Shown: positions 1-64,000, counted from the stretch's first letter. The stretch: DNA of 64,000 nt from Sphingobacteriales bacterium (GCA_004294495.1 REAS01000042.1:12670-76669), one strand, 5' to 3'. The notes: generated by a model from the sequence alone, not told the origin. Made by a program: numbers and translations.

Positions 1-999
1 GAACCATTACCGCAAAACCCTTTTGAAAAACAAACAGATAGTTTGAAAACTAAACCCCTAAAAGATAGTTTAGCATTAACAAAACCCATAAAAACAGATA
101 GTGTATTGGTATTAAAACCAAAGCCATTGCCGCCAAAACAAAACCTAAAACCAAGCCCAATAAATATTGATTTAGTGGTACTTGCACCTCAAATTAAAAG
201 TGTAATACCCAAATTAGAAATTGTAGATAAAAAAAAGTTAGGTATTAGGGCAATTGAGGTAAAAACACCAAAGATAATTATTGCAGTAAAACCGCCATTG
301 CCGCCCGATGCTAGAGATACATCTAAAATTAGGATATTAAGTGCGTATAAAAAAGTTAAAATTTTTAAATCGGATTTGCAGGCTGTGGCCGATTCGGCAT
401 TTTTTAGCTACGGCGATTCTTGCTTACGTATTTACCAAAAACCTATGCTTTGGGCGCAAGGCAGCCAAATAGCTGCCGATACAATGTACCTGCAAATGAA
501 GCATAAAAAGGTAGATAATATGGATTTGATTAAAAACTCTATAATTGTAAATACCGAAAAAGATTCGCTTAATTTTAACCAAGTGGGAGGTAAAAAAATG
601 AAAGGCTTTTTTGTAAAAGAAAAGCTAGACCGTGTTTTTGTTGATGGCAATGCCGAAAGTATTTATTTTCCGCAAGATAGTTCGCAAAAAGGAAATATGT
701 TACGCACTATAGCCGCCCGTATGCGCATTAATTTTGCAAAAGATAGCTTAAAATCTATTTTATGGATTAGAAAACCCGAGGTAAAAATATATCCCAAAGA
801 AAAACTTACCGAAGAGCTTAAAACCTTGGCCAATTTTAGTTGGAAACCTAAAGACCGACCAGTTTCTAAAGAACAAATTATACCATCGTTACGCAAAGCG
901 ATTGTTAAGCTAAAACAAAAAACAAAAAAAACACCAGTAAATATTAAACTGAAACCTAAGCCTAAAGTTGCTGTAAAAAAGCAATCAATTTTTGGATAG
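1..999 (+). CDS. OstA-like domain protein with Lys/Pro-rich N-terminal part; 5' end probably outside the window
   Basis: ORF 43..999. The same frame stays open back to base 1, so the gene is likely cut by the window edge. The C-terminal half (LRIYQKPMLWAQGSQIAADTMYL...VFVDGNAESIYFPQD) resembles OstA/LptA-like proteins of Bacteroidota. Recognition is by eye only. Confidence 0.45.
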   Translation, partial: EPLPQNPFEKQTDSLKTKPLKDSLALTKPIKTDSVLVLKPKPLPPKQNLKPSPINIDLVVLAPQIKSVIPKLEIVDKKKLGIRAIEVKTPKIIIAVKPPLPPDARDTSKIRILSAYKKVKIFKSDLQAVADSAFFSYGDSCLRIYQKPMLWAQGSQIAADTMYLQMKHKKVDNMDLIKNSIIVNTEKDSLNFNQVGGKKMKGFFVKEKLDRVFVDGNAESIYFPQDSSQKGNMLRTIAARMRINFAKDSLKSILWIRKPEVKIYPKEKLTEELKTLANFSWKPKDRPVSKEQIIPSLRKAIVKLKQKTKKTPVNIKLKPKPKVAVKKQSIFG

Positions 1000-1537
1000 C
1001 CAAACCACGATGGCTTATTTTATTTTTTTCTTCTAAAGGCATTTCTGCAAAAGTTATGTTATAGCCGTTAGGTTCAAAAATAGCATCGTAACCAAAACCG
1101 CCTGTTCCGCTACGTTGGAGCCTAATAGTGCCGTTTACTATACCTTCAAAAATATGTTCTTGCTGGTTTAAAATTAAAGAAATTACGGTTCTAAAACGGG
1201 CATTACGGTTGTTAATTCCTTCCATTTTTTGCAATACAACGTCAATATTTTTTTCGCTATCGCGAGTACCGCCATACCTTGCCGAGTAAACACCCGGTTG
1301 ATTATCTAACGCTTCAATTTCTAAACCGGTATCGTCGCCAAAGCAACTTATTTGGTAATTATCAAAAATATAACGGCTTTTAATGCTGGCGTTTTCATCA
1401 AGTGTAACACCGGTTTCGGCAATGTCGTGGGTGCAATTAATATCGGCAAGGCTTAATATTTTAAAAGCTTCGCCAACTTTGGCCTGCACTTCTTGCTGTT
1501 TGTTTGGGTTGTTGGTGGCAAATACTAAGCTTATCAT
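962..1537 (-). CDS. rdgB: non-canonical purine NTP pyrophosphatase (RdgB/HAM1 family)
   Basis: 191 aa. Carries the family motifs FATNNPNK, FGDDTGLEIEALDNQPGVYSARY, GTGGFGYDAIFEP and SHRG. Confidence 0.9.
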   Translation of the reverse strand: MISLVFATNNPNKQQEVQAKVGEAFKILSLADINCTHDIAETGVTLDENASIKSRYIFDNYQISCFGDDTGLEIEALDNQPGVYSARYGGTRDSEKNIDVVLQKMEGINNRNARFRTVISLILNQQEHIFEGIVNGTIRLQRSGTGGFGYDAIFEPNGYNITFAEMPLEEKNKISHRGLAIQKLIAFLQQL

Positions 1538-2118
1538 ATTAGTTTTTTAAATTCGGCCCAAAAGGTTAGTTTCTTTTTTTCGTCTAGCTGCATTAATTTT
1601 AAATGCCAAGTACCTAAAATGGGCACACCTTCAAAATTGCAAATTTGGTTGGCAACAATGCCAGTAATTTCTAAATTTTTGGGGTTAATGCCAAAAAGCA
1701 ATAATTTATTAAAGCCAAAAAACTCTTTTAATTGGGTGAAATTTAAGTGTGTATTTTTTTGAATATTTAAAATGGCTACATCTTTTTGCTCGAGTTTGCG
1801 GGCAGCCAAAAGTTTGTTTAGTGCTAACATATCGGCATTGTTTAAAATATCAAAATCGGTTTCGTTAACCAATATTAATACCGATTTATTGTTATCGCCA
1901 ATGTATTTATAGTTGGGTTTAATGTTTTGGGTTAATGTAGGTATGGCTGTGGGTTGTGCTTTTGGTGGGATGCTTGGTGCAACTTCGGCTGGTTTTTCAA
2001 CCGTAAGCGCTGGCAAAGGGTCATCGGCAATAGCCAAAATGGGAGTATTTAATTGGTAAATATCCTCGTTTATTAGCAAGCTTAAAGCTATTGGGTGTTG
2101 GGTTTGCAGGTTATTCAT
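1534..2118 (-). CDS. hypothetical protein, translationally coupled to rdgB
   Basis: 194-aa ORF whose stop overlaps the rdgB start by 4 nt. No motif recognised. Confidence 0.5.
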   Translation of the reverse strand: MNNLQTQHPIALSLLINEDIYQLNTPILAIADDPLPALTVEKPAEVAPSIPPKAQPTAIPTLTQNIKPNYKYIGDNNKSVLILVNETDFDILNNADMLALNKLLAARKLEQKDVAILNIQKNTHLNFTQLKEFFGFNKLLLFGINPKNLEITGIVANQICNFEGVPILGTWHLKLMQLDEKKKLTFWAEFKKLI

Positions 2119-2504
2119 CTGCTACAAAAATAGGTTATTATTTGGTGTGGTAAAATTAGGAAATCAATAAATGGGTAGGGTGTCTCGTTCAAAAATAGGT
2201 TTTCACTAAAAAGTGTAAAAAATGGATATAATATAAATTATTGTGGAGTTAAAAGAGGCTACTATATCCGAGTATATATTAAAAAAGCACCTATCGGAGC
2301 CTTAGGCGAGAAACACGGAAATGATTTTAGAATAATACATTTGTGGGTTGTAAATTTTAGAGGGAAGCCCGAAAAATTATGGAAGTTAAATCGGAAGCGC
2401 CAGCGTTACCGGTAAATCAAAAAGACACAGAGGTGAGTCAACTTCGAGTAGAATTACGCAAAGAAAGGCTACATAACGAGTTGCTAAATGGCAATGGTAG
2501 ATAT

Positions 2505-2686
2505 AGCGCTGAAAGACCTAAGAAAACAATATCCGAAAAAAGTCATTTCCTACCGATGATGTGGTTTTAAAATCTGTTTTCATGGATCTAAAAGAGTCAA
2601 CCAAAAAATGGACAATGCTAATTTATAATTGGGGTATTATTTTAAACCAATTTATGCTTATTTTTGAGCAAAGATTAAAATTATAA
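2505..2686 (+). pseudogene. IS256-family (mutator-type) transposase, C-terminal remnant
   Basis: The frame from 2543 reads [47 protein letters not shown]. This matches the conserved C-terminus of IS256 transposases (..FP.DDa..K..yL......KKWTMpi.NWg..lnQf.i.F..R). A TAA lies just upstream in that frame and only broken frames precede it. No intact transposase body is present. Confidence 0.6.
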
Positions 2687-2754
2687 AGCCCAAACTTTTT
2701 AACTTACGTACTTAATGGAACGGTGTTATTAAAACTAAATTCGCTACCCTATAA

Positions 2755-3807
2755 ATGATTTTCTCCTTCAACGCACTTCTTTCTCGGTTATCTATACACC
2801 ACATTGGTAATAAATTACAGGATGAAAATTTAAGCCTTTCGCAAGCACCTACACATTTGCAAGATGCTGAACTAAGCAATCTTTTATTACAATATTTTTT
2901 AAACGCTTTCCAAAAAGTGAATGAGGTGTATAGGTTTTACCATTCAAGCAACGATTTGGAGTTAAACCCTGTATATAATTTTGCAGCCGCTGTTTTTGAG
3001 GATAATGGAAAATTTCATTCCAAAAGCGAGCTAATAGCCAAGCATTTATATGATATATCAAACCATCCAAAAATTAAATCGGGCGAGTTGTATGTAGTTT
3101 ATTTTAACAGCGTACAAATAGAAGGGGAGTTGTTTGACGCAATTGGTATTTTTAAATCGGAAACCAAAGAAACCTATTTAAAGGTGTTAAATAACGCCAA
3201 TGTGTTTGATTTAATTTACGAGCAAGATGCCATAAACATTAATAAATTAGATAAAGGTTGCCTAATTTTTAATACCGAAAAAGAAGAAGGCTATAAAGTT
3301 GCCGTACTGGACCAAACCAACCGAAGCAGCGAAGCGGTATATTGGAAAGATGATTTTTTAAAACTAAAAATACGTAACGATAACTACAACCAAACTCAAA
3401 ATGTGTTAGGCGTTTATAAAAACTTTGTTACCCAAAAACTAGACACCGAATTTGATTTAACCAAAGCCGATAAAATAGATTTACTCAACAAATCAATAAA
3501 ATATTTTAAAGAAAATGAAACGTTTGATTTAAACGAGTTTGCTGATGAGGTAATTGGCAACGAAAAAGGAATTTCGTCGTTTAAAGATTTTAAATTAGAT
3601 TTCGAAACCGAGTTTGAAACCCCAATTGCCGATACTTTTGATATATCGAGCGCAGCAGTAAAAAAACAATCAAAAAACTATAAAAGCGTTTTAAAACTAG
3701 ATAAAAACTTCCACATTTACATACACGGCGATAGGCAGTTAATAGAGCAAGGTACTGACACCGACGGCCGAAAATTTTATAAAATATATTACAAAGACGA
3801 AAGCTAA
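2755..3807 (+). CDS. nucleoid-associated protein (NdpA/YejK-like, 37-kDa family)
   Basis: 350 aa. The N-terminus (LSRLSIHHIGNKLQDENLSLS) is typical of the Bacteroidota branch of this family. Assignment is by eye. Confidence 0.55.
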   Translation: MIFSFNALLSRLSIHHIGNKLQDENLSLSQAPTHLQDAELSNLLLQYFLNAFQKVNEVYRFYHSSNDLELNPVYNFAAAVFEDNGKFHSKSELIAKHLYDISNHPKIKSGELYVVYFNSVQIEGELFDAIGIFKSETKETYLKVLNNANVFDLIYEQDAININKLDKGCLIFNTEKEEGYKVAVLDQTNRSSEAVYWKDDFLKLKIRNDNYNQTQNVLGVYKNFVTQKLDTEFDLTKADKIDLLNKSIKYFKENETFDLNEFADEVIGNEKGISSFKDFKLDFETEFETPIADTFDISSAAVKKQSKNYKSVLKLDKNFHIYIHGDRQLIEQGTDTDGRKFYKIYYKDES

Positions 3808-3829
3808 ATCCCAAAAAAAACACACCAAT

Positions 3830-4471
3830 ATGCCAACCATAAAATCTTTTACCAACAATCCATACCAAGAAAATACCTATATTTTATACGATGAAACCCA
3901 ACAATGTGTAATTATAGACCCTGGTATGTACACCGGAGCCGAGCAAAATGCCGTTGTAAATTTTATAACCAGCAATAACCTAAAGCCCCAATTATTGTTA
4001 AACACCCATTGCCATATAGACCACGTTTTGGGCAACAAATTTATTTTTGATAACTACGGCTTAAAGCCACAGTTACATAAAAACGAATTACAATTGTTAG
4101 AAGCCATACCATCGTACGCACCGCAACAAGGCTTTAATGATTACCAACTTTCGCCCTTGCCCGAAGTATTTTTGCCCGAAACTGGTTTAATAAAATTCGG
4201 AAACAGCGAGCTGGAAATTATTTTTGCTCCCGGCCACTCGCCCGGGCATCTATGTTTTTATAGCAAAGCCGATGCCTATTTAATAGGTGGCGATGTTTTG
4301 TTTTACACCAGCATTGGTCGTACCGATTTGCCCGGAGGTAACCACAACCAACTCATAAACAGTATAAAAAACAATTTAATGGCATTGCCAAACAATGTGG
4401 TAGTTTACGCTGGCCACGGTCCGGCAACCCAAATTGGTTTCGAGCGGTTAAACAATCCTTACCTAAATTAA
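3830..4471 (+). CDS. MBL-fold metallo-hydrolase (glyoxalase II-like)
   Basis: 213 aa with the metal-binding motif THCHIDHVLG and downstream GHSPGH and GHG. Confidence 0.85.
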   Translation: MPTIKSFTNNPYQENTYILYDETQQCVIIDPGMYTGAEQNAVVNFITSNNLKPQLLLNTHCHIDHVLGNKFIFDNYGLKPQLHKNELQLLEAIPSYAPQQGFNDYQLSPLPEVFLPETGLIKFGNSELEIIFAPGHSPGHLCFYSKADAYLIGGDVLFYTSIGRTDLPGGNHNQLINSIKNNLMALPNNVVVYAGHGPATQIGFERLNNPYLN

Positions 4472-4473
4472 TT

Positions 4474-5700
4474 TTGAATACCTCGTTTTACATAGCCAAG
4501 CGGTATCTTTTTTCTAAGAAAAGCACCAATGCCATCAACATAATTTCGGGCATAAGTATGCTTGGGGTTTTTGTAGGCAGTGCAGCCTTAATTATTATAC
4601 TTTCGGTGTTTAACGGTTTCGAAGGTTTGGTGTTAAGTATGTACAGCACTTTTACGCCCGATGTTAGGATAGAACCCGCAACTGGCAAAACCTTCGACCC
4701 TCGCACTCCGCAATTACAAGCTTTAAAAAACAATCCTAACGTTTTGATTTTTGGTGAAGTGTTGCAAGAAAAATCGCTATTGCGCTACGATGATAGGCAA
4801 TTTATTGGGCGCATAAAAGGAGTTGAGAGCAACTTTTTAGCTAATGCCGATTTAGATACCATAACGGTACAAGGCCAATTTTTATTAAACGATGAACAAC
4901 AAAATTACGCCGTGGTAGGTGCTGGTGTACAGTACAATTTGGGTATAAACGTAGATGATCAAATCAGAAGTCTCCAAATATTTTCGCCAAAAAAAGGTCT
5001 TGCAACTGGCTTTGCTGGCGTTAACGAATTTAACTCAACAGCATTATTACCCGTTGGTGTATTTCAGTCGGGGCAAGATTTTGATGATTTAGTGATACTC
5101 CCATTAACCGTAGCTCGAGAGTTGCTTAACGAACCTAACAAGGTTTCGGCTATAGAAATTACTTTAAAAAATAAGGCTGTTGCCGATGATTTTATAGCCC
5201 AAATAAAATTGCACCAAAATAAAAACCTAGTAATAAAAAACCGAGTTCAGCAAAACGCATTGTTGTATAAAATTTTAAATTCCGAGAAATGGGCCGTTTA
5301 TTTTATGCTCACTTTTATATTAGTAATAGCCATTTTTAACATCATAGGCTCGCTAACTATGTTGGTTATGGATAAAAAGAAAGATATTGCCATACTTGCA
5401 GGATTGGGGGCAAACAAAAGTTTAGTAGGCCAAATTTTCTTTTTCGAAGGAATGATGATTTGCCTAATAGGTTGTTTGGCAGGAGTTTTAGCTGGTTTAG
5501 CTTTTTGTATTTTGCAACAAAAATACGGTTTAATTAGTATGGGTAATGGTAACTTAATTATTACGGCTTATCCCATAATTTTAAAATTAAAAGATTTTTT
5601 TATGGTATTTCTTACTGTTGCAACAGTTTCTCTAATAGCATCGGGCATAAGCGCAAGGTTAAGCGTTAAACATTTCGATAATTTAAAAGGCGAGTTGTAG
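4474..5700 (+). CDS. ABC transporter permease, LolC/LolE (FtsX-like) family
   Basis: 408 aa, TTG start. The N-terminus (FYIAKRYLFSKKSTNAINIISGISMLGV) and the C-terminal four-TM FtsX-type region are typical of this family. Confidence 0.85.
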   Translation: MNTSFYIAKRYLFSKKSTNAINIISGISMLGVFVGSAALIIILSVFNGFEGLVLSMYSTFTPDVRIEPATGKTFDPRTPQLQALKNNPNVLIFGEVLQEKSLLRYDDRQFIGRIKGVESNFLANADLDTITVQGQFLLNDEQQNYAVVGAGVQYNLGINVDDQIRSLQIFSPKKGLATGFAGVNEFNSTALLPVGVFQSGQDFDDLVILPLTVARELLNEPNKVSAIEITLKNKAVADDFIAQIKLHQNKNLVIKNRVQQNALLYKILNSEKWAVYFMLTFILVIAIFNIIGSLTMLVMDKKKDIAILAGLGANKSLVGQIFFFEGMMICLIGCLAGVLAGLAFCILQQKYGLISMGNGNLIITAYPIILKLKDFFMVFLTVATVSLIASGISARLSVKHFDNLKGEL

Positions 5701-5708
5701 GTTAAGTT

Positions 5709-6320
5709 TTAAAATCCTACCTTAATACCCAAAGCAAAATTTAATTGATTTGCCGCATTGTAATTTGTGCCTGCGGCTTTGCTTGCTGTAATACCAGTAA
5801 AATCTACAAAACCATAATCAACAACAGTAAAAGCAATTAAATCTTTGTTTATAAAGTAGTTAATTTCGGGAGCAATAAAAAATACCGAGCCGAAAGTATA
5901 ATATCTAAACCGCTCGTAACTGCGATTATCAATAATTTGATTTTTTAAATTAAAACCTCCTATCCCAATTTTGGGTATAAAAAGCCATTTATTGCTTAAT
6001 TTTTTTGAGTAGCTAAGGAAAACGCCAAAATCGGATACCGAACTATTTTGGGTATTACCAACATATTGGGTGCTTATAATTTTGGCTTGGTTATACCTGT
6101 AAAATGCCCCTACATTAAATTTTTTGTAAACATTTAAACTAAATTGCATACCAAAAGTGGGGTAATTATTGTACGATTTTGCTAAAAAGTTATCGCCCAC
6201 AAAAGTTCTATAACTTGTAAAAATCCCAAAAGATGATTGTTCATCATTAGCTATTTTACTGTTTTGAGCAAAGCAAACTGTGGTACAAAGTCCGAAAAAA
6301 AACATAAAAAAAACTCTCAT
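5709..6320 (-). CDS. outer-membrane beta-barrel protein (porin-like), signal peptide
   Basis: 203 aa. Has an N-terminal signal sequence, alternating aromatic/hydrophilic strands and a C-terminal aromatic residue (..LGIKVGF). Confidence 0.5.
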   Translation of the reverse strand: MRVFFMFFFGLCTTVCFAQNSKIANDEQSSFGIFTSYRTFVGDNFLAKSYNNYPTFGMQFSLNVYKKFNVGAFYRYNQAKIISTQYVGNTQNSSVSDFGVFLSYSKKLSNKWLFIPKIGIGGFNLKNQIIDNRSYERFRYYTFGSVFFIAPEINYFINKDLIAFTVVDYGFVDFTGITASKAAGTNYNAANQLNFALGIKVGF

Positions 6321-6730
6321 TTGTAGCTAATTTTCAAAGTTTGTAAATCAATTAAAGCATTAATAAATTTATTAGGTTGTAAGTAAACCAAATAATTATA
6401 GTTCGAATTTACTTTTACCGAGTCTATCATTTGCAACCCATAAGGCAATTGCAAATAAACATCTCCGTTTGATTTTGGGTAGTTGATTTTAAAATCACCA
6501 TTGCTATCGGTTACACCTGTTGCGCAAATTGCTTCATCAGTTCCACGACTACCAAAACCACCTGCAGTTTCTTTAGTGTTATAAACCTGCAAGGTTATGT
6601 TGGGTATGCTTGTATTATTAGCATCGGTAAGCCTACCTTTTACAGTTAAAAAAGCCATTCCATCAAACTGCAATTTTCCACATCCTAAAAAAAATAGTGC
6701 AATAAACAAAAGAAGTATTTTATTATTCAT
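6317..6730 (-). CDS. lipoprotein with carboxypeptidase-regulatory-like fold
   Basis: 137 aa. Has a lipobox-like LFFLGC and a VKGRLTDANNTSIPNITLQVYN-type segment. Overlaps the downstream barrel gene by 4 nt. Confidence 0.45.
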   Translation of the reverse strand: MNNKILLLFIALFFLGCGKLQFDGMAFLTVKGRLTDANNTSIPNITLQVYNTKETAGGFGSRGTDEAICATGVTDSNGDFKINYPKSNGDVYLQLPYGLQMIDSVKVNSNYNYLVYLQPNKFINALIDLQTLKISYK

Positions 6731-6908
6731 TGGAATTAAATTTTAAACACCTTATAAAAGTAGATAATAAAAAAATATATTTAGATATTAAAGTAATATT
6801 AAACGTAAATAACTACAATTTGTGAAATTAACTTTGAATATGTTTTTTGAATAAAATACAATTATCAGTACTTTAAATTTAATATATTTGGTTACCAAAA
6901 TTAAAATT

Positions 6909-7307
6909 ATGAAAAAGTTAAAATTTATTTTTTTGTTTTTAATATTTATTGCAGCAAAGGTTTCACAAGGGCAAATTTTAAATCAAGATTCTTTAAACAA
7001 ATCTAATGCTGCAAAATCTGATGCAGAATTTTTTAAACTTAAACCCCAACAGCTAAAAATGTTTAGAAAAAATGCATTTCAAGCCAATTCAGATTATTTT
7101 AAACCTACGTTGGAGTATACCTCAAACGTTTCGTTGATAAACGATTCGGTTTATGTTAGTGTTTTTAAAACCAAGGCTTTCCAAAAAGCTTTATTACAAA
7201 AAAAAAGAACCCTTGGTCATAAAATTTTAGTGGGTGTTGGGATTTATTATGCGGTAGGGCTATTAGTTATGGTTGTTTGGATTTCAAGTGGCAATTTATT
7301 GCCTTAA
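6909..7307 (+). CDS. hypothetical secreted/membrane-anchored protein
   Basis: ORF 6888..7307. I prefer the ATG at 6909 (MKKLKFIFLFLIFIAAKVSQG, a signal peptide). A C-terminal TM segment is present. Confidence 0.4.
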   Translation: MKKLKFIFLFLIFIAAKVSQGQILNQDSLNKSNAAKSDAEFFKLKPQQLKMFRKNAFQANSDYFKPTLEYTSNVSLINDSVYVSVFKTKAFQKALLQKKRTLGHKILVGVGIYYAVGLLVMVVWISSGNLLP

Positions 7308-7585
7308 ACTAATTAAACTATATTGATGTTTCAATTTTAATAATACTTAAAATACTATATACCTGAGTTCGATTGTTTATTCTAATATAATTTACTGTTT
7401 ATTAAGGTTATAAGCTATCTCTTGCGTTAACGATTGCAGCGGCATCCTTTTTTTACGCCGAAACTCCCCCTTCGGGGGTCGGGGGGATAAATAAATAAAA
7501 AAAGATATAGCGTAAAGCGTGTTAAAACGCCCTAATCATTACGAAAACAATATTTATAAGTAACATTTTTTGTAATTTATATTTA

Positions 7586-8413
7586 TCACAAAAACAAATC
7601 CTCTCCCACCTCCTCAATCAAACCTAATTTAAAAGCTTGTTTAAAAAGCACTTCAATTGCATTTTTCCCATGTTCACCTAAATTAAGCGAATATTGGTTT
7701 ACATATAAATTAATGTGCTGATAAATAACTTCTTCGCTCATTTCTTGTGCGTGTTGGCGTATAAAAGCCAAGCTGGCTTTGGGGTTTTCAAAGGCATACG
7801 CTACCGATTTTTCTATAACCCGCTGCACTTTTTCTTTAACCTCATTAGGTACAGTACGTTTAATAGCAATGCCACCTAAAGGTATAGGAAGAGCGGTTTT
7901 TTGTTCCCAAAATGCGCCCAAATCTTGCACTAAATGCAAACCTTTATCTTGGTAAGTAAATCTATTTTCGTGAATTATTACGCCCAAATCAATTTCGTTT
8001 GCTAGTAATTTTTGTTCAATATTAGAAAAAACAGTTTCTACTTTATTAGTTAAAGTTGGGTAAGCCAAGCTTAATAAAAAATTGGCTGTTGTAAATTTCC
8101 CCGGAATGCCTATCTTTAAGTTAGCATCTAAAACCTTCAGGTTTTCTTGTTTAGAAATTAATAAAGGCCCAACCCCAAAACCCAAAGCACTACCGGCACT
8201 TAGCAAAACGTATTTATTTAATACGTGGGCAAAAGCAAAATAACTTAGTTTTGTAATATCTAATTCAGCTGCAAAAGCTTTATTATTAAGCGTTTCAACA
8301 TCATCATAATACACTTCAAATTCTAAACCTTCGGTATCTATTTTACCGTTAATTAGGGCATCAAAAATAAAAGTATCGTTAGGGCAAGGCGATATTCCTA
8401 TACTAAGTCTCAT
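7586..8413 (-). CDS. mqnD: 1,4-dihydroxy-6-naphthoate synthase (futalosine pathway)
   Basis: 275 aa. The N-terminus (GISPCPNDTFIFDALINGKIDTEGLEFEVYYDDVETLN) is characteristic of MqnD (MqnA/MqnD family). Confidence 0.8.
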   Translation of the reverse strand: MRLSIGISPCPNDTFIFDALINGKIDTEGLEFEVYYDDVETLNNKAFAAELDITKLSYFAFAHVLNKYVLLSAGSALGFGVGPLLISKQENLKVLDANLKIGIPGKFTTANFLLSLAYPTLTNKVETVFSNIEQKLLANEIDLGVIIHENRFTYQDKGLHLVQDLGAFWEQKTALPIPLGGIAIKRTVPNEVKEKVQRVIEKSVAYAFENPKASLAFIRQHAQEMSEEVIYQHINLYVNQYSLNLGEHGKNAIEVLFKQAFKLGLIEEVGEDLFL

Positions 8414-8419
8414 AACAAA

Positions 8420-9082
8420 TTATTTTGCAAACGATTTAAAAAACCTTATTAACGATGCATTCACACCGCTTACCGCCGTACGCACATCCCAATTATCGGT
8501 ATTGCGTTTTTCTATAAAATTAGAAATGCCACGCACCTGCACACAAGGTGTTTGACTTTGCTGGCAAGCGTAATAAAACGCCGCACCTTCCATAGTTTCA
8601 ATATCGGGGTTTAAGCGGTGAATGGTTTTTTGTATGTTTTTAAAATTACCGCTAACCTTATTTACCGTTATCGCATTTACTGGTTTTAGGCTATCTAACC
8701 ACTTGGTAATTAGTTTATTTTCTTTATCAATGTTTGGTAAAGTAGCCGCTTTGCCAAAGCCTAAATCATCAATACTTAAAAACTGACTATCGTTTTCGGC
8801 ACCCAGTTCGGCAAAAATATCTTCTTTTACCCAAACCACGTCGCCTAAATTAAACTGTGGTTTAAAACTACCTGCAATACCCGCATTTATGGCTAAATCG
8901 TATTTGTTGTTTGCCAATTTTTGCCCCAAAGCAAAGGCCGTTGCTACCATACCCACGCCGGTAAACAAAATTTCTACGTTAATTCCCTCGGTACTAAACG
9001 ATGACGAATCTTCTTTAAAATGAAAAAAAGAGGTAACATTTTTAAGCTCTAATTTTGTTGCGGCAACCAATAAAATATTCAT
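8420..9082 (-). CDS. mqnB: futalosine hydrolase (nucleoside phosphorylase fold)
   Basis: 220 aa with a PNP/MTAN-like fold (MNILLVAATKLE.., GVGMVATA, TMEGAAF). Lies directly upstream of mqnD in the same operon. Confidence 0.7.
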   Translation of the reverse strand: MNILLVAATKLELKNVTSFFHFKEDSSSFSTEGINVEILFTGVGMVATAFALGQKLANNKYDLAINAGIAGSFKPQFNLGDVVWVKEDIFAELGAENDSQFLSIDDLGFGKAATLPNIDKENKLITKWLDSLKPVNAITVNKVSGNFKNIQKTIHRLNPDIETMEGAAFYYACQQSQTPCVQVRGISNFIEKRNTDNWDVRTAVSGVNASLIRFFKSFAK

Positions 9083-9166
9083 ATCCCAAACTTACGCACA
9101 ATTAGGCAAAATGTATGTTTTCGGTTGTAAATGCTTTGTTTATATTTGCGCTTTATTTTAGCAACA

Positions 9167-9580
9167 ATGATTTACATTACAAGAAAAGAGCATTTTAACG
9201 CAGCACACAAACTTTACCGCCACGATTGGAGTGTAGAAAAAAACGAAGCCGTTTTTGGCCGTTGCGCAAATGCCAATTGGCATGGCCATAATTACGATTT
9301 GTATGTAACCATAAAAGGCGAAATAAATTACGAAACCGGTTTTGTAATGGATTTAAAAGAACTAAAAACCCTTATTGTACAATACGTTACCGATAAACTC
9401 GACCATAAAAACCTAAACCTAGATGTAGATTTCATGAAAGATAAAATGGCATCAACCGAAGTATTAGCCATAGAAATTTGGAAACAATTAGCCCCACATA
9501 TACAGCAACGTAATGCCACCCTTCACTGCATAAAACTGTACGAAACCGCCAATAATTTTGTAGAATACTTTGGCGAATAG
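9167..9580 (+). CDS. queD: 6-carboxy-5,6,7,8-tetrahydropterin synthase
   Basis: ORF 9131..9580. The start is chosen at the ATG at 9167 (MIYITRKEHFNAAHKL). The CANANWHGHNYDL motif is typical of QueD/PTPS. Confidence 0.85.
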   Translation: MIYITRKEHFNAAHKLYRHDWSVEKNEAVFGRCANANWHGHNYDLYVTIKGEINYETGFVMDLKELKTLIVQYVTDKLDHKNLNLDVDFMKDKMASTEVLAIEIWKQLAPHIQQRNATLHCIKLYETANNFVEYFGE

Positions 9581-9873
9581 TTTTTTTTGAAGCAACAAAA
9601 CGGGGGTAAGCGTTTAACTTAATTTGTACCAGCTTTCCGCTAAACTCCGCTTAGCCCCAAAAAGGCCAATGCGGGGTACCGCTGCAATCTGGGCTAATAT
9701 TAAAGGTTGGTGGGTTTGGCGGAGGTTTGGTAACTGGAATTAAAATAAAATATCAAGGTTACAGAATTTATTGCAATCTTGGCTTGTAACAAAGCCATCA
9801 TCAAACTTTAAATAAATTGAATTAAAGTAGTATATAATTCCTTAAATTTATAAATTATTAAAACTTCACAGCT

Positions 9874-10077
9874 ATGGACATAGTTTTAAAAAACGTTAAG
9901 AAAAAAGATTTTCCACTCCTTAAATCGCTTTCTAAATCACTCGGTTTTGAAATTGAAAAGGAAGAAAAACCATATAATCCCCAATTTGTAAAAGAAATTT
10001 TAGAATCCGCAAATGAGGTTAGGCAAGGTAAGGGTATAAAATTTTCGATGGAAGAATTAGATCGTTTATGGAGATAA
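9874..10077 (+). CDS. putative antitoxin partner of YoeB-like toxin
   Basis: 67-aa ORF whose end overlaps the toxin start by 10 nt. Assignment rests on position and size. Confidence 0.55.
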   Translation: MDIVLKNVKKKDFPLLKSLSKSLGFEIEKEEKPYNPQFVKEILESANEVRQGKGIKFSMEELDRLWR

Positions 10078-10340
10078 TCTATTCTAAAAAAGCGATAAAA
10101 GATTTAGAGTTTTGGTCAAAATCTGGAAATAAGATTATTTTAAAAAAGATTTCAGAATTAATTAATGCGATTCAAATAAATCCTTATAAAGGGATTGGTA
10201 AACCCGAATCTTTAAAATACGAATTGACTGGTTTCTGGTCTAGAAGAATTGATGCAGAACACAGAATTATTTATGAAATAATTGACGAAAACACCATAGA
10301 TATTTTAAGTATCATATCCCTAAAAGGGCATTACAAATAA
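10068..10340 (+). CDS. yoeB: Txe/YoeB family type II toxin
   Basis: 90 aa. The sequence PYKGIGKPESLKYELTGFWSRRIDAEHRIIYEI...ILSLKGHY is the YoeB signature. Confidence 0.85.
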   Translation: MEIIYSKKAIKDLEFWSKSGNKIILKKISELINAIQINPYKGIGKPESLKYELTGFWSRRIDAEHRIIYEIIDENTIDILSIISLKGHYK

Positions 10341-10550
10341 ACCACAGTCCTGGTTTGTGTAACCAATAAACAATATTTTTTTAATAGCTAACAATGCTTA
10401 TCCCCCTTTTTTATTTTACATTCTAAAGCATTTAAACCAAGCCGTACTAAATCAATTCGGTTCATAAATTTTGCGGAAAACTAAACAATCAAATCCGTTC
10501 TCAAAAAAACCATCTCTCCCTCAAAATTGTATTATTAAAAAAACCGTTAA

Positions 10551-11651
10551 ATGATTTACCTGCTTTACATTATATTTAGTTTTTTGATTTTGCGGTTTTC
10601 GGTAACGTTATTTAATTTTATATCTAACCCAAAACTTGGCAACTCGGTAAAACATTACGATGATTTGGTATCCATACTAATACCAGCCCGAAACGAGGAA
10701 GAAGATATTTTAAGCCTCCTACAATCCTTACAAGTACAAAACTATCAAAATATTGAGGTAATAATTTTAGATGATTCATCAACCGACGGTACTCTACAAA
10801 TTTGTAAAGATTTTTGTTTAAGCAATAATCGTTTTAATGTAATTAGCGGCAAACCATTACCCAACAATTGGTTAGGTAAAAACTACGCTTGCCACCAACT
10901 TGCGCAACAAGCTAAAGGTAAATATTTATTGTTTTTAGATGCCGACGAAACTGTAAAAAATAACCTCATTAATAATGCCATACACCGAATGGTATTGGGT
11001 AAACTTGCGTTATTAAGCCTATTTGCTAACCAAATTACCATAACACTAGGCGAAAAATTGGTTGTGCCACTAATGCACTTTCTATTGCTAAATTTATTGC
11101 CTTTACGATTAGTGAAATTAAGTAGCAATCCAGCTTTTGCCGCCGCTAGTGGGCAGTTTATGTTGTTTAACGCTCAAATTTACAAACAAAATTTGTGGCA
11201 CCAACAGGTTAAAAGTAAAGTGGTTGAAGATATTGAGATTATGAAAACTATAAAACAAAATGGTTTTACCGGCGAAACTCTTTTGGCAAACCATTTTTTA
11301 TACTGTCGTATGTATAAATCATACAAACAAAGTTTAAATGGTTTTAGTAAAAATTTATTAGCCGGCTTTGGAGGTAGCGTTTTTGGTTTACTAGCATTTG
11401 TTTCGTTAATATGCTTTGGTTTGCCTTTTATAATCTTTTATGCAAACAGCAACTTAGTTTTTTTTGCTATAATTTTAATCACAATAAATAGGTTTATGAT
11501 TAGTATGTTAAGTAATCAACATATTATTTACAATTTAATTTTGAATTGTGCGCAAATTGTAACATTATTGTTGTTAACCATTATAACCATTTATAAATCG
11601 CTCACCAAAAAACAGGTCTGGAAAGGCCGTATAATAAAAAATGATTTTTAG
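10551..11651 (+). CDS. family 2 glycosyltransferase, membrane-bound
   Basis: 366 aa with VSILIPARNEEEDI, ILDDSSTDGT and FLDADE (DxD), plus C-terminal TM helices. Confidence 0.75.
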   Translation: MIYLLYIIFSFLILRFSVTLFNFISNPKLGNSVKHYDDLVSILIPARNEEEDILSLLQSLQVQNYQNIEVIILDDSSTDGTLQICKDFCLSNNRFNVISGKPLPNNWLGKNYACHQLAQQAKGKYLLFLDADETVKNNLINNAIHRMVLGKLALLSLFANQITITLGEKLVVPLMHFLLLNLLPLRLVKLSSNPAFAAASGQFMLFNAQIYKQNLWHQQVKSKVVEDIEIMKTIKQNGFTGETLLANHFLYCRMYKSYKQSLNGFSKNLLAGFGGSVFGLLAFVSLICFGLPFIIFYANSNLVFFAIILITINRFMISMLSNQHIIYNLILNCAQIVTLLLLTIITIYKSLTKKQVWKGRIIKNDF

Positions 11652-12279
11652 TAAAACATATTTATCCCGCTTATTAATTGTATTATTTCATATAATAGGT
11701 TGTTTAGGGTTGTCTTTCAATGAAACCCGACCATTTTTTTTAGGTTTAGTGCCGTTTCATATCCTTTTAATGTCGGGTATATTGTTTGCAAATTTTGCTA
11801 AAGCACCCAACAAAACTATTTATGCAGCAATAATTGTGTTTGTGGCAGGTTATATTATAGAAGTTATTGGTGTAAAAACCGGCGTAATTTTTGGCAAATA
11901 TTACTATGGCAATACTTTAGGGTTTAAAGTGCTTAGTGTACCTCTAATAATTGGGTTAAATTGGTTTGTGGTGATATTTTCGGTAGGGGGGGTGCTTAGG
12001 TCGTTATTAAAAAGCAGTAAAGTATTGCGTACTATTATAGGTGCATTTATTTTGGTAGGTCTCGATTATTTAATTGAACCAGTAGCTGTAAAATTTGATT
12101 ATTGGAGTTGGGAAAACAATATTATACCATTCCAAAATTATGTAGGCTGGTTTTTTGTTTCATTAGTTATGATGGCTTTTTATAATTATTACGATTTTAA
12201 AAAAACCAATACCGTTTACAAAACATTATTTTACGCCCAGCTATTATTTTTTATAGCTTTAAATATTTTTATTAAATAA
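11641..12279 (+). CDS. polytopic membrane protein, carotenoid-biosynthesis-associated (DUF422-like)
   Basis: 212 aa, multi-TM, overlapping the GT2 gene by 11 nt. The family assignment comes from memory of this GT2/DUF422 pairing and is not verified. Confidence 0.5.
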   Translation: MIFSKTYLSRLLIVLFHIIGCLGLSFNETRPFFLGLVPFHILLMSGILFANFAKAPNKTIYAAIIVFVAGYIIEVIGVKTGVIFGKYYYGNTLGFKVLSVPLIIGLNWFVVIFSVGGVLRSLLKSSKVLRTIIGAFILVGLDYLIEPVAVKFDYWSWENNIIPFQNYVGWFFVSLVMMAFYNYYDFKKTNTVYKTLFYAQLLFFIALNIFIK

Positions 12280-12324
12280 AATGATAGTATTTTTGTTGAT
12301 ATTAGCTTTGGTTGATTATAACAA

Positions 12325-13188
12325 ATGAATAACAACTTAATTTCTTATAAACTTGATGTTCAAATAGATTCGGATTCGGGCTTTTGCTTTGGCGTGGTTT
12401 ACGCCATTGATATGGCCGAGCAAATTTTAGAAGAACAAGGTTATTTATATTGCCTTGGCGATATTGTTCATAATGATGAAGAAGTTGAGCGACTTAAGGC
12501 TAAAGGCTTGCAAATTATTACCAATGAAGATTTAAAGTCTTTAAAAAACGAAAAAGTTTTAATTCGGGCCCACGGTGAAGCACCAGAAACTTATAAGGTG
12601 GCTTTAGAAAACAATATTTTATTAATTGATGCATCTTGCCCGGTGGTTTTAAAGTTGCAAAACCGTATCAAAACATCGTACGACCAAAACGAACAAATAG
12701 TAATATTTGGCAAACACGGCCACGCCGAAGTTATTGGCCTACAAGGACAAACCAATAACGAGGCTATTGTTTTTCAAGACATTACCGAATTAGAAAATAT
12801 TACCTTACCAAAATCTTTTACGTTATATAGCCAAACCACAAAATCAACCGATAAGTTTTACGACATAAAAAATGAATTGTTAGCCAAGGGTTTTGATGTT
12901 AAAGCTAACGATACTATTTGTAGGCAAGTATCAAACCGAGATAAAGATTTACCGCAATTTGCTAAACAGTTTGATAAAATTGTATTTGTATCGGGTAAAA
13001 AATCATCTAATGGAAAAGTGCTTTACGAAGTTTGTAGAAAAAATAACCCTGCAACTTATTTTATTAGCAACCCCAACGATTTAGAAAAAACAATGTTTAA
13101 CCAAGGCGACACCGTAGGCATAAGTGGTGCAACATCAACGCCTATGTGGTTAATGGAAGACATTAAAAAAGTTTTAGAAACTTACTAA
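12325..13188 (+). CDS. ispH: 4-hydroxy-3-methylbut-2-enyl diphosphate reductase
   Basis: 287 aa with GFCFGVVYAI, IRAHGE, DASCPVV, GKHGHAEV and SNGK motifs. Confidence 0.9.
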   Translation: MNNNLISYKLDVQIDSDSGFCFGVVYAIDMAEQILEEQGYLYCLGDIVHNDEEVERLKAKGLQIITNEDLKSLKNEKVLIRAHGEAPETYKVALENNILLIDASCPVVLKLQNRIKTSYDQNEQIVIFGKHGHAEVIGLQGQTNNEAIVFQDITELENITLPKSFTLYSQTTKSTDKFYDIKNELLAKGFDVKANDTICRQVSNRDKDLPQFAKQFDKIVFVSGKKSSNGKVLYEVCRKNNPATYFISNPNDLEKTMFNQGDTVGISGATSTPMWLMEDIKKVLETY

Positions 13189-13222
13189 AACAAAAACCGC
13201 CTTTTTTAAATTCTATTATTAA

Positions 13223-13954
13223 ATGCAAAACTTCTTAAAACCCAATTCTTTCACAGGTGTTTTTATTGCTTCAAGTGTAATTATGCTATGGGGTTTTTGT
13301 ATTTTATTTTTAATGCAATTTAAAATTAATTACACATCTCCCTTAGTTTACATTTTTGTATTGATACAAATGCACCTCTACACAGGTCTTTTTATAACAG
13401 CACACGATGCTATGCATGGCACAATTTTATTTGGAAACAAAAAAGTTAATTTTATTTTTGGCCAAATTTGTACCGCTTTATATGCTGCTTTTCCTCTTTA
13501 TAAATTAAAAAACAAGCATTTTAAACACCATCAATTTGTACATACCAAGCAAGACCCTGATTATTACGAGGGTAATTTTTTTAAATGGTATATATCATTT
13601 ATTGGTCAATATTTGTCGTGGTGGCAAATAATATTTATGGCTATTTTATTTAATATCTTAAAAGTATACATCCCACAACAAAATTTATTGCTGTTTTGGG
13701 TTTTACCATCCTTATTAAGCACACTTCAATTGTTTTATTTTGGTACTTACATCCCCCATAAGGGAGAACATAACAACGTTTACCAATCAAAATCTCAAAC
13801 AAAAAATCATTTTTTTGCATTTTTTAGTTGCTATTTTTTTGGGTATCATTTCGAGCATCACCACTCGCCCGCAACGCCATGGTGGCAATTATGGAAAGTA
13901 AAAGAAACAGAAATTTATACAAACATTATGGCCGTTAAAACGCCAATAAAATAA
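13223..13954 (+). CDS. crtW: beta-carotene ketolase-like membrane desaturase
   Basis: 243 aa with three His boxes (HDAMHGT, HFKHHQFVHTKQDPDY, HFEHHHSP). The HDAMHG box is the CrtW hallmark. Confidence 0.65.
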   Translation: MQNFLKPNSFTGVFIASSVIMLWGFCILFLMQFKINYTSPLVYIFVLIQMHLYTGLFITAHDAMHGTILFGNKKVNFIFGQICTALYAAFPLYKLKNKHFKHHQFVHTKQDPDYYEGNFFKWYISFIGQYLSWWQIIFMAILFNILKVYIPQQNLLLFWVLPSLLSTLQLFYFGTYIPHKGEHNNVYQSKSQTKNHFFAFFSCYFFGYHFEHHHSPATPWWQLWKVKETEIYTNIMAVKTPIK

Positions 13955-13958
13955 AATT

Positions 13959-14978
13959 ATGGGTAAAAAAGGTATATTATTGGTTAACTTGGGTACGCCC
14001 GATAGCCCATCAACAGCTAACGTACGTAAATATTTAAAACAATTTTTAATGGACGAAAGGGTTATAGATGTTAATCCTGTTTTACGTAACGTGTTAGTAA
14101 AGGGCGTAATTGTTCCTTTTCGTGGGCCAAAATCTGCCAAGCTTTATAAAGAAATTTGGGATGACGAAACTGGGTCGCCTTTAATGCATTATAGTGTTTT
14201 ACAAGCTAAAGCTTTGCAAGCAAAATTAGGAGACAATTACCAAGTTGAGTTAGCCATGCGCTACCAAAGCCCATCAATAAAAACAGCTTTAAACAAGCTA
14301 AGAAACGCCCAGGTTGATAGTATAAAAGTTATTCCTCTTTTTCCGCATTACGCATCGGCAAGTACAGGTTCGGTTATGCAGGATGTTATGGAACAAGTAA
14401 GCAAATGGCTTACTATACCAAATATATCTTTTGTAAACTCGTTTTACAACCACCCATTAATGATTAAAACTTTTGCAGAAAATGGCAGAAAACATCAACC
14501 AGAAACATACGACCATGTGCTTTTTAGCTTTCACGGTTTGCCTCAAAGGCAGCTTGTAAAATCCGATCACTCGCAACAGCATTGCCAAAAAGTAACCGAT
14601 TGTTGTAAAACCATTACCCACAATAATAAGTTTTGTTACTCGGCTCAGTGTTACAATACCGCACAATTAATTGCTAATGAATTACAAATTGCGGATGAAA
14701 AATACACGGTTTGTTTTCAATCTCGTTTAGGCAAAACTCCTTGGGTACAACCTTATACCAACGAAGTTTTAAAAGATTGTGCTGCTAAAGGATACAAAAA
14801 ATTGTTGGTTTTTTGCCCTGCTTTTGTTGCCGATTGTTTAGAAACTGTTTATGAAGTTACCATAGAGTACGGTGACGAATTTAAAGAAATGGGTGGCCAA
14901 CATTTACAATTGGTAGAAAGTTTAAACGATAACCCAATGTGGATTGAGGTTTTAGAAGATATTGCGCTAAATGGATAA
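13959..14978 (+). CDS. hemH: ferrochelatase
   Basis: 339 aa with GILLVNLGTPDSPS, MRYQSPSI, FSFHGLPQ and AFVADCLET. Confidence 0.9.
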   Translation: MGKKGILLVNLGTPDSPSTANVRKYLKQFLMDERVIDVNPVLRNVLVKGVIVPFRGPKSAKLYKEIWDDETGSPLMHYSVLQAKALQAKLGDNYQVELAMRYQSPSIKTALNKLRNAQVDSIKVIPLFPHYASASTGSVMQDVMEQVSKWLTIPNISFVNSFYNHPLMIKTFAENGRKHQPETYDHVLFSFHGLPQRQLVKSDHSQQHCQKVTDCCKTITHNNKFCYSAQCYNTAQLIANELQIADEKYTVCFQSRLGKTPWVQPYTNEVLKDCAAKGYKKLLVFCPAFVADCLETVYEVTIEYGDEFKEMGGQHLQLVESLNDNPMWIEVLEDIALNG

Positions 14979-15355
14979 TTGTTTAGTTAAATTATTTGGT
15001 TCTTCCTCAAAAACTGGAGAATACAATTAAATTTAATTTCCATTAAATAGGTGTGCAATAGGGGACGGCCTAGCTGTTGTTTGGAGTGGGAGGCCAATAA
15101 ATTTTTTGTAGAAATTAACATTAAGCACTACCAAAGCAAGTCGCTACGTGTTGCACAAACGCTGTTAAAGCACTAACTTTATTGCCACGTCTTGAATTGC
15201 GCCATTAAAAATTTATTGAGCATACCCGACAAATAACAGCAAGCCTTGATTTTTTGTTACTTTTTTATCAAGAAAAAAGTAATAAAAAAAATGCCTTTTA
15301 ATTTTTACATTTTATTTGACTTAAAATAAAACCACACAAAATGAAGAAGAACCAA

Positions 15356-16312
15356 TTATTTTTCTAAACTATAATTTTTATGCAACACTAAAAAGCTTGC
15401 TCGTTCTTCTTTTTTAAACGGAATATCCCAATTGCCTTGGTAACTTATTTTGGTTGGCAACAAGTTTTGATTAAAATAGCTCATTTCAATATTCATTTGT
15501 ACATCAAAACTAAAGGCAAAATTATCCAGCTTCATATCAATATAACGGCCTAGAATTTGAAAGTTACGTTTATCAAAAATGGTGGTTAGTTCTTTTATCA
15601 TTATTCCGTTTTTTGTCCAATCGGTCAACTCAGGCTTCATTAAAACTTTAAATTTATACACGGGTATCGAATCTAAATAAGTGCCTGATGCAAAGCTATA
15701 ATTATAATTTTGGCGCATTTCGGGACTAAAAATTTCGGTTTTACCAGATATAAAAGGAACTCCTTTTATGGGTTTACCGGGTGCAAATATTAAAGTTTTT
15801 AGCTTGTCTTTATAGCCTTCATTTTTACCGCCTTTGGTGCTAGTGTTTGCTGTGGCGGAAACAAAGTCGGAATTGTAGGCGTTCATAAAAATATAATCAA
15901 ACATTTCTACGGTGTACAGTTGGTAGTTTCCGTTTCGTTTATACAATTTGCCCGTTGCGTCTTTGGCTAAATAGGTTATTTTATGACCTTTTTTATCGTT
16001 ACTATGGACAGTTTTTCGGTAAACCTTTCCTGTAATTTTGTTTTTTGTATCGTAGGTAACAACAGTGTTTTCGGCAGTAAAGGCGTACTGCTTCATGTTT
16101 CTAAACGCTTGGTAAAAGCTGGTGTCGTTAATAATTTGATTTATAAAATCTTCAACATACAATCCCGCCTTAGCGGTTTTTACAAAATCTTTATCAATTA
16201 CTACGGTTAAAACGGTGTCGGGGTTGTACCGATTTATGGCTTGTGATTTAGAAATTAGTGGCAGTAAAAACAACAAAATTAAGCCAGAAAAAAATTTGAT
16301 TTTCATACGCAT
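15356..16312 (-). CDS. hypothetical secreted protein
   Basis: 318 aa with a signal peptide. No motif recognised. Confidence 0.5.
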   Translation of the reverse strand: MRMKIKFFSGLILLFLLPLISKSQAINRYNPDTVLTVVIDKDFVKTAKAGLYVEDFINQIINDTSFYQAFRNMKQYAFTAENTVVTYDTKNKITGKVYRKTVHSNDKKGHKITYLAKDATGKLYKRNGNYQLYTVEMFDYIFMNAYNSDFVSATANTSTKGGKNEGYKDKLKTLIFAPGKPIKGVPFISGKTEIFSPEMRQNYNYSFASGTYLDSIPVYKFKVLMKPELTDWTKNGIMIKELTTIFDKRNFQILGRYIDMKLDNFAFSFDVQMNIEMSYFNQNLLPTKISYQGNWDIPFKKEERASFLVLHKNYSLEK

Positions 16313-16495
16313 AAAATACTAGTTGTTTTGGGGTGCTGTTTGGAGAAATATATAAAATACGTAATATAAATGTGTTATGGTTAGTTAAAATCCCAATTCC
16401 TCTCGTTTTTCCCAAAGGGGAGATGCCCAACCGCATAAATTAGCTTTTACAGACAGGATACAGGAAATCAAAAATCCACAATCATCAATCAAAAA

Positions 16496-17359
16496 TCATT
16501 TTACATCTACCAATTCTATTTCAAAATCTAAAGGGCAATTGCCCGGTATGCTACTTCTACCCGTTTGCCCGTAAGCTTTTTGCGAAGGTATAAGTAAACG
16601 CATTTTGCCGCCTTTTTTTAACTTAGTAAGCACTTGCCAACCTTTAATAATGCTGGTAAAATTAGTTTGCAAAGGCGAGCCAGCTGCCGATGCATCAAAC
16701 TGTTCGCCATTAAAAAACTTACCTACATAATTAACCGTAATGTTTGATGCAAGTGTAACATCTGTTGTACCTGTTCCTGGGGTAATTATGTTATAATACA
16801 CTCCCGAAGCATCCCGCGTAAAAGTTGAGTCTAAGGTTTTTATATATTTAGTAATAATGGTATCGTTCACAGCTTCGGGGGTTTTGGCATTAAAAACCTC
16901 AAAAGTTGCATCAATTAAGGTGTTTCCTTTAATAGTACTACCGCTACCATCTTTGCCAAAAGCCAAATACGAAGGTATAATACTTCTTATTTTACCTCCC
17001 TTTTTTATCAATGCAAAAATTGTTTTGTTAAACCCTATTGGTTTAATATCTGTTAAATAAGCATTTGTGAAATTAAATTTATCGCTATTAAGCAGTGGTG
17101 TACCATCGTATGTTTTTACGTTTTGGTAATAAAATACTGGAGCTATATTAGTGATACTATCCCCGTTAGGTTGTTCTAAAATTTGATAATATAAGCCGCT
17201 TGTATCTTTGCTAAAATTGGAAACATTTGCACCTAAAAAATCTCGTATTTGCTGGTCCTGTACTTCTTTTATATCCCGTGTTTCTTTTTTACAAGATAAA
17301 ATAACCACACTTAAAACCAATAAAGCACTCCAAAATTTAATCGTTATTTTACTTAACAT
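16496..17359 (-). CDS. FKBP-type peptidyl-prolyl isomerase lipoprotein, two FKBP domains
   Basis: 287 aa with two repeats ending in GGK.R..IPS..A.G......IP.N..L.F..E. The FKBP C-terminal pattern is DFEIELVDVK. Confidence 0.8.
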   Translation of the reverse strand: MLSKITIKFWSALLVLSVVILSCKKETRDIKEVQDQQIRDFLGANVSNFSKDTSGLYYQILEQPNGDSITNIAPVFYYQNVKTYDGTPLLNSDKFNFTNAYLTDIKPIGFNKTIFALIKKGGKIRSIIPSYLAFGKDGSGSTIKGNTLIDATFEVFNAKTPEAVNDTIITKYIKTLDSTFTRDASGVYYNIITPGTGTTDVTLASNITVNYVGKFFNGEQFDASAAGSPLQTNFTSIIKGWQVLTKLKKGGKMRLLIPSQKAYGQTGRSSIPGNCPLDFEIELVDVK

Positions 17360-17831
17360 CTTTTAGTTCTATATCAAAATCTAAATTTGTGTTTGGTGGT
17401 ATATTACTAGTACCAAACTGGCCATAAGCATAACCCGATGATATAAATAATCTTATTACTCCACCTTTTTTAATTTGAGGAACACCATATCTAAACCCTA
17501 AAATTAAACGATAAAGTTCAATGTCTTTTAGGCTATCCAAAGGAGCAAATACATTGCCATTTAAAAAACGACCAGTATATTTTATGGATATTTTAGATGA
17601 ATCTTTAGGCGTAATATCTCCGTTACCGGGATAGGTAATTTTATAATAAATACCAGTTTCACCTAGTTTAGTTGCAGCTATGCCATTGGTACTCAAAAAT
17701 TTTAATATGTCTAAAGTATCCTTCCCAAGTTGAGCTAATGCGTTATGTGGAGGTGGTAAATCTTCTTTTTTCAAACATGAGCTTAACCCTACTAATAGTG
17801 TGGCTGTTATTAATAATATATACTTTTTCAT
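17349..17831 (-). CDS. FKBP-type peptidyl-prolyl isomerase lipoprotein
   Basis: 160 aa with lipobox LSSC, YTGRFLNG.VF and GGVIRLFISSGYAYG...IPPNTNLDFDIELKDVK. Confidence 0.8.
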   Translation of the reverse strand: MKKYILLITATLLVGLSSCLKKEDLPPPHNALAQLGKDTLDILKFLSTNGIAATKLGETGIYYKITYPGNGDITPKDSSKISIKYTGRFLNGNVFAPLDSLKDIELYRLILGFRYGVPQIKKGGVIRLFISSGYAYGQFGTSNIPPNTNLDFDIELKDVK

Positions 17832-17967
17832 TTTATTTGAAGATTTAAAAAACTTTAAATTTTTTTCTATAATCCCCTTTGGGGGATACTAATAATGCAA
17901 ATTTATTTAAATTTTATTAAAACATACGTGTTTAACGTTTATTAACGCAAATGATTTTATACAAAAG

Positions 17968-18004
17968 CTTTTAAACAAAAATTGAGCGGATAAAACCAGC
18001 TCAA
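17968..18004 (-). terminator. putative rho-independent terminator after the symporter gene
   Basis: On the minus strand: TTGAGC-11 nt-GCTCAA followed by TTTTTGTTT. The stem is short. Confidence 0.4.
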
Positions 18005-18031
18005 TTTATTAATTGGTATATTATAAAAAGA

Positions 18032-19726
18032 TTACCAAAATATACTGTAAAGAGCTACAAGTATGCCTACAATAATTAGGGCACCAGCTGCAAAACCGCT
18101 GTTTACTTTAAACATTTTACTATCAACATCTAATCCTTTAGCAACAATACCGCGTTTTTTGTCGTATAAGCTTATAAATATCATTACAATAACACATATT
18201 ACAAATACAAAACCCATTCTATCTAAAAAAGGAATTTCATATAATGCGGTACCATTTTCTTGTTTTACTAAAGTTGAAAAACCAAATTGGCTTAACCACT
18301 CTAGGTTTGCAAAACCAGGTAAGAACTTTAAAAATACCGAAAGGATGAACCCACCTATGGTTGCAAACATTGCAGCATTTGAGCTGGTTTTTTTCCAAAA
18401 GAAACCTAAAATAAACATGGCAAAAATACCCGGACTTACAAAACCAGTATATTCTTGTATAAACTCAAATCCACCTTTTTTATCAATTCCTAGGAAGGGA
18501 GCAATTATAACCGCCAAAATCATGGCAACAACTACTGTTATTTTCCCAACATTCACCAATGTTTTTTCGCTAGCAATTGGGTTAATTTTCTTTTTAAATA
18601 TATCTAATGTAAAAATGGTTGATATACTATTTACTTTACCAGCCAACGATGCTACAACAGCTGCAGTAAGTGCAGCAAATGATAAGCCTTTTAAGCCTGC
18701 TGGCAATAGATTGAGTAATACTGGGTACGATTTGTCGGGATTTAAAACACCATCTGGACCCAGCATTTCGGTTTGGAAACCACCTTTTAAATAAATTACG
18801 TAAGCTGCAATACCGGGAAGTACTACAATTACTGGCATTAATAATTTCAAAAATGCCGCAAATAAAATACCGCTACGGGCAGTTTTTAAATCGGCACCTA
18901 AAGCTCTTTGTGTTATGTATTGGTTACAGCCCCAATAGTTTAAATTAACAATCCACATACCGCCAAATAAAACGGTTAACCCAGGTAAACTTGGGAAATT
19001 AGAATTTTTTTGATCAAAAATCATGTGAAAGTGGTCGTTAGATTCCGACATCATGTAATTAAAACCTTCAACTACACCGTGTTGATTATTTAATTCGGCT
19101 ACTCTATCTAGTGCTAAATAAGTGGTTACCAAGCCGCCAAATATTAAAAATACAACTTGTATAACATCGGTATAACCAATAACTTTCATACCTCCCAATG
19201 CAATAATTACTGCAAAAAAGGCTAATGAGTACATACATAAATTAATATCTAAACCCGATATCCCATTAATTGCTAATGCACCTAAATAAAGTATAGATGT
19301 TAAATTTACTATAACGTAAAGTAATAACCAAAAAACCGCCATTATCATAGCTACATTACCATCGTAACGCTGACTTAAAAATTGTGGCATGGTATAAATT
19401 TTATTCTTTAAATACACAGGAATAAAAAATACGGCTACAATAATTAATGTTGCAGCGGCCATCCATTCGTAAGTGGCAATTGCTAAACCCATTTTAAAAC
19501 CATTACCCGACATAGCAATAAACTGCTCGGATGATATGTTAGAAGCAATTAGTGATGTGCCAATTGCCCACCAAGTTAGCGAACCTTCTGCCAAAAAGTA
19601 ATCTTTAGAATCGGCAGTTTTTGTTCTTTTTCTTCTATAAATCCATATACCGTATGTTGCTACGATAATAAAATAGACTAAAAAAACGATATAATCTTTT
19701 ACATCAAGGGTATGCTGTGTTTCCAT
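18032..19726 (-). CDS. sodium:solute symporter (SSF/SGLT family)
   Basis: 564 aa with about 14 TM segments. The N-terminal FLAEGSLTWWAIGTSLIASNISSEQF is typical of SSF transporters. Confidence 0.85.
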   Translation of the reverse strand: METQHTLDVKDYIVFLVYFIIVATYGIWIYRRKRTKTADSKDYFLAEGSLTWWAIGTSLIASNISSEQFIAMSGNGFKMGLAIATYEWMAAATLIIVAVFFIPVYLKNKIYTMPQFLSQRYDGNVAMIMAVFWLLLYVIVNLTSILYLGALAINGISGLDINLCMYSLAFFAVIIALGGMKVIGYTDVIQVVFLIFGGLVTTYLALDRVAELNNQHGVVEGFNYMMSESNDHFHMIFDQKNSNFPSLPGLTVLFGGMWIVNLNYWGCNQYITQRALGADLKTARSGILFAAFLKLLMPVIVVLPGIAAYVIYLKGGFQTEMLGPDGVLNPDKSYPVLLNLLPAGLKGLSFAALTAAVVASLAGKVNSISTIFTLDIFKKKINPIASEKTLVNVGKITVVVAMILAVIIAPFLGIDKKGGFEFIQEYTGFVSPGIFAMFILGFFWKKTSSNAAMFATIGGFILSVFLKFLPGFANLEWLSQFGFSTLVKQENGTALYEIPFLDRMGFVFVICVIVMIFISLYDKKRGIVAKGLDVDSKMFKVNSGFAAGALIIVGILVALYSIFW

Positions 19727-19836
19727 TTTTTATTTAATTGGTTTAATTTTAAGTTAGGCAAATATAATTTTAATTGGTTAATCACAAAATTTATTGTTTG
19801 CAAGGGTTTAATAAAATTTAAAATTTGTTTCAAAAT

Positions 19837-19879
19837 AAAAACGCCATTTATAAACAATAAGCTTTATAAATGGCGTTTT
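19837..19879 (-). terminator. rho-independent terminator after metK
   Basis: A 17-bp perfect stem (AAAACGCCATTTATAAA / TTTATAAATGGCGTTTT) with an 8-nt loop. On the minus strand the stem is followed by TATTTTG. Confidence 0.7.
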
Positions 19880-19895
19880 AGAATAATTTTAAATT

Positions 19896-21149
19896 TTACA
19901 AGCCAAATTCGGCTTTTACTTTATCTACAAAATCTAATTTCTCCCAAGTAAATAGTTCAAGTTCTAAGGTTTTAGTTTCACCATTTGCACCGTAAAAAGT
20001 TTTAGTTACTGTTTCGTTTTTACGACCCATGTGGCCGTAAGCTGCCGTTTCGCTATAAATTGGGTTACGTAATTTTAATCGTTGTTCTATAAAATAAGGG
20101 CGCATATCAAAAATGGCTTCTACTTTTTTGGCAATCTCACCATCGGTAAGGTTAACTTTTGATGTCCCGTTAGTTGTAATAAAAATACCACAAGGTTTAG
20201 CAACTCCAATTGCGTAAGATACTTGTACCAAAACCTCGGTGGCAACACCAGCAGCAACCAAATTTTTAGCAATGTGGCGGGTAGCATACGCTGCTGATCT
20301 ATCAACTTTCGATGGGTCTTTGCCCGAAAAAGCACCACCACCGTGTGCACCTTTACCACCATAAGTATCTACAATAATTTTACGACCTGTTAAACCGGTA
20401 TCGCCATGAGGCCCACCAATAACAAATTTACCAGTTGGGTTAATGTGGTAAATAATTGCATCTGTAAATAATTTTTGCAATTCGGGTTTTAACAAACCTT
20501 TAACACGTGGTATTAAAATCGAAATTAAATCGGATTTAATTTTGGCCAACATGGTTTCGTCTTCGTCAAAATCATCGTGTTGGGTTGATATTACAATGCT
20601 ATCAATTCTAATAGGCTGATGATCATCGCTATACTCGATAGTTACTTGCGATTTTGCATCGGGGCGTAAATACGTAATATCGCTATTTTCTCGGCGTAAA
20701 GCAGCTAGTTCTAACAATAATTTGTGCGCAATATCTAAAGCTAAAGGCATATAATTATCGGTTTCGTTGGTTGCGTAACCAAACATCATGCCTTGGTCGC
20801 CAGCACCTTGGTCTTCGGGGTTGCTACGGTCTACACCTTGGTTAATATCTTCCGATTGATCATGTATTGCCGAAAGTATGCCGCAAGAATTAGCTTCAAA
20901 CATATACTCTGATTTTGTGTAACCAATTTTTCTAATCACATCGCGAGTGATTTTTTGTACATCTAAATAAATTTTAGATTTTACTTCGCCAGCTAAAACA
21001 ACTTGGCCGGTGGTTACTAATGTTTCGCAGGCAACTTTAGAGTCTTTATCAAAAGCTAAAAAGTTGTCAATTAATGCATCCGATATTTGGTCTGCAATTT
21101 TATCGGGATGTCCTTCCGATACAGATTCTGATGTGAATAAATAAGGCAT
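19896..21149 (-). CDS. metK: S-adenosylmethionine synthetase
   Basis: 417 aa with [49 protein letters not shown]. Confidence 0.95.
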
Positions 21150-21287
21150 AAATTTCTATTTTTTATATTAAAAAACTGTGGACGATAAAAAAAATACGGT
21201 TTAAAAAAGCAGAAAACAATGTTGCGGCTTTAGCATTTTTTTTAACGTGGTTGCAATCAACTCAAATCAATCCACTTTTATTAGTTG

Positions 21288-21295
21288 CAAATATA
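21288..21295 (-). promoter_or_regulatory. Bacteroidota-type -7 promoter element (TATATTTG) for metK
   Basis: The minus strand reads TATATTTG, matching the TAnnTTTG consensus. It sits about 140 nt upstream of the metK ATG, which implies a long leader. Confidence 0.35.
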
Positions 21296-21358
21296 TAAAT
21301 AACATTTTTTATTTTATCGAAAAATTACAATTACTTTGTAAACCATTATAAAACCAAG

Positions 21359-22231
21359 TTGAAAAAGAAAATAGTATTTATTGTAAACCCAATTTCGGGG
21401 GGTAGAAGCAAGATTTTTATACCCGCTTTAATTGATAAATATTTGAACCATAATACGTTTGATGCCAATATTGTGTTCACTGAAAGGGTTGGACACGCAT
21501 TTATTTTAGCTAAAGAAGCGTTGGCTCAAAATGCCGATGTGGTTATTTCGGTAGGTGGTGATGGTACAATAAACGAGGTTGCATCGGCAATGGTGTTAAG
21601 TGGTAAAACAATGGGAATTGTGCCTTGTGGATCGGGAAATGGATTGGCTCGTACTTTGAAAATACCCCTTAACCATATTAAAGCAATTGAGCGTATAAAT
21701 AAATTAGAAACTATTTATATAGATAGCGGCGTTTTAAACGATAAAAAGTTTTTTAATATGGCAGGTTTAGGTTTTGATGCCCATATAAGTGCCCTTTTTG
21801 CAAAAGATAAAACCAGAGGATTAAAGGGGTATATAAAATCAACTTTTACCCAAATTACACACTATAAACCCCAAAATTACCGCCTAGAAATTGATGATAA
21901 AATTATTGAAGAGGAGGCTTTTATGCTTAGTATTGCCAACTCATCTCAATACGGAAATAATGTGCATATATCGCCAACTGCTTTGGTAAACGATGGTTTA
22001 TTTGACGTTTGCTTGGTTAAACGTTTCCCTCTGTATAGTTTTCCTAATTTAGGCTTGCGAATGTTATTAAAAACAATTCAACACTCTAGTTATGTAACTA
22101 TTATAAAGGCGAAGCAGGTTAAAATTACCCGAGAAAAAGCCGGCCCGGTACATTTAGATGGCGAGCCACTTTTTATGCCTAAAGAAATTTCCGTAAGTAT
22201 AAACCCATTAAGCCTAAAATTAATTGTTTAA
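21359..22231 (+). CDS. diacylglycerol/lipid kinase (YegS/BmrU family)
   Basis: 290 aa, TTG start, with VNPISGG, GGDGTINEV and PCGSGNGLAR. Confidence 0.85.
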   Translation: MKKKIVFIVNPISGGRSKIFIPALIDKYLNHNTFDANIVFTERVGHAFILAKEALAQNADVVISVGGDGTINEVASAMVLSGKTMGIVPCGSGNGLARTLKIPLNHIKAIERINKLETIYIDSGVLNDKKFFNMAGLGFDAHISALFAKDKTRGLKGYIKSTFTQITHYKPQNYRLEIDDKIIEEEAFMLSIANSSQYGNNVHISPTALVNDGLFDVCLVKRFPLYSFPNLGLRMLLKTIQHSSYVTIIKAKQVKITREKAGPVHLDGEPLFMPKEISVSINPLSLKLIV

Positions 22232-22249
22232 TAAAATACTTTATAAATT

Positions 22250-23626
22250 TTGAAAAAAATAATCCTCATTTCCTCAATACTTTTTTTTAGTTATTTTAAC
22301 TTAAATGCCCAAATAAATGTTTATTACCCCGATATTAATGATTGGGTGCGAAAAAACTTTGGCAGCCAAGGTGTAATTTTAGGCAATATTACTCACAAAG
22401 GTAATGATGACGCTATTGGCAGTTTTACCAGTACACCCAATGTTTTAAAAATTAGCAATGGTTTACTTATTTCAACCGGTGAAGCTGTTGGTGCAATTGG
22501 CCCAAACGATAGGTACAATGTGAGTAAAGATTTTGAGGAATCTAAAGAGTTTGATAAAGATTTAAAAGTATTAGAAAAGGGGGATTTATACGATTTAGGT
22601 TTAATTGAGTTTGATTTTGTATCGTTTCAAAATAGCATTAAATTTAACTATCAATTTGGGTCGGATGAATATCCAGAATACGTAGGCTCATCGTTTAACG
22701 ATATTTTTGCATTTTTTGTTTCGGACGGAAAAGTTACAAAAAACATAGCTGTTGTACCAGGCAAAACTCTGCCCGTAAGTGTTAATACCATAAATAACAA
22801 ATTTGAAACAAAGCTATTTATAAACAACAATGTTTTTGTTACAGATGTTAATAAAGTAATTGTACCAAATTTACCTAACACAAATTCTGTTAAAGTGCCT
22901 AAAAAAATATGGAAAGGCATTAAAGGTGTTTTTGCAAAGCCAAACACCGATGGCAAAAATGAATACGAACCTGATGAAGAACTATTGAAAACTGTAAACG
23001 AAGATTTATACCATTTTTTGCAATACGATGGTATAACCCAAAAGTTAACCGCACAAATGTTTGTGGAACCCTACAAGCGCTATCATTTAAAAATTGTTAT
23101 AGCCGATGTTGATGATAATGTGTACGACTCGGCAGTGTTTTTAGAAACCCGAAGCTTTACCGCTGCAAAAGACACTAAACAACTAGGCTTTAAAGATTAC
23201 CCAGATTACAGCAAAATTATAGACCCACAAAAAATTTTAAATGGTCAGTTATTAGAAGATATTCTTCCCCAACAAGTAGAAATACCTAATACCAATATTT
23301 ATTTTGATTTTGATAAAATTGAGATAAGGCCAAGCGAAATGGAGAAAGTAAAATTATTAACCAATACCTACGATAAAATAAAAGAAAATTACCGTATAGA
23401 AATATCGGGCAATACCGATAGCATTGGCACTTACGATTATAATTATAATCTTTCTAAAACAAGGTGCGTAGCCGTTATTAATGTGATTAAAAAAGCAATA
23501 CCTAATTTTAAGTTTGATAACGTAGAGTATAAATCGTACACCGAACCTTACTCAAATAACATCACCGAAGAGGGGCGTAAATTAAACCGTAGAGTTAGTA
23601 TTAAATTTATAAGAATTAAAAATTAA
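22250..23626 (+). CDS. OmpA-family protein with N-terminal choice-of-anchor-L-like domain
   Basis: 458 aa with a signal peptide. Has a GLLISTGEA segment and a C-terminal OmpA/MotB peptidoglycan-binding pattern (FDFDK..IRP, GNTDSIGT..YN..LS..R, NRRVSIKF). Confidence 0.7.
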   Translation: MKKIILISSILFFSYFNLNAQINVYYPDINDWVRKNFGSQGVILGNITHKGNDDAIGSFTSTPNVLKISNGLLISTGEAVGAIGPNDRYNVSKDFEESKEFDKDLKVLEKGDLYDLGLIEFDFVSFQNSIKFNYQFGSDEYPEYVGSSFNDIFAFFVSDGKVTKNIAVVPGKTLPVSVNTINNKFETKLFINNNVFVTDVNKVIVPNLPNTNSVKVPKKIWKGIKGVFAKPNTDGKNEYEPDEELLKTVNEDLYHFLQYDGITQKLTAQMFVEPYKRYHLKIVIADVDDNVYDSAVFLETRSFTAAKDTKQLGFKDYPDYSKIIDPQKILNGQLLEDILPQQVEIPNTNIYFDFDKIEIRPSEMEKVKLLTNTYDKIKENYRIEISGNTDSIGTYDYNYNLSKTRCVAVINVIKKAIPNFKFDNVEYKSYTEPYSNNITEEGRKLNRRVSIKFIRIKN

Positions 23627-23640
23627 TCTATAAAATAAAT

Positions 23641-24087
23641 TTAAGCAAAACTTACTGTATTCATTTTTACAGATAAGGCTTCAAAATTAACGGTGTTACC
23701 ACTTAACCAATTTAAAAACGAAAACATGCCATCATCTTTACTAGGTGCTTGTTTGGTAACCGAAATAAAATTATTCATTACGTTGGGTATTAATTTATCG
23801 GCAATGTTTTTTGCATCATCCATATTAATACTGTAATATCTGTTTAAACGGTTAGCGTATTTTTTGGATATTATTGAGATTAAAAAACTGTTTTCGATGC
23901 CCGAAGTTTGAAAAAATTTTATTAATTCTTTAAGTTTTCCGCTTTCTAGTTGCGCTTTTAACACATCAACAATAGTCCCCGATGCATCATTTATTGCTGC
24001 GGTTTTAAATTTTGTAGGTACAACCGAATTTTGATTTATAACATTTACTGCGTTTTTGGTAACTGTTTGGTGTAAATTGTAAAACAT
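23641..24087 (-). CDS. hypothetical protein
   Basis: 148-aa ORF. No motif recognised. Confidence 0.4.
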   Translation of the reverse strand: MFYNLHQTVTKNAVNVINQNSVVPTKFKTAAINDASGTIVDVLKAQLESGKLKELIKFFQTSGIENSFLISIISKKYANRLNRYYSINMDDAKNIADKLIPNVMNNFISVTKQAPSKDDGMFSFLNWLSGNTVNFEALSVKMNTVSFA

Positions 24088-24288
24088 ATATTTAGGTTTA
24101 AATTATTTGAATAAATTTAATAATAACTAATTTTAATTGCAATAATCACAACAAATTTATGTTTTAATTTAAAATTATAAAGTAAACTATAAAGATTAAT
24201 GCTAATTTACAATTCAACAACAAAATTAGTTCAAGTATTCTATCTATACAATAAAAGAGCCAAAAAAAATCAAAAGCAAAAAAATTGT

Positions 24289-24328
24289 GGAAATAAAAAT
24301 CCCTGCCAAAGGGAAAATGTGGGCAGGG
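24289..24328 (-). terminator. rho-independent terminator after asd
   Basis: On the minus strand: CCCTGCC-14 nt-GGCAGGG followed by ATTTTTATTT, 20 nt downstream of the asd stop. Confidence 0.7.
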
Positions 24329-24348
24329 ATTAAATTTGTGAAATATTA

Positions 24349-25341
24349 TTAACCAATTAAATTAACCGAAAGCAAATATTCGGCAATTTGTACAGCATTG
24401 GTTGCTGCACCTTTACGTAAATTATCGGCAACGCACCACATGTTTAAGGTTTTAGGTTGTGAAAAATCACGTCGAATACGTCCAACAAAAACTTCATCTT
24501 TTTCGTGAGCGTCCATAGGCATTGGGTATTTTGCGTTTGCAGGATCATCAACAACTATAATACCACTTTGGGCAGTAAGTAAACTAGTAACTTCGGCTAA
24601 GTCAAAATCGTTTTCAAACTCAATATTCAATGATTCGGAGTGACCCCCCATAACAGGTATGCGTACCGTGGTTGCGGTAACCTGTATACTGTCATCGCCC
24701 ATAATTTTTTTGGTTTCCAAAATCATTTTCATCTCTTCTTTGGTATAACCATTGTCGGTAAAAATATCAATTTGCGGAATAACATTTAAATCAATAGGGT
24801 AAGCATAAGCCATTTCGCCCACAATACCTTTACGCTCGTTCATCAATTGTTCTACCGCTTTTACACCTGTACCCGTAACCGATTGGTAGGTTGATACTAC
24901 CACACGTTTAATTTTAAAAGCATCGTGAAGAGGTTTTAAAGCTACCACCATTTGTATAGTACTACAATTTGGGTTAGCAATAATTTTGTCTTCTTTGGTT
25001 AATACCGATGCATTAACTTCGGGCACTACTAATTTTTTTGTAGGATCCATACGCCAAGCCGATGAATTATCTATAACTGTTGTGCCAACAGCTGCAAATT
25101 TTGGTGCCTCAATTGTTGATGTTGACCCACCTGCCGAAAACAATGCCACATCTGGCGCCATTGCAATAGCTTCATCTATAGTTACAACCTTGTACTTTTT
25201 CCCTTTAAAATCAATTTCTTTACCCTTGCTTCTTTCCGATGCAACAGGTATTAACTCGGTAACTGGGAAATTGCGCTCTGCCAAAACTTTTAACATTACC
25301 GTACCCACAAGGCCGGTTGCGCCTACAACTGCAACTTTCAT
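24349..25341 (-). CDS. asd: aspartate-semialdehyde dehydrogenase
   Basis: 330 aa with VAVVGATGLVG, NPNCSTI and QSVTGTG/SGAG-type motifs. Confidence 0.95.
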   Translation of the reverse strand: MKVAVVGATGLVGTVMLKVLAERNFPVTELIPVASERSKGKEIDFKGKKYKVVTIDEAIAMAPDVALFSAGGSTSTIEAPKFAAVGTTVIDNSSAWRMDPTKKLVVPEVNASVLTKEDKIIANPNCSTIQMVVALKPLHDAFKIKRVVVSTYQSVTGTGVKAVEQLMNERKGIVGEMAYAYPIDLNVIPQIDIFTDNGYTKEEMKMILETKKIMGDDSIQVTATTVRIPVMGGHSESLNIEFENDFDLAEVTSLLTAQSGIIVVDDPANAKYPMPMDAHEKDEVFVGRIRRDFSQPKTLNMWCVADNLRKGAATNAVQIAEYLLSVNLIG

Positions 25342-25406
25342 TTATTATTATTTTAATATTAATTTATTATTGTTTTAGTATTTTTAGAAAATATTATGGT
25401 ACAAAT

Positions 25407-28400
25407 ATGAGAAAGTTTTTAGTTTTTTTGATTTTTTTAGGAGTTAATTGTGCCTATGCACAACTAAACGATAATTTTACTGATGGGAATTTTACCAATA
25501 ATCCAACATGGCAGGGCGATGTTGCCGATTTTACTGTAAACGCTACCAACCAGTTACAAACCGTAGTTAATACTGCCGCTAAAACAGTGAACCTAAATAC
25601 TGCCAATACTATTGCGACTAACGCTAAATGGAATTTTTTTGTTAAAATGGCGTTCGACCCATCAAGCAGTAACCAATTAAGGGTTTATTTAACAGCTGAT
25701 AATGCTGATTTTAATGCCCCATTAAATGGATATTATTTGCTAATTGGCGAAAGTGGTGCAACAGATTCGTACGATTTGTTTAAACAAACCGGAACAACAT
25801 CAGTTAAAATTATTGATGGCGCAGCAAAAACAAGAACCAACATTAACGAAGTAATTGCAAATATAGAAATTACCCGTACCAGTAATGGTTTATGGGATTT
25901 AAAAACCGATAATACTGGAGGTACAAACTATACATCGGAGGGCACAGTTACCGATAATAACTTTACTACATCGGCATTTTTTGGTGTACAGTGTAAATAT
26001 ACCGCAACCCGCTCAAACTTGTTTTATTTCGATGATTTTTTAGTAACTACTTTGGCTAACGATGTTACTCCACCAACACTGTCTGATTTATTGGTAGTAA
26101 ATGAAAGCAAAATACAACTTACATTTAACGAAGCATTGGGTGTAACCGAAGCATCAAACATCAACAACTATAAAATTACACCGGGTAATATTTTACCTAA
26201 AACAGCAACTGTAAATGGCGCAATAATAACTCTAGATTATGCAAACCCAATAATTACAGGTAATTATAGTTTAAACATTGCCAATATAAAAGATATAAAA
26301 GGTAACACTATTACTGCACCTATTAACAAAGCGTTTTCGCTAGCCGATGTTACCCCACCCACTTTAAATACTTTAACTTTAATAGGTAATAACAAAATAG
26401 AATTGGTTTTTAACGAAGCCCTTGGCCTTACAGAAGCATCAAACTTAAATAATTATAAAATTGCACCTAACAATATATTACCAAAAACAGTTACTGTAAA
26501 CGGTGCATTAGTTACTTTAGATTATGCAACAGCTTTTAGTACAGGTAATTTTACCTTAAATATTACCAATATAAAAGATGCAACAGGCAACGCTATTTTA
26601 CTTCCTATAAGCAAACTATTTACCGTAAGCGATATTACGCCGCCCACTTTATCTAATTTTATTTTGGTAGGAGATAATAAAATAGAACTTACTTTTAACG
26701 AAGCCGTAGGTGATACCGAAGCATCAAACATCAATAACTATAAAATTACACCAGGCAACATCCTACCCAAAACAGCCACTGTAAATGGGGCAGTAGTTAC
26801 ATTAGATTATGCTACGGGCTTTAATACCGGAAATTATAGTTTAAGTATAATAAACATAAAAGATACTAAAGGCAATACCATAACACAACCTATAAGCTCT
26901 GCCTTTAACTACATTAAGCCATATATTACCAAGGTAAATGATATTGTTATTAATGAAATTTTTGCAGATCCGTCTCCAATAATTGGTTTGCCCGATGCCG
27001 AATTTATAGAATTTTGGAACACAACTGCTTTGGAAATTCCCTTAAAAGGATTTAAATACGGTACCCTAACATCAACCTATACTTTTGATAAAGAAACTAT
27101 AAAGCCAAACGAATATTTAATTTTATGTGCCCGAGCTGATACCAGTTCTTTTAAACCTTATGGACGAACTTTTGGCATTACCTTCCCTACTTTAACAAAT
27201 GGCGGCAGTCAACTAAAATTAGTAAACCCTTTAGGCACTATTATAAGCAGCGTAAGTTATAACGATACTTGGTATAAAGACGCAGTTAAAAAAGATGGTG
27301 GGTATAGTTTAGAGTTGATAGACCAAGCATCGGTTTGTAAACCATCGCAAAACTATAGTGCAAGCAATAGTGCAACTGGTGGCACACCTGGGAAAGTAAA
27401 TTCAATATATTTAAGCAATAAAACTAGCACTCCGTTATTATTAAACAGTGCGATTTTAAAAGATGAACTTACCATAACTTTAACTTTTAACCGAGGCTTA
27501 GATAGTTTACAGGCAAGTGTTATGACTAATTATTTGGTAAACAACGGCGTAGGAAACCCCATATATGTAAATGTATTTGCACCGGATTTTTCTACCGTAG
27601 ATTTAGTATTTAGCCAAGCTTTAACCAAAAACCGTACTTATACTGTTAACGTAAAAAATCTGACCGATTGTGGTGCAACTAGCATAACTGGCCCAGATGT
27701 AAGCTTTTTTTATCCTGGAGATATTGTTAAAAACGATGTTTTAATAAATGAAATACTTTACGACCCAAAAGGCGATGATGCCGATTTTATAGAGTTGTAC
27801 AACAATAGCGATAAGGTGTTAGATTTTAAAGATTTATTTATTACAACAGTAAATACAAAAAACGAATTAGGTAGTATAAAACAAATTAGTGCAACATCGG
27901 TAATATTTCAGCCAAAAAGTTACTGGGTTATCACACCAGATCCCGATAATATTAAATTATTATACACTGCCCAAAAACCAAATAATTTTGTAAAACTTAC
28001 GGGTATGGCTGCTTTTGTAAATACGGAGGGTAAAGTGGTAATTTTAAATAAAGCTAACCAAACTATAGATTCGTTAAGTTATAACGATAAAATGCACTTT
28101 GCCTTGCTAAAAGAAACAGAAGGTGTAAGTTTAGAACGCAGCAGTTTTACTAATGCTACTAATGCTACGGGTAATTTTAAATCGGCTGCGGCAAGTGTTG
28201 GCTATGCTACCCCAACTTACAAAAATTCGCAAGCGGTAGAAAACATGGAAGCCACTGATGAAGTTTCTTTAGCAAGCGAAACATTTTCGCCAGATAATGA
28301 TGGTTTTGAAGATGTATTGCGCATACTATACAAATTTGATAAACCTAATTATGTTGCTAATGTAACTGTTTACAACAGCCAAGGTACTATTGTAAAAAAA

Positions 28401-28574
28401 CTAGTTAAAAACCAAACTCTTGCTACTGCTGGCGAATTACAGTGGGATGGCTTAGATGAAACTGGGGCTATGAAAGCTAAAACAGGTATTTATATTGTTT
28501 ATGTTGAACTTTATAATTTAGATGGCGATATTAAAAAGTTTAGAAAAACAGCCGTTTTGGCAAGTAAGTTTTAG
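25407..28574 (+). CDS. large secreted surface protein: N-terminal domain, 3 tandem Ig-like repeats, two lamin-tail domains, C-terminal FlgD-Ig/CHU_C-like sorting-type domain
   Basis: ORF 25317..28574. The start is chosen at the ATG at 25407 (MRKFLVFLIFLGVNCAYAQ, a signal peptide), because the longer ORF would overlap asd. LTD signatures are VINEIFADP..AEFIEFWN and LINEILYDPKGDDADFIELYNNS. The C-terminus is FSPDNDGFEDVL...IYIVYVELYN. Confidence 0.75.
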   Translation: MRKFLVFLIFLGVNCAYAQLNDNFTDGNFTNNPTWQGDVADFTVNATNQLQTVVNTAAKTVNLNTANTIATNAKWNFFVKMAFDPSSSNQLRVYLTADNADFNAPLNGYYLLIGESGATDSYDLFKQTGTTSVKIIDGAAKTRTNINEVIANIEITRTSNGLWDLKTDNTGGTNYTSEGTVTDNNFTTSAFFGVQCKYTATRSNLFYFDDFLVTTLANDVTPPTLSDLLVVNESKIQLTFNEALGVTEASNINNYKITPGNILPKTATVNGAIITLDYANPIITGNYSLNIANIKDIKGNTITAPINKAFSLADVTPPTLNTLTLIGNNKIELVFNEALGLTEASNLNNYKIAPNNILPKTVTVNGALVTLDYATAFSTGNFTLNITNIKDATGNAILLPISKLFTVSDITPPTLSNFILVGDNKIELTFNEAVGDTEASNINNYKITPGNILPKTATVNGAVVTLDYATGFNTGNYSLSIINIKDTKGNTITQPISSAFNYIKPYITKVNDIVINEIFADPSPIIGLPDAEFIEFWNTTALEIPLKGFKYGTLTSTYTFDKETIKPNEYLILCARADTSSFKPYGRTFGITFPTLTNGGSQLKLVNPLGTIISSVSYNDTWYKDAVKKDGGYSLELIDQASVCKPSQNYSASNSATGGTPGKVNSIYLSNKTSTPLLLNSAILKDELTITLTFNRGLDSLQASVMTNYLVNNGVGNPIYVNVFAPDFSTVDLVFSQALTKNRTYTVNVKNLTDCGATSITGPDVSFFYPGDIVKNDVLINEILYDPKGDDADFIELYNNSDKVLDFKDLFITTVNTKNELGSIKQISATSVIFQPKSYWVITPDPDNIKLLYTAQKPNNFVKLTGMAAFVNTEGKVVILNKANQTIDSLSYNDKMHFALLKETEGVSLERSSFTNATNATGNFKSAAASVGYATPTYKNSQAVENMEATDEVSLASETFSPDNDGFEDVLRILYKFDKPNYVANVTVYNSQGTIVKKLVKNQTLATAGELQWDGLDETGAMKAKTGIYIVYVELYNLDGDIKKFRKTAVLASKF
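26061..26915 (+). repeat. 3 x 285-bp in-frame tandem repeat inside the surface-protein gene
   Basis: Units start at 26061, 26346 and 26631, an exact 285-nt period. Each encodes D(V/I)TPPTL...NNYKI(T/A)P.NILPKT.TVNGA..TLDYA...TGN..L.I.NIKD..GN.I. Confidence 0.9.
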
Positions 28575-28732
28575 GGTGGGATTTTGATAGGATAAAAGTG
28601 TGGGTTATAAAACATAGTTGTAAAGTTTCACAACGTTGTTGATAATTTTAGTGCTTAAATTTTATTTTTTGTTTTTGAATTAAGTTGGGGTAATTTTAAA
28701 TAATTCACGATAACTTGCAACAATTTTTTAAA

Positions 28733-28907
28733 GCCAAAACGGTTTTAATTATCGCAGATAAGTTAAGTACCGTAAAAAATGCCGACCAAATTATTGTACC
28801 AAAATGGTACAGTTGCCGAAACAGGCAACCACCAGCAACTGGTAAAAAACAAAGCCGAGTATTTTAACTTTGTAAAAATCCAATTGGAATTTGGGAATTA
28901 TGGCTAA
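28733..28907 (+). pseudogene. ABC exporter ATPase, C-terminal remnant with frameshift
   Basis: Reads KTVLIIADKLSTVKNADQIIV then, after a frameshift near 28800, GTVAETGNHQQLVKNKAEYFNFVKIQLEFGNYG*. This is the extreme C-terminus of an ABC ATP-binding domain (..LIIAHRLSTV.NAD.I.V...G...E.G.H..L). No upstream body is present. Confidence 0.6.
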
Positions 28908-29014
28908 ACAACACCAACAAGAAAACAAAAAAAATAATTGCATTATCGGTGTAACCCAAATTTTGGTATCATTTCCCCACCAATTATTTATACATTTGAA
29001 AAAAGAAAAATCGT

Positions 29015-29251
29015 ATGGAAACTCAAAATATAAAATCGCTATTATACGAAAGCATTGCTAATATTGATGATGACAATTTTTTGCTTGCCGTTAAAGAAAT
29101 TATGGATAGAAAATATAACCTATCTGCCGAGCCAATACTATCGGCTTATCAAATAGAAAGACTAGAAAAATCTAAAGCGCAAATTAAAGAAGGCAAATTT
29201 TTAACCAACCAACAAGCCGATAGCTTGGTAGATAAATGGTTAAGCGAATAA
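29015..29251 (+). CDS. putative antitoxin of the ParE/RelE module
   Basis: 78-aa ORF overlapping the toxin start by 16 nt. Assignment is positional. Confidence 0.55.
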   Translation: METQNIKSLLYESIANIDDDNFLLAVKEIMDRKYNLSAEPILSAYQIERLEKSKAQIKEGKFLTNQQADSLVDKWLSE

Positions 29252-29535
29252 TTTGGTCGGCACAGGCCATAGCTGATAGGGTTTCGATTTTAGATTATTG
29301 GTATCAACGGATAGGGAATAAAAAATATAGCATTAATTTAGATAAATCGCTGAGAGAACTTATAAAAAAACTTTCCCAACACACCCAAATGGGTAGGCAA
29401 TTAAAAAACAGAGAAGAAAGATTTTTCGTGAAAGATAATTACATGATATTTTATTCTGACACAGAAATAACTATTGAAATCCTTCAAATTTGGGATACAC
29501 GCCGAAATCCAGATGAGTTGATTTTTGATTTGTAA
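29236..29535 (+). CDS. type II toxin, RelE/ParE family
   Basis: 99 aa. The pattern IIWSAQAIADRVSILDYW...R.FFVKDNYMIFY......IEILQIWDTRRNP is typical of ParE/RelE plasmid-stabilisation toxins. Confidence 0.8.
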   Translation: MVKRIIWSAQAIADRVSILDYWYQRIGNKKYSINLDKSLRELIKKLSQHTQMGRQLKNREERFFVKDNYMIFYSDTEITIEILQIWDTRRNPDELIFDL

Positions 29536-29632
29536 TTTGTTTCTACAGATTTATTTTTGGCATATTTAAAACAAATATTGTTTAAGTTTTAATAGTACTT
29601 TAAACTACCATAGCAGTATTTTAATTAATTTC

Positions 29633-29667
29633 ACAAAAAAAGCCATCCCTAAATTAAAGAGATGGCT
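29633..29667 (-). terminator. rho-independent terminator after ftsZ (end of the dcw operon)
   Basis: On the minus strand: AGCCATC-13 nt-GATGGCT followed by TTTTTTTGTG, 19 nt after the ftsZ stop. Confidence 0.7.
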
Positions 29668-29685
29668 TTATGTATTGCTTTAAAA

Positions 29686-31326
29686 TTAATCTACATTATC
29701 ATGTAAAAACGAATTATTGTTTCTAATTTCGGTTTGCCCATCTTCAAACGACACCGTAAATCGAGAGGCTTGCGGCTGAGATGAATGCTGCACCTCGTTC
29801 ATTTGCATTTGCTTACGTTTGTAGGCGGGTTCGTTTTCCATTTCTTGCAAACCATTGGAAGTACGTAATTTTAGACTTAAAGCCTTTAATCTTAAAATTC
29901 TTTCTCTAGATATACGTAATTGTTCTTCCATAGAGTCATCCGTTTTATGCGCATCTACATCTTCTAATTGCGGTTTTTCTATATACTCTACTTTTTGCGA
30001 AATTTCTTGCTGGGGAGGAGTTAAAAATTCTGATGCTGCAATTTTAACATCAAACTTTAAAGGTGAAGGTACTTCGCTTTCAAAGTTTTCTTCCTCTTTT
30101 TCATCCTCAATTAATTGATGTTTAATAACCTCATTGGTATTAACTAAAACATCGGGTAAAACGTGTATTCTATCTTTATAAGCAAGGCTTTGGCTAAATA
30201 AATCTACCTGAGTTTTGCTTTCCTTTTTTAGCAAGGGCTGTACTGCATCGGGTAATTTTATGGGTGAAATATTGCCGTTTATAAGTTGATTTATTGGTTT
30301 AATTAAAGGGGTTTCGGGTGTTAAATACTGTTTAATAGGCACATTTTGGCGAGTTTGTTCACGCTCTTCTTTGGTTTGGAAACCGGTTGCAATTATGGTT
30401 ACACAAACTTTTTCGCCAAGTTTCTCATCGGTGCAGTTACCCCAAATTAAATCGGCCGAAAGGCCAGCTTGTTCTTGTATAAAATCGGTAATGGTGGTTA
30501 ATTCATCCATTGTTACCTCATTTGCACCCGAGCTAATGTTTAGTAATATATACCTTGCGCCTTCTATTTCGTTATCTTTTAGTAAAGGTGATGATAGTGC
30601 CCCTTTTACAGCAACTAAAGCTCTGTCTTCGCCTTCGGCAGCAAAACTACCCATTATGGCAACACCACTATCTTTCATAACGGTATTAACGTCTTTAAAA
30701 TCTACGTTAATAATGCCAGGCAGTGTAATAATTTCGGCAATACCTTTTGCGGCTGTTGTTAAAATATCATCGGCTTGGCCAAATGCCGAACCTAAAGTTA
30801 GGTTACCAAAAATATCGCGAAGGCGATCGTTAGAAATTACTAAATAAGAATCTACATTTTGCTTTAATTCTTCTAACCCATCTTCGGCTTGCATTTTACG
30901 GCGTTTACCTTCGAAAGAGAAAGGAGTGGTTATAATAGCAACTGTTAAAATATCCATTTCGCGAGCGGCTTTTGCAATAATAGGACTTGCCCCAGTACCT
31001 GTGCCACCACCCATACCGGCAGTAATAAACAACATACGTGTGTTGCTGCCCAACATATCTTTAATATCGTCTATGTTTTCGATAGCCGAGTTTTTACCTA
31101 CTTCGGGTATTGAACCCGCACCCATACCCTCGGTTAAACTTGCGCCTAATTGTACTTTGTTGGGTATTGGGCTTAACTCTAAAGCTTGGGCATCGGTGTT
31201 ACAAATTATAAAATCAACACCGGCTATACCTTGCCTGTACATGTGGTTTACGGCATTGCCGCCACCACCACCTACACCAATTACTTTAATGATAGATGAT
31301 TTTTCTCTTAGCATTTCAAATTTCAT
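29686..31326 (-). CDS. ftsZ: cell division GTPase FtsZ with long C-terminal linker
   Basis: 546 aa with GVGGGGGNAVNHM, GMGGGTGTGASP and NVDFKDV. Confidence 0.95.
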   Translation of the reverse strand: MKFEMLREKSSIIKVIGVGGGGGNAVNHMYRQGIAGVDFIICNTDAQALELSPIPNKVQLGASLTEGMGAGSIPEVGKNSAIENIDDIKDMLGSNTRMLFITAGMGGGTGTGASPIIAKAAREMDILTVAIITTPFSFEGKRRKMQAEDGLEELKQNVDSYLVISNDRLRDIFGNLTLGSAFGQADDILTTAAKGIAEIITLPGIINVDFKDVNTVMKDSGVAIMGSFAAEGEDRALVAVKGALSSPLLKDNEIEGARYILLNISSGANEVTMDELTTITDFIQEQAGLSADLIWGNCTDEKLGEKVCVTIIATGFQTKEEREQTRQNVPIKQYLTPETPLIKPINQLINGNISPIKLPDAVQPLLKKESKTQVDLFSQSLAYKDRIHVLPDVLVNTNEVIKHQLIEDEKEEENFESEVPSPLKFDVKIAASEFLTPPQQEISQKVEYIEKPQLEDVDAHKTDDSMEEQLRISRERILRLKALSLKLRTSNGLQEMENEPAYKRKQMQMNEVQHSSQPQASRFTVSFEDGQTEIRNNNSFLHDNVD

Positions 31327-31449
31327 AAGGCTGGTAATCAGATTTTTATATAAGTAAACTATTAATTTTTTAGTATTGTAAATTTATAATTTTTACACAT
31401 TAGTTTTCAACAAATGTTAGTCTGTGGAAAAATAGCGTGTTGTTAGTAA

Positions 31450-32793
31450 TTATTTTAAAAAGTCGGTGTCGCTAATATCGTCTTTAATAAATTTTTTACT
31501 TCCTTCTAAAATTGCGGCAAATAACCCTTTAGCTTTAGGTTGTTTTGTGGTTTCTTGTACAGGTTTGGCTATAGTGCTGGCCTTTTCTAACTCGCTTTCA
31601 TTTTTTTGTATCCCTTTCATTAATAAGCCAATACCTGTGGCGTACATTGGGCTTTTTAAATCTTCGTACACATTTTTTGGAAGTGCTTCATTTTTGGCTA
31701 AATGTTCGGTAGGGTAGCCCACTCTGCAATCTAAACCTGTAATAAACTCTACCAACTGGGTAATATGTTTAAGTTGAGCACCGCCACCTGTAATTACTAT
31801 ACCACCAATTAATTTATTTTCGTAATTGGATGATTTTATCTCGTAATAAACATGTTCGATAATTTCTTCCATACGGGCCTCAATAATATTTGCAAGGTTT
31901 TTTATCGAAATTTCTTTAGGTGCTTTATCTCTCAAACTTGGCACACAAACAATTTCGTTATCACGGTTTTCATCGGCCAAAGCCGAACCAAATTTAACTT
32001 TTAAAAGTTCGGCTTGGTTTTTCATCACACCACAACCTTCTTTTATATCTTCGGTAATTATATTTCCTCCAAACGGTATAACAGCAGTATGGCGTATAAT
32101 GCCTTCGTGAAAAATAGCTACATCGGTAGTGCCGCCGCCCACATCAACTAAAACTACACCCGCTTCTTTTTCCTCGTCGCTCAACACTGATTCGGCCGAT
32201 GCTAAAGGCTCCAAAATCAAATCTTGGGTTTCTAAATCGGCATTGTTAACACACTTCAAAATATTCTTTATAGCGCCAACCTGACCAGTAATAATATGAA
32301 AATTTGCTTCTAACCTAACGCCTGCCATACCAATTGGGTCTTTTACACCAGGTTCGTTATCTACCGTAAATTCTTGTGGTAAAACGTGTATAATTTCCTC
32401 GTTAGGGTTCATAGCCAGTTTGTACATATCATCAATTAATCGGTCGATATCTTTTTTACAAATCTCGGTACTTAAATCTTTACGAGTTAATATACCTCGG
32501 TGTTGTAAACTTTTAATATGTTGGCCTGCAATACCTACACTAACCACTTTTATATTAACATTTGATTGCGCACTTGCTTCTTTTACAGCTGCTATAATGC
32601 TTTTTGCTGTTGTAAGCAAGTTTGTAACTACACCACGCGATACGCCCAACGATTCGGCTTTTCCTAAGCCTAAAACTTCTATTTTGCCGTACTCGTTTCT
32701 ACGTCCAACAATAACGCATATTTTTGTTGTGCCAATATCTAATCCTACAACAATTGGCGAATCTATACTTTGTTTTGTGATGACTTTTTCCAT
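31450..32793 (-). CDS. ftsA: cell division protein FtsA
   Basis: 447 aa with an actin-like ATPase fold (VGLDIGTTKICV, DVGGGTTDVAIF, ITGGGAQL). Confidence 0.95.
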   Translation of the reverse strand: MEKVITKQSIDSPIVVGLDIGTTKICVIVGRRNEYGKIEVLGLGKAESLGVSRGVVTNLLTTAKSIIAAVKEASAQSNVNIKVVSVGIAGQHIKSLQHRGILTRKDLSTEICKKDIDRLIDDMYKLAMNPNEEIIHVLPQEFTVDNEPGVKDPIGMAGVRLEANFHIITGQVGAIKNILKCVNNADLETQDLILEPLASAESVLSDEEKEAGVVLVDVGGGTTDVAIFHEGIIRHTAVIPFGGNIITEDIKEGCGVMKNQAELLKVKFGSALADENRDNEIVCVPSLRDKAPKEISIKNLANIIEARMEEIIEHVYYEIKSSNYENKLIGGIVITGGGAQLKHITQLVEFITGLDCRVGYPTEHLAKNEALPKNVYEDLKSPMYATGIGLLMKGIQKNESELEKASTIAKPVQETTKQPKAKGLFAAILEGSKKFIKDDISDTDFLK

Positions 32794-32794
32794 A

Positions 32795-33676
32795 TTACTG
32801 AATTTTTTTGATGGTATCTTTTATGCTTTTATTAATAGTGTTTTTCTTTGTTAAACTGTCGGCCTTAACCAATTTTAGGGTATCAACTTTAAAGTTTATT
32901 GTGTCTCTTTTTTCGCAAACTATTTGCCCACTATAACTTAGGTTAATGGTGCGGTAAGTTTGCCAACCTGCTTTTGGCATTGCTTTTTTATAAAAAATAA
33001 GTAGGTTTCTAAATTTATTGCTTAAGCTATCGGCATTGCCTAAAATTATAGTTTGGTTACCCAAACGTGGCACTAATTGAATGTTGTGATTTTGTGTAAT
33101 AAAAATTTGTTCTATCTGCTCGTTCCATAAGGTATCTTTTGCAATAAAATTGGCAACGGCAAAAACACTTTTTCCAATTTGGGTTTTAAGGGTATCTATT
33201 TTACCATTAAATATTTCGTTAATATTACCATTTGCTGCCAAAACCCTAGCTGTAAAATGACTAGATAATGGTATTTTTAATCCGTTTTCATCAACATAAA
33301 AATCTTGCCCAGCATTATTAAAAATTCTTAAAATAGGCACACGTTGTTTTATTTCGGCGTGTATAATGCCATCCATATCGGCGTACACTTTTGCAAAAAG
33401 AATAAAAGGATTTGCTTTTAGTTTATCTTCTAAACTTTGCAAGTTTAGGTAACACAACCTTTTGCCTACCAATTCTTTATTGTTGGCATTTAAAATTTCG
33501 TAAACCTCGGCTTGTTCAATAAAAAACTGGTTGCCAGGCAATAAAACTTTAACAGATTTACACGTTAATTCTGTTTTTTCTTTTTCGATAAAACTCATCA
33601 ATACAAACAATCCCGATAGGCTAATAACCCACGCAAAAGTGTTAAATACCAAACGCCAGTTTATTTTTTTAAGCAT
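32795..33676 (-). CDS. ftsQ: cell division protein FtsQ/DivIB-like
   Basis: 293 aa with an N-terminal TM segment followed by a POTRA-like region. Sits between murC and ftsA. Confidence 0.7.
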   Translation of the reverse strand: MLKKINWRLVFNTFAWVISLSGLFVLMSFIEKEKTELTCKSVKVLLPGNQFFIEQAEVYEILNANNKELVGKRLCYLNLQSLEDKLKANPFILFAKVYADMDGIIHAEIKQRVPILRIFNNAGQDFYVDENGLKIPLSSHFTARVLAANGNINEIFNGKIDTLKTQIGKSVFAVANFIAKDTLWNEQIEQIFITQNHNIQLVPRLGNQTIILGNADSLSNKFRNLLIFYKKAMPKAGWQTYRTINLSYSGQIVCEKRDTINFKVDTLKLVKADSLTKKNTINKSIKDTIKKIQ

Positions 33677-35021
33677 TTTGTAGTAGGTTTTTTAAAGGTA
33701 AAACCAAGGTATCAATATCGCCAGCGCCAACGGTTAATAACAGTTGGGGCTGCTTGTTTTTTATATATTCTAAAGCTTGCTGTTTGCTGCAAATACGTTT
33801 GTTGGCTAGCGTAATTTTATCGAATAGCATTTGGCTATTCACATTTTCTATGGGTAGCTCTCGGGCTGGATAAATTTCTAACAGCACTAAATCATCAACA
33901 CTGCTTAATACTTCTGCAAAGGCATCGGCAAAATCCCGAGTACGGGTAAATAAATGTGGCTGAAAAATTACGGTTAATTCCTTATCGGGATAAAGGGTTT
34001 TAACCGCTTTAAAGCAGGCTTTTAATTCTTCGGGATGGTGAGCATAATCGTCGATAAATATTTTATCGGCTTTAAGCTGATACTCGAAACGACGTTTTAC
34101 ACCTTTAAACGAATGCAATGCTTCACGAATTATTTCTACATCAATACCCATTAAAAAAGCGACTTGTATGGCGGCAACCGCGTTTTCGATGTTATGCTGG
34201 CCAGGTAATCCTAAAATTAAACCCTCTAATTGTAGGTTTTGGTTTTTAAAATCGAACATAAAAGCACCGTTTTCTATACGTATATTTTGCGCTTCTGCAT
34301 CGGCTTTGCCCGTTATAGAATAGGTGGTACCTGTTGTTAAATCAAGCCCTTGTTTTCTAATTAAAGTACCATCGGGTTTTATTTGCGATGCAAACAATTG
34401 AAACGATTGCACCAAATGACTTTCATCGCCATAAATATCTAAATGGTCGGCATCCATTGAGGTAATAACCGCAATATTGGGGTGAAGGGTTAAAAAAGAT
34501 CTGTCGTATTCATCGGCTTCAACCACTAAAACATTATTGGTGCCAAAAAGTACGTTGGTGTTGTAATTACTACTAATGCCACCTAAAAAAGCCGAACAAT
34601 TGTTACCCGCACTTTGTAAAATATGCGCAATTAAACAACTGGTGGTGGTTTTGCCGTGTGTGCCAGCCACGGCAACGGTAAACATACCTTGCGATAATAT
34701 ACCCAATACCTGCGAGCGTTTTTGCAAATTGAACCCGTTTTGTTTAAAAAAGTTTAAAATGGGCGAACTTGCCGGTATTGCAGGGGTGTAAATTATTAAA
34801 GTGTTTGGGGAGTTTGTTGCAAATTCTTGCGGAATTTTAGCTTCGCTATCATCGTAATTGACCGCAATACCTTCGGCTATTAATGCCAAAGTAAGTGGGG
34901 TTTCGGTTTTATCATAACCACACACTTGGCAACCAATATGATGAAAGTATCGGGCAAGGCCGCTCATACCTATGCCACCTATGCCTACTAAATAAACTTT
35001 TTGTATATCGGCTAGTTTCAT
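33669..35021 (-). CDS. murC: UDP-N-acetylmuramate--L-alanine ligase
   Basis: 450 aa with GIGGIGMSGLA, GTHGKTTT and DDYAHHP. Confidence 0.95.
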   Translation of the reverse strand: MKLADIQKVYLVGIGGIGMSGLARYFHHIGCQVCGYDKTETPLTLALIAEGIAVNYDDSEAKIPQEFATNSPNTLIIYTPAIPASSPILNFFKQNGFNLQKRSQVLGILSQGMFTVAVAGTHGKTTTSCLIAHILQSAGNNCSAFLGGISSNYNTNVLFGTNNVLVVEADEYDRSFLTLHPNIAVITSMDADHLDIYGDESHLVQSFQLFASQIKPDGTLIRKQGLDLTTGTTYSITGKADAEAQNIRIENGAFMFDFKNQNLQLEGLILGLPGQHNIENAVAAIQVAFLMGIDVEIIREALHSFKGVKRRFEYQLKADKIFIDDYAHHPEELKACFKAVKTLYPDKELTVIFQPHLFTRTRDFADAFAEVLSSVDDLVLLEIYPARELPIENVNSQMLFDKITLANKRICSKQQALEYIKNKQPQLLLTVGAGDIDTLVLPLKNLLQNA

Positions 35022-36130
35022 ATTTTGTTGGCTAGTTTAAATATTTGATTGGCAATATCCACATCGGCATTAGGCAAAGCCAGTTGGCCAATATTGGTGC
35101 TTAGGGTTTGCATTAATTTACTGTCGTTTAATAAATTAATGGCAGCGTTAACCAAATCGGTTTCGGCTTTGTTATCGGCTATTAAAAGCGCACAATTTTT
35201 GTGTATTAATGCGTTGGCGTTTTTGGTTTGATGATCTTCGGCTACGTTGGGCGATGGAACTAAAATTACTGGCTTTTGTACTGCACAAAGTTCGGCAATA
35301 GTACCTGCTCCAGCTCGAGAAATTATTACATCGGCGGCAGCGTAAGCAAAATCCATACGGTTTAAAAACTCGTAAATTTTTATGCCATTATCTTTTTTAC
35401 GGTTACCATATTGCTCAATAATACCTTTATAATAGTATTTACCTGTTTGCCAAATTAGCTGTATATTGTTTTCTTCGAGCTTAGCTAAACCTGCCATTAT
35501 GGTTTTGTTTAGCGTACCTGCACCCAAACTTCCGCCTGTAAGTAGCACCGTTTTTTTTATCGGCGATAAGCCAAAATACTGTAAAGCTTCGGTACGTTTA
35601 CCCTCAACCGCAACCGATTGTTGCCTAATTGGATTTCCGGTTTTTATTATTTTTTGAGCTGGAAAAAAGGCTTCCATACCATCAAAAGCTACACATATTT
35701 TACTGGCTTTTTTACCCAAAAATTTATTGGTAATACCCGCATACGAATTTTGTTCTTGAATTAAAATGGGAATATTTTTTAACGATGCAGCGTACAACAA
35801 CGGCCCCGATGCATAACCACCTACACCTACCACTACATTGGGTTTAAAATTTTTAATAATGGTTGATGCTTGCAATACACTTTTTAAAACTTTAAATGGT
35901 AACAATAAGTTTTTAAGCAAGGCATTACGCTGAAAACCCTTAATATCTAAACCAATAATTTGATAACCAGCGGCAGGTACTTTTTCCATTTCCATTTTGC
36001 CTAGCGCACCTACAAAAAGTATTTCAGTACGGCTATCAATTTGCCGCAAAGCATTTGCAATGGCAATAGCTGGGAAAATATGCCCACCTGTGCCACCGCC
36101 GCTAATAATTATTCGTTTTGCAGTATCCAT
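35018..36130 (-). CDS. murG: undecaprenyldiphospho-muramoylpentapeptide beta-N-acetylglucosaminyltransferase
   Basis: ORF 35018..36163. I prefer the ATG at 36130 (MDTAKRIIISGGGTGGHIFPA), which lies just after the ftsW stop at 36135. Confidence 0.9.
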   Translation of the reverse strand: MDTAKRIIISGGGTGGHIFPAIAIANALRQIDSRTEILFVGALGKMEMEKVPAAGYQIIGLDIKGFQRNALLKNLLLPFKVLKSVLQASTIIKNFKPNVVVGVGGYASGPLLYAASLKNIPILIQEQNSYAGITNKFLGKKASKICVAFDGMEAFFPAQKIIKTGNPIRQQSVAVEGKRTEALQYFGLSPIKKTVLLTGGSLGAGTLNKTIMAGLAKLEENNIQLIWQTGKYYYKGIIEQYGNRKKDNGIKIYEFLNRMDFAYAAADVIISRAGAGTIAELCAVQKPVILVPSPNVAEDHQTKNANALIHKNCALLIADNKAETDLVNAAINLLNDSKLMQTLSTNIGQLALPNADVDIANQIFKLANKI

Positions 36131-36134
36131 AAAT

Positions 36135-37397
36135 TTATGCCATTGCTGGTATTTCGCCCACAATAATTTTGTCTTTATTTTTTAAGTTATCTGCTTTATA
36201 CTCTTCCACATCTTTACTTACCGATAGTATGATACCAAAAGCAATGCTGGTAAATAAAATGGATGTACCACCCATACTTACCAAAGGCAAAGGCACACCT
36301 GTAACTGGAAATAAATTTACCGCTACAGCCATATTTGCCAATGCTTGTATAGTTAAACTAAAGCCCAAACCTGCCGCCAATAAGGCACCAAATGCTTTTG
36401 GTGCTTGCGTAACGATGCGTATAATGCGGTACATTAAAATGAGATATAACACTATAACTAATAATCCGCCTAGCATACCATATTCTTCGATGATGATGGC
36501 ATAAATAAAATCGGAATAGGGGTGGGGTAAAAAGTTACGTTGTATGCTATTGCCTGGCCCTTTGCCAAAAATACCTCCATTTGCTATGGCAATTTTGGCT
36601 TGGTCTTCCTGAAAAGTTTTATCGGAGTTTTGCATTTCGGGGTGCATATACGATTGTATTCTGGATTCGTAGGTTTTACGCCTTGGACCAATTAGTATCA
36701 AACCTGCAAGTAAAACTAAACCTCCTAAACAAACAATTGCAATTTGTTTAAAGCTTATTCTACCAATTAAAAGTAATAAAATGCTTACACCAAATAACAT
36801 TAAAGCGGTTGATAAATTAGCAATCCCAATTAAAATGAACACCAAACATACCGAACCCATTATGGGTAAAAAGGCCTCTTTAACATCTTTTATGTTTTCT
36901 TGCTTTTTGGTAAGCATACGAGCTAAAAAGGTTATTAAAGCTAGTTTTGCCATATCGGATGTTTGAAAAGTTAAACCTGTACCCGGTATGGCTACCCAAC
37001 GACTTGCATCGTTTACGTGGCTGCCAAAAACTAATGTATACAATAAAAGTGGTATAGTAATTAGCATTAGCACTTTAGAAATACCTGCATAATAACGGTA
37101 GTTAACCAAATGCGAAAAATAAATTAATACAAAACCTACCACAATAAAAAGGAAGTGTTTAATAACCAACGACTCGGAGCCGATGCCTTTTTTGTGCGCC
37201 AATGTACCTGTTGAACTATATACCGCCAAAACCGAAAGTATAGACAATAGTATGATGATTAACCATATCCAACGGTCGCCTTTAGTACGATTTAAAATAT
37301 TGTGTATCAACTTATATTCTAATTTATAACTGCATAACTGCTTGTTTAAACTGGTTACCACGGTCTTCGTAACTGCTAAACAAATCGAAACTTGCAC
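36135..37397 (-). CDS. ftsW: FtsW/RodA/SpoVE family peptidoglycan polymerase; start uncertain
   Basis: Multi-TM SEDS protein (..SDFIYAIIIEEYGMLGG.., PLVSMGGTS). The annotated ATG at 37397 overlaps murD by 74 nt. A TTG around 37310 (..IHNILNRTKGDRWIW) is the more typical start. Confidence 0.85.
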   Translation of the reverse strand: MQVSICLAVTKTVVTSLNKQLCSYKLEYKLIHNILNRTKGDRWIWLIIILLSILSVLAVYSSTGTLAHKKGIGSESLVIKHFLFIVVGFVLIYFSHLVNYRYYAGISKVLMLITIPLLLYTLVFGSHVNDASRWVAIPGTGLTFQTSDMAKLALITFLARMLTKKQENIKDVKEAFLPIMGSVCLVFILIGIANLSTALMLFGVSILLLLIGRISFKQIAIVCLGGLVLLAGLILIGPRRKTYESRIQSYMHPEMQNSDKTFQEDQAKIAIANGGIFGKGPGNSIQRNFLPHPYSDFIYAIIIEEYGMLGGLLVIVLYLILMYRIIRIVTQAPKAFGALLAAGLGFSLTIQALANMAVAVNLFPVTGVPLPLVSMGGTSILFTSIAFGIILSVSKDVEEYKADNLKNKDKIIVGEIPAMA

Positions 37398-38712
37398 AAG
37401 CCGGTGAAAGTAAAACGGTATCGCCTCGGGTAGCTAAATGGTTGGCAACTTCAACTGCATCCTGCGCCGTTGTGGTATTAACAATCACTTCAACTATATC
37501 TTCAAAAGCGTCGTGTATAGCTCGGGTATTTTTTCCCAAGCAAACAATTGCTTTTACTTTTTGCTTCACCAATTCACGTATCTCGTTGTAATTGTTGCCT
37601 TTATCAACACCGCCCATAATTAAAACAATATCTGTTTGGTACGAATCTAGCGCATACCAAGTAGAGTTTACGTTGGTGGCTTTAGAGTCGTTTATAAAAG
37701 TTACATCGCCAATTTTGGCAACAAACTCCAACCTATGGTCGGCGTTTTTAAAGTTGCTTAAGCTTTCGCGGATTTTAGGATTTCTAATATCTAAAATTTT
37801 GGCAGCTATGCCCGAAGCCATAGAATTATACAAATTGTGCTTGCCTTGTAGTGCTAAATCGTTCACGGTCATTTCAAAAGTATCGTTAGCATTAGTGTTT
37901 ATTTGCATAGTATTGTTGTTTAAAAACGCACCAGATTTTATTGGGTGTAGAATTGAAATAGGGTGTTTTTGGGCGTTTATAATTTTGTTATTTATTTCTT
38001 TTAAGATTTCGGCATCATCATCGCAATAAATAAAATGATTTGCTGCGGTTTGGTTTTGGGCAATGCGAAATTTTGAGTTTACATAATTTTGCATCTTATA
38101 ATCGTACCTATCTAAATGGTCGGGTGTTATGTTTAGCAATACAGCAATATCAGCTCTAAAGGCAAACATATTATCTAACATAAAGCTGCTAATTTCTAAC
38201 ACGTAAAAATCAAAGTTTTGGTTAGCTACTTGCCTTGCAAAACTGTAACCAATGTTGCCTGCCAAGCCCACATTTAAACCTGCATTTTTTAAAATGTGGT
38301 AGGTAAGTAAAGTAGTGGTGGTTTTGCCATTGCTACCTGTAATACAAATGGTTTGGGCTTTGGTGTAGCGACCAGCAAACTCAATTTCGGATATGATGGG
38401 CGTATTTTTTGCCAACAGTTTTTGTATTATTTCTACCTTATCGGGGATGCCTGGGCTTTTTACAACCTCTACGGCATTTAAAATAATAGCCTCGGTATGT
38501 TGGTTTTCCTCGAAATAAATATTTAGGTTTTGTAACTCGGTTTTGTAATTTTCTTTTATCGCACCAAAATCAGAAACAAACACATTAAAACCTTGTTTTT
38601 GCCCCAAAACAGCAGCGCCTACGCCACTTTCGCCAGCACCCAAAATGCATAGCAAAGGTTTATCGGTATCAAATACCAAACCGCTTAATGTATATGTATT
38701 TGGGTTTTGCAT
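37324..38712 (-). CDS. murD: UDP-N-acetylmuramoylalanine--D-glutamate ligase
   Basis: 462 aa with GAGESGVG, ITGSNGKTTT and NDSKATN. Confidence 0.9.
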   Translation of the reverse strand: MQNPNTYTLSGLVFDTDKPLLCILGAGESGVGAAVLGQKQGFNVFVSDFGAIKENYKTELQNLNIYFEENQHTEAIILNAVEVVKSPGIPDKVEIIQKLLAKNTPIISEIEFAGRYTKAQTICITGSNGKTTTTLLTYHILKNAGLNVGLAGNIGYSFARQVANQNFDFYVLEISSFMLDNMFAFRADIAVLLNITPDHLDRYDYKMQNYVNSKFRIAQNQTAANHFIYCDDDAEILKEINNKIINAQKHPISILHPIKSGAFLNNNTMQINTNANDTFEMTVNDLALQGKHNLYNSMASGIAAKILDIRNPKIRESLSNFKNADHRLEFVAKIGDVTFINDSKATNVNSTWYALDSYQTDIVLIMGGVDKGNNYNEIRELVKQKVKAIVCLGKNTRAIHDAFEDIVEVIVNTTTAQDAVEVANHLATRGDTVLLSPACASFDLFSSYEDRGNQFKQAVMQL

Positions 38713-40013
38713 TATCTAAGTTTAAGAGTTACAATGGTTATTACGGCTAATAAAATTCCAACAATCCAAAAGCGAGTAACAATTTTAGATTCGTGGTAAC
38801 CCTTTTTTTGAAAATGATGGTGCAGTGGTGCCATTAAAAATACCCTACGCCCTTGGCCAAATTTTTTCTTGGTAAACTTGAACCAAAACACTTGAATAAT
38901 AACCGATAAATTTTCGACTAAAAATACGCCGCACAAAACCGGTATTAACAACTCTTTACGAATAGCAATAGCAAAAACCGCAATAATACCGCCAATGGTT
39001 AAGCTACCAGTATCGCCCATAAAAACTTGTGCTGGGTAGGTATTGTACCATAAAAACCCAATACAAGCACCCACAAATGCACCAGCAAAAATTACCAATT
39101 CGCCACTGTTGGGTATGTAAATAATGTTTAAATAATCGGCAATAATGGTATTGCCCGATACGTAGGCCAGCAGCGCTAAAGTTAAACCTATAATAGCCGA
39201 TGTGCCTGTGGCCAAGCCATCGATACCGTCGGTAATATTTGCCCCGTTTGATACCGCCGTAATAATTACGATGGTAAAAAGCAAAAAAACTATTAAACCA
39301 TATTTTTGATAATCGCCACCTAAAAACTTTAAAACTTTGGCGTAATCAAACTCGTTATTTTTGTAAAACGGAATGTTGGTTACCGTACTTTTAACATCTT
39401 TGGCATAATATATACCATCGGCTTTATGTATTTTAATTAATTTTTCGCCTGTTGGCGATGTAACTTCTTGCGACGACCCTATTTGGTTTTTTTCGGTAGA
39501 TTGTGAGTAATTTATAGGTGTTTTAGAAATAGTTTTTCGTACTAAAATATTAGAGTGATAAAACATAGTATAACCCACAATTAGCGATAAGCCCACTTGC
39601 CCAACAATTTTAAAACGACCAGCTAAGCCTTCTTTATTTTTTTTAAATACTTTTATATAATCGTCTAAAAACCCAATTGCGCCCATCCAAAGGGTGGTAA
39701 CTAGCATTAAAATTATGTAAATATTATCGAGTTTGGCGAACAATAAAACCGGTATAACAATGCCTGCAATAATAATTAAACCGCCCATAGTTGGGGTACC
39801 TGCTTTTTGCATTTGCCCATCTAAGCCTAGATTGCGTACGGTTTCGCCCACTTGTTTCATTCTTAAAAAATGTATGAGTTTTGAGCCGTAAACCGTGGTA
39901 ATTATCAACGATAAAATAATAGCCATTGCTGCCCTAAACGATATAAACTGAAACAAACCAGCACCAGGCAGGTTATAATGTTTATCTATATATGCAAAAA
40001 AGTAGTACAACAT
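38712..40013 (-). CDS. mraY: phospho-N-acetylmuramoyl-pentapeptide transferase
   Basis: 433 aa with [28 protein letters not shown] and APLHHHF. Confidence 0.95.
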
Positions 40014-41488
40014 TAGGCTAGTAAATTAAATTGCTGTGTTAATATTTCTTTATCATCAAAATGGGTTTTTACCCCCTTTATTTCTTGGTACTTCTCGTGA
40101 CCTTTGCCGGCTAGCAAAATAATGTCTCCGGGTTGTGCAAGGTGGCAAGCAGTTTTTATGGCCTCTCGTCTATCGGTAATGCACATTACTTTTTTCTGAT
40201 TTACAGGCGATACGCCTGTCATCATTTCTTCAATAATTTTTTCTGGAGATTCGGTACGAGGGTTATCAGAAGTTAAAATTACTTTATCGCTCCAATCGCA
40301 AGCCGTTTTTGCCATTATTGGGCGTTTGGTTTTATCTCTATCGCCGCCGCAACCAATTATGGTAATTACTTTTTGGTTGCCGTTTGCTAAATCGCTTATG
40401 GTGCTTAATACGTTTTGTACGGCATCGGGTGTGTGGGCATAATCTACAATACCAATTACTTTATTGGGCGAAATTATATAATCAAACCGCCCCTCGGCAC
40501 CGCTTAATTTGCTTAAAATGGTAAGTACATTTAGGCTATCTTGCTCTAGCAACATTGCTGTACCGTAAACTGCTAAAAGGTTGTAGGCGTTAAAACTGCC
40601 CACCATTTTAAAATACACTTCTTCGCCGTTAACCTCTAAATGCAAACCCGAAAATTGGTTTTCGATAATTTTAGCCTTAAAATTTGCAAGTGTTTTTAGT
40701 GCGTAAGTTTGTTTGGTGGCTAAAGTATTTTGCAGCATTACGTTACCGTTTTTATCGTCGGTATTGGTGAGGGCAAAAGCTGGTTTTTTAAGCCCATCAA
40801 AAAATGCTTTTTTGGCTTTTATGTAGTTGTCAAATGTTTTATGAAAATCTAAATGATCGTGTGTGATGTTGGTAAACACACCTCCCGCAAAGGTTAAACC
40901 AGCAATACGCTCTTGTACTATGGCGTGTGAGCTTACTTCCATAAAGCAATAATCGCAACCTTGGTTAACCATATGGTTTAGCAATTGGTTAAGTGCAATT
41001 GGGTTGGGTGTGGTATGTGTAGATGGTGAAATTTTACCGTTTATTTGGTTTTCTACCGTTGATATTAAACCTGTTTTGTAGCCCAAATCCATAAAAAGTT
41101 GGTACAATAAAGTGGCTACAGTGGTTTTGCCGTTGGTGCCAGTAATACCCACTAGTTTTAGTTTTTGACTAGGATTTTGGTAATAATTTGCCGCAATTAT
41201 GCCTAAGGCTTTCGCCGAGTTAGCCACTTTAATATACGTTATCCCGTCAATTAATTCATCGGGTAAAACCTGGCAAACTATGGCAATTGCACCTTGTTTT
41301 ATAGTAGCTGTTATGTATTGGTGGCCATTGGTTTGCGTACCATCAATAGCTATAAAAAGCGAGTTTGCGTTTACATCTCTCGAATCGAAATGTAGGGCAT
41401 TAATTTCTAAATGGGTTGTACCCACCACCTGCTCAATAGCAACACCATACAATATATCTTTTAGCAAACTCATATTATTGTAATGCAA
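40013..41488 (-). CDS. murE: UDP-N-acetylmuramoyl-tripeptide 2,6-diaminopimelate ligase
   Basis: 491 aa with [18 protein letters not shown] and the [11 protein letters not shown] motif. An alternative start is the ATG at 41473 (MSLLKDIL). Confidence 0.9.
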
Positions 41489-43586
41489 TTAAAATTTTGG
41501 TTCCTTTAATAATGCTTGTACCCGCCAAAATAGATTGGTTGGTAACTTGGCCGCTTCCGCTGATTACGGGCTTTAAACCCGAGTTTCCTAACACATACAA
41601 AGCATCTTTTAAACCCATACCTGTTACGTTGGGTACTACGCCTCGGCGTTTAAATATTTCTTTATAGGCAATGCCGCTGTTGCTATCTGCATCGTCGGTA
41701 CTTAGTTTTGCCAAGGTGGTTTTTATACCAAATCCATTGTAAACCATATTGTTGGCTTTGTTATATCCTTGTTTTGCTTTTGGGTTTTTATTTGCAATTG
41801 TACTTTGTTTGGTGTTTACAAAGTTTATCATATCTAAATCGCTAGCAAAAATATGGTCGGCAACTTCTTTAAAAACTGGCCCCGATACCAAGCCACCATA
41901 ATACAAACCTTTAGGGTCGTTTATTACCACAATCATAGAATATTTAGGTTTCTCGGCCGGAAAATAGCCCACAAATGAAGCTTGGTATTGCTTATTTGCT
42001 TTATATCCTTTGTTACCATCGGCCACTTGTGCTGTACCCGTTTTGCCCGCAATATTATACAACGGGTTATATACATTTAGTTTCCCACTGCCTTGGGTAA
42101 CTACGCCTTCTAACATTGCTCTAATTTTGCTTAAAGTAACATCCGAACATATTTTATCGTTAATTTCTCGGGTTTTAAAAGTTTCTATAGTGTTTCCCAA
42201 ACGCCTAATTTCTTTCACAAAAATGGGCGAAATGTAGTTTCCGTTATTGGCAACGGCGTTATAAAACGATAGCATTTTAAGTGGCGTTAATTGCATTTCG
42301 TAACCATAGGCCATTTGTGGCAGGGTCATATTTCTGTTCCAACTGGTGTTTTTAGGGTTTTTAACCACAGGCTCGGCTTCGCCAGGTATTTGCAAACCTA
42401 GTTTTTCGTTTAAATGCCAATCATATAAATGGTTGGTGAATTTAGATTGCCTAAACCTGTAATTGGTATTAATTAATTTTGCAATGGCAGCGTTTGATGA
42501 TTGCTCGAAAGCTTTTTTAACCGTAACCACGCCAATACTACCGTGTGAGTCGGTAATAATTTTACCCGGTATTTTATACGTACCTGTTTCAATTAAGGTA
42601 TTGGTATCAATAAGTTTATCTTCTAACAAAGCCATATACGAAGCCAGTTTAAAGGTAGAGCCTGGGTCTTGATTACCAGCAATGGCATAATTAAATTGTT
42701 CTTTATACACCCCCTCGCTAACTTTAGTAAAATTAGCAACAGCCCTAATTTCGCCTGTGGCAACTTCCATTACAATTACAGCACCGTGGTGGGCATCGCT
42801 TTTTATCAGTTGTTTTTGTAAGGCGTTTTGGGCTAAATCTTGTATATTAATATCAATGGTGCTAATAATATCGGCACCTTCTTTAGGGGAAATTTCATCC
42901 TCTTCGTTTACGGGCATCCACACTCCGCCCGATATGCGCTGCACCAAACGTTTACCACTTTCGCCGTTAATGTACTGACCGTAAGCACCCTCTAAACCCA
43001 CTCCGTTTTTAACGTTTTCGTTTTTATAACCAATGGTACGGGCGGCTAAATCTCTAAAAGGTAAAATGCGTTTGTTTTGTTGTATGGTTATCATCCCACC
43101 TTTATAACGCCCTAAATTAAACATCGGAAATTTTTTCATTGCCTTTAAATCCTGATAAGTAATGTTACGTTTTATTAAAAAATAACGTTGCCCATCTTGC
43201 CTGGCGTTGCGTAGTTTGCGGGTATAATCTCGCCCCGATTTATCTTTAAAATAATTGGCTAAAGCAAAACCTAACGAATCTACTTTATCATAAAAAACTT
43301 TATCGTCTTCAATTCCGCCGGCCAATAAATCCATACGCACTTCGTATTGCGGAACCGATGTTGCCAATAAACTGCCATCAATAGCGTAAATATTACCTCG
43401 GGATGCTTCAACCTCAATATATTTGGTGCTAAAACTTTTTGCCATAGCCCTATATTTTGGCCCTTGCACCACCTGTACGTGTACCAATTTGGCCACCACA
43501 GCGCAAGCAAATAATAAAATGATGCCAAATGCAGCATAAACCCTTAATAATATGTTAGTTCTAATATTCATTTGGGGCAACAACAA
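41475..43586 (-). CDS. ftsI: penicillin-binding protein 3-type transpeptidase with C-terminal PASTA domain
   Basis: 703 aa with an N-terminal TM segment, an STFK active-site motif (GSTFKLAS), SSN and KTGTAQ. The C-terminal VPNVTGMGLKDALYVLGNSGLKPVISGSGQV looks like a PASTA domain. Confidence 0.9.
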   Translation of the reverse strand: MLLPQMNIRTNILLRVYAAFGIILLFACAVVAKLVHVQVVQGPKYRAMAKSFSTKYIEVEASRGNIYAIDGSLLATSVPQYEVRMDLLAGGIEDDKVFYDKVDSLGFALANYFKDKSGRDYTRKLRNARQDGQRYFLIKRNITYQDLKAMKKFPMFNLGRYKGGMITIQQNKRILPFRDLAARTIGYKNENVKNGVGLEGAYGQYINGESGKRLVQRISGGVWMPVNEEDEISPKEGADIISTIDINIQDLAQNALQKQLIKSDAHHGAVIVMEVATGEIRAVANFTKVSEGVYKEQFNYAIAGNQDPGSTFKLASYMALLEDKLIDTNTLIETGTYKIPGKIITDSHGSIGVVTVKKAFEQSSNAAIAKLINTNYRFRQSKFTNHLYDWHLNEKLGLQIPGEAEPVVKNPKNTSWNRNMTLPQMAYGYEMQLTPLKMLSFYNAVANNGNYISPIFVKEIRRLGNTIETFKTREINDKICSDVTLSKIRAMLEGVVTQGSGKLNVYNPLYNIAGKTGTAQVADGNKGYKANKQYQASFVGYFPAEKPKYSMIVVINDPKGLYYGGLVSGPVFKEVADHIFASDLDMINFVNTKQSTIANKNPKAKQGYNKANNMVYNGFGIKTTLAKLSTDDADSNSGIAYKEIFKRRGVVPNVTGMGLKDALYVLGNSGLKPVISGSGQVTNQSILAGTSIIKGTKILIALQ

Positions 43587-43983
43587 TTTTTATAGGCGGT
43601 GTAACAGGTACTTTTAATTGCAATAAGGTATCTACTCGGCTTACTACTTCGGTTTGTTTGCTTTTAAACATTAAATCGGCTTTTAGGGTTTTAAAATCCC
43701 AGCTTAGCTCTTTTACTTCTTTATTTATTTTATCTATTTCTCGGATATTACTTTCGGCCGAGTGGCGGTTACCAATATAAATTAGCGCTAAAAACGACAG
43801 AAATAATATGAACGGAAGCGCATCGGTTGCGGCTTCTTTTGATACTACACCTTTTACAAACAGCAACTGAAAAAAGTTATTGGTAGGCAAATCATAACTG
43901 GATTTCCCTTTTAACCTAGGCTCAAAAACGGCTTCGTTTTCTTCCTGAATTTCCTCTATTTTACTTTTAAACTGGTTGCTCAT
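43561..43983 (-). CDS. ftsL: FtsL-like cell division protein
   Basis: 140 aa with a single TM segment followed by a coiled-coil-like region. Sits between rsmH and ftsI. Confidence 0.6.
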   Translation of the reverse strand: MSNQFKSKIEEIQEENEAVFEPRLKGKSSYDLPTNNFFQLLFVKGVVSKEAATDALPFILFLSFLALIYIGNRHSAESNIREIDKINKEVKELSWDFKTLKADLMFKSKQTEVVSRVDTLLQLKVPVTPPIKIVVAPNEY

Positions 43984-44885
43984 CGTTTTACAGCAATTCG
44001 TAACCTTGCACTGCGGGCTCGGTTGTTGGTTTCTATTTCTTGCTCGGTTGCAGTTACCAGTTTTCGGGTAATTACATCGAATGGTTTTATATCGTTACCA
44101 AAAAAATCCTTTTCAATCTCGCCACTAAACTTGCCTTTGGCCATAAAATTTTTAACCAACCTATCTTCTAAGGAGTGGTACGACATAATTACTAACCGTC
44201 CCCCAGGTTTTAAAACCTCAATAGTTTGCTCTAAAAAAATACGCAAAGCCTCCATTTCTTGGTTAACTTCTATACGTAATGCCTGAAAAACTTGTGCTAA
44301 ATATTTGTTTTCTTTTTGTTTAGGTATTAATACGCTTATGGCGGATTTAAGTTGGTTAACCGTGTTAATAGTTTGGTTTAACCTTGCGGTTACAATAGTT
44401 TTGGCTAAGGATTTAGCATTTTGAATTTCGCCGTACATACCAAAAATTTTGTGCAAATCTTCTTCGGTGTAGGTGTTTATAATTTCTTTAGCAGTTAGGC
44501 TGGATGTTTGGTCCATACGCATATCCAAATCGGCATCGAAACGGATAGAGAAACCACGATCTGGTATATCAAATTGATGTGAAGAAACGCCTAAATCTGC
44601 CAAAATACCATCAACAGGCAATGTGCCGTGTAAGCGTAGGTTGTTTTTTAGGAATTTGAAATTTTGGTCAACAAACACAAAGCGGTCATCGGTAATTAGG
44701 TTTTGCAGGGCATCAACATCTTGGTCGAAGGCTACTAAAATACCATCGGCATTTAGGTGCTTCATTATTTCTCGCGAGTGGCCGCCGCCGCCAAAAGTTA
44801 CATCAACGTAAGTACCATTGGGTTTAATAGCTAAACCGTCAATACACTCTTGCAACATAACAGGTTGGTGGTAATTGTTAAGCAT
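43980..44885 (-). CDS. rsmH: 16S rRNA (cytosine1402-N4)-methyltransferase
   Basis: ORF 43980..44930. I prefer the ATG at 44885 (MLNNYHQPVMLQE). Motifs are DVTFGGGGHS, DLGVSSHQ, SYHSLEDR and NNRARSA. Confidence 0.9.
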   Translation of the reverse strand: MLNNYHQPVMLQECIDGLAIKPNGTYVDVTFGGGGHSREIMKHLNADGILVAFDQDVDALQNLITDDRFVFVDQNFKFLKNNLRLHGTLPVDGILADLGVSSHQFDIPDRGFSIRFDADLDMRMDQTSSLTAKEIINTYTEEDLHKIFGMYGEIQNAKSLAKTIVTARLNQTINTVNQLKSAISVLIPKQKENKYLAQVFQALRIEVNQEMEALRIFLEQTIEVLKPGGRLVIMSYHSLEDRLVKNFMAKGKFSGEIEKDFFGNDIKPFDVITRKLVTATEQEIETNNRARSARLRIAVKR

Positions 44886-45339
44886 TTTGCCCCCTTCCTT
44901 TGCCCATAACCTCTTCGGCAAGTTTTGCAAAATTTTCTGGTTCGTTATCTAGTTGCGTATCGTAAGCTGCTTTATCCCAAAGTTCTATCTTATTAAACTG
45001 ACATAAAAGCACTACATCGGTTTTGGTATTGGCGTAATCGGTAAGCGATTTTGGTATTAGAATACGGTTTGCAGCATCTAAAGAAAGCTCGGTAGCACCA
45101 CGGGTAAAGTAGCGTATAAATTCGCGGGTTTTGGCTTCAAATTGGTTGAGGGTGGCTAAATCGGCCACTATTTTATCCCACTCTTGTTTGGTGTAAATTA
45201 CTAAATGCTTCTCGAAACCACGGTTTATAACCAAGCCTTGCTGCTCGGCATCGGGCAGTTGTCGCTTAAGGTTGCTGGGTATCATCAGCCGCCCTTTGGC
45301 GTCAAGCTTACATTCAAATTCACCAATGAGTTGCGACAT
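44878..45339 (-). CDS. mraZ: transcriptional regulator MraZ
   Basis: 153 aa with two SpoVT/AbrB-like halves (DAKGRLMIP and ANRILIP). Confidence 0.9.
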   Translation of the reverse strand: MSQLIGEFECKLDAKGRLMIPSNLKRQLPDAEQQGLVINRGFEKHLVIYTKQEWDKIVADLATLNQFEAKTREFIRYFTRGATELSLDAANRILIPKSLTDYANTKTDVVLLCQFNKIELWDKAAYDTQLDNEPENFAKLAEEVMGKGRGQNA

Positions 45340-45382
45340 TTAGTTTAAAAGTATTATAATAAGGTAAAAGTAGGGATAAGTT

Positions 45383-45410
45383 CTCCACTTTTTACCACTT
45401 CTTCCCACAA
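45383..45410 (-). promoter_or_regulatory. candidate MraZ operator: three GTGG boxes at an exact 10-bp period
   Basis: The minus strand reads GTGGGAAGAA GTGGTAAAAA GTGGAG. On the plus strand CCAC falls at 45385-88, 45395-98 and 45405-08. The site is about 45-70 nt upstream of the mraZ ATG. MraZ operators described in E. coli are phased TGGGN-type direct repeats. Confidence 0.5.
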
Positions 45411-45656
45411 AAAGTTTTCAACAGTATTGTTGGTAAGGTAGATGGGCTTGGGAGATTTTGTGTAATGATTTTAAATGAGATGTTATTACCTATGCTTTCG
45501 CTTGGAGCGAAGAGATAGGTTTGGAATTTAATTTACTATGTGGGTGGTGGTAAATCAAACACGGGTAGTTTATAGATTACTCAACCGTTTTAGCCACAAG
45601 CTAAAGCCTATTTTTATAAACTGGAATTTTTAAGAGCTTATGGAGTGAAGCAAATA

Positions 45657-45890
45657 ACCTCAACGTTTGGGTTAAACACCCCAGTGTTTGGGTTATTAAC
45701 CCCAGTGTTTGGGTTAAAAACCTAATTGGTTTAGGTTATTAACCCAAAGTTTTAGGTTAAAGACCGAAACGTTTAGGTTATAGACCGAAACGTTTGGGTT
45801 TTAGACCCAATGCGATTAGGTTAAAGACCGAAGCGGTGGGGTTATGGACCGAAACGGAAGGGTTAAAGACCGTAATGGTGGGGTTACAGG
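45657..45890. repeat. array of 11 head-to-tail 21-bp (twice 22-bp) degenerate direct repeats (iteron-like)
   Basis: The consensus is about CCGAAACGTTTGGGTTAAAGA. The (G/A)GGTT(A/T) cores start at 45669, 45690, 45711, 45733, 45754, 45775, 45796, 45818, 45839, 45860 and 45881. Two more degenerate units lie at about 46118-46155. Confidence 0.9.
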
Positions 45891-45895
45891 TAATA

Positions 45896-46118
45896 CCGAT
45901 GCCTTCGCTTGGAGCGAAGGCATCGGTTTGGAAGGTATAGGTAAATTTCGGAGCTGCAATTTTATTTTACATAAACCACCGATGCCTTCGCTTAGAGCGA
46001 AGGCATCGGGTTCGAAGGCATCGGTAAATTTTGTGTCTACAATTTATATTCTACACACACGCCGATGCCTTCGCTTGGAGCGAAGGCATCGGTATGGAAG
46101 GCATCGGTTTGAAAAAAG
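45896..46118. repeat. about 2.7 tandem copies of an 83-bp unit, each starting with a 31-nt palindrome
   Basis: CCGATGCCTTCGCTTGGAGCGAAGGCATCGG occurs at 45896, 45979 (1 mismatch, in the loop) and 46062. Each copy has a 13-bp perfect stem and a 5-nt loop. The inter-palindrome segments are also homologous (GGTAAATTT..G.GCT.CAATTT.ATT.TACA). A diverged copy lies at 45489-45519. Confidence 0.9.
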
Positions 46119-46377
46119 ACCGTAACGCCGGGGTTAAAGATCTAATGGTTTACGTAAGGAGCCTATATAACCCAATGGTTTTTTGAAAGAAATTGATACA
46201 TTTGAACATAAGAATAACGGCAATATTTATGGTACAAAGCCACGTATAAATAGTTGGATTTGTACCATTTTGTGACTGGTATAAATAAGTTAGGTGTAAC
46301 CCTACGACGAGACAATAGCATTGAACAGACAACCCAAAAATCAACAGTTTTTTTAATTAATACGTGACATTTTCAGA

Positions 46378-46385
46378 TATATTTG
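46378..46385 (+). promoter_or_regulatory. Bacteroidota-type -7 promoter element (TATATTTG) for the ParB-like operon
   Basis: TATATTTG matches TAnnTTTG and lies 26 nt upstream of the ATG at 46411. Confidence 0.35.
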
Positions 46386-46410
46386 CAATGAAAATTATTA
46401 TAAAAATCAA

Positions 46411-47508
46411 ATGAAAGCAGACGCAAAATTTATTGAGGTTGACATTCAAAATTTGAAGTTAGACCATATTAATCCAAGACTGCCTGAAAGATTAAAAGGA
46501 GCAGAGGATAAAGACGTTTTAAATTGGATGCTTTCGGATGCAACACTAATTGATTTAATGGCCTCAATTTCTGAAAATGGATTCTTTTCAGGAGAGCCAA
46601 TAATTGTTATTCCTGACAACCAAACCTATATTGTTATTGAAGGAAACCGGAGATTAGCTGCAATTAAATTACTTGCCAATCCAGGATTAGCAGCAATTAG
46701 CCCTAAAGCGGTTGAAAGTTTGTCAAATGAGGCAAAAGCTAAAAACAATATTCCCGAAAAACTTTGGGTTTACATTGTAAAAGAAAGAAGTGAGGTAGAA
46801 AATTATTTAGCATTTAGACATGTTACAGGCGTAAAGCAGTGGCCTGTAATTTCAAAAGCAAGGTATTTAAATCATTTATATCAACAGAAACCAATTAAAA
46901 CCATTTCGGTTTACAAAGACTTAGCAAAAGAGATTGGAAGCAAAGCCCCATATGTCAGAAGACTACTTACAGGATATAAGGCTTTTGAAATTATCCAAAG
47001 TAGAAAGTATTACAATATAACTGACCTTGATGAAGAAAATTTTGACCTTTCATTAATTACCGATGCTATAACAATGCATTCAGCAATTGCTGAATTTATG
47101 GGAATTGATATGGAGTCTGAAACCCCTTTTGAAAATGTTAGCCTAGAAAAATTAAAAGAAGTAACAGAATGGCTTTATCAAAAACTTTCAAATGGAAAGA
47201 CAAGAATTGGTGACAATAGGAATTTAAGAGTTTTAAATAAAGTAATCCAAAATATTGAGGCGAGAGAATCATTTATTAGTGGAGAGAAAAATTTAAAGGA
47301 AGCGGCAGAACTAACGGATTTAGCTGATGAAAATATCAGATTGTATCTTACAAAAGCTCTGCAAAATTTAGTTGAAGCCCAAAAAATAGTTCACCGAAGT
47401 TCTAATCCAGACAAGAATGATAAAAAGGTTGCCGATGAAATTATAGATTCTGCTGAACTTATTAGTCGAACAATTACAAAAAAAATTAGAGAAAAAGAAA
47501 CACTATAA
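46411..47508 (+). CDS. ParB/Srx-fold N-terminal domain protein (non-partition context)
   Basis: 365 aa. The N-terminus (IEVDIQNLKLDHINPRL...GEPIIVIPDNQTYIVIEGNRRLAAIKLL) carries the ParB-N box pattern (..NPR.. and G.RR..A). The rest was not recognised. Confidence 0.7.
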   Translation: MKADAKFIEVDIQNLKLDHINPRLPERLKGAEDKDVLNWMLSDATLIDLMASISENGFFSGEPIIVIPDNQTYIVIEGNRRLAAIKLLANPGLAAISPKAVESLSNEAKAKNNIPEKLWVYIVKERSEVENYLAFRHVTGVKQWPVISKARYLNHLYQQKPIKTISVYKDLAKEIGSKAPYVRRLLTGYKAFEIIQSRKYYNITDLDEENFDLSLITDAITMHSAIAEFMGIDMESETPFENVSLEKLKEVTEWLYQKLSNGKTRIGDNRNLRVLNKVIQNIEARESFISGEKNLKEAAELTDLADENIRLYLTKALQNLVEAQKIVHRSSNPDKNDKKVADEIIDSAELISRTITKKIREKETL

Positions 47509-47513
47509 CGGCT

Positions 47514-48584
47514 ATGGCATACTTAAAATATCTTGACTTTAGTTTGCCCAAGCTAAATTCCGAACCTAATCATTGGGCAGACCATATTGAATTCTTCTGT
47601 TTTATCTCTCAAGAAGGCAAAATTAGTGAGGAGCAAATAACAGATAGGTTATTAGATGAGAATTCTAATAACCCGTTGGCAGCAGTTGAGGATGTTGCAG
47701 AAGCAGATGAAATTAATGAACTCATTGGTGCATTATCTTCAACAGAATATATGATTGAAGACGAAGTTTTTGACGAAACTAAGGATAATTCAGCCTTTAG
47801 AGATAAAATTTCATCAAAAATAAATTCGTATTTTAACTTACTTAAAGCAAGGCAATTAAATTTTAGCGACGATTATCCCTTTCTTGTTTCAAATAATGAC
47901 ATTACAATAAAGGAAAATCTAACGACAAGTCAAACACTTTATACTATTTTGCTTTGTTCGTCCCTTTTGGGACTTGCTACCAAAAGTGGCTGCAACAAAC
48001 TTGGACATCATTTTGAAGAATTGTGTGCCCCAGCATTCAAAAAGCTAACTCCAATTGACACGCAAAATATATTTTTTGGTTCAGGTTCAGGAGAAAATCT
48101 ATTACCATCAATAACTGGCAAGTTTTACGACAAAGTGATTGAATTGTGCAATTTGCTTCATGTAACTCCACGCACAAATTTCACAGAAGAAAATGCAGGC
48201 ATTCATAATGTTGGTGATGGCGGTTTGGATTGGGTTGGAGTTTTCAATTTTCCAGACAATCAATTTTCTCAACCAACTTTTTTTGGGCAATGTGCATGTG
48301 GAACTGACTGGATTAGTAAAGAATTTGACGCTCATAGTTCAAAATGGAATAAATACATACAGTTTGAAAATGGCTATTTGACTTACCATTTTGTGCCTCG
48401 ACATTTACGTGACGAATCACTAAATTGGTATAATCCATTAGACATATATGACGTTGTCCTAATTGACAGATATAGACTAATAAGCTTATTAAAGTCTGAA
48501 GCAAATCTTCCGAATTTAATTACAACAACTTATGATTCTTTTCTTTTAGAAGTCAGCCAAAACAAAATTGATTCATTTATGTAA
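47514..48584 (+). CDS. hypothetical protein with possible degenerate Mrr/PD-(D/E)xK-like core
   Basis: 356 aa, starting 6 nt after the ParB-like stop. GDGGLDWVGVFNF-12 aa-FGQCACG resembles the Mrr_cat pattern (DGGID ... QxK), but Ala stands where the Lys is expected. The CDS call is solid. The function is speculative. Confidence 0.6.
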   Translation: MAYLKYLDFSLPKLNSEPNHWADHIEFFCFISQEGKISEEQITDRLLDENSNNPLAAVEDVAEADEINELIGALSSTEYMIEDEVFDETKDNSAFRDKISSKINSYFNLLKARQLNFSDDYPFLVSNNDITIKENLTTSQTLYTILLCSSLLGLATKSGCNKLGHHFEELCAPAFKKLTPIDTQNIFFGSGSGENLLPSITGKFYDKVIELCNLLHVTPRTNFTEENAGIHNVGDGGLDWVGVFNFPDNQFSQPTFFGQCACGTDWISKEFDAHSSKWNKYIQFENGYLTYHFVPRHLRDESLNWYNPLDIYDVVLIDRYRLISLLKSEANLPNLITTTYDSFLLEVSQNKIDSFM

Positions 48585-48793
48585 TTGGAACAGGAGCGCA
48601 CATTGCCTTAGTGCGTGTATCCTCACGCTCCAATAAAAAGAATTATATAATGATTTAGATAAAGCACTAAAACGTTGATTATCAATATTCTCAATGAATC
48701 CATATTTTTTAATTGACAAAGCGTATAACTCCAGTGGAGTTATGTTGTCAAAGAAAAAATCTATTTTTTCTTTCATTTCTTTAGTAAATTTCA
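48573..48793 (-). CDS. small hypothetical ORF (doubtful)
   Basis: ORF 48573..48854, trimmed to the ATG at 48793 because the upstream part lies in repeat copy A. The 3' end runs through a repeated junction motif, so this may not be a real gene. Confidence 0.25.
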
Positions 48794-48803
48794 TCTTTAA
48801 TCT

Positions 48804-48969
48804 CCCTGCTCTTCTACTTTTGTTAAGTCGAAGCCCAAATCGTAGGGTTTGCAACCAGTAAAAAAAAATGCCTAATAAACTTTACGTGTTGTTAATTATT
48901 TAGCTATGTTTAATATCGGATTGCAAATCCTACAACATAAGCTTCCAGATTACAAATCTGGAAAAGCGG
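48804..48969 (+). repeat. 165-bp imperfect-palindromic element, copy A
   Basis: CCCTGCTCTTCTACTTTTGTTAAGTCGAAGCCCAAATCGTAGGGTTTGCAACC...CGGATTGCAAATCCTACAACATAAGCTTCCAGATTACAAATCTGGAAAAGCGG. One of four near-identical copies in the same orientation. Confidence 0.9.
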
Positions 48970-49172
48970 CGCTGACGCTTAAACGTGAAGTTTGTACTTC
49001 TATCCAACTTTGTACGGGTTTACAGCAAAGTGCTTTCTTATCGGGCACATCTTAAACCTGTAAACGTTTTGAGTCAGCTTAAAAACCGACCCCGACAGAC
49101 AAAGCAAAAAATTTTGTTTCTAAATTTAGAAACTTTATTTATCTTTATGGCGTTTGACAATTAATTCTACAA

Positions 49173-49514
49173 ATGAAATATTTTGAGATACGGTTTATGG
49201 ACGAAGCAAACGAGTTTATAGCAGAACTTGACCCAAAGACTATCAAAAAAATATTTTACAACATTGACCTTGCTGAACAGACGAATGATCCGAAATTGTT
49301 CAAGAAATTACAAAATGACATTTGGGAACTTCGGACAAAGTATGGTGGCCTTCAAATCAGATTGCTTGCGTTTTGGGACAAGTTAAACAACAAGGAAACA
49401 TAGGTAATTGCGACACACGGTTTCATAAAAAAGGTTGACAAAGTGCCAGCAAACGAAATTCAACGAGCAGAAAAACTTAGAGATAAATATTTTAAAAATA
49501 AACCTAAAAAGTAA
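49173..49514 (+). pseudogene. RelE/HigB-type (phage Gp49-like) toxin interrupted by an in-frame TAG
   Basis: The frame reads ..LRTKYGGLQIRLLAFWDKLNNKET*VIATHGFIKKVDKVPANEIQRAEKLRDKYFKNKPKK*. The stop at 49401-49403 splits an otherwise continuous Gp49/HigB-like sequence, whose family pattern is ..ETLVIATHGFIKK..K.P..EI.KAE. Confidence 0.7.
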
Positions 49515-49518
49515 AAAT

Positions 49519-49845
49519 ATGGCTACCAAAGAAATCAAAACCTATTCATTGACCGAAATGAAAGATAAGTATATTGGTAAAGTGGGGACAGAAGACCGTG
49601 ACGAATATGAGTATGAACTTCGTATGGACGTGTTGGGTAAAATGATTAAATCTGCAAGACAAGAACGACACTTGACACAAGAAGAACTGGGCAAACTTAT
49701 TGGAGTGCAGAAAGCTCAAATTTCTAAACTTGAAAGTAGTGCTAATAGTGCGACAATTGACACCGTTTTGAAAGTTTTCAGAGCATTAAAAGCAGAAATA
49801 AACTTTAACGTAAAACTCGAAGACAACTTTGTTAGACTTGCGTAA
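49519..49845 (+). CDS. XRE-family HTH antitoxin (HigA-like)
   Basis: ORF 49435..49845. The start is chosen at the ATG at 49519 (MATKEIKTYSL), 5 nt after the toxin frame ends. The HTH is RQERHLTQEELGKLIGVQKAQISKLES. Confidence 0.8.
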   Translation: MATKEIKTYSLTEMKDKYIGKVGTEDRDEYEYELRMDVLGKMIKSARQERHLTQEELGKLIGVQKAQISKLESSANSATIDTVLKVFRALKAEINFNVKLEDNFVRLA

Positions 49846-49944
49846 TAGAGAATAAAGCCGAACGAATAACAGCACATTTGCTATAGGCGGGGGTTCGTTT
49901 TCCTCAGACAGTTTAGTGGTAGACGAAAGTTTTGTGCTCGGCAT

Positions 49945-50107
49945 CCTGCCCTTCTACTTTTGTAAAGTCGAAGCCCAAATCGTAGGGTTTGCAACCCGAA
50001 AAAAAATGCATAATAAACTTTATGTGTTGTTAATTATTTAGTTAAGTTTAATCTCGGATTGCAAATCCTACAACATAAGCTTCCAGATTACAAATCTAGA
50101 AAAGCGG
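49945..50107 (+). repeat. 165-bp imperfect-palindromic element, copy B
   Basis: Same orientation as copy A and collinear over its full length, with scattered substitutions. Confidence 0.9.
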
Positions 50108-50144
50108 GATAATATTAACCATCCCCATTAACAAACAATAAAGT

Positions 50145-50555
50145 ATGAGTATAAGTTGTTCAGCAGCACCAACAAACAAAAAAGAGTATGTCACCGACAT
50201 TGGAAAAATACTGGTAAAAGATTATGGAAAGAAAAAGTATTATAAACCAGAAGAAGTAAAAAGTGCTCATAGAAAAAGTAAGTGGTATAATGGTATTGAC
50301 TTTTCATGTTGGGGTATGAGTACATTTTCTTCACACTCAGATTTTAACTATTATCACGAGCAAACAGGGGAAGCATGCGACTATGTTGAAATGAAAACAG
50401 AAATGTTAAAAGGACTGTCATTGTCAAGTGGGTCTGAAATATTTGACCTTCCCGACTTTGATATTGATGCATCCTGGCTGGACTTCGGTGAAGTCTTTGG
50501 ATACATTTTAGAAGGTATTGGAGAATTCATTGCTGGAATATTTGATGGAGTTTAA
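50145..50555 (+). CDS. hypothetical protein (single-gene cassette between repeat copies B and C)
   Basis: 136-aa ORF filling nearly all of the space between two repeat copies. No motif recognised. Confidence 0.5.
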   Translation: MSISCSAAPTNKKEYVTDIGKILVKDYGKKKYYKPEEVKSAHRKSKWYNGIDFSCWGMSTFSSHSDFNYYHEQTGEACDYVEMKTEMLKGLSLSSGSEIFDLPDFDIDASWLDFGEVFGYILEGIGEFIAGIFDGV

Positions 50556-50587
50556 CCGAAGACAAATCATAGATATAAATACTACCT

Positions 50588-50752
50588 CCCTGCTCTTCTA
50601 CTTTTGTAAAGACGAAGCCTAAATCGTAGGGTTTACAACCCGTAAAAAAAAACCTAATAAACTTTACGTGTTGTTAATTATTTAGCTATGTTTAATATCG
50701 GATTGCAAATCCTACAATATAAGCTTCCAGATTACAAATCTGTAAGAGCGGG
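50588..50752 (+). repeat. 165-bp imperfect-palindromic element, copy C
   Basis: Same orientation and collinear with copies A and B. Confidence 0.9.
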
Positions 50753-50836
50753 CAGTAAAAACCTACAATATTACTTTCAAATTTACTATCCATTTTAGAT
50801 TTTTTAACCGAAATGATTTATTGTATCTTAGTTGTT

Positions 50837-51061
50837 ATGAAACATTATTCTGAAATAATAACTATTGATTCTAAAGTTAGATTTGAAAAACCCTGCATAA
50901 GAGGAATGCGAATAAGCGTTTACGATATTTTGGGTTGGCTGGCCTCCGGAATGCTGATTGCCGAAATTTTAGCTGATTATTTAGAACTTACCGAAGAAGA
51001 TATTAAAGCGGCGTTGTATTATGCTGCCGATAAAGAGCATAAAATAAGAATTGCTTCATGA
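50837..51061 (+). CDS. DUF433-type antitoxin-like protein
   Basis: ORF 50813..51061, start chosen at the ATG at 50837. The sequence ITIDSKVRFEKPCIRGMRISVYDILGWLASGMLIAEILADYLELTEEDIKAALYYA matches the DUF433 pattern. Confidence 0.7.
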   Translation: MKHYSEIITIDSKVRFEKPCIRGMRISVYDILGWLASGMLIAEILADYLELTEEDIKAALYYAADKEHKIRIAS

Positions 51062-51192
51062 GAATTTTACTTGATGAAAACATTTCTTTTAGGGTAGTGA
51101 AATTTTTAAATGCTTTTGGTTTTAATTGTGTACAAGTTAGAGAACTTAACTTAGAGGCTGTAATTGATAGCAATAAAAAAAATAAATCATAG
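51058..51192 (+). pseudogene. truncated DUF5615/Mut7-C-like partner of DUF433
   Basis: Its ATG overlaps the DUF433 stop (ATGA). It encodes MRILLDENISFRVVKFLNAFGFNCVQVRELNL.. and then terminates after 44 codons. Full-length partners are about 110-120 aa as I recall them. Confidence 0.5.
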
Positions 51193-51328
51193 CTTTACAA
51201 ATACGTTAGTTTAAAAAAGCAAAAACCATCAATCCCAATAAAATAACATACCCAACAAATGCCGCTAAACTAGAACGATATTAATGAATTAAATAAATAT
51301 ATTTGTTAATCGTGTTAAACAAAAACGT

Positions 51329-51655
51329 ATGATACAAACCACCATAGTACCCAAAAATACAACTGTACATATTAATATACCCCATAACTATGTGGGTAAA
51401 AAAGTACACGCATTGATGTATATTGATGAAGAAATAACAGAAACCGCCAACTTATTGTTAACCCAAAACCCTTCCGATTTTTTGGAAACATTAAGCACAG
51501 AAGAACCAAACACGCAGCCGCACAACAATGACAAAAAAATGCCACCAAAGGTAGTAGAAATTAGTTTGTTGGTAAAAAGTTTAACCGGCGTTGTACCCAA
51601 TGTTGTTAATACAAATGATGATTATTACCAATATTTAACCAATAAATATTTGTGA
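51329..51655 (+). CDS. putative antitoxin of the PIN toxin
   Basis: 108-aa ORF overlapping the PIN gene start by 4 nt (ATGA coupling). Assignment is positional. Confidence 0.5.
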   Translation: MIQTTIVPKNTTVHINIPHNYVGKKVHALMYIDEEITETANLLLTQNPSDFLETLSTEEPNTQPHNNDKKMPPKVVEISLLVKSLTGVVPNVVNTNDDYYQYLTNKYL

Positions 51656-52059
51656 TGGATAACATTTTTGTGGATACTAATATTGTACTAGACTTGCTTC
51701 AAAAACGTGAAGGGTTTTATGAAGACGCCCAAAAGTTGTTTACTTTGGCAGATACGAAGCAGGTAAATCTATTTATTTCGGCTTTAAGCATTGCAAACAC
51801 ACATTATATTTTATTTAAACATTTAAAAATGGAGGCTCGTAAAGTGCTTGCCAGTTTTAAAACATTGGTAACAATTTTGCCACTTAACGACCATATTTTA
51901 TCTATGTCATTTGCTGCAGACTTTACCGACTTTGAAGATGCCATTCAATATTATACAGCCAGCGAAAATAATTTGGAAATGATAATCACAAGAAATAAAA
52001 AAGATTTTAAAAATCAAATACTGCCTATATTAACCCTAAAAGAATATTTGAAGCAATAA
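51652..52059 (+). CDS. PIN-domain toxin (VapC-like)
   Basis: 135 aa. The sequences FVDTNIVLDLL, ..FEDAIQYY.. and ..IITRNKKDF supply the acidic PIN residues at the expected spacing. Confidence 0.8.
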   Translation: MMDNIFVDTNIVLDLLQKREGFYEDAQKLFTLADTKQVNLFISALSIANTHYILFKHLKMEARKVLASFKTLVTILPLNDHILSMSFAADFTDFEDAIQYYTASENNLEMIITRNKKDFKNQILPILTLKEYLKQ

Positions 52060-52289
52060 TGGCTAAAATGGATAACAAACAAAAACGTTTGTAAAAAAAG
52101 CAGAACTCAATCAACCCCAATAAAAACCAAACAATACTTTAACAAAAAAATCCATAAAAAATTTGATCCATTTACTAAATACAGAGTCGCAAATTTCTCT
52201 TTTTAAAGGATTTAAAGATTAAAGTTAAAAGATAGGGCAAGTTAAAATAAGTGTTGCGTGAGGAAACACTTCTTGGAGAGGGCATTATT

Positions 52290-52613
52290 TTATTTCACCA
52301 ACTCAACTAGTTTACTTTCAATTTCTTGTTTTAACACATCTTCAATTTTACCCATCACTATTTCTACCATTTCTTTATCTAATGTTACAATTTTGTGAAG
52401 CCTAATAACTGAAGGCAGTTTTAACCCAGCTTTTTCCCATTTTACAATTGCGAAATCAAATTTTGTATCATAAAACTGACTTGTAATTCTGGCTACAATA
52501 ATGTCGCCATCTTCAAAATCATTAAGTATAATTGCTGGCCTTTTTTTTGATTTTTGCCCATTAGTAAAAGGGAAATTAAGCAAAACAATATCACCAAATT
52601 CTAATTTACTCAT
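52290..52613 (-). CDS. PemK/MazF-like toxin
   Basis: 107 aa. The sequence GDIVLLNFPFTNGQKSKKRPAIIL...DIIVARITSQ......LPSVIRLHKIVTLDK follows the MazF/PemK SH3-like pattern. Confidence 0.7.
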   Translation of the reverse strand: MSKLEFGDIVLLNFPFTNGQKSKKRPAIILNDFEDGDIIVARITSQFYDTKFDFAIVKWEKAGLKLPSVIRLHKIVTLDKEMVEIVMGKIEDVLKQEIESKLVELVK

Positions 52614-52833
52614 TATCTATTGTATCATATACATCATCAGCATCTGCATAACCATTTAAAAAATGTGTTTTAGCTACTTGTTTGTAATTAAAATCGTCGT
52701 TGTTGTCGGTTTCATTCATCAAAACAATAACTTTTATTTTTTTTTCTAAAGTTGGGTTAAATTGAGATTGAATTTTTTTAGGAATTTGTATTTGATTGTT
52801 TTTAACAGTGGTACTAAATTCTAAAGCTTTCAT
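52606..52833 (-). CDS. putative antitoxin of the MazF-like toxin
   Basis: ORF 52606..53019, trimmed to the ATG at 52833 (MKALEFSTTVKNNQIQIPKKI, a SpoVT/AbrB-like beginning). The longer version reads through repeated non-coding sequence. Overlaps the toxin start by 8 nt. Confidence 0.5.
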   Translation of the reverse strand: MKALEFSTTVKNNQIQIPKKIQSQFNPTLEKKIKVIVLMNETDNNDDFNYKQVAKTHFLNGYADADDVYDTIDNE

Positions 52834-52984
52834 TTTCTTACGTTTTTTCAAATATAACACAATTGAATAAAATTTAATAAGGCAAAAAAATGTTTCTTTC
52901 GCTTTGGTGCGTGTTTTCACTCTCCAATAAAAAATCAAGAATACTTTAACAAACAGAAGTTCACGCCATTTACTAAAAACAGAA

Positions 52985-53148
52985 CCCTGCCCTTCTACTT
53001 TTGTAAAGTCGAAGCCCAAATCGTAGGGTTTGCAACCCGTAAAAAAATGCCTAATAAACTTTACGTGTTGCTAATTATTTAGCTATGTTTAATATCGGAT
53101 TGCAAATTCTACAACATAAGCTTTTAGATTACAAATCTGAAAGAGCGG
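52985..53148 (+). repeat. 165-bp imperfect-palindromic element, copy D
   Basis: Same orientation. The right-hand hairpin is degraded (TTAGATTACAAATCTGA instead of CCAGATTACAAATCTGG). Confidence 0.9.
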
Positions 53149-53160
53149 ATTAAATATCTC

Positions 53161-53252
53161 TTATTCCCTTTTTCTACTATTTTCGCGTTTGCAGCCATCG
53201 TAGAGTTCATATTCTAACAATCGGCAATCTAAATACCGTTATAAAACTCAAT
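53161..53252 (-). pseudogene. degenerate duplicate of the last 30 or so codons of the THUMP methyltransferase gene
   Basis: 53161-53252 aligns base for base with 54832-54923, at about 85% identity by eye. There is a 1-nt deletion, and the copy includes its own stop codon. With the frame corrected it reads ..EFYNG.LDCRLLEYELYDGCKRENSRKRE*, against ..EFYNGKLDCRLLEYELYDGSKRENSDERE* in the intact gene. Confidence 0.8.
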
Positions 53253-53340
53253 ACTCCGCCTTGCTTTAAATTCATAACAATTAATTAACGTTTTAATTGT
53301 TTCTTTGAGGGTAAAATTTTTTTAAGATCTGTTTAGTTTT

Positions 53341-53997
53341 ATGGTAAATAACCAAGTACAAATTTCTGTTTTAATGGCAGTTTATAATACCAATTTTTCT
53401 TTAGTAAAACGGGCGGTAGATTCTGTACTTAACCAAACTTACCCTCATTTCGAAATTATAATAATAGATGATGGCAGCAATAACCAATGCCTTTGGAAAC
53501 TGATAGAGTATGTACAATTGTTCGAAGATAAAATTTCGTTTTTACAGCATAAAAATATTGGTCAATCAAAATCTATTAACCGAGGCGTACAAAACAGTAA
53601 AGGAAAATATATTACCATATTAGATGCCGATGACGAGTACGAAAACAACCATCTAGAATTGTGTTTAAACCAGATGGAAAACTATGATTTAATAGCATCA
53701 ACCACCAAAACAATTGTTGAAAACGAAAACGATTTTTTTGTAAGCGATAAACACGATACCACAAAATTGATACACGTTGATGACTGTATTTTATTTGCCA
53801 CACTGTTTGGCAAAAAAGAAATTTTTGAAAAAATAAAATTTGAAGATAAATATGCTGCCGATGCTCATTTTTACGAATCGGCTACCCGTTTTTTTACTAC
53901 CGCTAAACTAGATTTGCGCACCTATATTTATTACCGAAACAACCCAAATAGCATTACAGCAAAAATGAAACAAAAAAACGATGCTTTGGTGTTATAG
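53341..53997 (+). CDS. family 2 glycosyltransferase
   Basis: 218 aa with ISVLMAVYNT, IIIIDDGS and ILDADDEY (DxD). Confidence 0.8.
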   Translation: MVNNQVQISVLMAVYNTNFSLVKRAVDSVLNQTYPHFEIIIIDDGSNNQCLWKLIEYVQLFEDKISFLQHKNIGQSKSINRGVQNSKGKYITILDADDEYENNHLELCLNQMENYDLIASTTKTIVENENDFFVSDKHDTTKLIHVDDCILFATLFGKKEIFEKIKFEDKYAADAHFYESATRFFTTAKLDLRTYIYYRNNPNSITAKMKQKNDALVL

Positions 53998-54021
53998 GTT
54001 TAGGTAAGATGAAAAACATAT

Positions 54022-54765
54022 ATGAAAACCAAGCCCAATAATGTTATTCTTGCTTGTTACTTTACAGGTGTTTATGATGTAAACCGTAACCAAATATTAG
54101 CAGATAACGATTTTTCGAAAATAGAAAGCTGGGCTGCACCAATGGCTGCACAAAAAATATTAGGCATAGTTTTTCACAATAGTTTAACTGACGAAACCTG
54201 CCAACTACACACCAATAAATATTTACAATTTATTAAAGTAGAGTTAGATAGTAATTATAGCCCAAATGTATATCGGTATTTTTTATACAACACTTATTTG
54301 CAAAACAATAAAGTAGATAACGTTTTTATTACCGATAGCACAGATGTTGTGGCTTTACAAAATCCGTTTATACAACCTCTTTTTACAAACAATAACCAAG
54401 CAATTTTTTGCGGCGACGAACCCCAAATACTAAACAACCCTTGGATGGATAGCCATAGCAAACACCTACGTAGTGTAATAAATAACTATGCCGCTTACGA
54501 AGAAAAACACAAAAACTCAACATTGTTAAACTGCGGAATTGTAGGAGGTAGTTTTACCATTATGCAGTTTTTTTTAGATAAAATTTGCCAAATTCACAGG
54601 CAATATAACTCCAATAATAAAACGGCTTATACTGGCGATATGGGTGCATTTAATTATTTATTGCGCACCCAATTTAATGATAACATTATACACGGCCAAC
54701 CCGTAAACACCATTTTTAAAGCTTATGAAAACGAGCGGTTAGACTGTTGGTTTGCACATAAGTAA
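54022..54765 (+). CDS. hypothetical protein, co-oriented with the GT2 gene
   Basis: 247-aa ORF starting 25 nt after the GT2 gene. No motif recognised. Confidence 0.5.
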   Translation: MKTKPNNVILACYFTGVYDVNRNQILADNDFSKIESWAAPMAAQKILGIVFHNSLTDETCQLHTNKYLQFIKVELDSNYSPNVYRYFLYNTYLQNNKVDNVFITDSTDVVALQNPFIQPLFTNNNQAIFCGDEPQILNNPWMDSHSKHLRSVINNYAAYEEKHKNSTLLNCGIVGGSFTIMQFFLDKICQIHRQYNSNNKTAYTGDMGAFNYLLRTQFNDNIIHGQPVNTIFKAYENERLDCWFAHK

Positions 54766-54831
54766 TGGGAGTTTTCAAATTTTAGTAGCAACTACTTTAA
54801 AAACTATTAACCCAACCCTATTAAACTCAAC

Positions 54832-56016
54832 CTACTCCCTTTCGTCACTATTTTCCCGTTTACTGCCATCGTAAAGTTCATACTCTAACAATCGGCAATC
54901 TAACTTACCATTATAAAACTCTATGCGATGACTGGCTCGTAAGCCTATTTTTTTGGCTAAATCGGGATTACCTGTAAAAATATAGCCACGGTAGCCTTTA
55001 CAATCTTGTTTTAGGTAGTCGCCAATACGTTTGTAAGTAGCTTCAAGTTTGGTGTGTACGCCTAAACGTTCGCCATATTCGGGGTTAAAAACTATAACAC
55101 CTGGCTGGCCTTCGGGTAAAACAGTTTCGGCAAAATCGGCAACCTGAAAATCAATTAAGGTATCAACACCAGCAGTTCGGGCATTTTTTTCTGAAATTGC
55201 AACAGCATCTTCCGATATATCTGAGGCTATAATTTTAAAATTGATGTTTTTAACTACTTGATCTTTAAGTATGCGGCGTTCTTTAAAAAAAACATCTTCC
55301 TCGTAACCCAAAATATGCATAAAAGCGTAGTTCATACGCAATAAACCGGGTGTACGGTTGGTAGCAATTAAAGCGGCTTCAATAGCTAAAGTACCCGAGC
55401 CGCACATGGGGTTCACAAATGTGCTTTGTTTATCCCACCCAGTGGCAAAAATTGTACCTGCTGCCAAAGCTTCTAACATTGGGGCTTTGCCGGGTATTTT
55501 GCGGTAGCTGTGTTTGGCTAATGTTTCGCCCGATGTATCTAAATAAATTTCGGCATTATCGTTTTTCCAGTACAAATGCACCACAGTTTTAGAATAATCG
55601 GATCCCGAATTTGGCCTTAAATTATGCACACTTTTTATCCTATCGGCAATAGCATCTTTAACTTTTAGGTTTGCAAAAAGCGGCGTTGTGATGGTTAAAT
55701 TATCAACATTAGAGGTTACCGAAAAGTAGCCACTAAAATCAATGAGTTTTTCCCACTCAATGCAAACTACTTCGTTATACATTTCGTTGGCGTTTGCTGC
55801 GGTAAATTCTTTAACACGGTATAAAATTTGGCTTGCGCAACGTAGGTTTAAATTTAGTTTAATACATTCGTTTACAGTAGCTTTTAATTCTATGCCGGTT
55901 GCAAAAACACGGTCGGGCTTAAAGCCCAGTGCTTCAACCTCTTGTTGTAGATAAGTTGATAGCCTTTTGTTGCAGGTAATAATAACCTTTGCGGGATTGT
56001 TGAAAACTTGATACAT
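54832..56016 (-). CDS. THUMP-domain class I SAM-dependent RNA methyltransferase (RlmL/YpsC-like)
   Basis: 394 aa with an N-terminal ferredoxin-like/THUMP part, PMCGSGTLAIEAAL (SAM motif I) and FNPEYGERLG (motif IV). Confidence 0.85.
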   Translation of the reverse strand: MYQVFNNPAKVIITCNKRLSTYLQQEVEALGFKPDRVFATGIELKATVNECIKLNLNLRCASQILYRVKEFTAANANEMYNEVVCIEWEKLIDFSGYFSVTSNVDNLTITTPLFANLKVKDAIADRIKSVHNLRPNSGSDYSKTVVHLYWKNDNAEIYLDTSGETLAKHSYRKIPGKAPMLEALAAGTIFATGWDKQSTFVNPMCGSGTLAIEAALIATNRTPGLLRMNYAFMHILGYEEDVFFKERRILKDQVVKNINFKIIASDISEDAVAISEKNARTAGVDTLIDFQVADFAETVLPEGQPGVIVFNPEYGERLGVHTKLEATYKRIGDYLKQDCKGYRGYIFTGNPDLAKKIGLRASHRIEFYNGKLDCRLLEYELYDGSKRENSDERE

Positions 56017-56073
56017 AATTTGCGCAAATTACTCAAATAAAATTTACAGATTTGAAATTCATTTGAGTTTATT

Positions 56074-56454
56074 ATGGAAATTAAAGGAAAAGTACACGAA
56101 GTATCAGAAATTATTAACGTAACCGAGTCTTTTAAAAAAAGAGAATTGGTTGTTGAATATGCAGAAAACCCACAATACCCCGAGTTTGTAAAATTTGAAG
56201 CCATACAAGATAAATGCGCTTTATTAGATAACTTACAAGTTGGTGCAGAGGTTGAAGTATCGTTTAACTTAAAAGGACGAGCTTATACCGACAAAATGGG
56301 TAAAAAAGGATATTTCAACTCGTTACATGTTTGGAAAGTAAGCAGCACAAATGCAGCAGCAGCCCCTGCGGCAGCCGCACCAGTAACACCCGAATATGCA
56401 CCCCCAGTTGATGTGAGTGCCGCACCTGGTGAAGATGGCGATTTGCCGTTTTAA
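56074..56454 (+). CDS. DUF3127 OB-fold-like protein with Ala/Pro linker and acidic DLPF tip
   Basis: 126 aa. MEIKGKVHEV...FKKRELVVEYAENPQYPEFVKFE...VSFNLKGR matches DUF3127 as I remember it. The C-terminus is AAAAPAAAAPVTPEYAPPVDVSAAPGEDGDLPF. Confidence 0.65.
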   Translation: MEIKGKVHEVSEIINVTESFKKRELVVEYAENPQYPEFVKFEAIQDKCALLDNLQVGAEVEVSFNLKGRAYTDKMGKKGYFNSLHVWKVSSTNAAAAPAAAAPVTPEYAPPVDVSAAPGEDGDLPF

Positions 56455-56549
56455 ATAATAATTGCAAATAAAATACATTAAACGGCCATCGTAATAAACA
56501 CGATTGGTCGTTTTTTTTTATATTTTGCAAAACCACGTAACCGTAAATT

Positions 56550-57521
56550 ATGCTTTTAGTAACCGGCGCCACAGGCTTTTTAGGCGCACAATTGGTAATA
56601 CAACTTTTACAAACCGAAAATAAAGTTAGGTGCATAAAAAGAAGTACATCAAGCATCCCACAAAAATTAAACGCTTTAAACCATAAAATTGAGTGGCTTA
56701 ACGCCGATTGTTTGGACATTTGCGATTTAGAAACTGCTTTTATAGGCATTACAAAAGTTTACCACTGTGCTGCAATGGTAAGTTTAAACGCCGCTAATAA
56801 AGCTAAAATGGTTCGTAACAATGTAGAAAGTACCGCCAACATTGTTGACTTGTGCTTAGCTAACGGAGTGCAAAAATTAATTCATGTAAGTTCTATTGCC
56901 GCATTAGGGAAAAGTAAAAATGGCGAATTAATTACCGAAAACCATTATTGGGATGCTTTTGATATTAACAATGGCTACGCAATATCTAAATACCTAAGCG
57001 AAATGGAAGTTTGGCGAGGAATTGAAGAAGGTTTAAACGCGGTTATTGTAAATCCATCGGTAATTTTAGGAGTTGATGCTAGGCCACAAGGCACACAAAG
57101 TATTTTTAACACTGTAAAATACAAATTAAAATTTTACACCGCCGGCGGTAGTGGTTTTGTTAATGTTTATGATGTTGCCCGCTGTATGATTTTTTTAGGA
57201 AATAGCCAAATTACCGCCCAACGTTACATAATTAGTGCGCAAAATTATAGTTACAAACAATTGGTGCAAGAAATTTCAAGTGCGTTTGGCATTAGCGCCC
57301 CCACCAAATTAGCAACGCCTTTTACGCTGGGCATAGCTTGGCGATTAGGCAAAATAAAAAGCTGGTTTACCAATGGCGAAGCAAAAATTACCAAAGATAT
57401 GGCCACTTTTGCATCAACTTTAGAAGCTTATGATAACCAAAAAATTAAAAAAATTATTGATTTTGATTTTATACCCATAAATCAAACTATTATTGAAGTG
57501 GCAAAAAGTTTGACTAAATAA
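56550..57521 (+). CDS. NAD-dependent epimerase/dehydratase (extended SDR)
   Basis: 323 aa with LVTGATGFLGAQLV and a YAISK (YxxxK) catalytic motif. Confidence 0.8.
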   Translation: MLLVTGATGFLGAQLVIQLLQTENKVRCIKRSTSSIPQKLNALNHKIEWLNADCLDICDLETAFIGITKVYHCAAMVSLNAANKAKMVRNNVESTANIVDLCLANGVQKLIHVSSIAALGKSKNGELITENHYWDAFDINNGYAISKYLSEMEVWRGIEEGLNAVIVNPSVILGVDARPQGTQSIFNTVKYKLKFYTAGGSGFVNVYDVARCMIFLGNSQITAQRYIISAQNYSYKQLVQEISSAFGISAPTKLATPFTLGIAWRLGKIKSWFTNGEAKITKDMATFASTLEAYDNQKIKKIIDFDFIPINQTIIEVAKSLTK

Positions 57522-57579
57522 TAGCATAGTACACAAACCTTTTTTTGTACTTTTATTTTTCTAAAAAAAAACTGGCCTA

Positions 57580-59283
57580 ATGCGCAAACTATCATACCCA
57601 AAAAAAACTGTTTTAATAACTATTTTTTCGGGTTTAACTTTACTTTTTTTCTCTTTTAGAGATGACCTTTTTCAGATAAGTAAAAACCTAGACATTTTCT
57701 CGTCTATATATAAAGAGCTAAATATGAGCTATGTTGACGAGGTTAATCCAGCACACATTATTAAAACAGGTATTGATGCAATGTTGGATAACCTAGACCC
57801 ATACACCGAATTTGTACCCGAAGCCGATGTAGAAGATTACAAAATGAAATACGTAAGCACCCAGTACGGTGGTATTGGTGCGGGTGTTTTTTACCGTAAC
57901 GGCAAGGTTTATATTTCGGATGTGTTTGAGGGTTTTCCGGCACAAAAGGCAGCTATTAAAGCGGGCGACGAAATTATATCTATTGATGGTGTAATATTAA
58001 AAGGCAAAAACAGCGAACAAGTTAGTTTACTTTTAAAGGGCCCTAGAGAAACCGCATTAAAAATAAACATTGGTAGAGATGGCAAAACTATAGAAAAAAA
58101 TATTTTTAGAGCCGAAATTAGTCAGCCAAACGTAAGTTATTACGGCATAATGGATAACAATGTGGGCTATATTAAATTAGATAAATTTTTAGAAAATGCA
58201 GGGCAAGAAGTTAAAACTGCTTTGATTGAATTGAAAAAAAGTAATCCCACGGGTATAGTTTTAGATTTGCGTTACAACGGTGGAGGCATTTTGCAAGAAG
58301 CTGTAAAAATTGTAAATTTATTTGTAGCTAAAGATGTTGAAGTGGTTTTACAAAAAGGCCGCAATAAAGAGAAAACCATCAATTATAAAACCTATTTACA
58401 ACCTATTGATGCACAAATTCCACTTGTTATTTTGGTTAATGGGCGGTCGGCATCTGCTTCAGAAATCGTTGCCGGGTCTCTACAGGATTTGGATAGGGCT
58501 GTAATAATTGGTCAACAAAGTTTTGGAAAAGGGCTTGTACAACAAACCTTTAACCTGCCTTACAATAGTTTAGTGAAAATTACCGTAGCAAAATATTATA
58601 CCCCATCGGGCAGGTGCATACAGGCTTTAGATTATGCCCACCGAGCCGAAGATGGTATGGTAAACAAATTTTCGGATTCGCTAAAAACCGAGTTTAAAAC
58701 TAAAAACGGTCGCTCGGTTTATGATGGAAGTGGCATTTATCCCGATATTTTTGTTGAACGTTACCAATATCACCAAATTACGCAAGCCTTGTTAAGCAAA
58801 TATTTGTTGTTTGATTTTGCTAACGATTTTGTGAACAAAAACCCACAAATTGCCCCCGCTAAAGATTTTAATTTAACAGATGCCAATTACGCTAACTTGA
58901 TAACTTTTTTGGGAAATAAAGATTATAGTTACCAAACCGAAACCGAAGCGCTATTGCAAAACTTACTTAAACAAGCCGAAAAAGAGAAGACATATCCTAA
59001 AATTAAAACCGAATTAGAAACACTAAAAGCTAAAGTTGCTTCCATTAAAAAAGAGGATTTAACACAGTTTAAACCCGAAATTAAAAGAGTTTTAGAAAGC
59101 GAAATTGTACAAAGGTACTACTACGAAAAAGGCAAATCTCAACAAGCTTTTCAATACGATAAAGAATTAAAAGAAGCAGTAAAACTATTTAATAACCTAG
59201 TGAATTATAGTTCGATTTTAAAAGGTGAAAGTAATTTTAAAGTTATAGGTAAGCCTGGTAAAATGTTGGTTCAGGAAGATTAA
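57580..59283 (+). CDS. S41 family C-terminal processing peptidase with PDZ domain
   Basis: 567 aa with a signal anchor and a PDZ segment (GFPAQKAAIKAGDEIISIDG). Also has DLRYNGGG, NGRSASASEI and SFGKGLVQ. Confidence 0.85.
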   Translation: MRKLSYPKKTVLITIFSGLTLLFFSFRDDLFQISKNLDIFSSIYKELNMSYVDEVNPAHIIKTGIDAMLDNLDPYTEFVPEADVEDYKMKYVSTQYGGIGAGVFYRNGKVYISDVFEGFPAQKAAIKAGDEIISIDGVILKGKNSEQVSLLLKGPRETALKINIGRDGKTIEKNIFRAEISQPNVSYYGIMDNNVGYIKLDKFLENAGQEVKTALIELKKSNPTGIVLDLRYNGGGILQEAVKIVNLFVAKDVEVVLQKGRNKEKTINYKTYLQPIDAQIPLVILVNGRSASASEIVAGSLQDLDRAVIIGQQSFGKGLVQQTFNLPYNSLVKITVAKYYTPSGRCIQALDYAHRAEDGMVNKFSDSLKTEFKTKNGRSVYDGSGIYPDIFVERYQYHQITQALLSKYLLFDFANDFVNKNPQIAPAKDFNLTDANYANLITFLGNKDYSYQTETEALLQNLLKQAEKEKTYPKIKTELETLKAKVASIKKEDLTQFKPEIKRVLESEIVQRYYYEKGKSQQAFQYDKELKEAVKLFNNLVNYSSILKGESNFKVIGKPGKMLVQED

Positions 59284-59304
59284 AGAAGCCTTTTCCCAAT
59301 CTTT

Positions 59305-59715
59305 TTAAGTTAAAAAAATCATCCTTTTTTTCTCTTCTAAAACAGTAATTTTCACTTTAACACAATTTGGCGGCAACAAATCTGGAATTTTTTCGGGCCA
59401 TTCTACAAAGCAGTATGCACCCGAATAAAAGTATTCTTCGTAACCTAAATCTAAAGCTTCGGTTTGGTTTTTTAATCTGTAAAAATCAAAATGAAAAATT
59501 TCATCTTGTTTGGTTTGGTATTGGTTAACAATAGAAAAAGTTGGGCTACTGGTATGCTCAACCACTCCTAAGTGTTTACAAATTGCATTAATGAGGGTAG
59601 TTTTTCCCGCTCCCATTTCGCCATAAAACAAAAAAACTTTATTTTGTGTAGCAAATTCAATAATTGTTTTTGCTGTTTTTATAAGTTGGCTTTCGCATTC
59701 AATTTGTATTTCCAT
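59305..59715 (-). CDS. tsaE: tRNA t6A37 biosynthesis ATPase TsaE
   Basis: 136 aa with GEMGAGKTTL, SPTFSIVN, HFDFYRL and VEWPE. Confidence 0.85.
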   Translation of the reverse strand: MEIQIECESQLIKTAKTIIEFATQNKVFLFYGEMGAGKTTLINAICKHLGVVEHTSSPTFSIVNQYQTKQDEIFHFDFYRLKNQTEALDLGYEEYFYSGAYCFVEWPEKIPDLLPPNCVKVKITVLEEKKRMIFLT

Positions 59716-59723
59716 TAATATAA

Positions 59724-61277
59724 CTACTTGTTTTTGTAAGTTATAAAAGGTATTATAACTTCTTCTAAAGAAACTCCACCGTGTTGAAAAGTTTCGTTGT
59801 AGTAGTTTACAAATTGGTTATAATTGTTTTGATATACAAAATAACTATCTTCTTTTGCAAAAATAAAACTTGAGCTTACGTGTAATTTAGGTAAAAGTGC
59901 ATCGTGTGGGTTTTTAATTTGAAATACTTCTTTTGGTGTAAAATTTAAGTTTTTACCCTGTTTGTAGCGCAAATTTGTATTTGTGTTTCTGTCGCCAATT
60001 ACTTTGCTTGGGCGTTTTACACGTATGGTTCCGTGGTCGGTTGTAATTACCACTTTTACCTTTTTTTGCGAGAGTTTTTTTAGCAGTTCTAACAATGGCG
60101 AATGCTCGAACCAAGAAAGCGTTAATGACCTATAAGCTGCATCGTCGTTGGCTAATTCGCGTATCATTTGCATATCGGTACGGGCATGCGAAAGCATATC
60201 AACAAAATTATAAACAATGGCGTTTAAATCATTACCCATTAGGTTATTTAAAGTATCGTTAAGGTCTTTCCCTTGGTCGAAAGTTAAAATTTTATGGTAC
60301 GAGTGTTTAATATCTTTACGTAAAATGCGTTTAATTTGATCGTCTAAAAAGTAAGATTCAAATAAATTTTTACCGCCTTCATCTTCATCGTTTTGCCATT
60401 TATCAGCAAATCTTGTTTCCATTTCTAGAGGCATTAAGCCCGAAAATATAGCATTTCGAGCGTATTGTGTTGCAGTTGGTAAAATGCTGTAATAAATATC
60501 TTCTTCTTCAAGTCTAAAATATTCGGAAATTATAGGGTTAATAATTTTCCATTGGTCGTACCTTAAATTATCTATTAAAATAAAAAAAACAGGTACACCA
60601 TCGGTAAGTAAAGGAAAAACTTTCTTTTTAAATAATTGGTGCGAAAGCGTGGGTGCACTTTCTTGGTTTTTTATCCAACCCAAATAGTTTTTTTCAATAA
60701 ATTTACAAAACTGCATATTGGCTTCAGCTTTTTGCATAGTTAAAATCTCATGCATGCCAGCATCTTCCAATTGCTCTAACTCCAACTCCCAAAAAACCAA
60801 TTTTTTATAAACATCAATCCACTCTTGGTAGGTAAGATTATCGTTTAAAGTAGCACCTAAACTTCTAAAATCTTGCTGGTAAGCCATTGATGTTTTAGCA
60901 CTAACCAAACGCTTATTATCTATTAGTTTTTTAATAGTTAATAATATTTGTTTAGGATTTACGGGTTTAATTAAATAGTCATCTATTTTTGAACCTATGG
61001 CATCTTCCATCAAATGCTCCTCTTCACTTTTGGTAATCATTACTACTGGCACATCCGGATTTATGTTTTTTATTTCGGTAAGTGTTTCAAGACCAGTTAA
61101 ACCAGGCATATTTTCATCTAAAAAAACCAAATCAAAATCTTTGTTTTTAAAAATTTCTAAAGCATCGTTCCCATTTGTTGCAGTTGAAATGGTATAGCCT
61201 TTATCGTTCAAAAAAAGAATATGGGGTTTTAACAAATCAATTTCGTCATCGGCCCATAATATATTAGTAGTGTTCAT
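59724..61277 (-). CDS. porX: response-regulator receiver fused to PglZ/alkaline-phosphatase-like domain (PorX-type)
   Basis: 517 aa with an N-terminal REC domain (ILWADDEIDLL..., DLVFLDENMPGLTG) and a large C-terminal PglZ-like domain (TTDHGT). The architecture matches the T9SS regulator PorX. Orthology was not tested. Confidence 0.65.
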   Translation of the reverse strand: MNTTNILWADDEIDLLKPHILFLNDKGYTISTATNGNDALEIFKNKDFDLVFLDENMPGLTGLETLTEIKNINPDVPVVMITKSEEEHLMEDAIGSKIDDYLIKPVNPKQILLTIKKLIDNKRLVSAKTSMAYQQDFRSLGATLNDNLTYQEWIDVYKKLVFWELELEQLEDAGMHEILTMQKAEANMQFCKFIEKNYLGWIKNQESAPTLSHQLFKKKVFPLLTDGVPVFFILIDNLRYDQWKIINPIISEYFRLEEEDIYYSILPTATQYARNAIFSGLMPLEMETRFADKWQNDEDEGGKNLFESYFLDDQIKRILRKDIKHSYHKILTFDQGKDLNDTLNNLMGNDLNAIVYNFVDMLSHARTDMQMIRELANDDAAYRSLTLSWFEHSPLLELLKKLSQKKVKVVITTDHGTIRVKRPSKVIGDRNTNTNLRYKQGKNLNFTPKEVFQIKNPHDALLPKLHVSSSFIFAKEDSYFVYQNNYNQFVNYYNETFQHGGVSLEEVIIPFITYKNK

Positions 61278-61391
61278 ATTTATTTTTTAGTATCAGATAA
61301 AACTGTAATTTTAAATTTGTTTACTATTATACCTAAGTGTATAAGCGGTTAAGTTAAGTAACAATTTTTGAGCCACCTAATTTATTAGCAT

Positions 61392-62612
61392 TTGAATAAG
61401 AATAAAATAATTAACGACCCTGTTTACGGTTTTATTAGCATTAAAACACCTTTAATTTTCGATGTTATAGAACATCCTTATTTTCAGCGCTTAAGATATA
61501 TTAAACAATTAGGTATGACGCATTTGGTTTACCCAGGGGCTTTGCATACCCGGTTTCACCACGCTTTAGGTGCAATGCATTTAATGCAATTGGCAGTAGA
61601 ACATTTACAAAGTAAAGGCCACCTTATAACAAATGATGAATGTGAAGCTGCCTGCATTGCTATTTTATTACATGATATTGGCCACGGCCCTTTTTCACAC
61701 GCATTAGAACATAGTATTGTAAAAGGTATTTCTCATGAAGATATTGGCAAACTAATTATATCTAAAATAAACGACGATTTTAATAATAGACTTTCTTTAG
61801 CTCTGCAAATTTTTAATAATAATTACTATAAAAAGTTTTTGTACCAATTAATATCCGGTCAGTTAGATTTAGATAGATTAGATTATTTAAACCGAGATAG
61901 TTTTTTTAGCGGTGTTACCGAAGGTATGGTAAGTTCGGATAGGATAATAAAACTCCTAAACATAAAAAATGGGAACTTAGTGGTTGAAGAAAAAGGAATT
62001 TACTCTATCGAAAAGTTTCTAATTGCCCGTAGGTTAATGTATTGGCAAGTGTATTTACACAAAACTGTTATTGCTGCAGAGCAAATGTTGGTTAAAATTT
62101 TAGAACGAGCCAGAGAGTTAGCCAACAACGGAACCGAACTTTTTGCAACCCCCACATTCAAACATTTTTTGTACAACACAGTTTCTATAACTCATTTTAT
62201 AAATGAAATTCAACATATTAATAATTTTGTTAAACTTGACGATAGCGATATAATGGCTAGCATTAAAGTTTGGTGCAACCATACCGATTTTATTTTAAGT
62301 ACATTATGTAATAATTTAATAAACCGCCAGCTTTATAAGGTTGAAATTAGTACAGGTATTCCCGATTTTGAGAAAACAGAAAGCTTAAAACAAAAAATAA
62401 GCGAAAAATTAAACATTAATTACAAAGATTCTTCCTATTTTATTTTTACAGATATTATAAATAATGTAGCCTATAATACTAGGCAAGGTAACATAAATGT
62501 TTTGATGAAAAACGGTGATTTACAAGACATTACTATTGCATCCGACTATTCAAATCTAGAGGCTTTGGCTAAATCGGTAACCAAAAATATTTTATGTTAC
62601 ACTAAAGTTTAA
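61392..62612 (+). CDS. HD-domain phosphohydrolase (dNTP triphosphohydrolase-like)
   Basis: 406 aa, TTG start, with RFHHALGAMHL, LLHDIGHGPFSH and DLDRLDYLNRD. Confidence 0.75.
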   Translation: MNKNKIINDPVYGFISIKTPLIFDVIEHPYFQRLRYIKQLGMTHLVYPGALHTRFHHALGAMHLMQLAVEHLQSKGHLITNDECEAACIAILLHDIGHGPFSHALEHSIVKGISHEDIGKLIISKINDDFNNRLSLALQIFNNNYYKKFLYQLISGQLDLDRLDYLNRDSFFSGVTEGMVSSDRIIKLLNIKNGNLVVEEKGIYSIEKFLIARRLMYWQVYLHKTVIAAEQMLVKILERARELANNGTELFATPTFKHFLYNTVSITHFINEIQHINNFVKLDDSDIMASIKVWCNHTDFILSTLCNNLINRQLYKVEISTGIPDFEKTESLKQKISEKLNINYKDSSYFIFTDIINNVAYNTRQGNINVLMKNGDLQDITIASDYSNLEALAKSVTKNILCYTKV

Positions 62613-62676
62613 AACTTTATGTTGATATTTTATCCTAACAATTTGTTCATTTAATATTAACAGTTAATTTTACCCA

Positions 62677-63723
62677 ATGCAATTTACTGCAAACCAAATT
62701 TGTTTATTACTTAACGGCTCCTTAGAAGGGGCTGCCGATGCGGTAATTTTAAACTTAGCAAAAATTGAAGACGCTAAAACAGGCGATTTATCTTTTTTAG
62801 CTAATCCAAAATATGCGGCGTTTTTATACACTACCCAAGCCTCAATAATTATTGTTAACAACGATTTAGTTTTAGAAAAGCCAATATCGGCTACTTTAAT
62901 AAGAGTAAACGATGCGTATAGTGCTTTTTCAATATTTTTAGAAAAATATAATACCCTTAAACTAAACAAAACCGGCATAGAACAACCTTGTTTTATACAC
63001 CCAAGTGCTATAATTGGGGATAATGTTTACATAGGTGCATTTGCTTACATAGGGGCAAATGCTATACTTGGCAAAAATTGCAAAATTTATCCTCAAACCT
63101 ATATAGGCGATAATGCTACTGTAAATGATAATACCACTCTTTTTTCGGGAGTAAAAGTTTACCACGATTGTGTTATTGGTAAAAATGTTATTATACACGC
63201 TAGTACTGTTATTGGTAGTGATGGCTTTGGATTTGCTCCTTTGCCCGATGGCACTTACAAAAAAATTAGCCAAATAGGTAACGTAATTATTGAAGATGAT
63301 GTAGAAATTGGTGCAAACACGTGTATTGATAGGGCTACAATGGGGTCAACAATAATTAAAACAGGCGTAAAATTAGATAACCTAATACAAATTGCACACA
63401 ATGTGGAGGTTGGTAAAAACACCGTTATTGCATCGCAAACAGGCGTATCTGGCAGTACAAAATTAGGACAAAACTGCATTATTGGAGGGCAAGTAGGTGC
63501 AGTAGGTCATATTACAGTAGCAAACGGATCTCAAATACAAGCAAAATCAGGTATTAACCGCAGCATTATTGAAGAGGGTAAAAAATGGGGAGGTGGCTTT
63601 GTTACCCCTTTGCACAATTATTTAAAATCTACCGCAATTATTAATAGATTGCCAGAGCTTGACAAAAAAATATTTGAATTAGAAAAACAATTAAATCAAT
63701 TAAAATCTCAAAGCAATTGCTAA
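62677..63723 (+). CDS. lpxD: UDP-3-O-acylglucosamine N-acyltransferase
   Basis: 348 aa with left-handed beta-helix hexapeptide repeats. GSDGFGF and IAHNV are typical of LpxD. Confidence 0.9.
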   Translation: MQFTANQICLLLNGSLEGAADAVILNLAKIEDAKTGDLSFLANPKYAAFLYTTQASIIIVNNDLVLEKPISATLIRVNDAYSAFSIFLEKYNTLKLNKTGIEQPCFIHPSAIIGDNVYIGAFAYIGANAILGKNCKIYPQTYIGDNATVNDNTTLFSGVKVYHDCVIGKNVIIHASTVIGSDGFGFAPLPDGTYKKISQIGNVIIEDDVEIGANTCIDRATMGSTIIKTGVKLDNLIQIAHNVEVGKNTVIASQTGVSGSTKLGQNCIIGGQVGAVGHITVANGSQIQAKSGINRSIIEEGKKWGGGFVTPLHNYLKSTAIINRLPELDKKIFELEKQLNQLKSQSNC

Positions 63724-63745
63724 TATTGCTTTAAGCAAAATAAAA

Positions 63746-64000
63746 ATGAATTTGAAACAAAGAACCATTAAATCCGAAGTATCTGTTAGTGGCTTAGGCT
63801 TGCATACAGGCGTATCGGTAATTATGACATTTAAGCCAGCACCCGATAACCACGGTTATAAATTTAAACGTATAGATTTACCCAACCAACCCATTATTGA
63901 TGCAGATGTTGATAACGTTACTGATACTTCACGTAGCACAACCCTATCGCAAAATGGTGCAAGTGTAAGTACTGTTGAACACGTTTTAGCGGCACTAGTA
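63746..64000 (+). CDS. lpxC: UDP-3-O-acyl-GlcNAc deacetylase (LpxC; usually fused to FabZ in Bacteroidota), 3'-truncated by the window
   Basis: Begins MNLKQRTIKSEVSVSGLGLHTGVSVIMTFKPAPDNHGYKFKRIDL...STVEHVLAAL. The frame is open to the window end. Confidence 0.85.
   Translation, partial: MNLKQRTIKSEVSVSGLGLHTGVSVIMTFKPAPDNHGYKFKRIDLPNQPIIDADVDNVTDTSRSTTLSQNGASVSTVEHVLAALV

Follow-up and report, generated by a model that had tools for sequence, protein, structure and literature searches.

A 165-bp repeat resembling composite REP/BIME/REPIN-type palindromic elements in a defence and toxin-antitoxin island of uncultured Sphingobacteriales

Introduction

Classical REPIN populations consist of tens to hundreds of copies. 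REP-type elements are extragenic, most of them 3' of ORFs in gaps between unidirectional or convergent genes, and are mobilised by RAYT, a Y1 HUH transposase whose cognate single-copy gene is itself bordered by REPs of that kind. Target-site duplications are not expected of HUH-type elements. Palindrome-associated transposable elements (PATEs), which are IS200/IS605 ends without the transposase, are short and non-autonomous, depend on Y1 HUH chemistry and insert strand-specifically on the 3' side of a fixed sequence of four or five nucleotides, with neither a requirement for terminal inverted repeats (TIRs) nor a target-site duplication, and their two hairpin-bearing ends are not mutual inverted copies. 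The pdif modules of Acinetobacter plasmids are gene modules bounded by XerC/D sites, which are 28 bp long, lie in alternating orientations and bind XerC/D as double-stranded DNA. An adjacent integrase is not required by the definition of a CALIN.

Among REP elements, GTAG-REP dimers have conserved spacers of 20-100 bp, occur as singletons, dimers and clusters, and lie downstream of ORFs, and REPs are known to stabilise upstream mRNA (PMC3733652). That 2013 survey did not count the phylum of the host considered here among the carriers of GTAG REPs (PMC3733652), RAYT subclasses 2.4 and 2.6 are encoded by Bacteroidetes (PMC6006769), and complete integrons are almost unknown among Bacteroidetes (PMC9024848). 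We compared with these systems a repeat family found in a 64-kb stretch of DNA (hereafter the window, meaning the whole stretch analysed), which a preliminary description had read as an integron-like array, with local amplification of a MITE as its alternative.

Results

Profile search delimited four full-length direct repeats of ~165 bp in the window, all on the plus strand, which confirmed the preliminary description and slightly refined its limits. Their pairwise identity was 90.2-94.0%, which the earlier term 'near-identical' slightly overstates. A 40-mer and a 43-mer derived from the arms each matched only these four sites in 64 kb (0 matches in 100 shuffles), there was no copy in the remaining ~60 kb of the window, and no Rfam family matched the repeat. 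The copies and the genes around them are arranged as follows:

45564 to 53259: segment missing from the related locus L006, containing all four copies
46411 to 48584, plus strand: PD-Lambda-5_A-like protein and its 356-aa partner (left part of the island)
48805 to 48972, plus strand: repeat copy 1, full length (nhmmer, 180.7 bits)
49173 to 49845, plus strand: interval 1, HigB (Gp49/DUF891) and HigA (HTH_3)
49945 to 50110, plus strand: repeat copy 2, full length, the reference copy (profile search)
50145 to 50555, plus strand: interval 2, orphan ORF of 136 aa, member of a conserved Bacteroidota family
50589 to 50753, plus strand: repeat copy 3, full length (profile search)
50758 to 50786, plus strand: partial right-arm duplicate directly 3' of copy 3 (family D2, 76% identity)
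50813 to 52833: interval 3, DUF433 and truncated DUF5615 (plus), 108-aa ORF and PIN_3 (plus), PemK/MazF and 75-aa antitoxin (minus)
52116 to 52215, plus strand: duplicated left flank of copy 4 (52116-52185), with ~25 nt more reaching into a degenerate left end
52986 to 53150, plus strand: repeat copy 4, full length, adjoining a remnant of the 3' end of the THUMP gene

The dcw cluster of L006 is 87% identical to that of the window, yet L006 lacks the segment from 45564 to 53259, which has a lower G+C and is a variable defence/toxin-antitoxin (TA) island. The PD-Lambda-5_A-like protein and its partner form a putative two-gene defence system. The gene content reported earlier for the intervals, compact TA modules plus one orphan ORF, was borne out; the HigB gene of interval 1 is interrupted by an in-frame stop at 49404, and interval 3 accommodates three TA modules with an intact repeat between none of them. 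The window copies were 90-94% identical to one another versus 70-85% to any copy outside, and this closeness fits local amplification or joint arrival.

Each copy is built from short stem-loops, the basic unit having a stem of 5-7 bp and a 3-nt loop of the form T-G-Y or R-C-A. In copy 2 these are located as follows:

49956 to 49968, plus strand: H1, outer left stem-loop ACTTT-TGT-AAAGT (93.8% of cells paired in 14 copies)
49982 to 49997, plus strand: GTAG tag and H2 stem-loop GGGTT-TGC-AACCC (95.7% paired in 14 copies)
50056 to 50071, minus strand: H3 stem-loop and inverted GTAG, reading GGATT-GCA-AATCC-TAC on the plus strand (97.1% paired)
50083 to 50099, plus strand: H4, outer right stem-loop CCAGATT-ACA-AATCTRG (compensatory changes)

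A left arm (H1 and GTAG-H2) thus faces an inverted, diverged right arm (H3-CTAC and H4) across a conserved AT-rich spacer of ~55 nt, and H2 and H3 constitute a head-to-head REP dimer; the presence of GTAG and a hairpin on both arms, with a conserved spacer between them, matches the published GTAG-REP dimers. The GTAG-H2 block was the best conserved of the repeat family, partly by construction since it doubled as the search pattern. The right arm was never used in this way, and its CCTAC was retained in 11 of the 14 diverged aligned copies. Compensatory changes affected three pairs of H4 (CAGATT/AATCTG versus CAGGATT/AATCCTG).

The arms had also been said to be complementary, so that a single strand could form a long imperfect hairpin, and to carry local hairpins. 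Both proposals agreed with our analysis, each strand of the whole element folding into a single long imperfect hairpin (z = -5.1 and -4.6 as DNA, -9.1 and -9.9 as RNA). The long fold comprises a TTTGTAA/TTACAAA box, an unpaired spacer, a (G)AAGC/GCTT(C) box and a stem of 13+4 bp, and some 12 additional pairs on the outer side (CCTGCCC..TTCTA with TAGAA..GCGGG), previously overlooked, extend the palindrome to the extreme ends of the element. Covariation supports the local stem-loops and not the long hairpin: the former were 93% paired with a covariation equalled by just 1 of 500 shuffles, versus 81% pairing and no excess of covariation (43 of 500 shuffles) for the latter. Strand asymmetry was inconsistent, the antisense strand folding at least as well as the sense strand in 8 of 11 copies. 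No sense-strand terminator or T-run was found within the element, and the base preceding the left end showed a weak preference for C.

The left arm acts as a separable module: it is present singly, in tandem copies, or paired head to head in inverted orientation. Copies consisting of the left arm only were found in loci L001, L004, L005 and L017, and tandems of a partial left arm and a full copy in L002, L008 and L014, where every junction lay just past H2. Arms occurring separately, in tandem and as inverted dimers with a conserved spacer correspond to the organisation of REP/BIME/REPIN elements.

The position of the family relative to genes was strict. For 17 of 18 copies, a co-oriented gene has its stop codon 8-322 nt (mostly less than 110 nt) upstream (p = 1.4e-4), all 11 adjacent pairs of copies share their orientation, and the next gene starts just 34-87 nt downstream of a copy; this placement behind co-oriented genes and the uniform pair orientation are unusual traits. 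Co-oriented arrays in which elements alternate with one or two accessory genes per interval were found in the window and in L008, L009/L013, L014, L015, L017 and L018. The arrays outside the window belong to other metagenomic contigs, often near defence, TA or phage-type genes, and their cargo includes TA, Fic, KilA-N, Bro-N, YhcG and RhuM-like genes; TA, Fic, KilA-N and YhcG are types also known from integron cassettes. Single copies adjoin ordinary genes in L002, L003 (upstream side unseen), L005, L011 and L012, the neighbours being a methyltransferase, a dipeptidase, hemL, an esterase and katG. One MAG carried the family on at least three contigs, and one metagenome on at least seven. No copy occurred in ~260 kb of related sequence retrieved via proteins, independently of the element, and the repeat was absent from the closest homologues of the 136-aa orphan gene and from relatives whose slot upstream of mraZ likewise holds TA or Fic genes. 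The family thus appears to be low-copy and patchy.

A regular-expression scan of both strands found no RYYYAAC...GTTRRRY (R''...R') pair in any copy ±30 nt; an isolated GTTAAGT occurs in copies 1 and 2 only, within the left arm or the central spacer. Neither Phage_integrase nor another recombinase or transposase was present among the Pfam-nameable ORFs of the island and most other large ORFs of the window. The earlier remark that an IntI-like recombinase and canonical boxes are missing was thereby upheld. No integrase, recombinase or transposase was seen at the inspected repeat-bearing loci, where the preliminary description had proposed looking for a tyrosine or serine recombinase beside further copies. 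A Y1 motif indicative of a RAYT/Y1 gene was found neither in the window nor in loci L001-L018. At the aligned boundaries of the four window copies there was no flanking direct repeat of at least 3 bp; short target-site duplications, which had been named among the signs of an ordinary MITE, were thus seen at none of them.

Discussion

We rate as somewhat better than even the chance that this 165-bp repeat, found in uncultured Sphingobacteriales, belongs among the extragenic palindromic elements of the REP/BIME/REPIN type as a composite form. As in those elements, a short imperfect palindrome has GTAG (5' GT[AG]G) at its base, two inverted head-to-head units separated by a conserved spacer can fold as a single hairpin, the copies are extragenic and 3' of ORFs (17 of 18), singletons, dimers and tandem or partial arrangements exist side by side, and target-site duplications are absent. 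Unlike REPs and REPINs, each arm bears a second outer stem-loop and the termini are complementary, giving four hairpins in 165 bp; the stems are very short (5 bp), and the G of GTAG is able to pair with the stem, whereas the published definition has an unpaired tag. Copy number looks low and patchy in comparison with classical REPIN populations, no RAYT is linked in the window or in L001-L018, and the strict polarity to the upstream gene and the same-orientation arrays with genes between copies are atypical of described REPINs.

The array architecture raises the possibility that the repeats are attC-analogous folded sites at which an unrecognised site-specific recombinase encoded elsewhere moves gene-plus-repeat cassettes. 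Four copies within 4.3 kb, clustered, co-oriented and with ORFs between them, look like a CALIN, and similar clustering in L008, L014, L015 and L018 shows that the architecture noted earlier recurs in other genomes. Like VCR-type attC sites (imperfect palindromes of ~60-140 bp), the repeats fold strongly as single strands, are homogeneous within an array, and lie in one orientation on the 3' side of small, often promoterless, TA-rich accessory genes, with 11 of 11 adjacent pairs co-oriented and the next gene close by. Against this stand the absence of R''/R' core sites and, in the window and the inspected loci, of IntI or another recombinase, complementarity that extends past the putative 'R box', single copies at housekeeping loci (L002, L003, L005, L011), half-elements and tandem partial arms, an interval common to three TA modules, the lack of the repeat beside the orphan's nearest homologues and in relatives whose corresponding slot holds TA or Fic genes, and the rarity of complete integrons in the phylum. 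The long fold, which does contain internal loops, shows no covariation above controls, unlike the local hairpins, and no consistent strand asymmetry. Membership of the attC class is thus unsupported, core sites, an adjacent recombinase and confinement to arrays all being missing, and we hold site-specific cassette movement to be very unlikely. An ordinary MITE, that is, a deletion derivative of a DDE-transposase IS mobilised in trans through its TIRs and amplified locally, is quite improbable too. A small, non-coding element without an Rfam entry, palindromic to its extreme ends (CCTGCYCTTCT...AGAARAGCGGG), patchy in relatives and missing from orthologous loci would suit it, and a miniature mobile element is indeed closer to the data than an integron. 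Terminal complementarity is, however, not accompanied by target-site duplications at the four boundaries despite 90-94% identity, the strongest conservation is in the internal GTAG-hairpins and not at the termini, the separable arms with hairpin junctions are unlike DDE MITEs, strict polarity to genes is unexpected for a symmetric TIR element, and no related IS is present in the sequence examined. With its GTAG-tagged hairpins and no target-site duplications, the anatomy is therefore REP/REPIN-like and not that of a classical MITE.

The repeat might instead be primarily a cis-acting RNA of 3'-UTRs or intercistronic regions, selected for mRNA stabilisation, processing or insulation and spread mainly through recombination with host genes and not by transposition. 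The sense orientation of 17 of 18 copies right after a stop codon, RNA folding z-scores of -9 to -10 and the compensatory changes in the local hairpins agree with this proposal, the lack of a T-run terminator together with the closeness of downstream genes suggests read-through, and REPs are known to act in this manner (PMC3733652). In 8 of 11 copies, however, the antisense fold is no weaker than the sense fold, the half-copies and tandem partial copies resemble DNA-level events, Rfam holds no such family, and the repeat is carried by unrelated genes and missing from their close homologues, which indicates that it moves independently of genes. As an account of origin we consider it unlikely; it is compatible with the REP explanation as a function and is no true alternative to it.

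Two other systems share some of these properties. Like PATEs, the repeat is a short non-autonomous element made of two hairpin-bearing ends without target-site duplication; unlike them, its arms are inverted copies and, apart from the weakly preferred C that precedes the left end, no fixed target is evident. As with pdif modules, small modules of accessory or TA genes are delimited by short repeated sites, and a dedicated recombinase is lacking nearby, but the repeats described here are 165 bp long, directly oriented and built from hairpins.

If the repeat is a REP/BIME/REPIN-type element, we infer that it is mobile but non-autonomous: its copies would spread infrequently, in single-stranded form, most likely mobilised by a RAYT-type Y1 HUH enzyme whose gene lies elsewhere in the genome, and local duplication that includes flanking DNA would add further copies. 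Copies would be kept almost only in the short gap behind the stop codon of a co-oriented gene, where transcription of the sense strand would probably yield a 3'-UTR or intercistronic hairpin, resembling the REPs that stabilise upstream mRNA and not a classical terminator. The cassette-like appearance may arise from the horizontally variable defence/TA island, which offers many short genes and hence many 3' gaps, and the window copies were probably amplified locally or arrived together with the island. Secondarily, direct repeats of 165 bp could permit homologous recombination that deletes or shuffles the intervening modules. After the PIN module, the duplicated left flank of copy 4 aligned with a score of 72 (shuffles, 37 ± 7; maximum, 63), and this stretch is possibly a truncated fifth repeat copy.

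The repeats lie in a variable island beside mraZ

The sequence belongs to a 107-kb contig of an uncultured Sphingobacteriales MAG, in which the repeats sit in a low-G+C island with mraZ, at the end of the dcw cluster, on one side and a THUMP/RlmL-like methyltransferase gene on the other. An exact look-up of the THUMP protein returned no record. In the related locus L006, whose dcw cluster is 87% identical, window position 45563 is joined to about 53260, which points to 45564-53259 as a variable island. All four repeats lie within this stretch, together with short hairpin arrays, a PD-Lambda-5_A-like gene with its partner, and the toxin-antitoxin (TA) modules. The Pfam-nameable ORFs of the window include no integrase, other recombinase or transposase. 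A repeat search of the window returned one family of four direct copies, which a profile search located as follows:

48805-48972, + strand, repeat copy 1
49945-50110, + strand, repeat copy 2
50589-50753, + strand, repeat copy 3
52986-53150, + strand, repeat copy 4

The four same-orientation repeats noted in the preliminary description are therefore real, and the intervals between them contain the genes it had listed (a HigB/HigA pair; one orphan ORF; DUF433 with a truncated partner, a PIN pair and a MazF-like pair). A 40-mer and a 43-mer, one taken from each arm, matched at these four copies alone in the 64 kb, and not once in 100 shuffles. Pairwise identity among the copies was 90-94%; when the four were aligned, their flanks shared no similarity up to CCTGC on the left side or past AGCGG(G) on the right, and no duplicated flanking bases (target-site duplication) were visible at these borders. 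A partial right arm directly follows copy 3. A duplicate of the sequence flanking copy 4 on its left lies at 52116-52185 and extends for about 25 nt into a left end that is degenerate. The window copies are more alike among themselves than any of them is to outside copies, suggesting that they were amplified locally or arrived together with the island.

The element is built from short hairpins

Either strand of a single copy folded into a long imperfect hairpin (DNA, z = -5.1 and -4.6; RNA, z = -9.1 and -9.9), which confirmed the paired boxes previously described (TTTGTAA/TTACAAA and AAGC/GCTT) and added about 12 outer pairs to them. The finer anatomy was derived from an alignment of 14 diverged copies, with four stem-loops per copy, H1 and GTAG-H2 forming the left arm and H3 and H4 the right arm:

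H1, ACTTT-TGT-AAAGT
H2, GGGTT-TGC-AACCC, preceded by GTAG
H3, GGATT-GCA-AATCC, followed by TAC (inverted GTAG)
H4, CAGATT-ACA-AATCTG

The tagged hairpin is of the GTAG-GGGTTTGCAACCC type. H2 and H3 with their tags were the best-conserved blocks in the 14 copies, and the conservation of H3 constitutes independent evidence because this hairpin lies outside the search pattern. The long hairpin was 81% paired, with a covariation no better than that of shuffles (43 of 500 reached the observed score), whereas the four local stem-loops were 93% paired and their covariation, due mainly to compensatory changes in H4, was reached by 1 of 500 shuffles. Since covariation resides in the local stem-loops and not in the long hairpin, the latter is best seen as a by-product of short palindromes being present in inverted copies. 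The left arm can exist as a module of its own: it was found alone in outside loci L001, L004 and L005 and in the partial copy of L017, and a tandem of a partial left arm plus a full copy occurs in three independent loci (L002, L008 and L014), with the junction just after H2 each time. The element is a dispersed, modular composite in which short hairpins, some with the GTAG tag and some without, are arranged as inverted sets. Strand asymmetry of folding, tested to pick the functional strand, was neither significant nor consistent. A terminator scan found no intrinsic terminator on the sense strand of the element, and in a sigma-70 scan, whose coverage does not extend to Bacteroidetes-type promoters, promoter-like sites were no commoner than in shuffles.

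Cassette-like arrays recur in other genomes

Sequence collections were scanned with a single conserved 20-mer from the left arm. We found five loci in three Sphingobacteriales MAGs among the GTDB representative genomes and eleven in a metagenome collection, one of which (L010) is a chance match in high-G+C DNA; the plasmid, phage and viral-contig collections gave no match to the element. Searched against Rfam at gathering and permissive thresholds, the repeat gave noise-level miRNA-hairpin matches alone, and a literature search for an earlier description of it in Sphingobacteriales or Flavobacteria found nothing relevant. Single or half copies, and arrays in which two or three co-oriented copies are separated by one or two genes each, were distributed as follows:

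Outside loci carrying the element
L002, single or half copy, between a 175-aa gene and a methyltransferase gene
L003, single or half copy, near a dipeptidase gene
L005, single or half copy, after hemL
L011, single or half copy, after an esterase gene
L012, single or half copy, between a Bro-N gene and katG
L008, array, interval gene Fic
L015, array, interval gene KilA-N
L018, array, YhcG/DUF1016, then a lipoprotein gene
L014, array, acyltransferase and Hva1 genes
L017 and L009/L013, arrays

Adjacent copies were co-oriented in 11 of 11 pairs across loci (probability 2^-11 if orientations were independent), and of the 18 copies whose upstream gene is known, 17 followed the stop codon of a gene in their own orientation, in most cases by no more than 110 nt (p = 1.4e-4). 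As arrays and polarity recur across loci, the cassette-like look is a property of the family and not an accident of the window locus.

A subfamily whose spacer measures about 110 nt, and which has an additional conserved flank on the left, was observed on the 165-kb contig Ga0335395_10000021, in three same-orientation copies (L009, 1354-1571 and 3531-3680; L013, 2221-2350). The neighbouring minus-strand ORFs of L009/L013 share identical first ~20 residues (MSFNYVVNVIFLGREDTHHGL), encoded by the repeated flank.

Homologues of a bracketed gene lack the element

The 136-aa orphan ORF (50145-50555) is tightly bracketed by copies 2 and 3 and belongs to an uncharacterised family with 67-86% identity across many Bacteroidota orders. 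It served to examine whether a cassette gene travels with its repeat, an idea we rejected: no element was found near its closest homologues (84-85% identical), whose contexts are unrelated. The element was likewise absent from the slot upstream of mraZ in twelve related dcw loci, which carry other accessory genes there (TA, Fic, MazG), and from another ~59 kb of related sequence. The preliminary description had asked whether cassette content varies among relatives with breakpoints inside the repeats; the twelve loci do vary in accessory genes, but without the element, so that no such breakpoints exist among them. From these repeat-free homologues and related loci, the element looks low-copy and patchy among relatives and appears to move independently of particular genes. 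An empty site for the L002 copy was sought through the adjoining methyltransferase; orthologues were found, but synteny was not conserved and no clean empty site was recovered.

Members of the orphan-ORF family were seen in Cyclobacteriaceae, Chryseobacterium, Psychroflexus, Fibrisoma, Tenacibaculum, Aquimarina, Spirosoma and Kaistella, in a different context each time (L019-L024), with two paralogues in L024; the orphan ORF matches DUF6559 only weakly. In the clade, this position upstream of mraZ serves as a hotspot of variable accessory genes (L006, L034-L045), occupied in relatives by a glycosyltransferase pair, by MazG plus RarA, by proBA with a DUF2683/YoeB-type TA pair, or by Fic plus a 349-aa gene, DUF6434 and a GNAT acetyltransferase.

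A probable REP/REPIN-like family and rival readings

Published GTAG REPs are short GTAG-tagged stem-loops, often in head-to-head pairs with conserved spacers of 20-100 bp, that occur as singletons, dimers or clusters able to take in flanking DNA, mostly downstream of ORFs (PMC3733652). RAYT enzymes cleave at the GTAG-hairpin and are thought to mobilise REPs (PMC3733652; PMC6006769). The element shares every sequence-level feature of that description, and its best classification appears to be a new REP/REPIN-like family in Sphingobacteriales, one that is unusual in its polarity and in tending to bracket defence and TA genes. RAYT subclasses 2.4 and 2.6 occur in Bacteroidetes (PMC6006769); a motif scan found no RAYT motif in the window or in loci L001-L018.

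On balance we lean towards a REP/REPIN-type explanation as a whole, comprising HUH-mediated spread, retention in 3' gaps and a REP-like role in mRNA. The element would spread in single-stranded form by way of a Y1 HUH enzyme supplied in trans, and local duplications that include flanks would add to this spread. In 3' gaps it would be retained and co-transcribed, probably with a role like that of REPs which stabilise the mRNA upstream of them. The genes that follow begin just 34-87 nt past a copy, which suggests read-through past the element into them. Direct 165-bp repeats could in addition let RecA-mediated recombination lose or exchange the modules between them, and the island would then act somewhat like a cassette array without being one. 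An element working mainly at the RNA level, without transposition, overlaps the functional part of this REP/REPIN-type explanation and seems improbable as the full account.

Less probable still is a true integron-analogous recombination system. The integron reading of the preliminary description survives as an architectural analogy alone, in that arrays recur. As that description had itself stated, the copies have no R''/R' boxes and no integrase is found among the Pfam-nameable ORFs. Housekeeping loci carry singletons, half-elements exist, and one interval can hold several modules. The long fold, present with internal loops, shows no covariation beyond that of shuffles and no consistent strand asymmetry. 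Complete integrons are almost unknown in Bacteroidetes (PMC9024848). We regard as similarly unlikely that the repeats are recombination sites of an integron-analogous cassette platform native to Bacteroidota, in which units of gene plus repeat would be captured and shuffled via the folded GTAG-hairpin element by a single-strand-DNA enzyme of Y1 HUH/RAYT-like type or by an unrecognised recombinase; REPIN chemistry would there have been recruited for gene-cassette exchange, with TA, Fic, KilA-N, YhcG and defence genes as cargo. A MITE, the alternative originally offered, is in its DDE-type form equally doubtful, since the copies have no target-site duplications and the arms are modular. CRISPR, type III TA RNA, retron and pdif/Xer modules were rejected by anatomy.

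If the classification holds, a GTAG-tagged REP/REPIN-like family would be added to Sphingobacteriales, within a phylum (Bacteroidota) not listed among GTAG-REP hosts in the 2013 survey (PMC3733652). Its polarity is unusually strict, with copies in sense orientation just past stop codons, and its co-oriented arrays tend to enclose single genes of defence, TA or phage type. Two questions become testable: whether accessory genes of defence islands can be gained and lost as modules through REP-type elements or their 165-bp homology, and whether such elements are intercistronic RNA stabilisers in Bacteroidota. A layout of repeat, small gene and repeat is by itself no evidence for an integron.

Other features of the island and window

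Right after copy 4, 53149-53265 is a copy, 81% identical, of the 3' end of the THUMP/RlmL-like gene (54820-54937); a GT2 gene and a 247-aa gene (53341-54765) lie between this remnant and the intact gene end, and the same glycosyltransferase pair adjoins mraZ in L006. These placements suggest that the 3' end of the THUMP gene was the site of an insertion or a rearrangement.

A second repeat system, probably another REP-like family of the lineage, lies upstream of mraZ (45665-46108, also about 45490-45520) and recurs in L006 (1-30 and 1670-1705) and L007 (1-107). It comprises a 21-nt tandem array of ~10 GGGTTAnnnAACCC-like mini-hairpins (45665-45886) and an 83-nt tandem array (45895-46108) containing the 31-nt perfect palindrome CCGATGCCTTCGCT-TGG-AGCGAAGGCATCGG, which also flanks the glycosyltransferase pair in L006.

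In the left part of the island, 46411-48584 is likely a two-gene anti-phage system: a 365-aa protein, weakly ParB-like at its N-terminus, matches PADLOC PD-Lambda-5 component A (E = 6e-28), while no family match was obtained for its 356-aa partner. The HigB-like toxin gene (Gp49/DUF891, 49173-49515) has an in-frame TAG at 49404, and its 36 C-terminal codons can still be assigned to the family; the gene is probably a pseudogene beside an intact HigA. Finally, a SAM-II (long-loop) riboswitch upstream of a SAM synthetase gene and two Flavo-1 RNA copies were detected in the window (21220-21281, -; 7419-7528, +; 9622-9699, -), all three above Rfam gathering thresholds.
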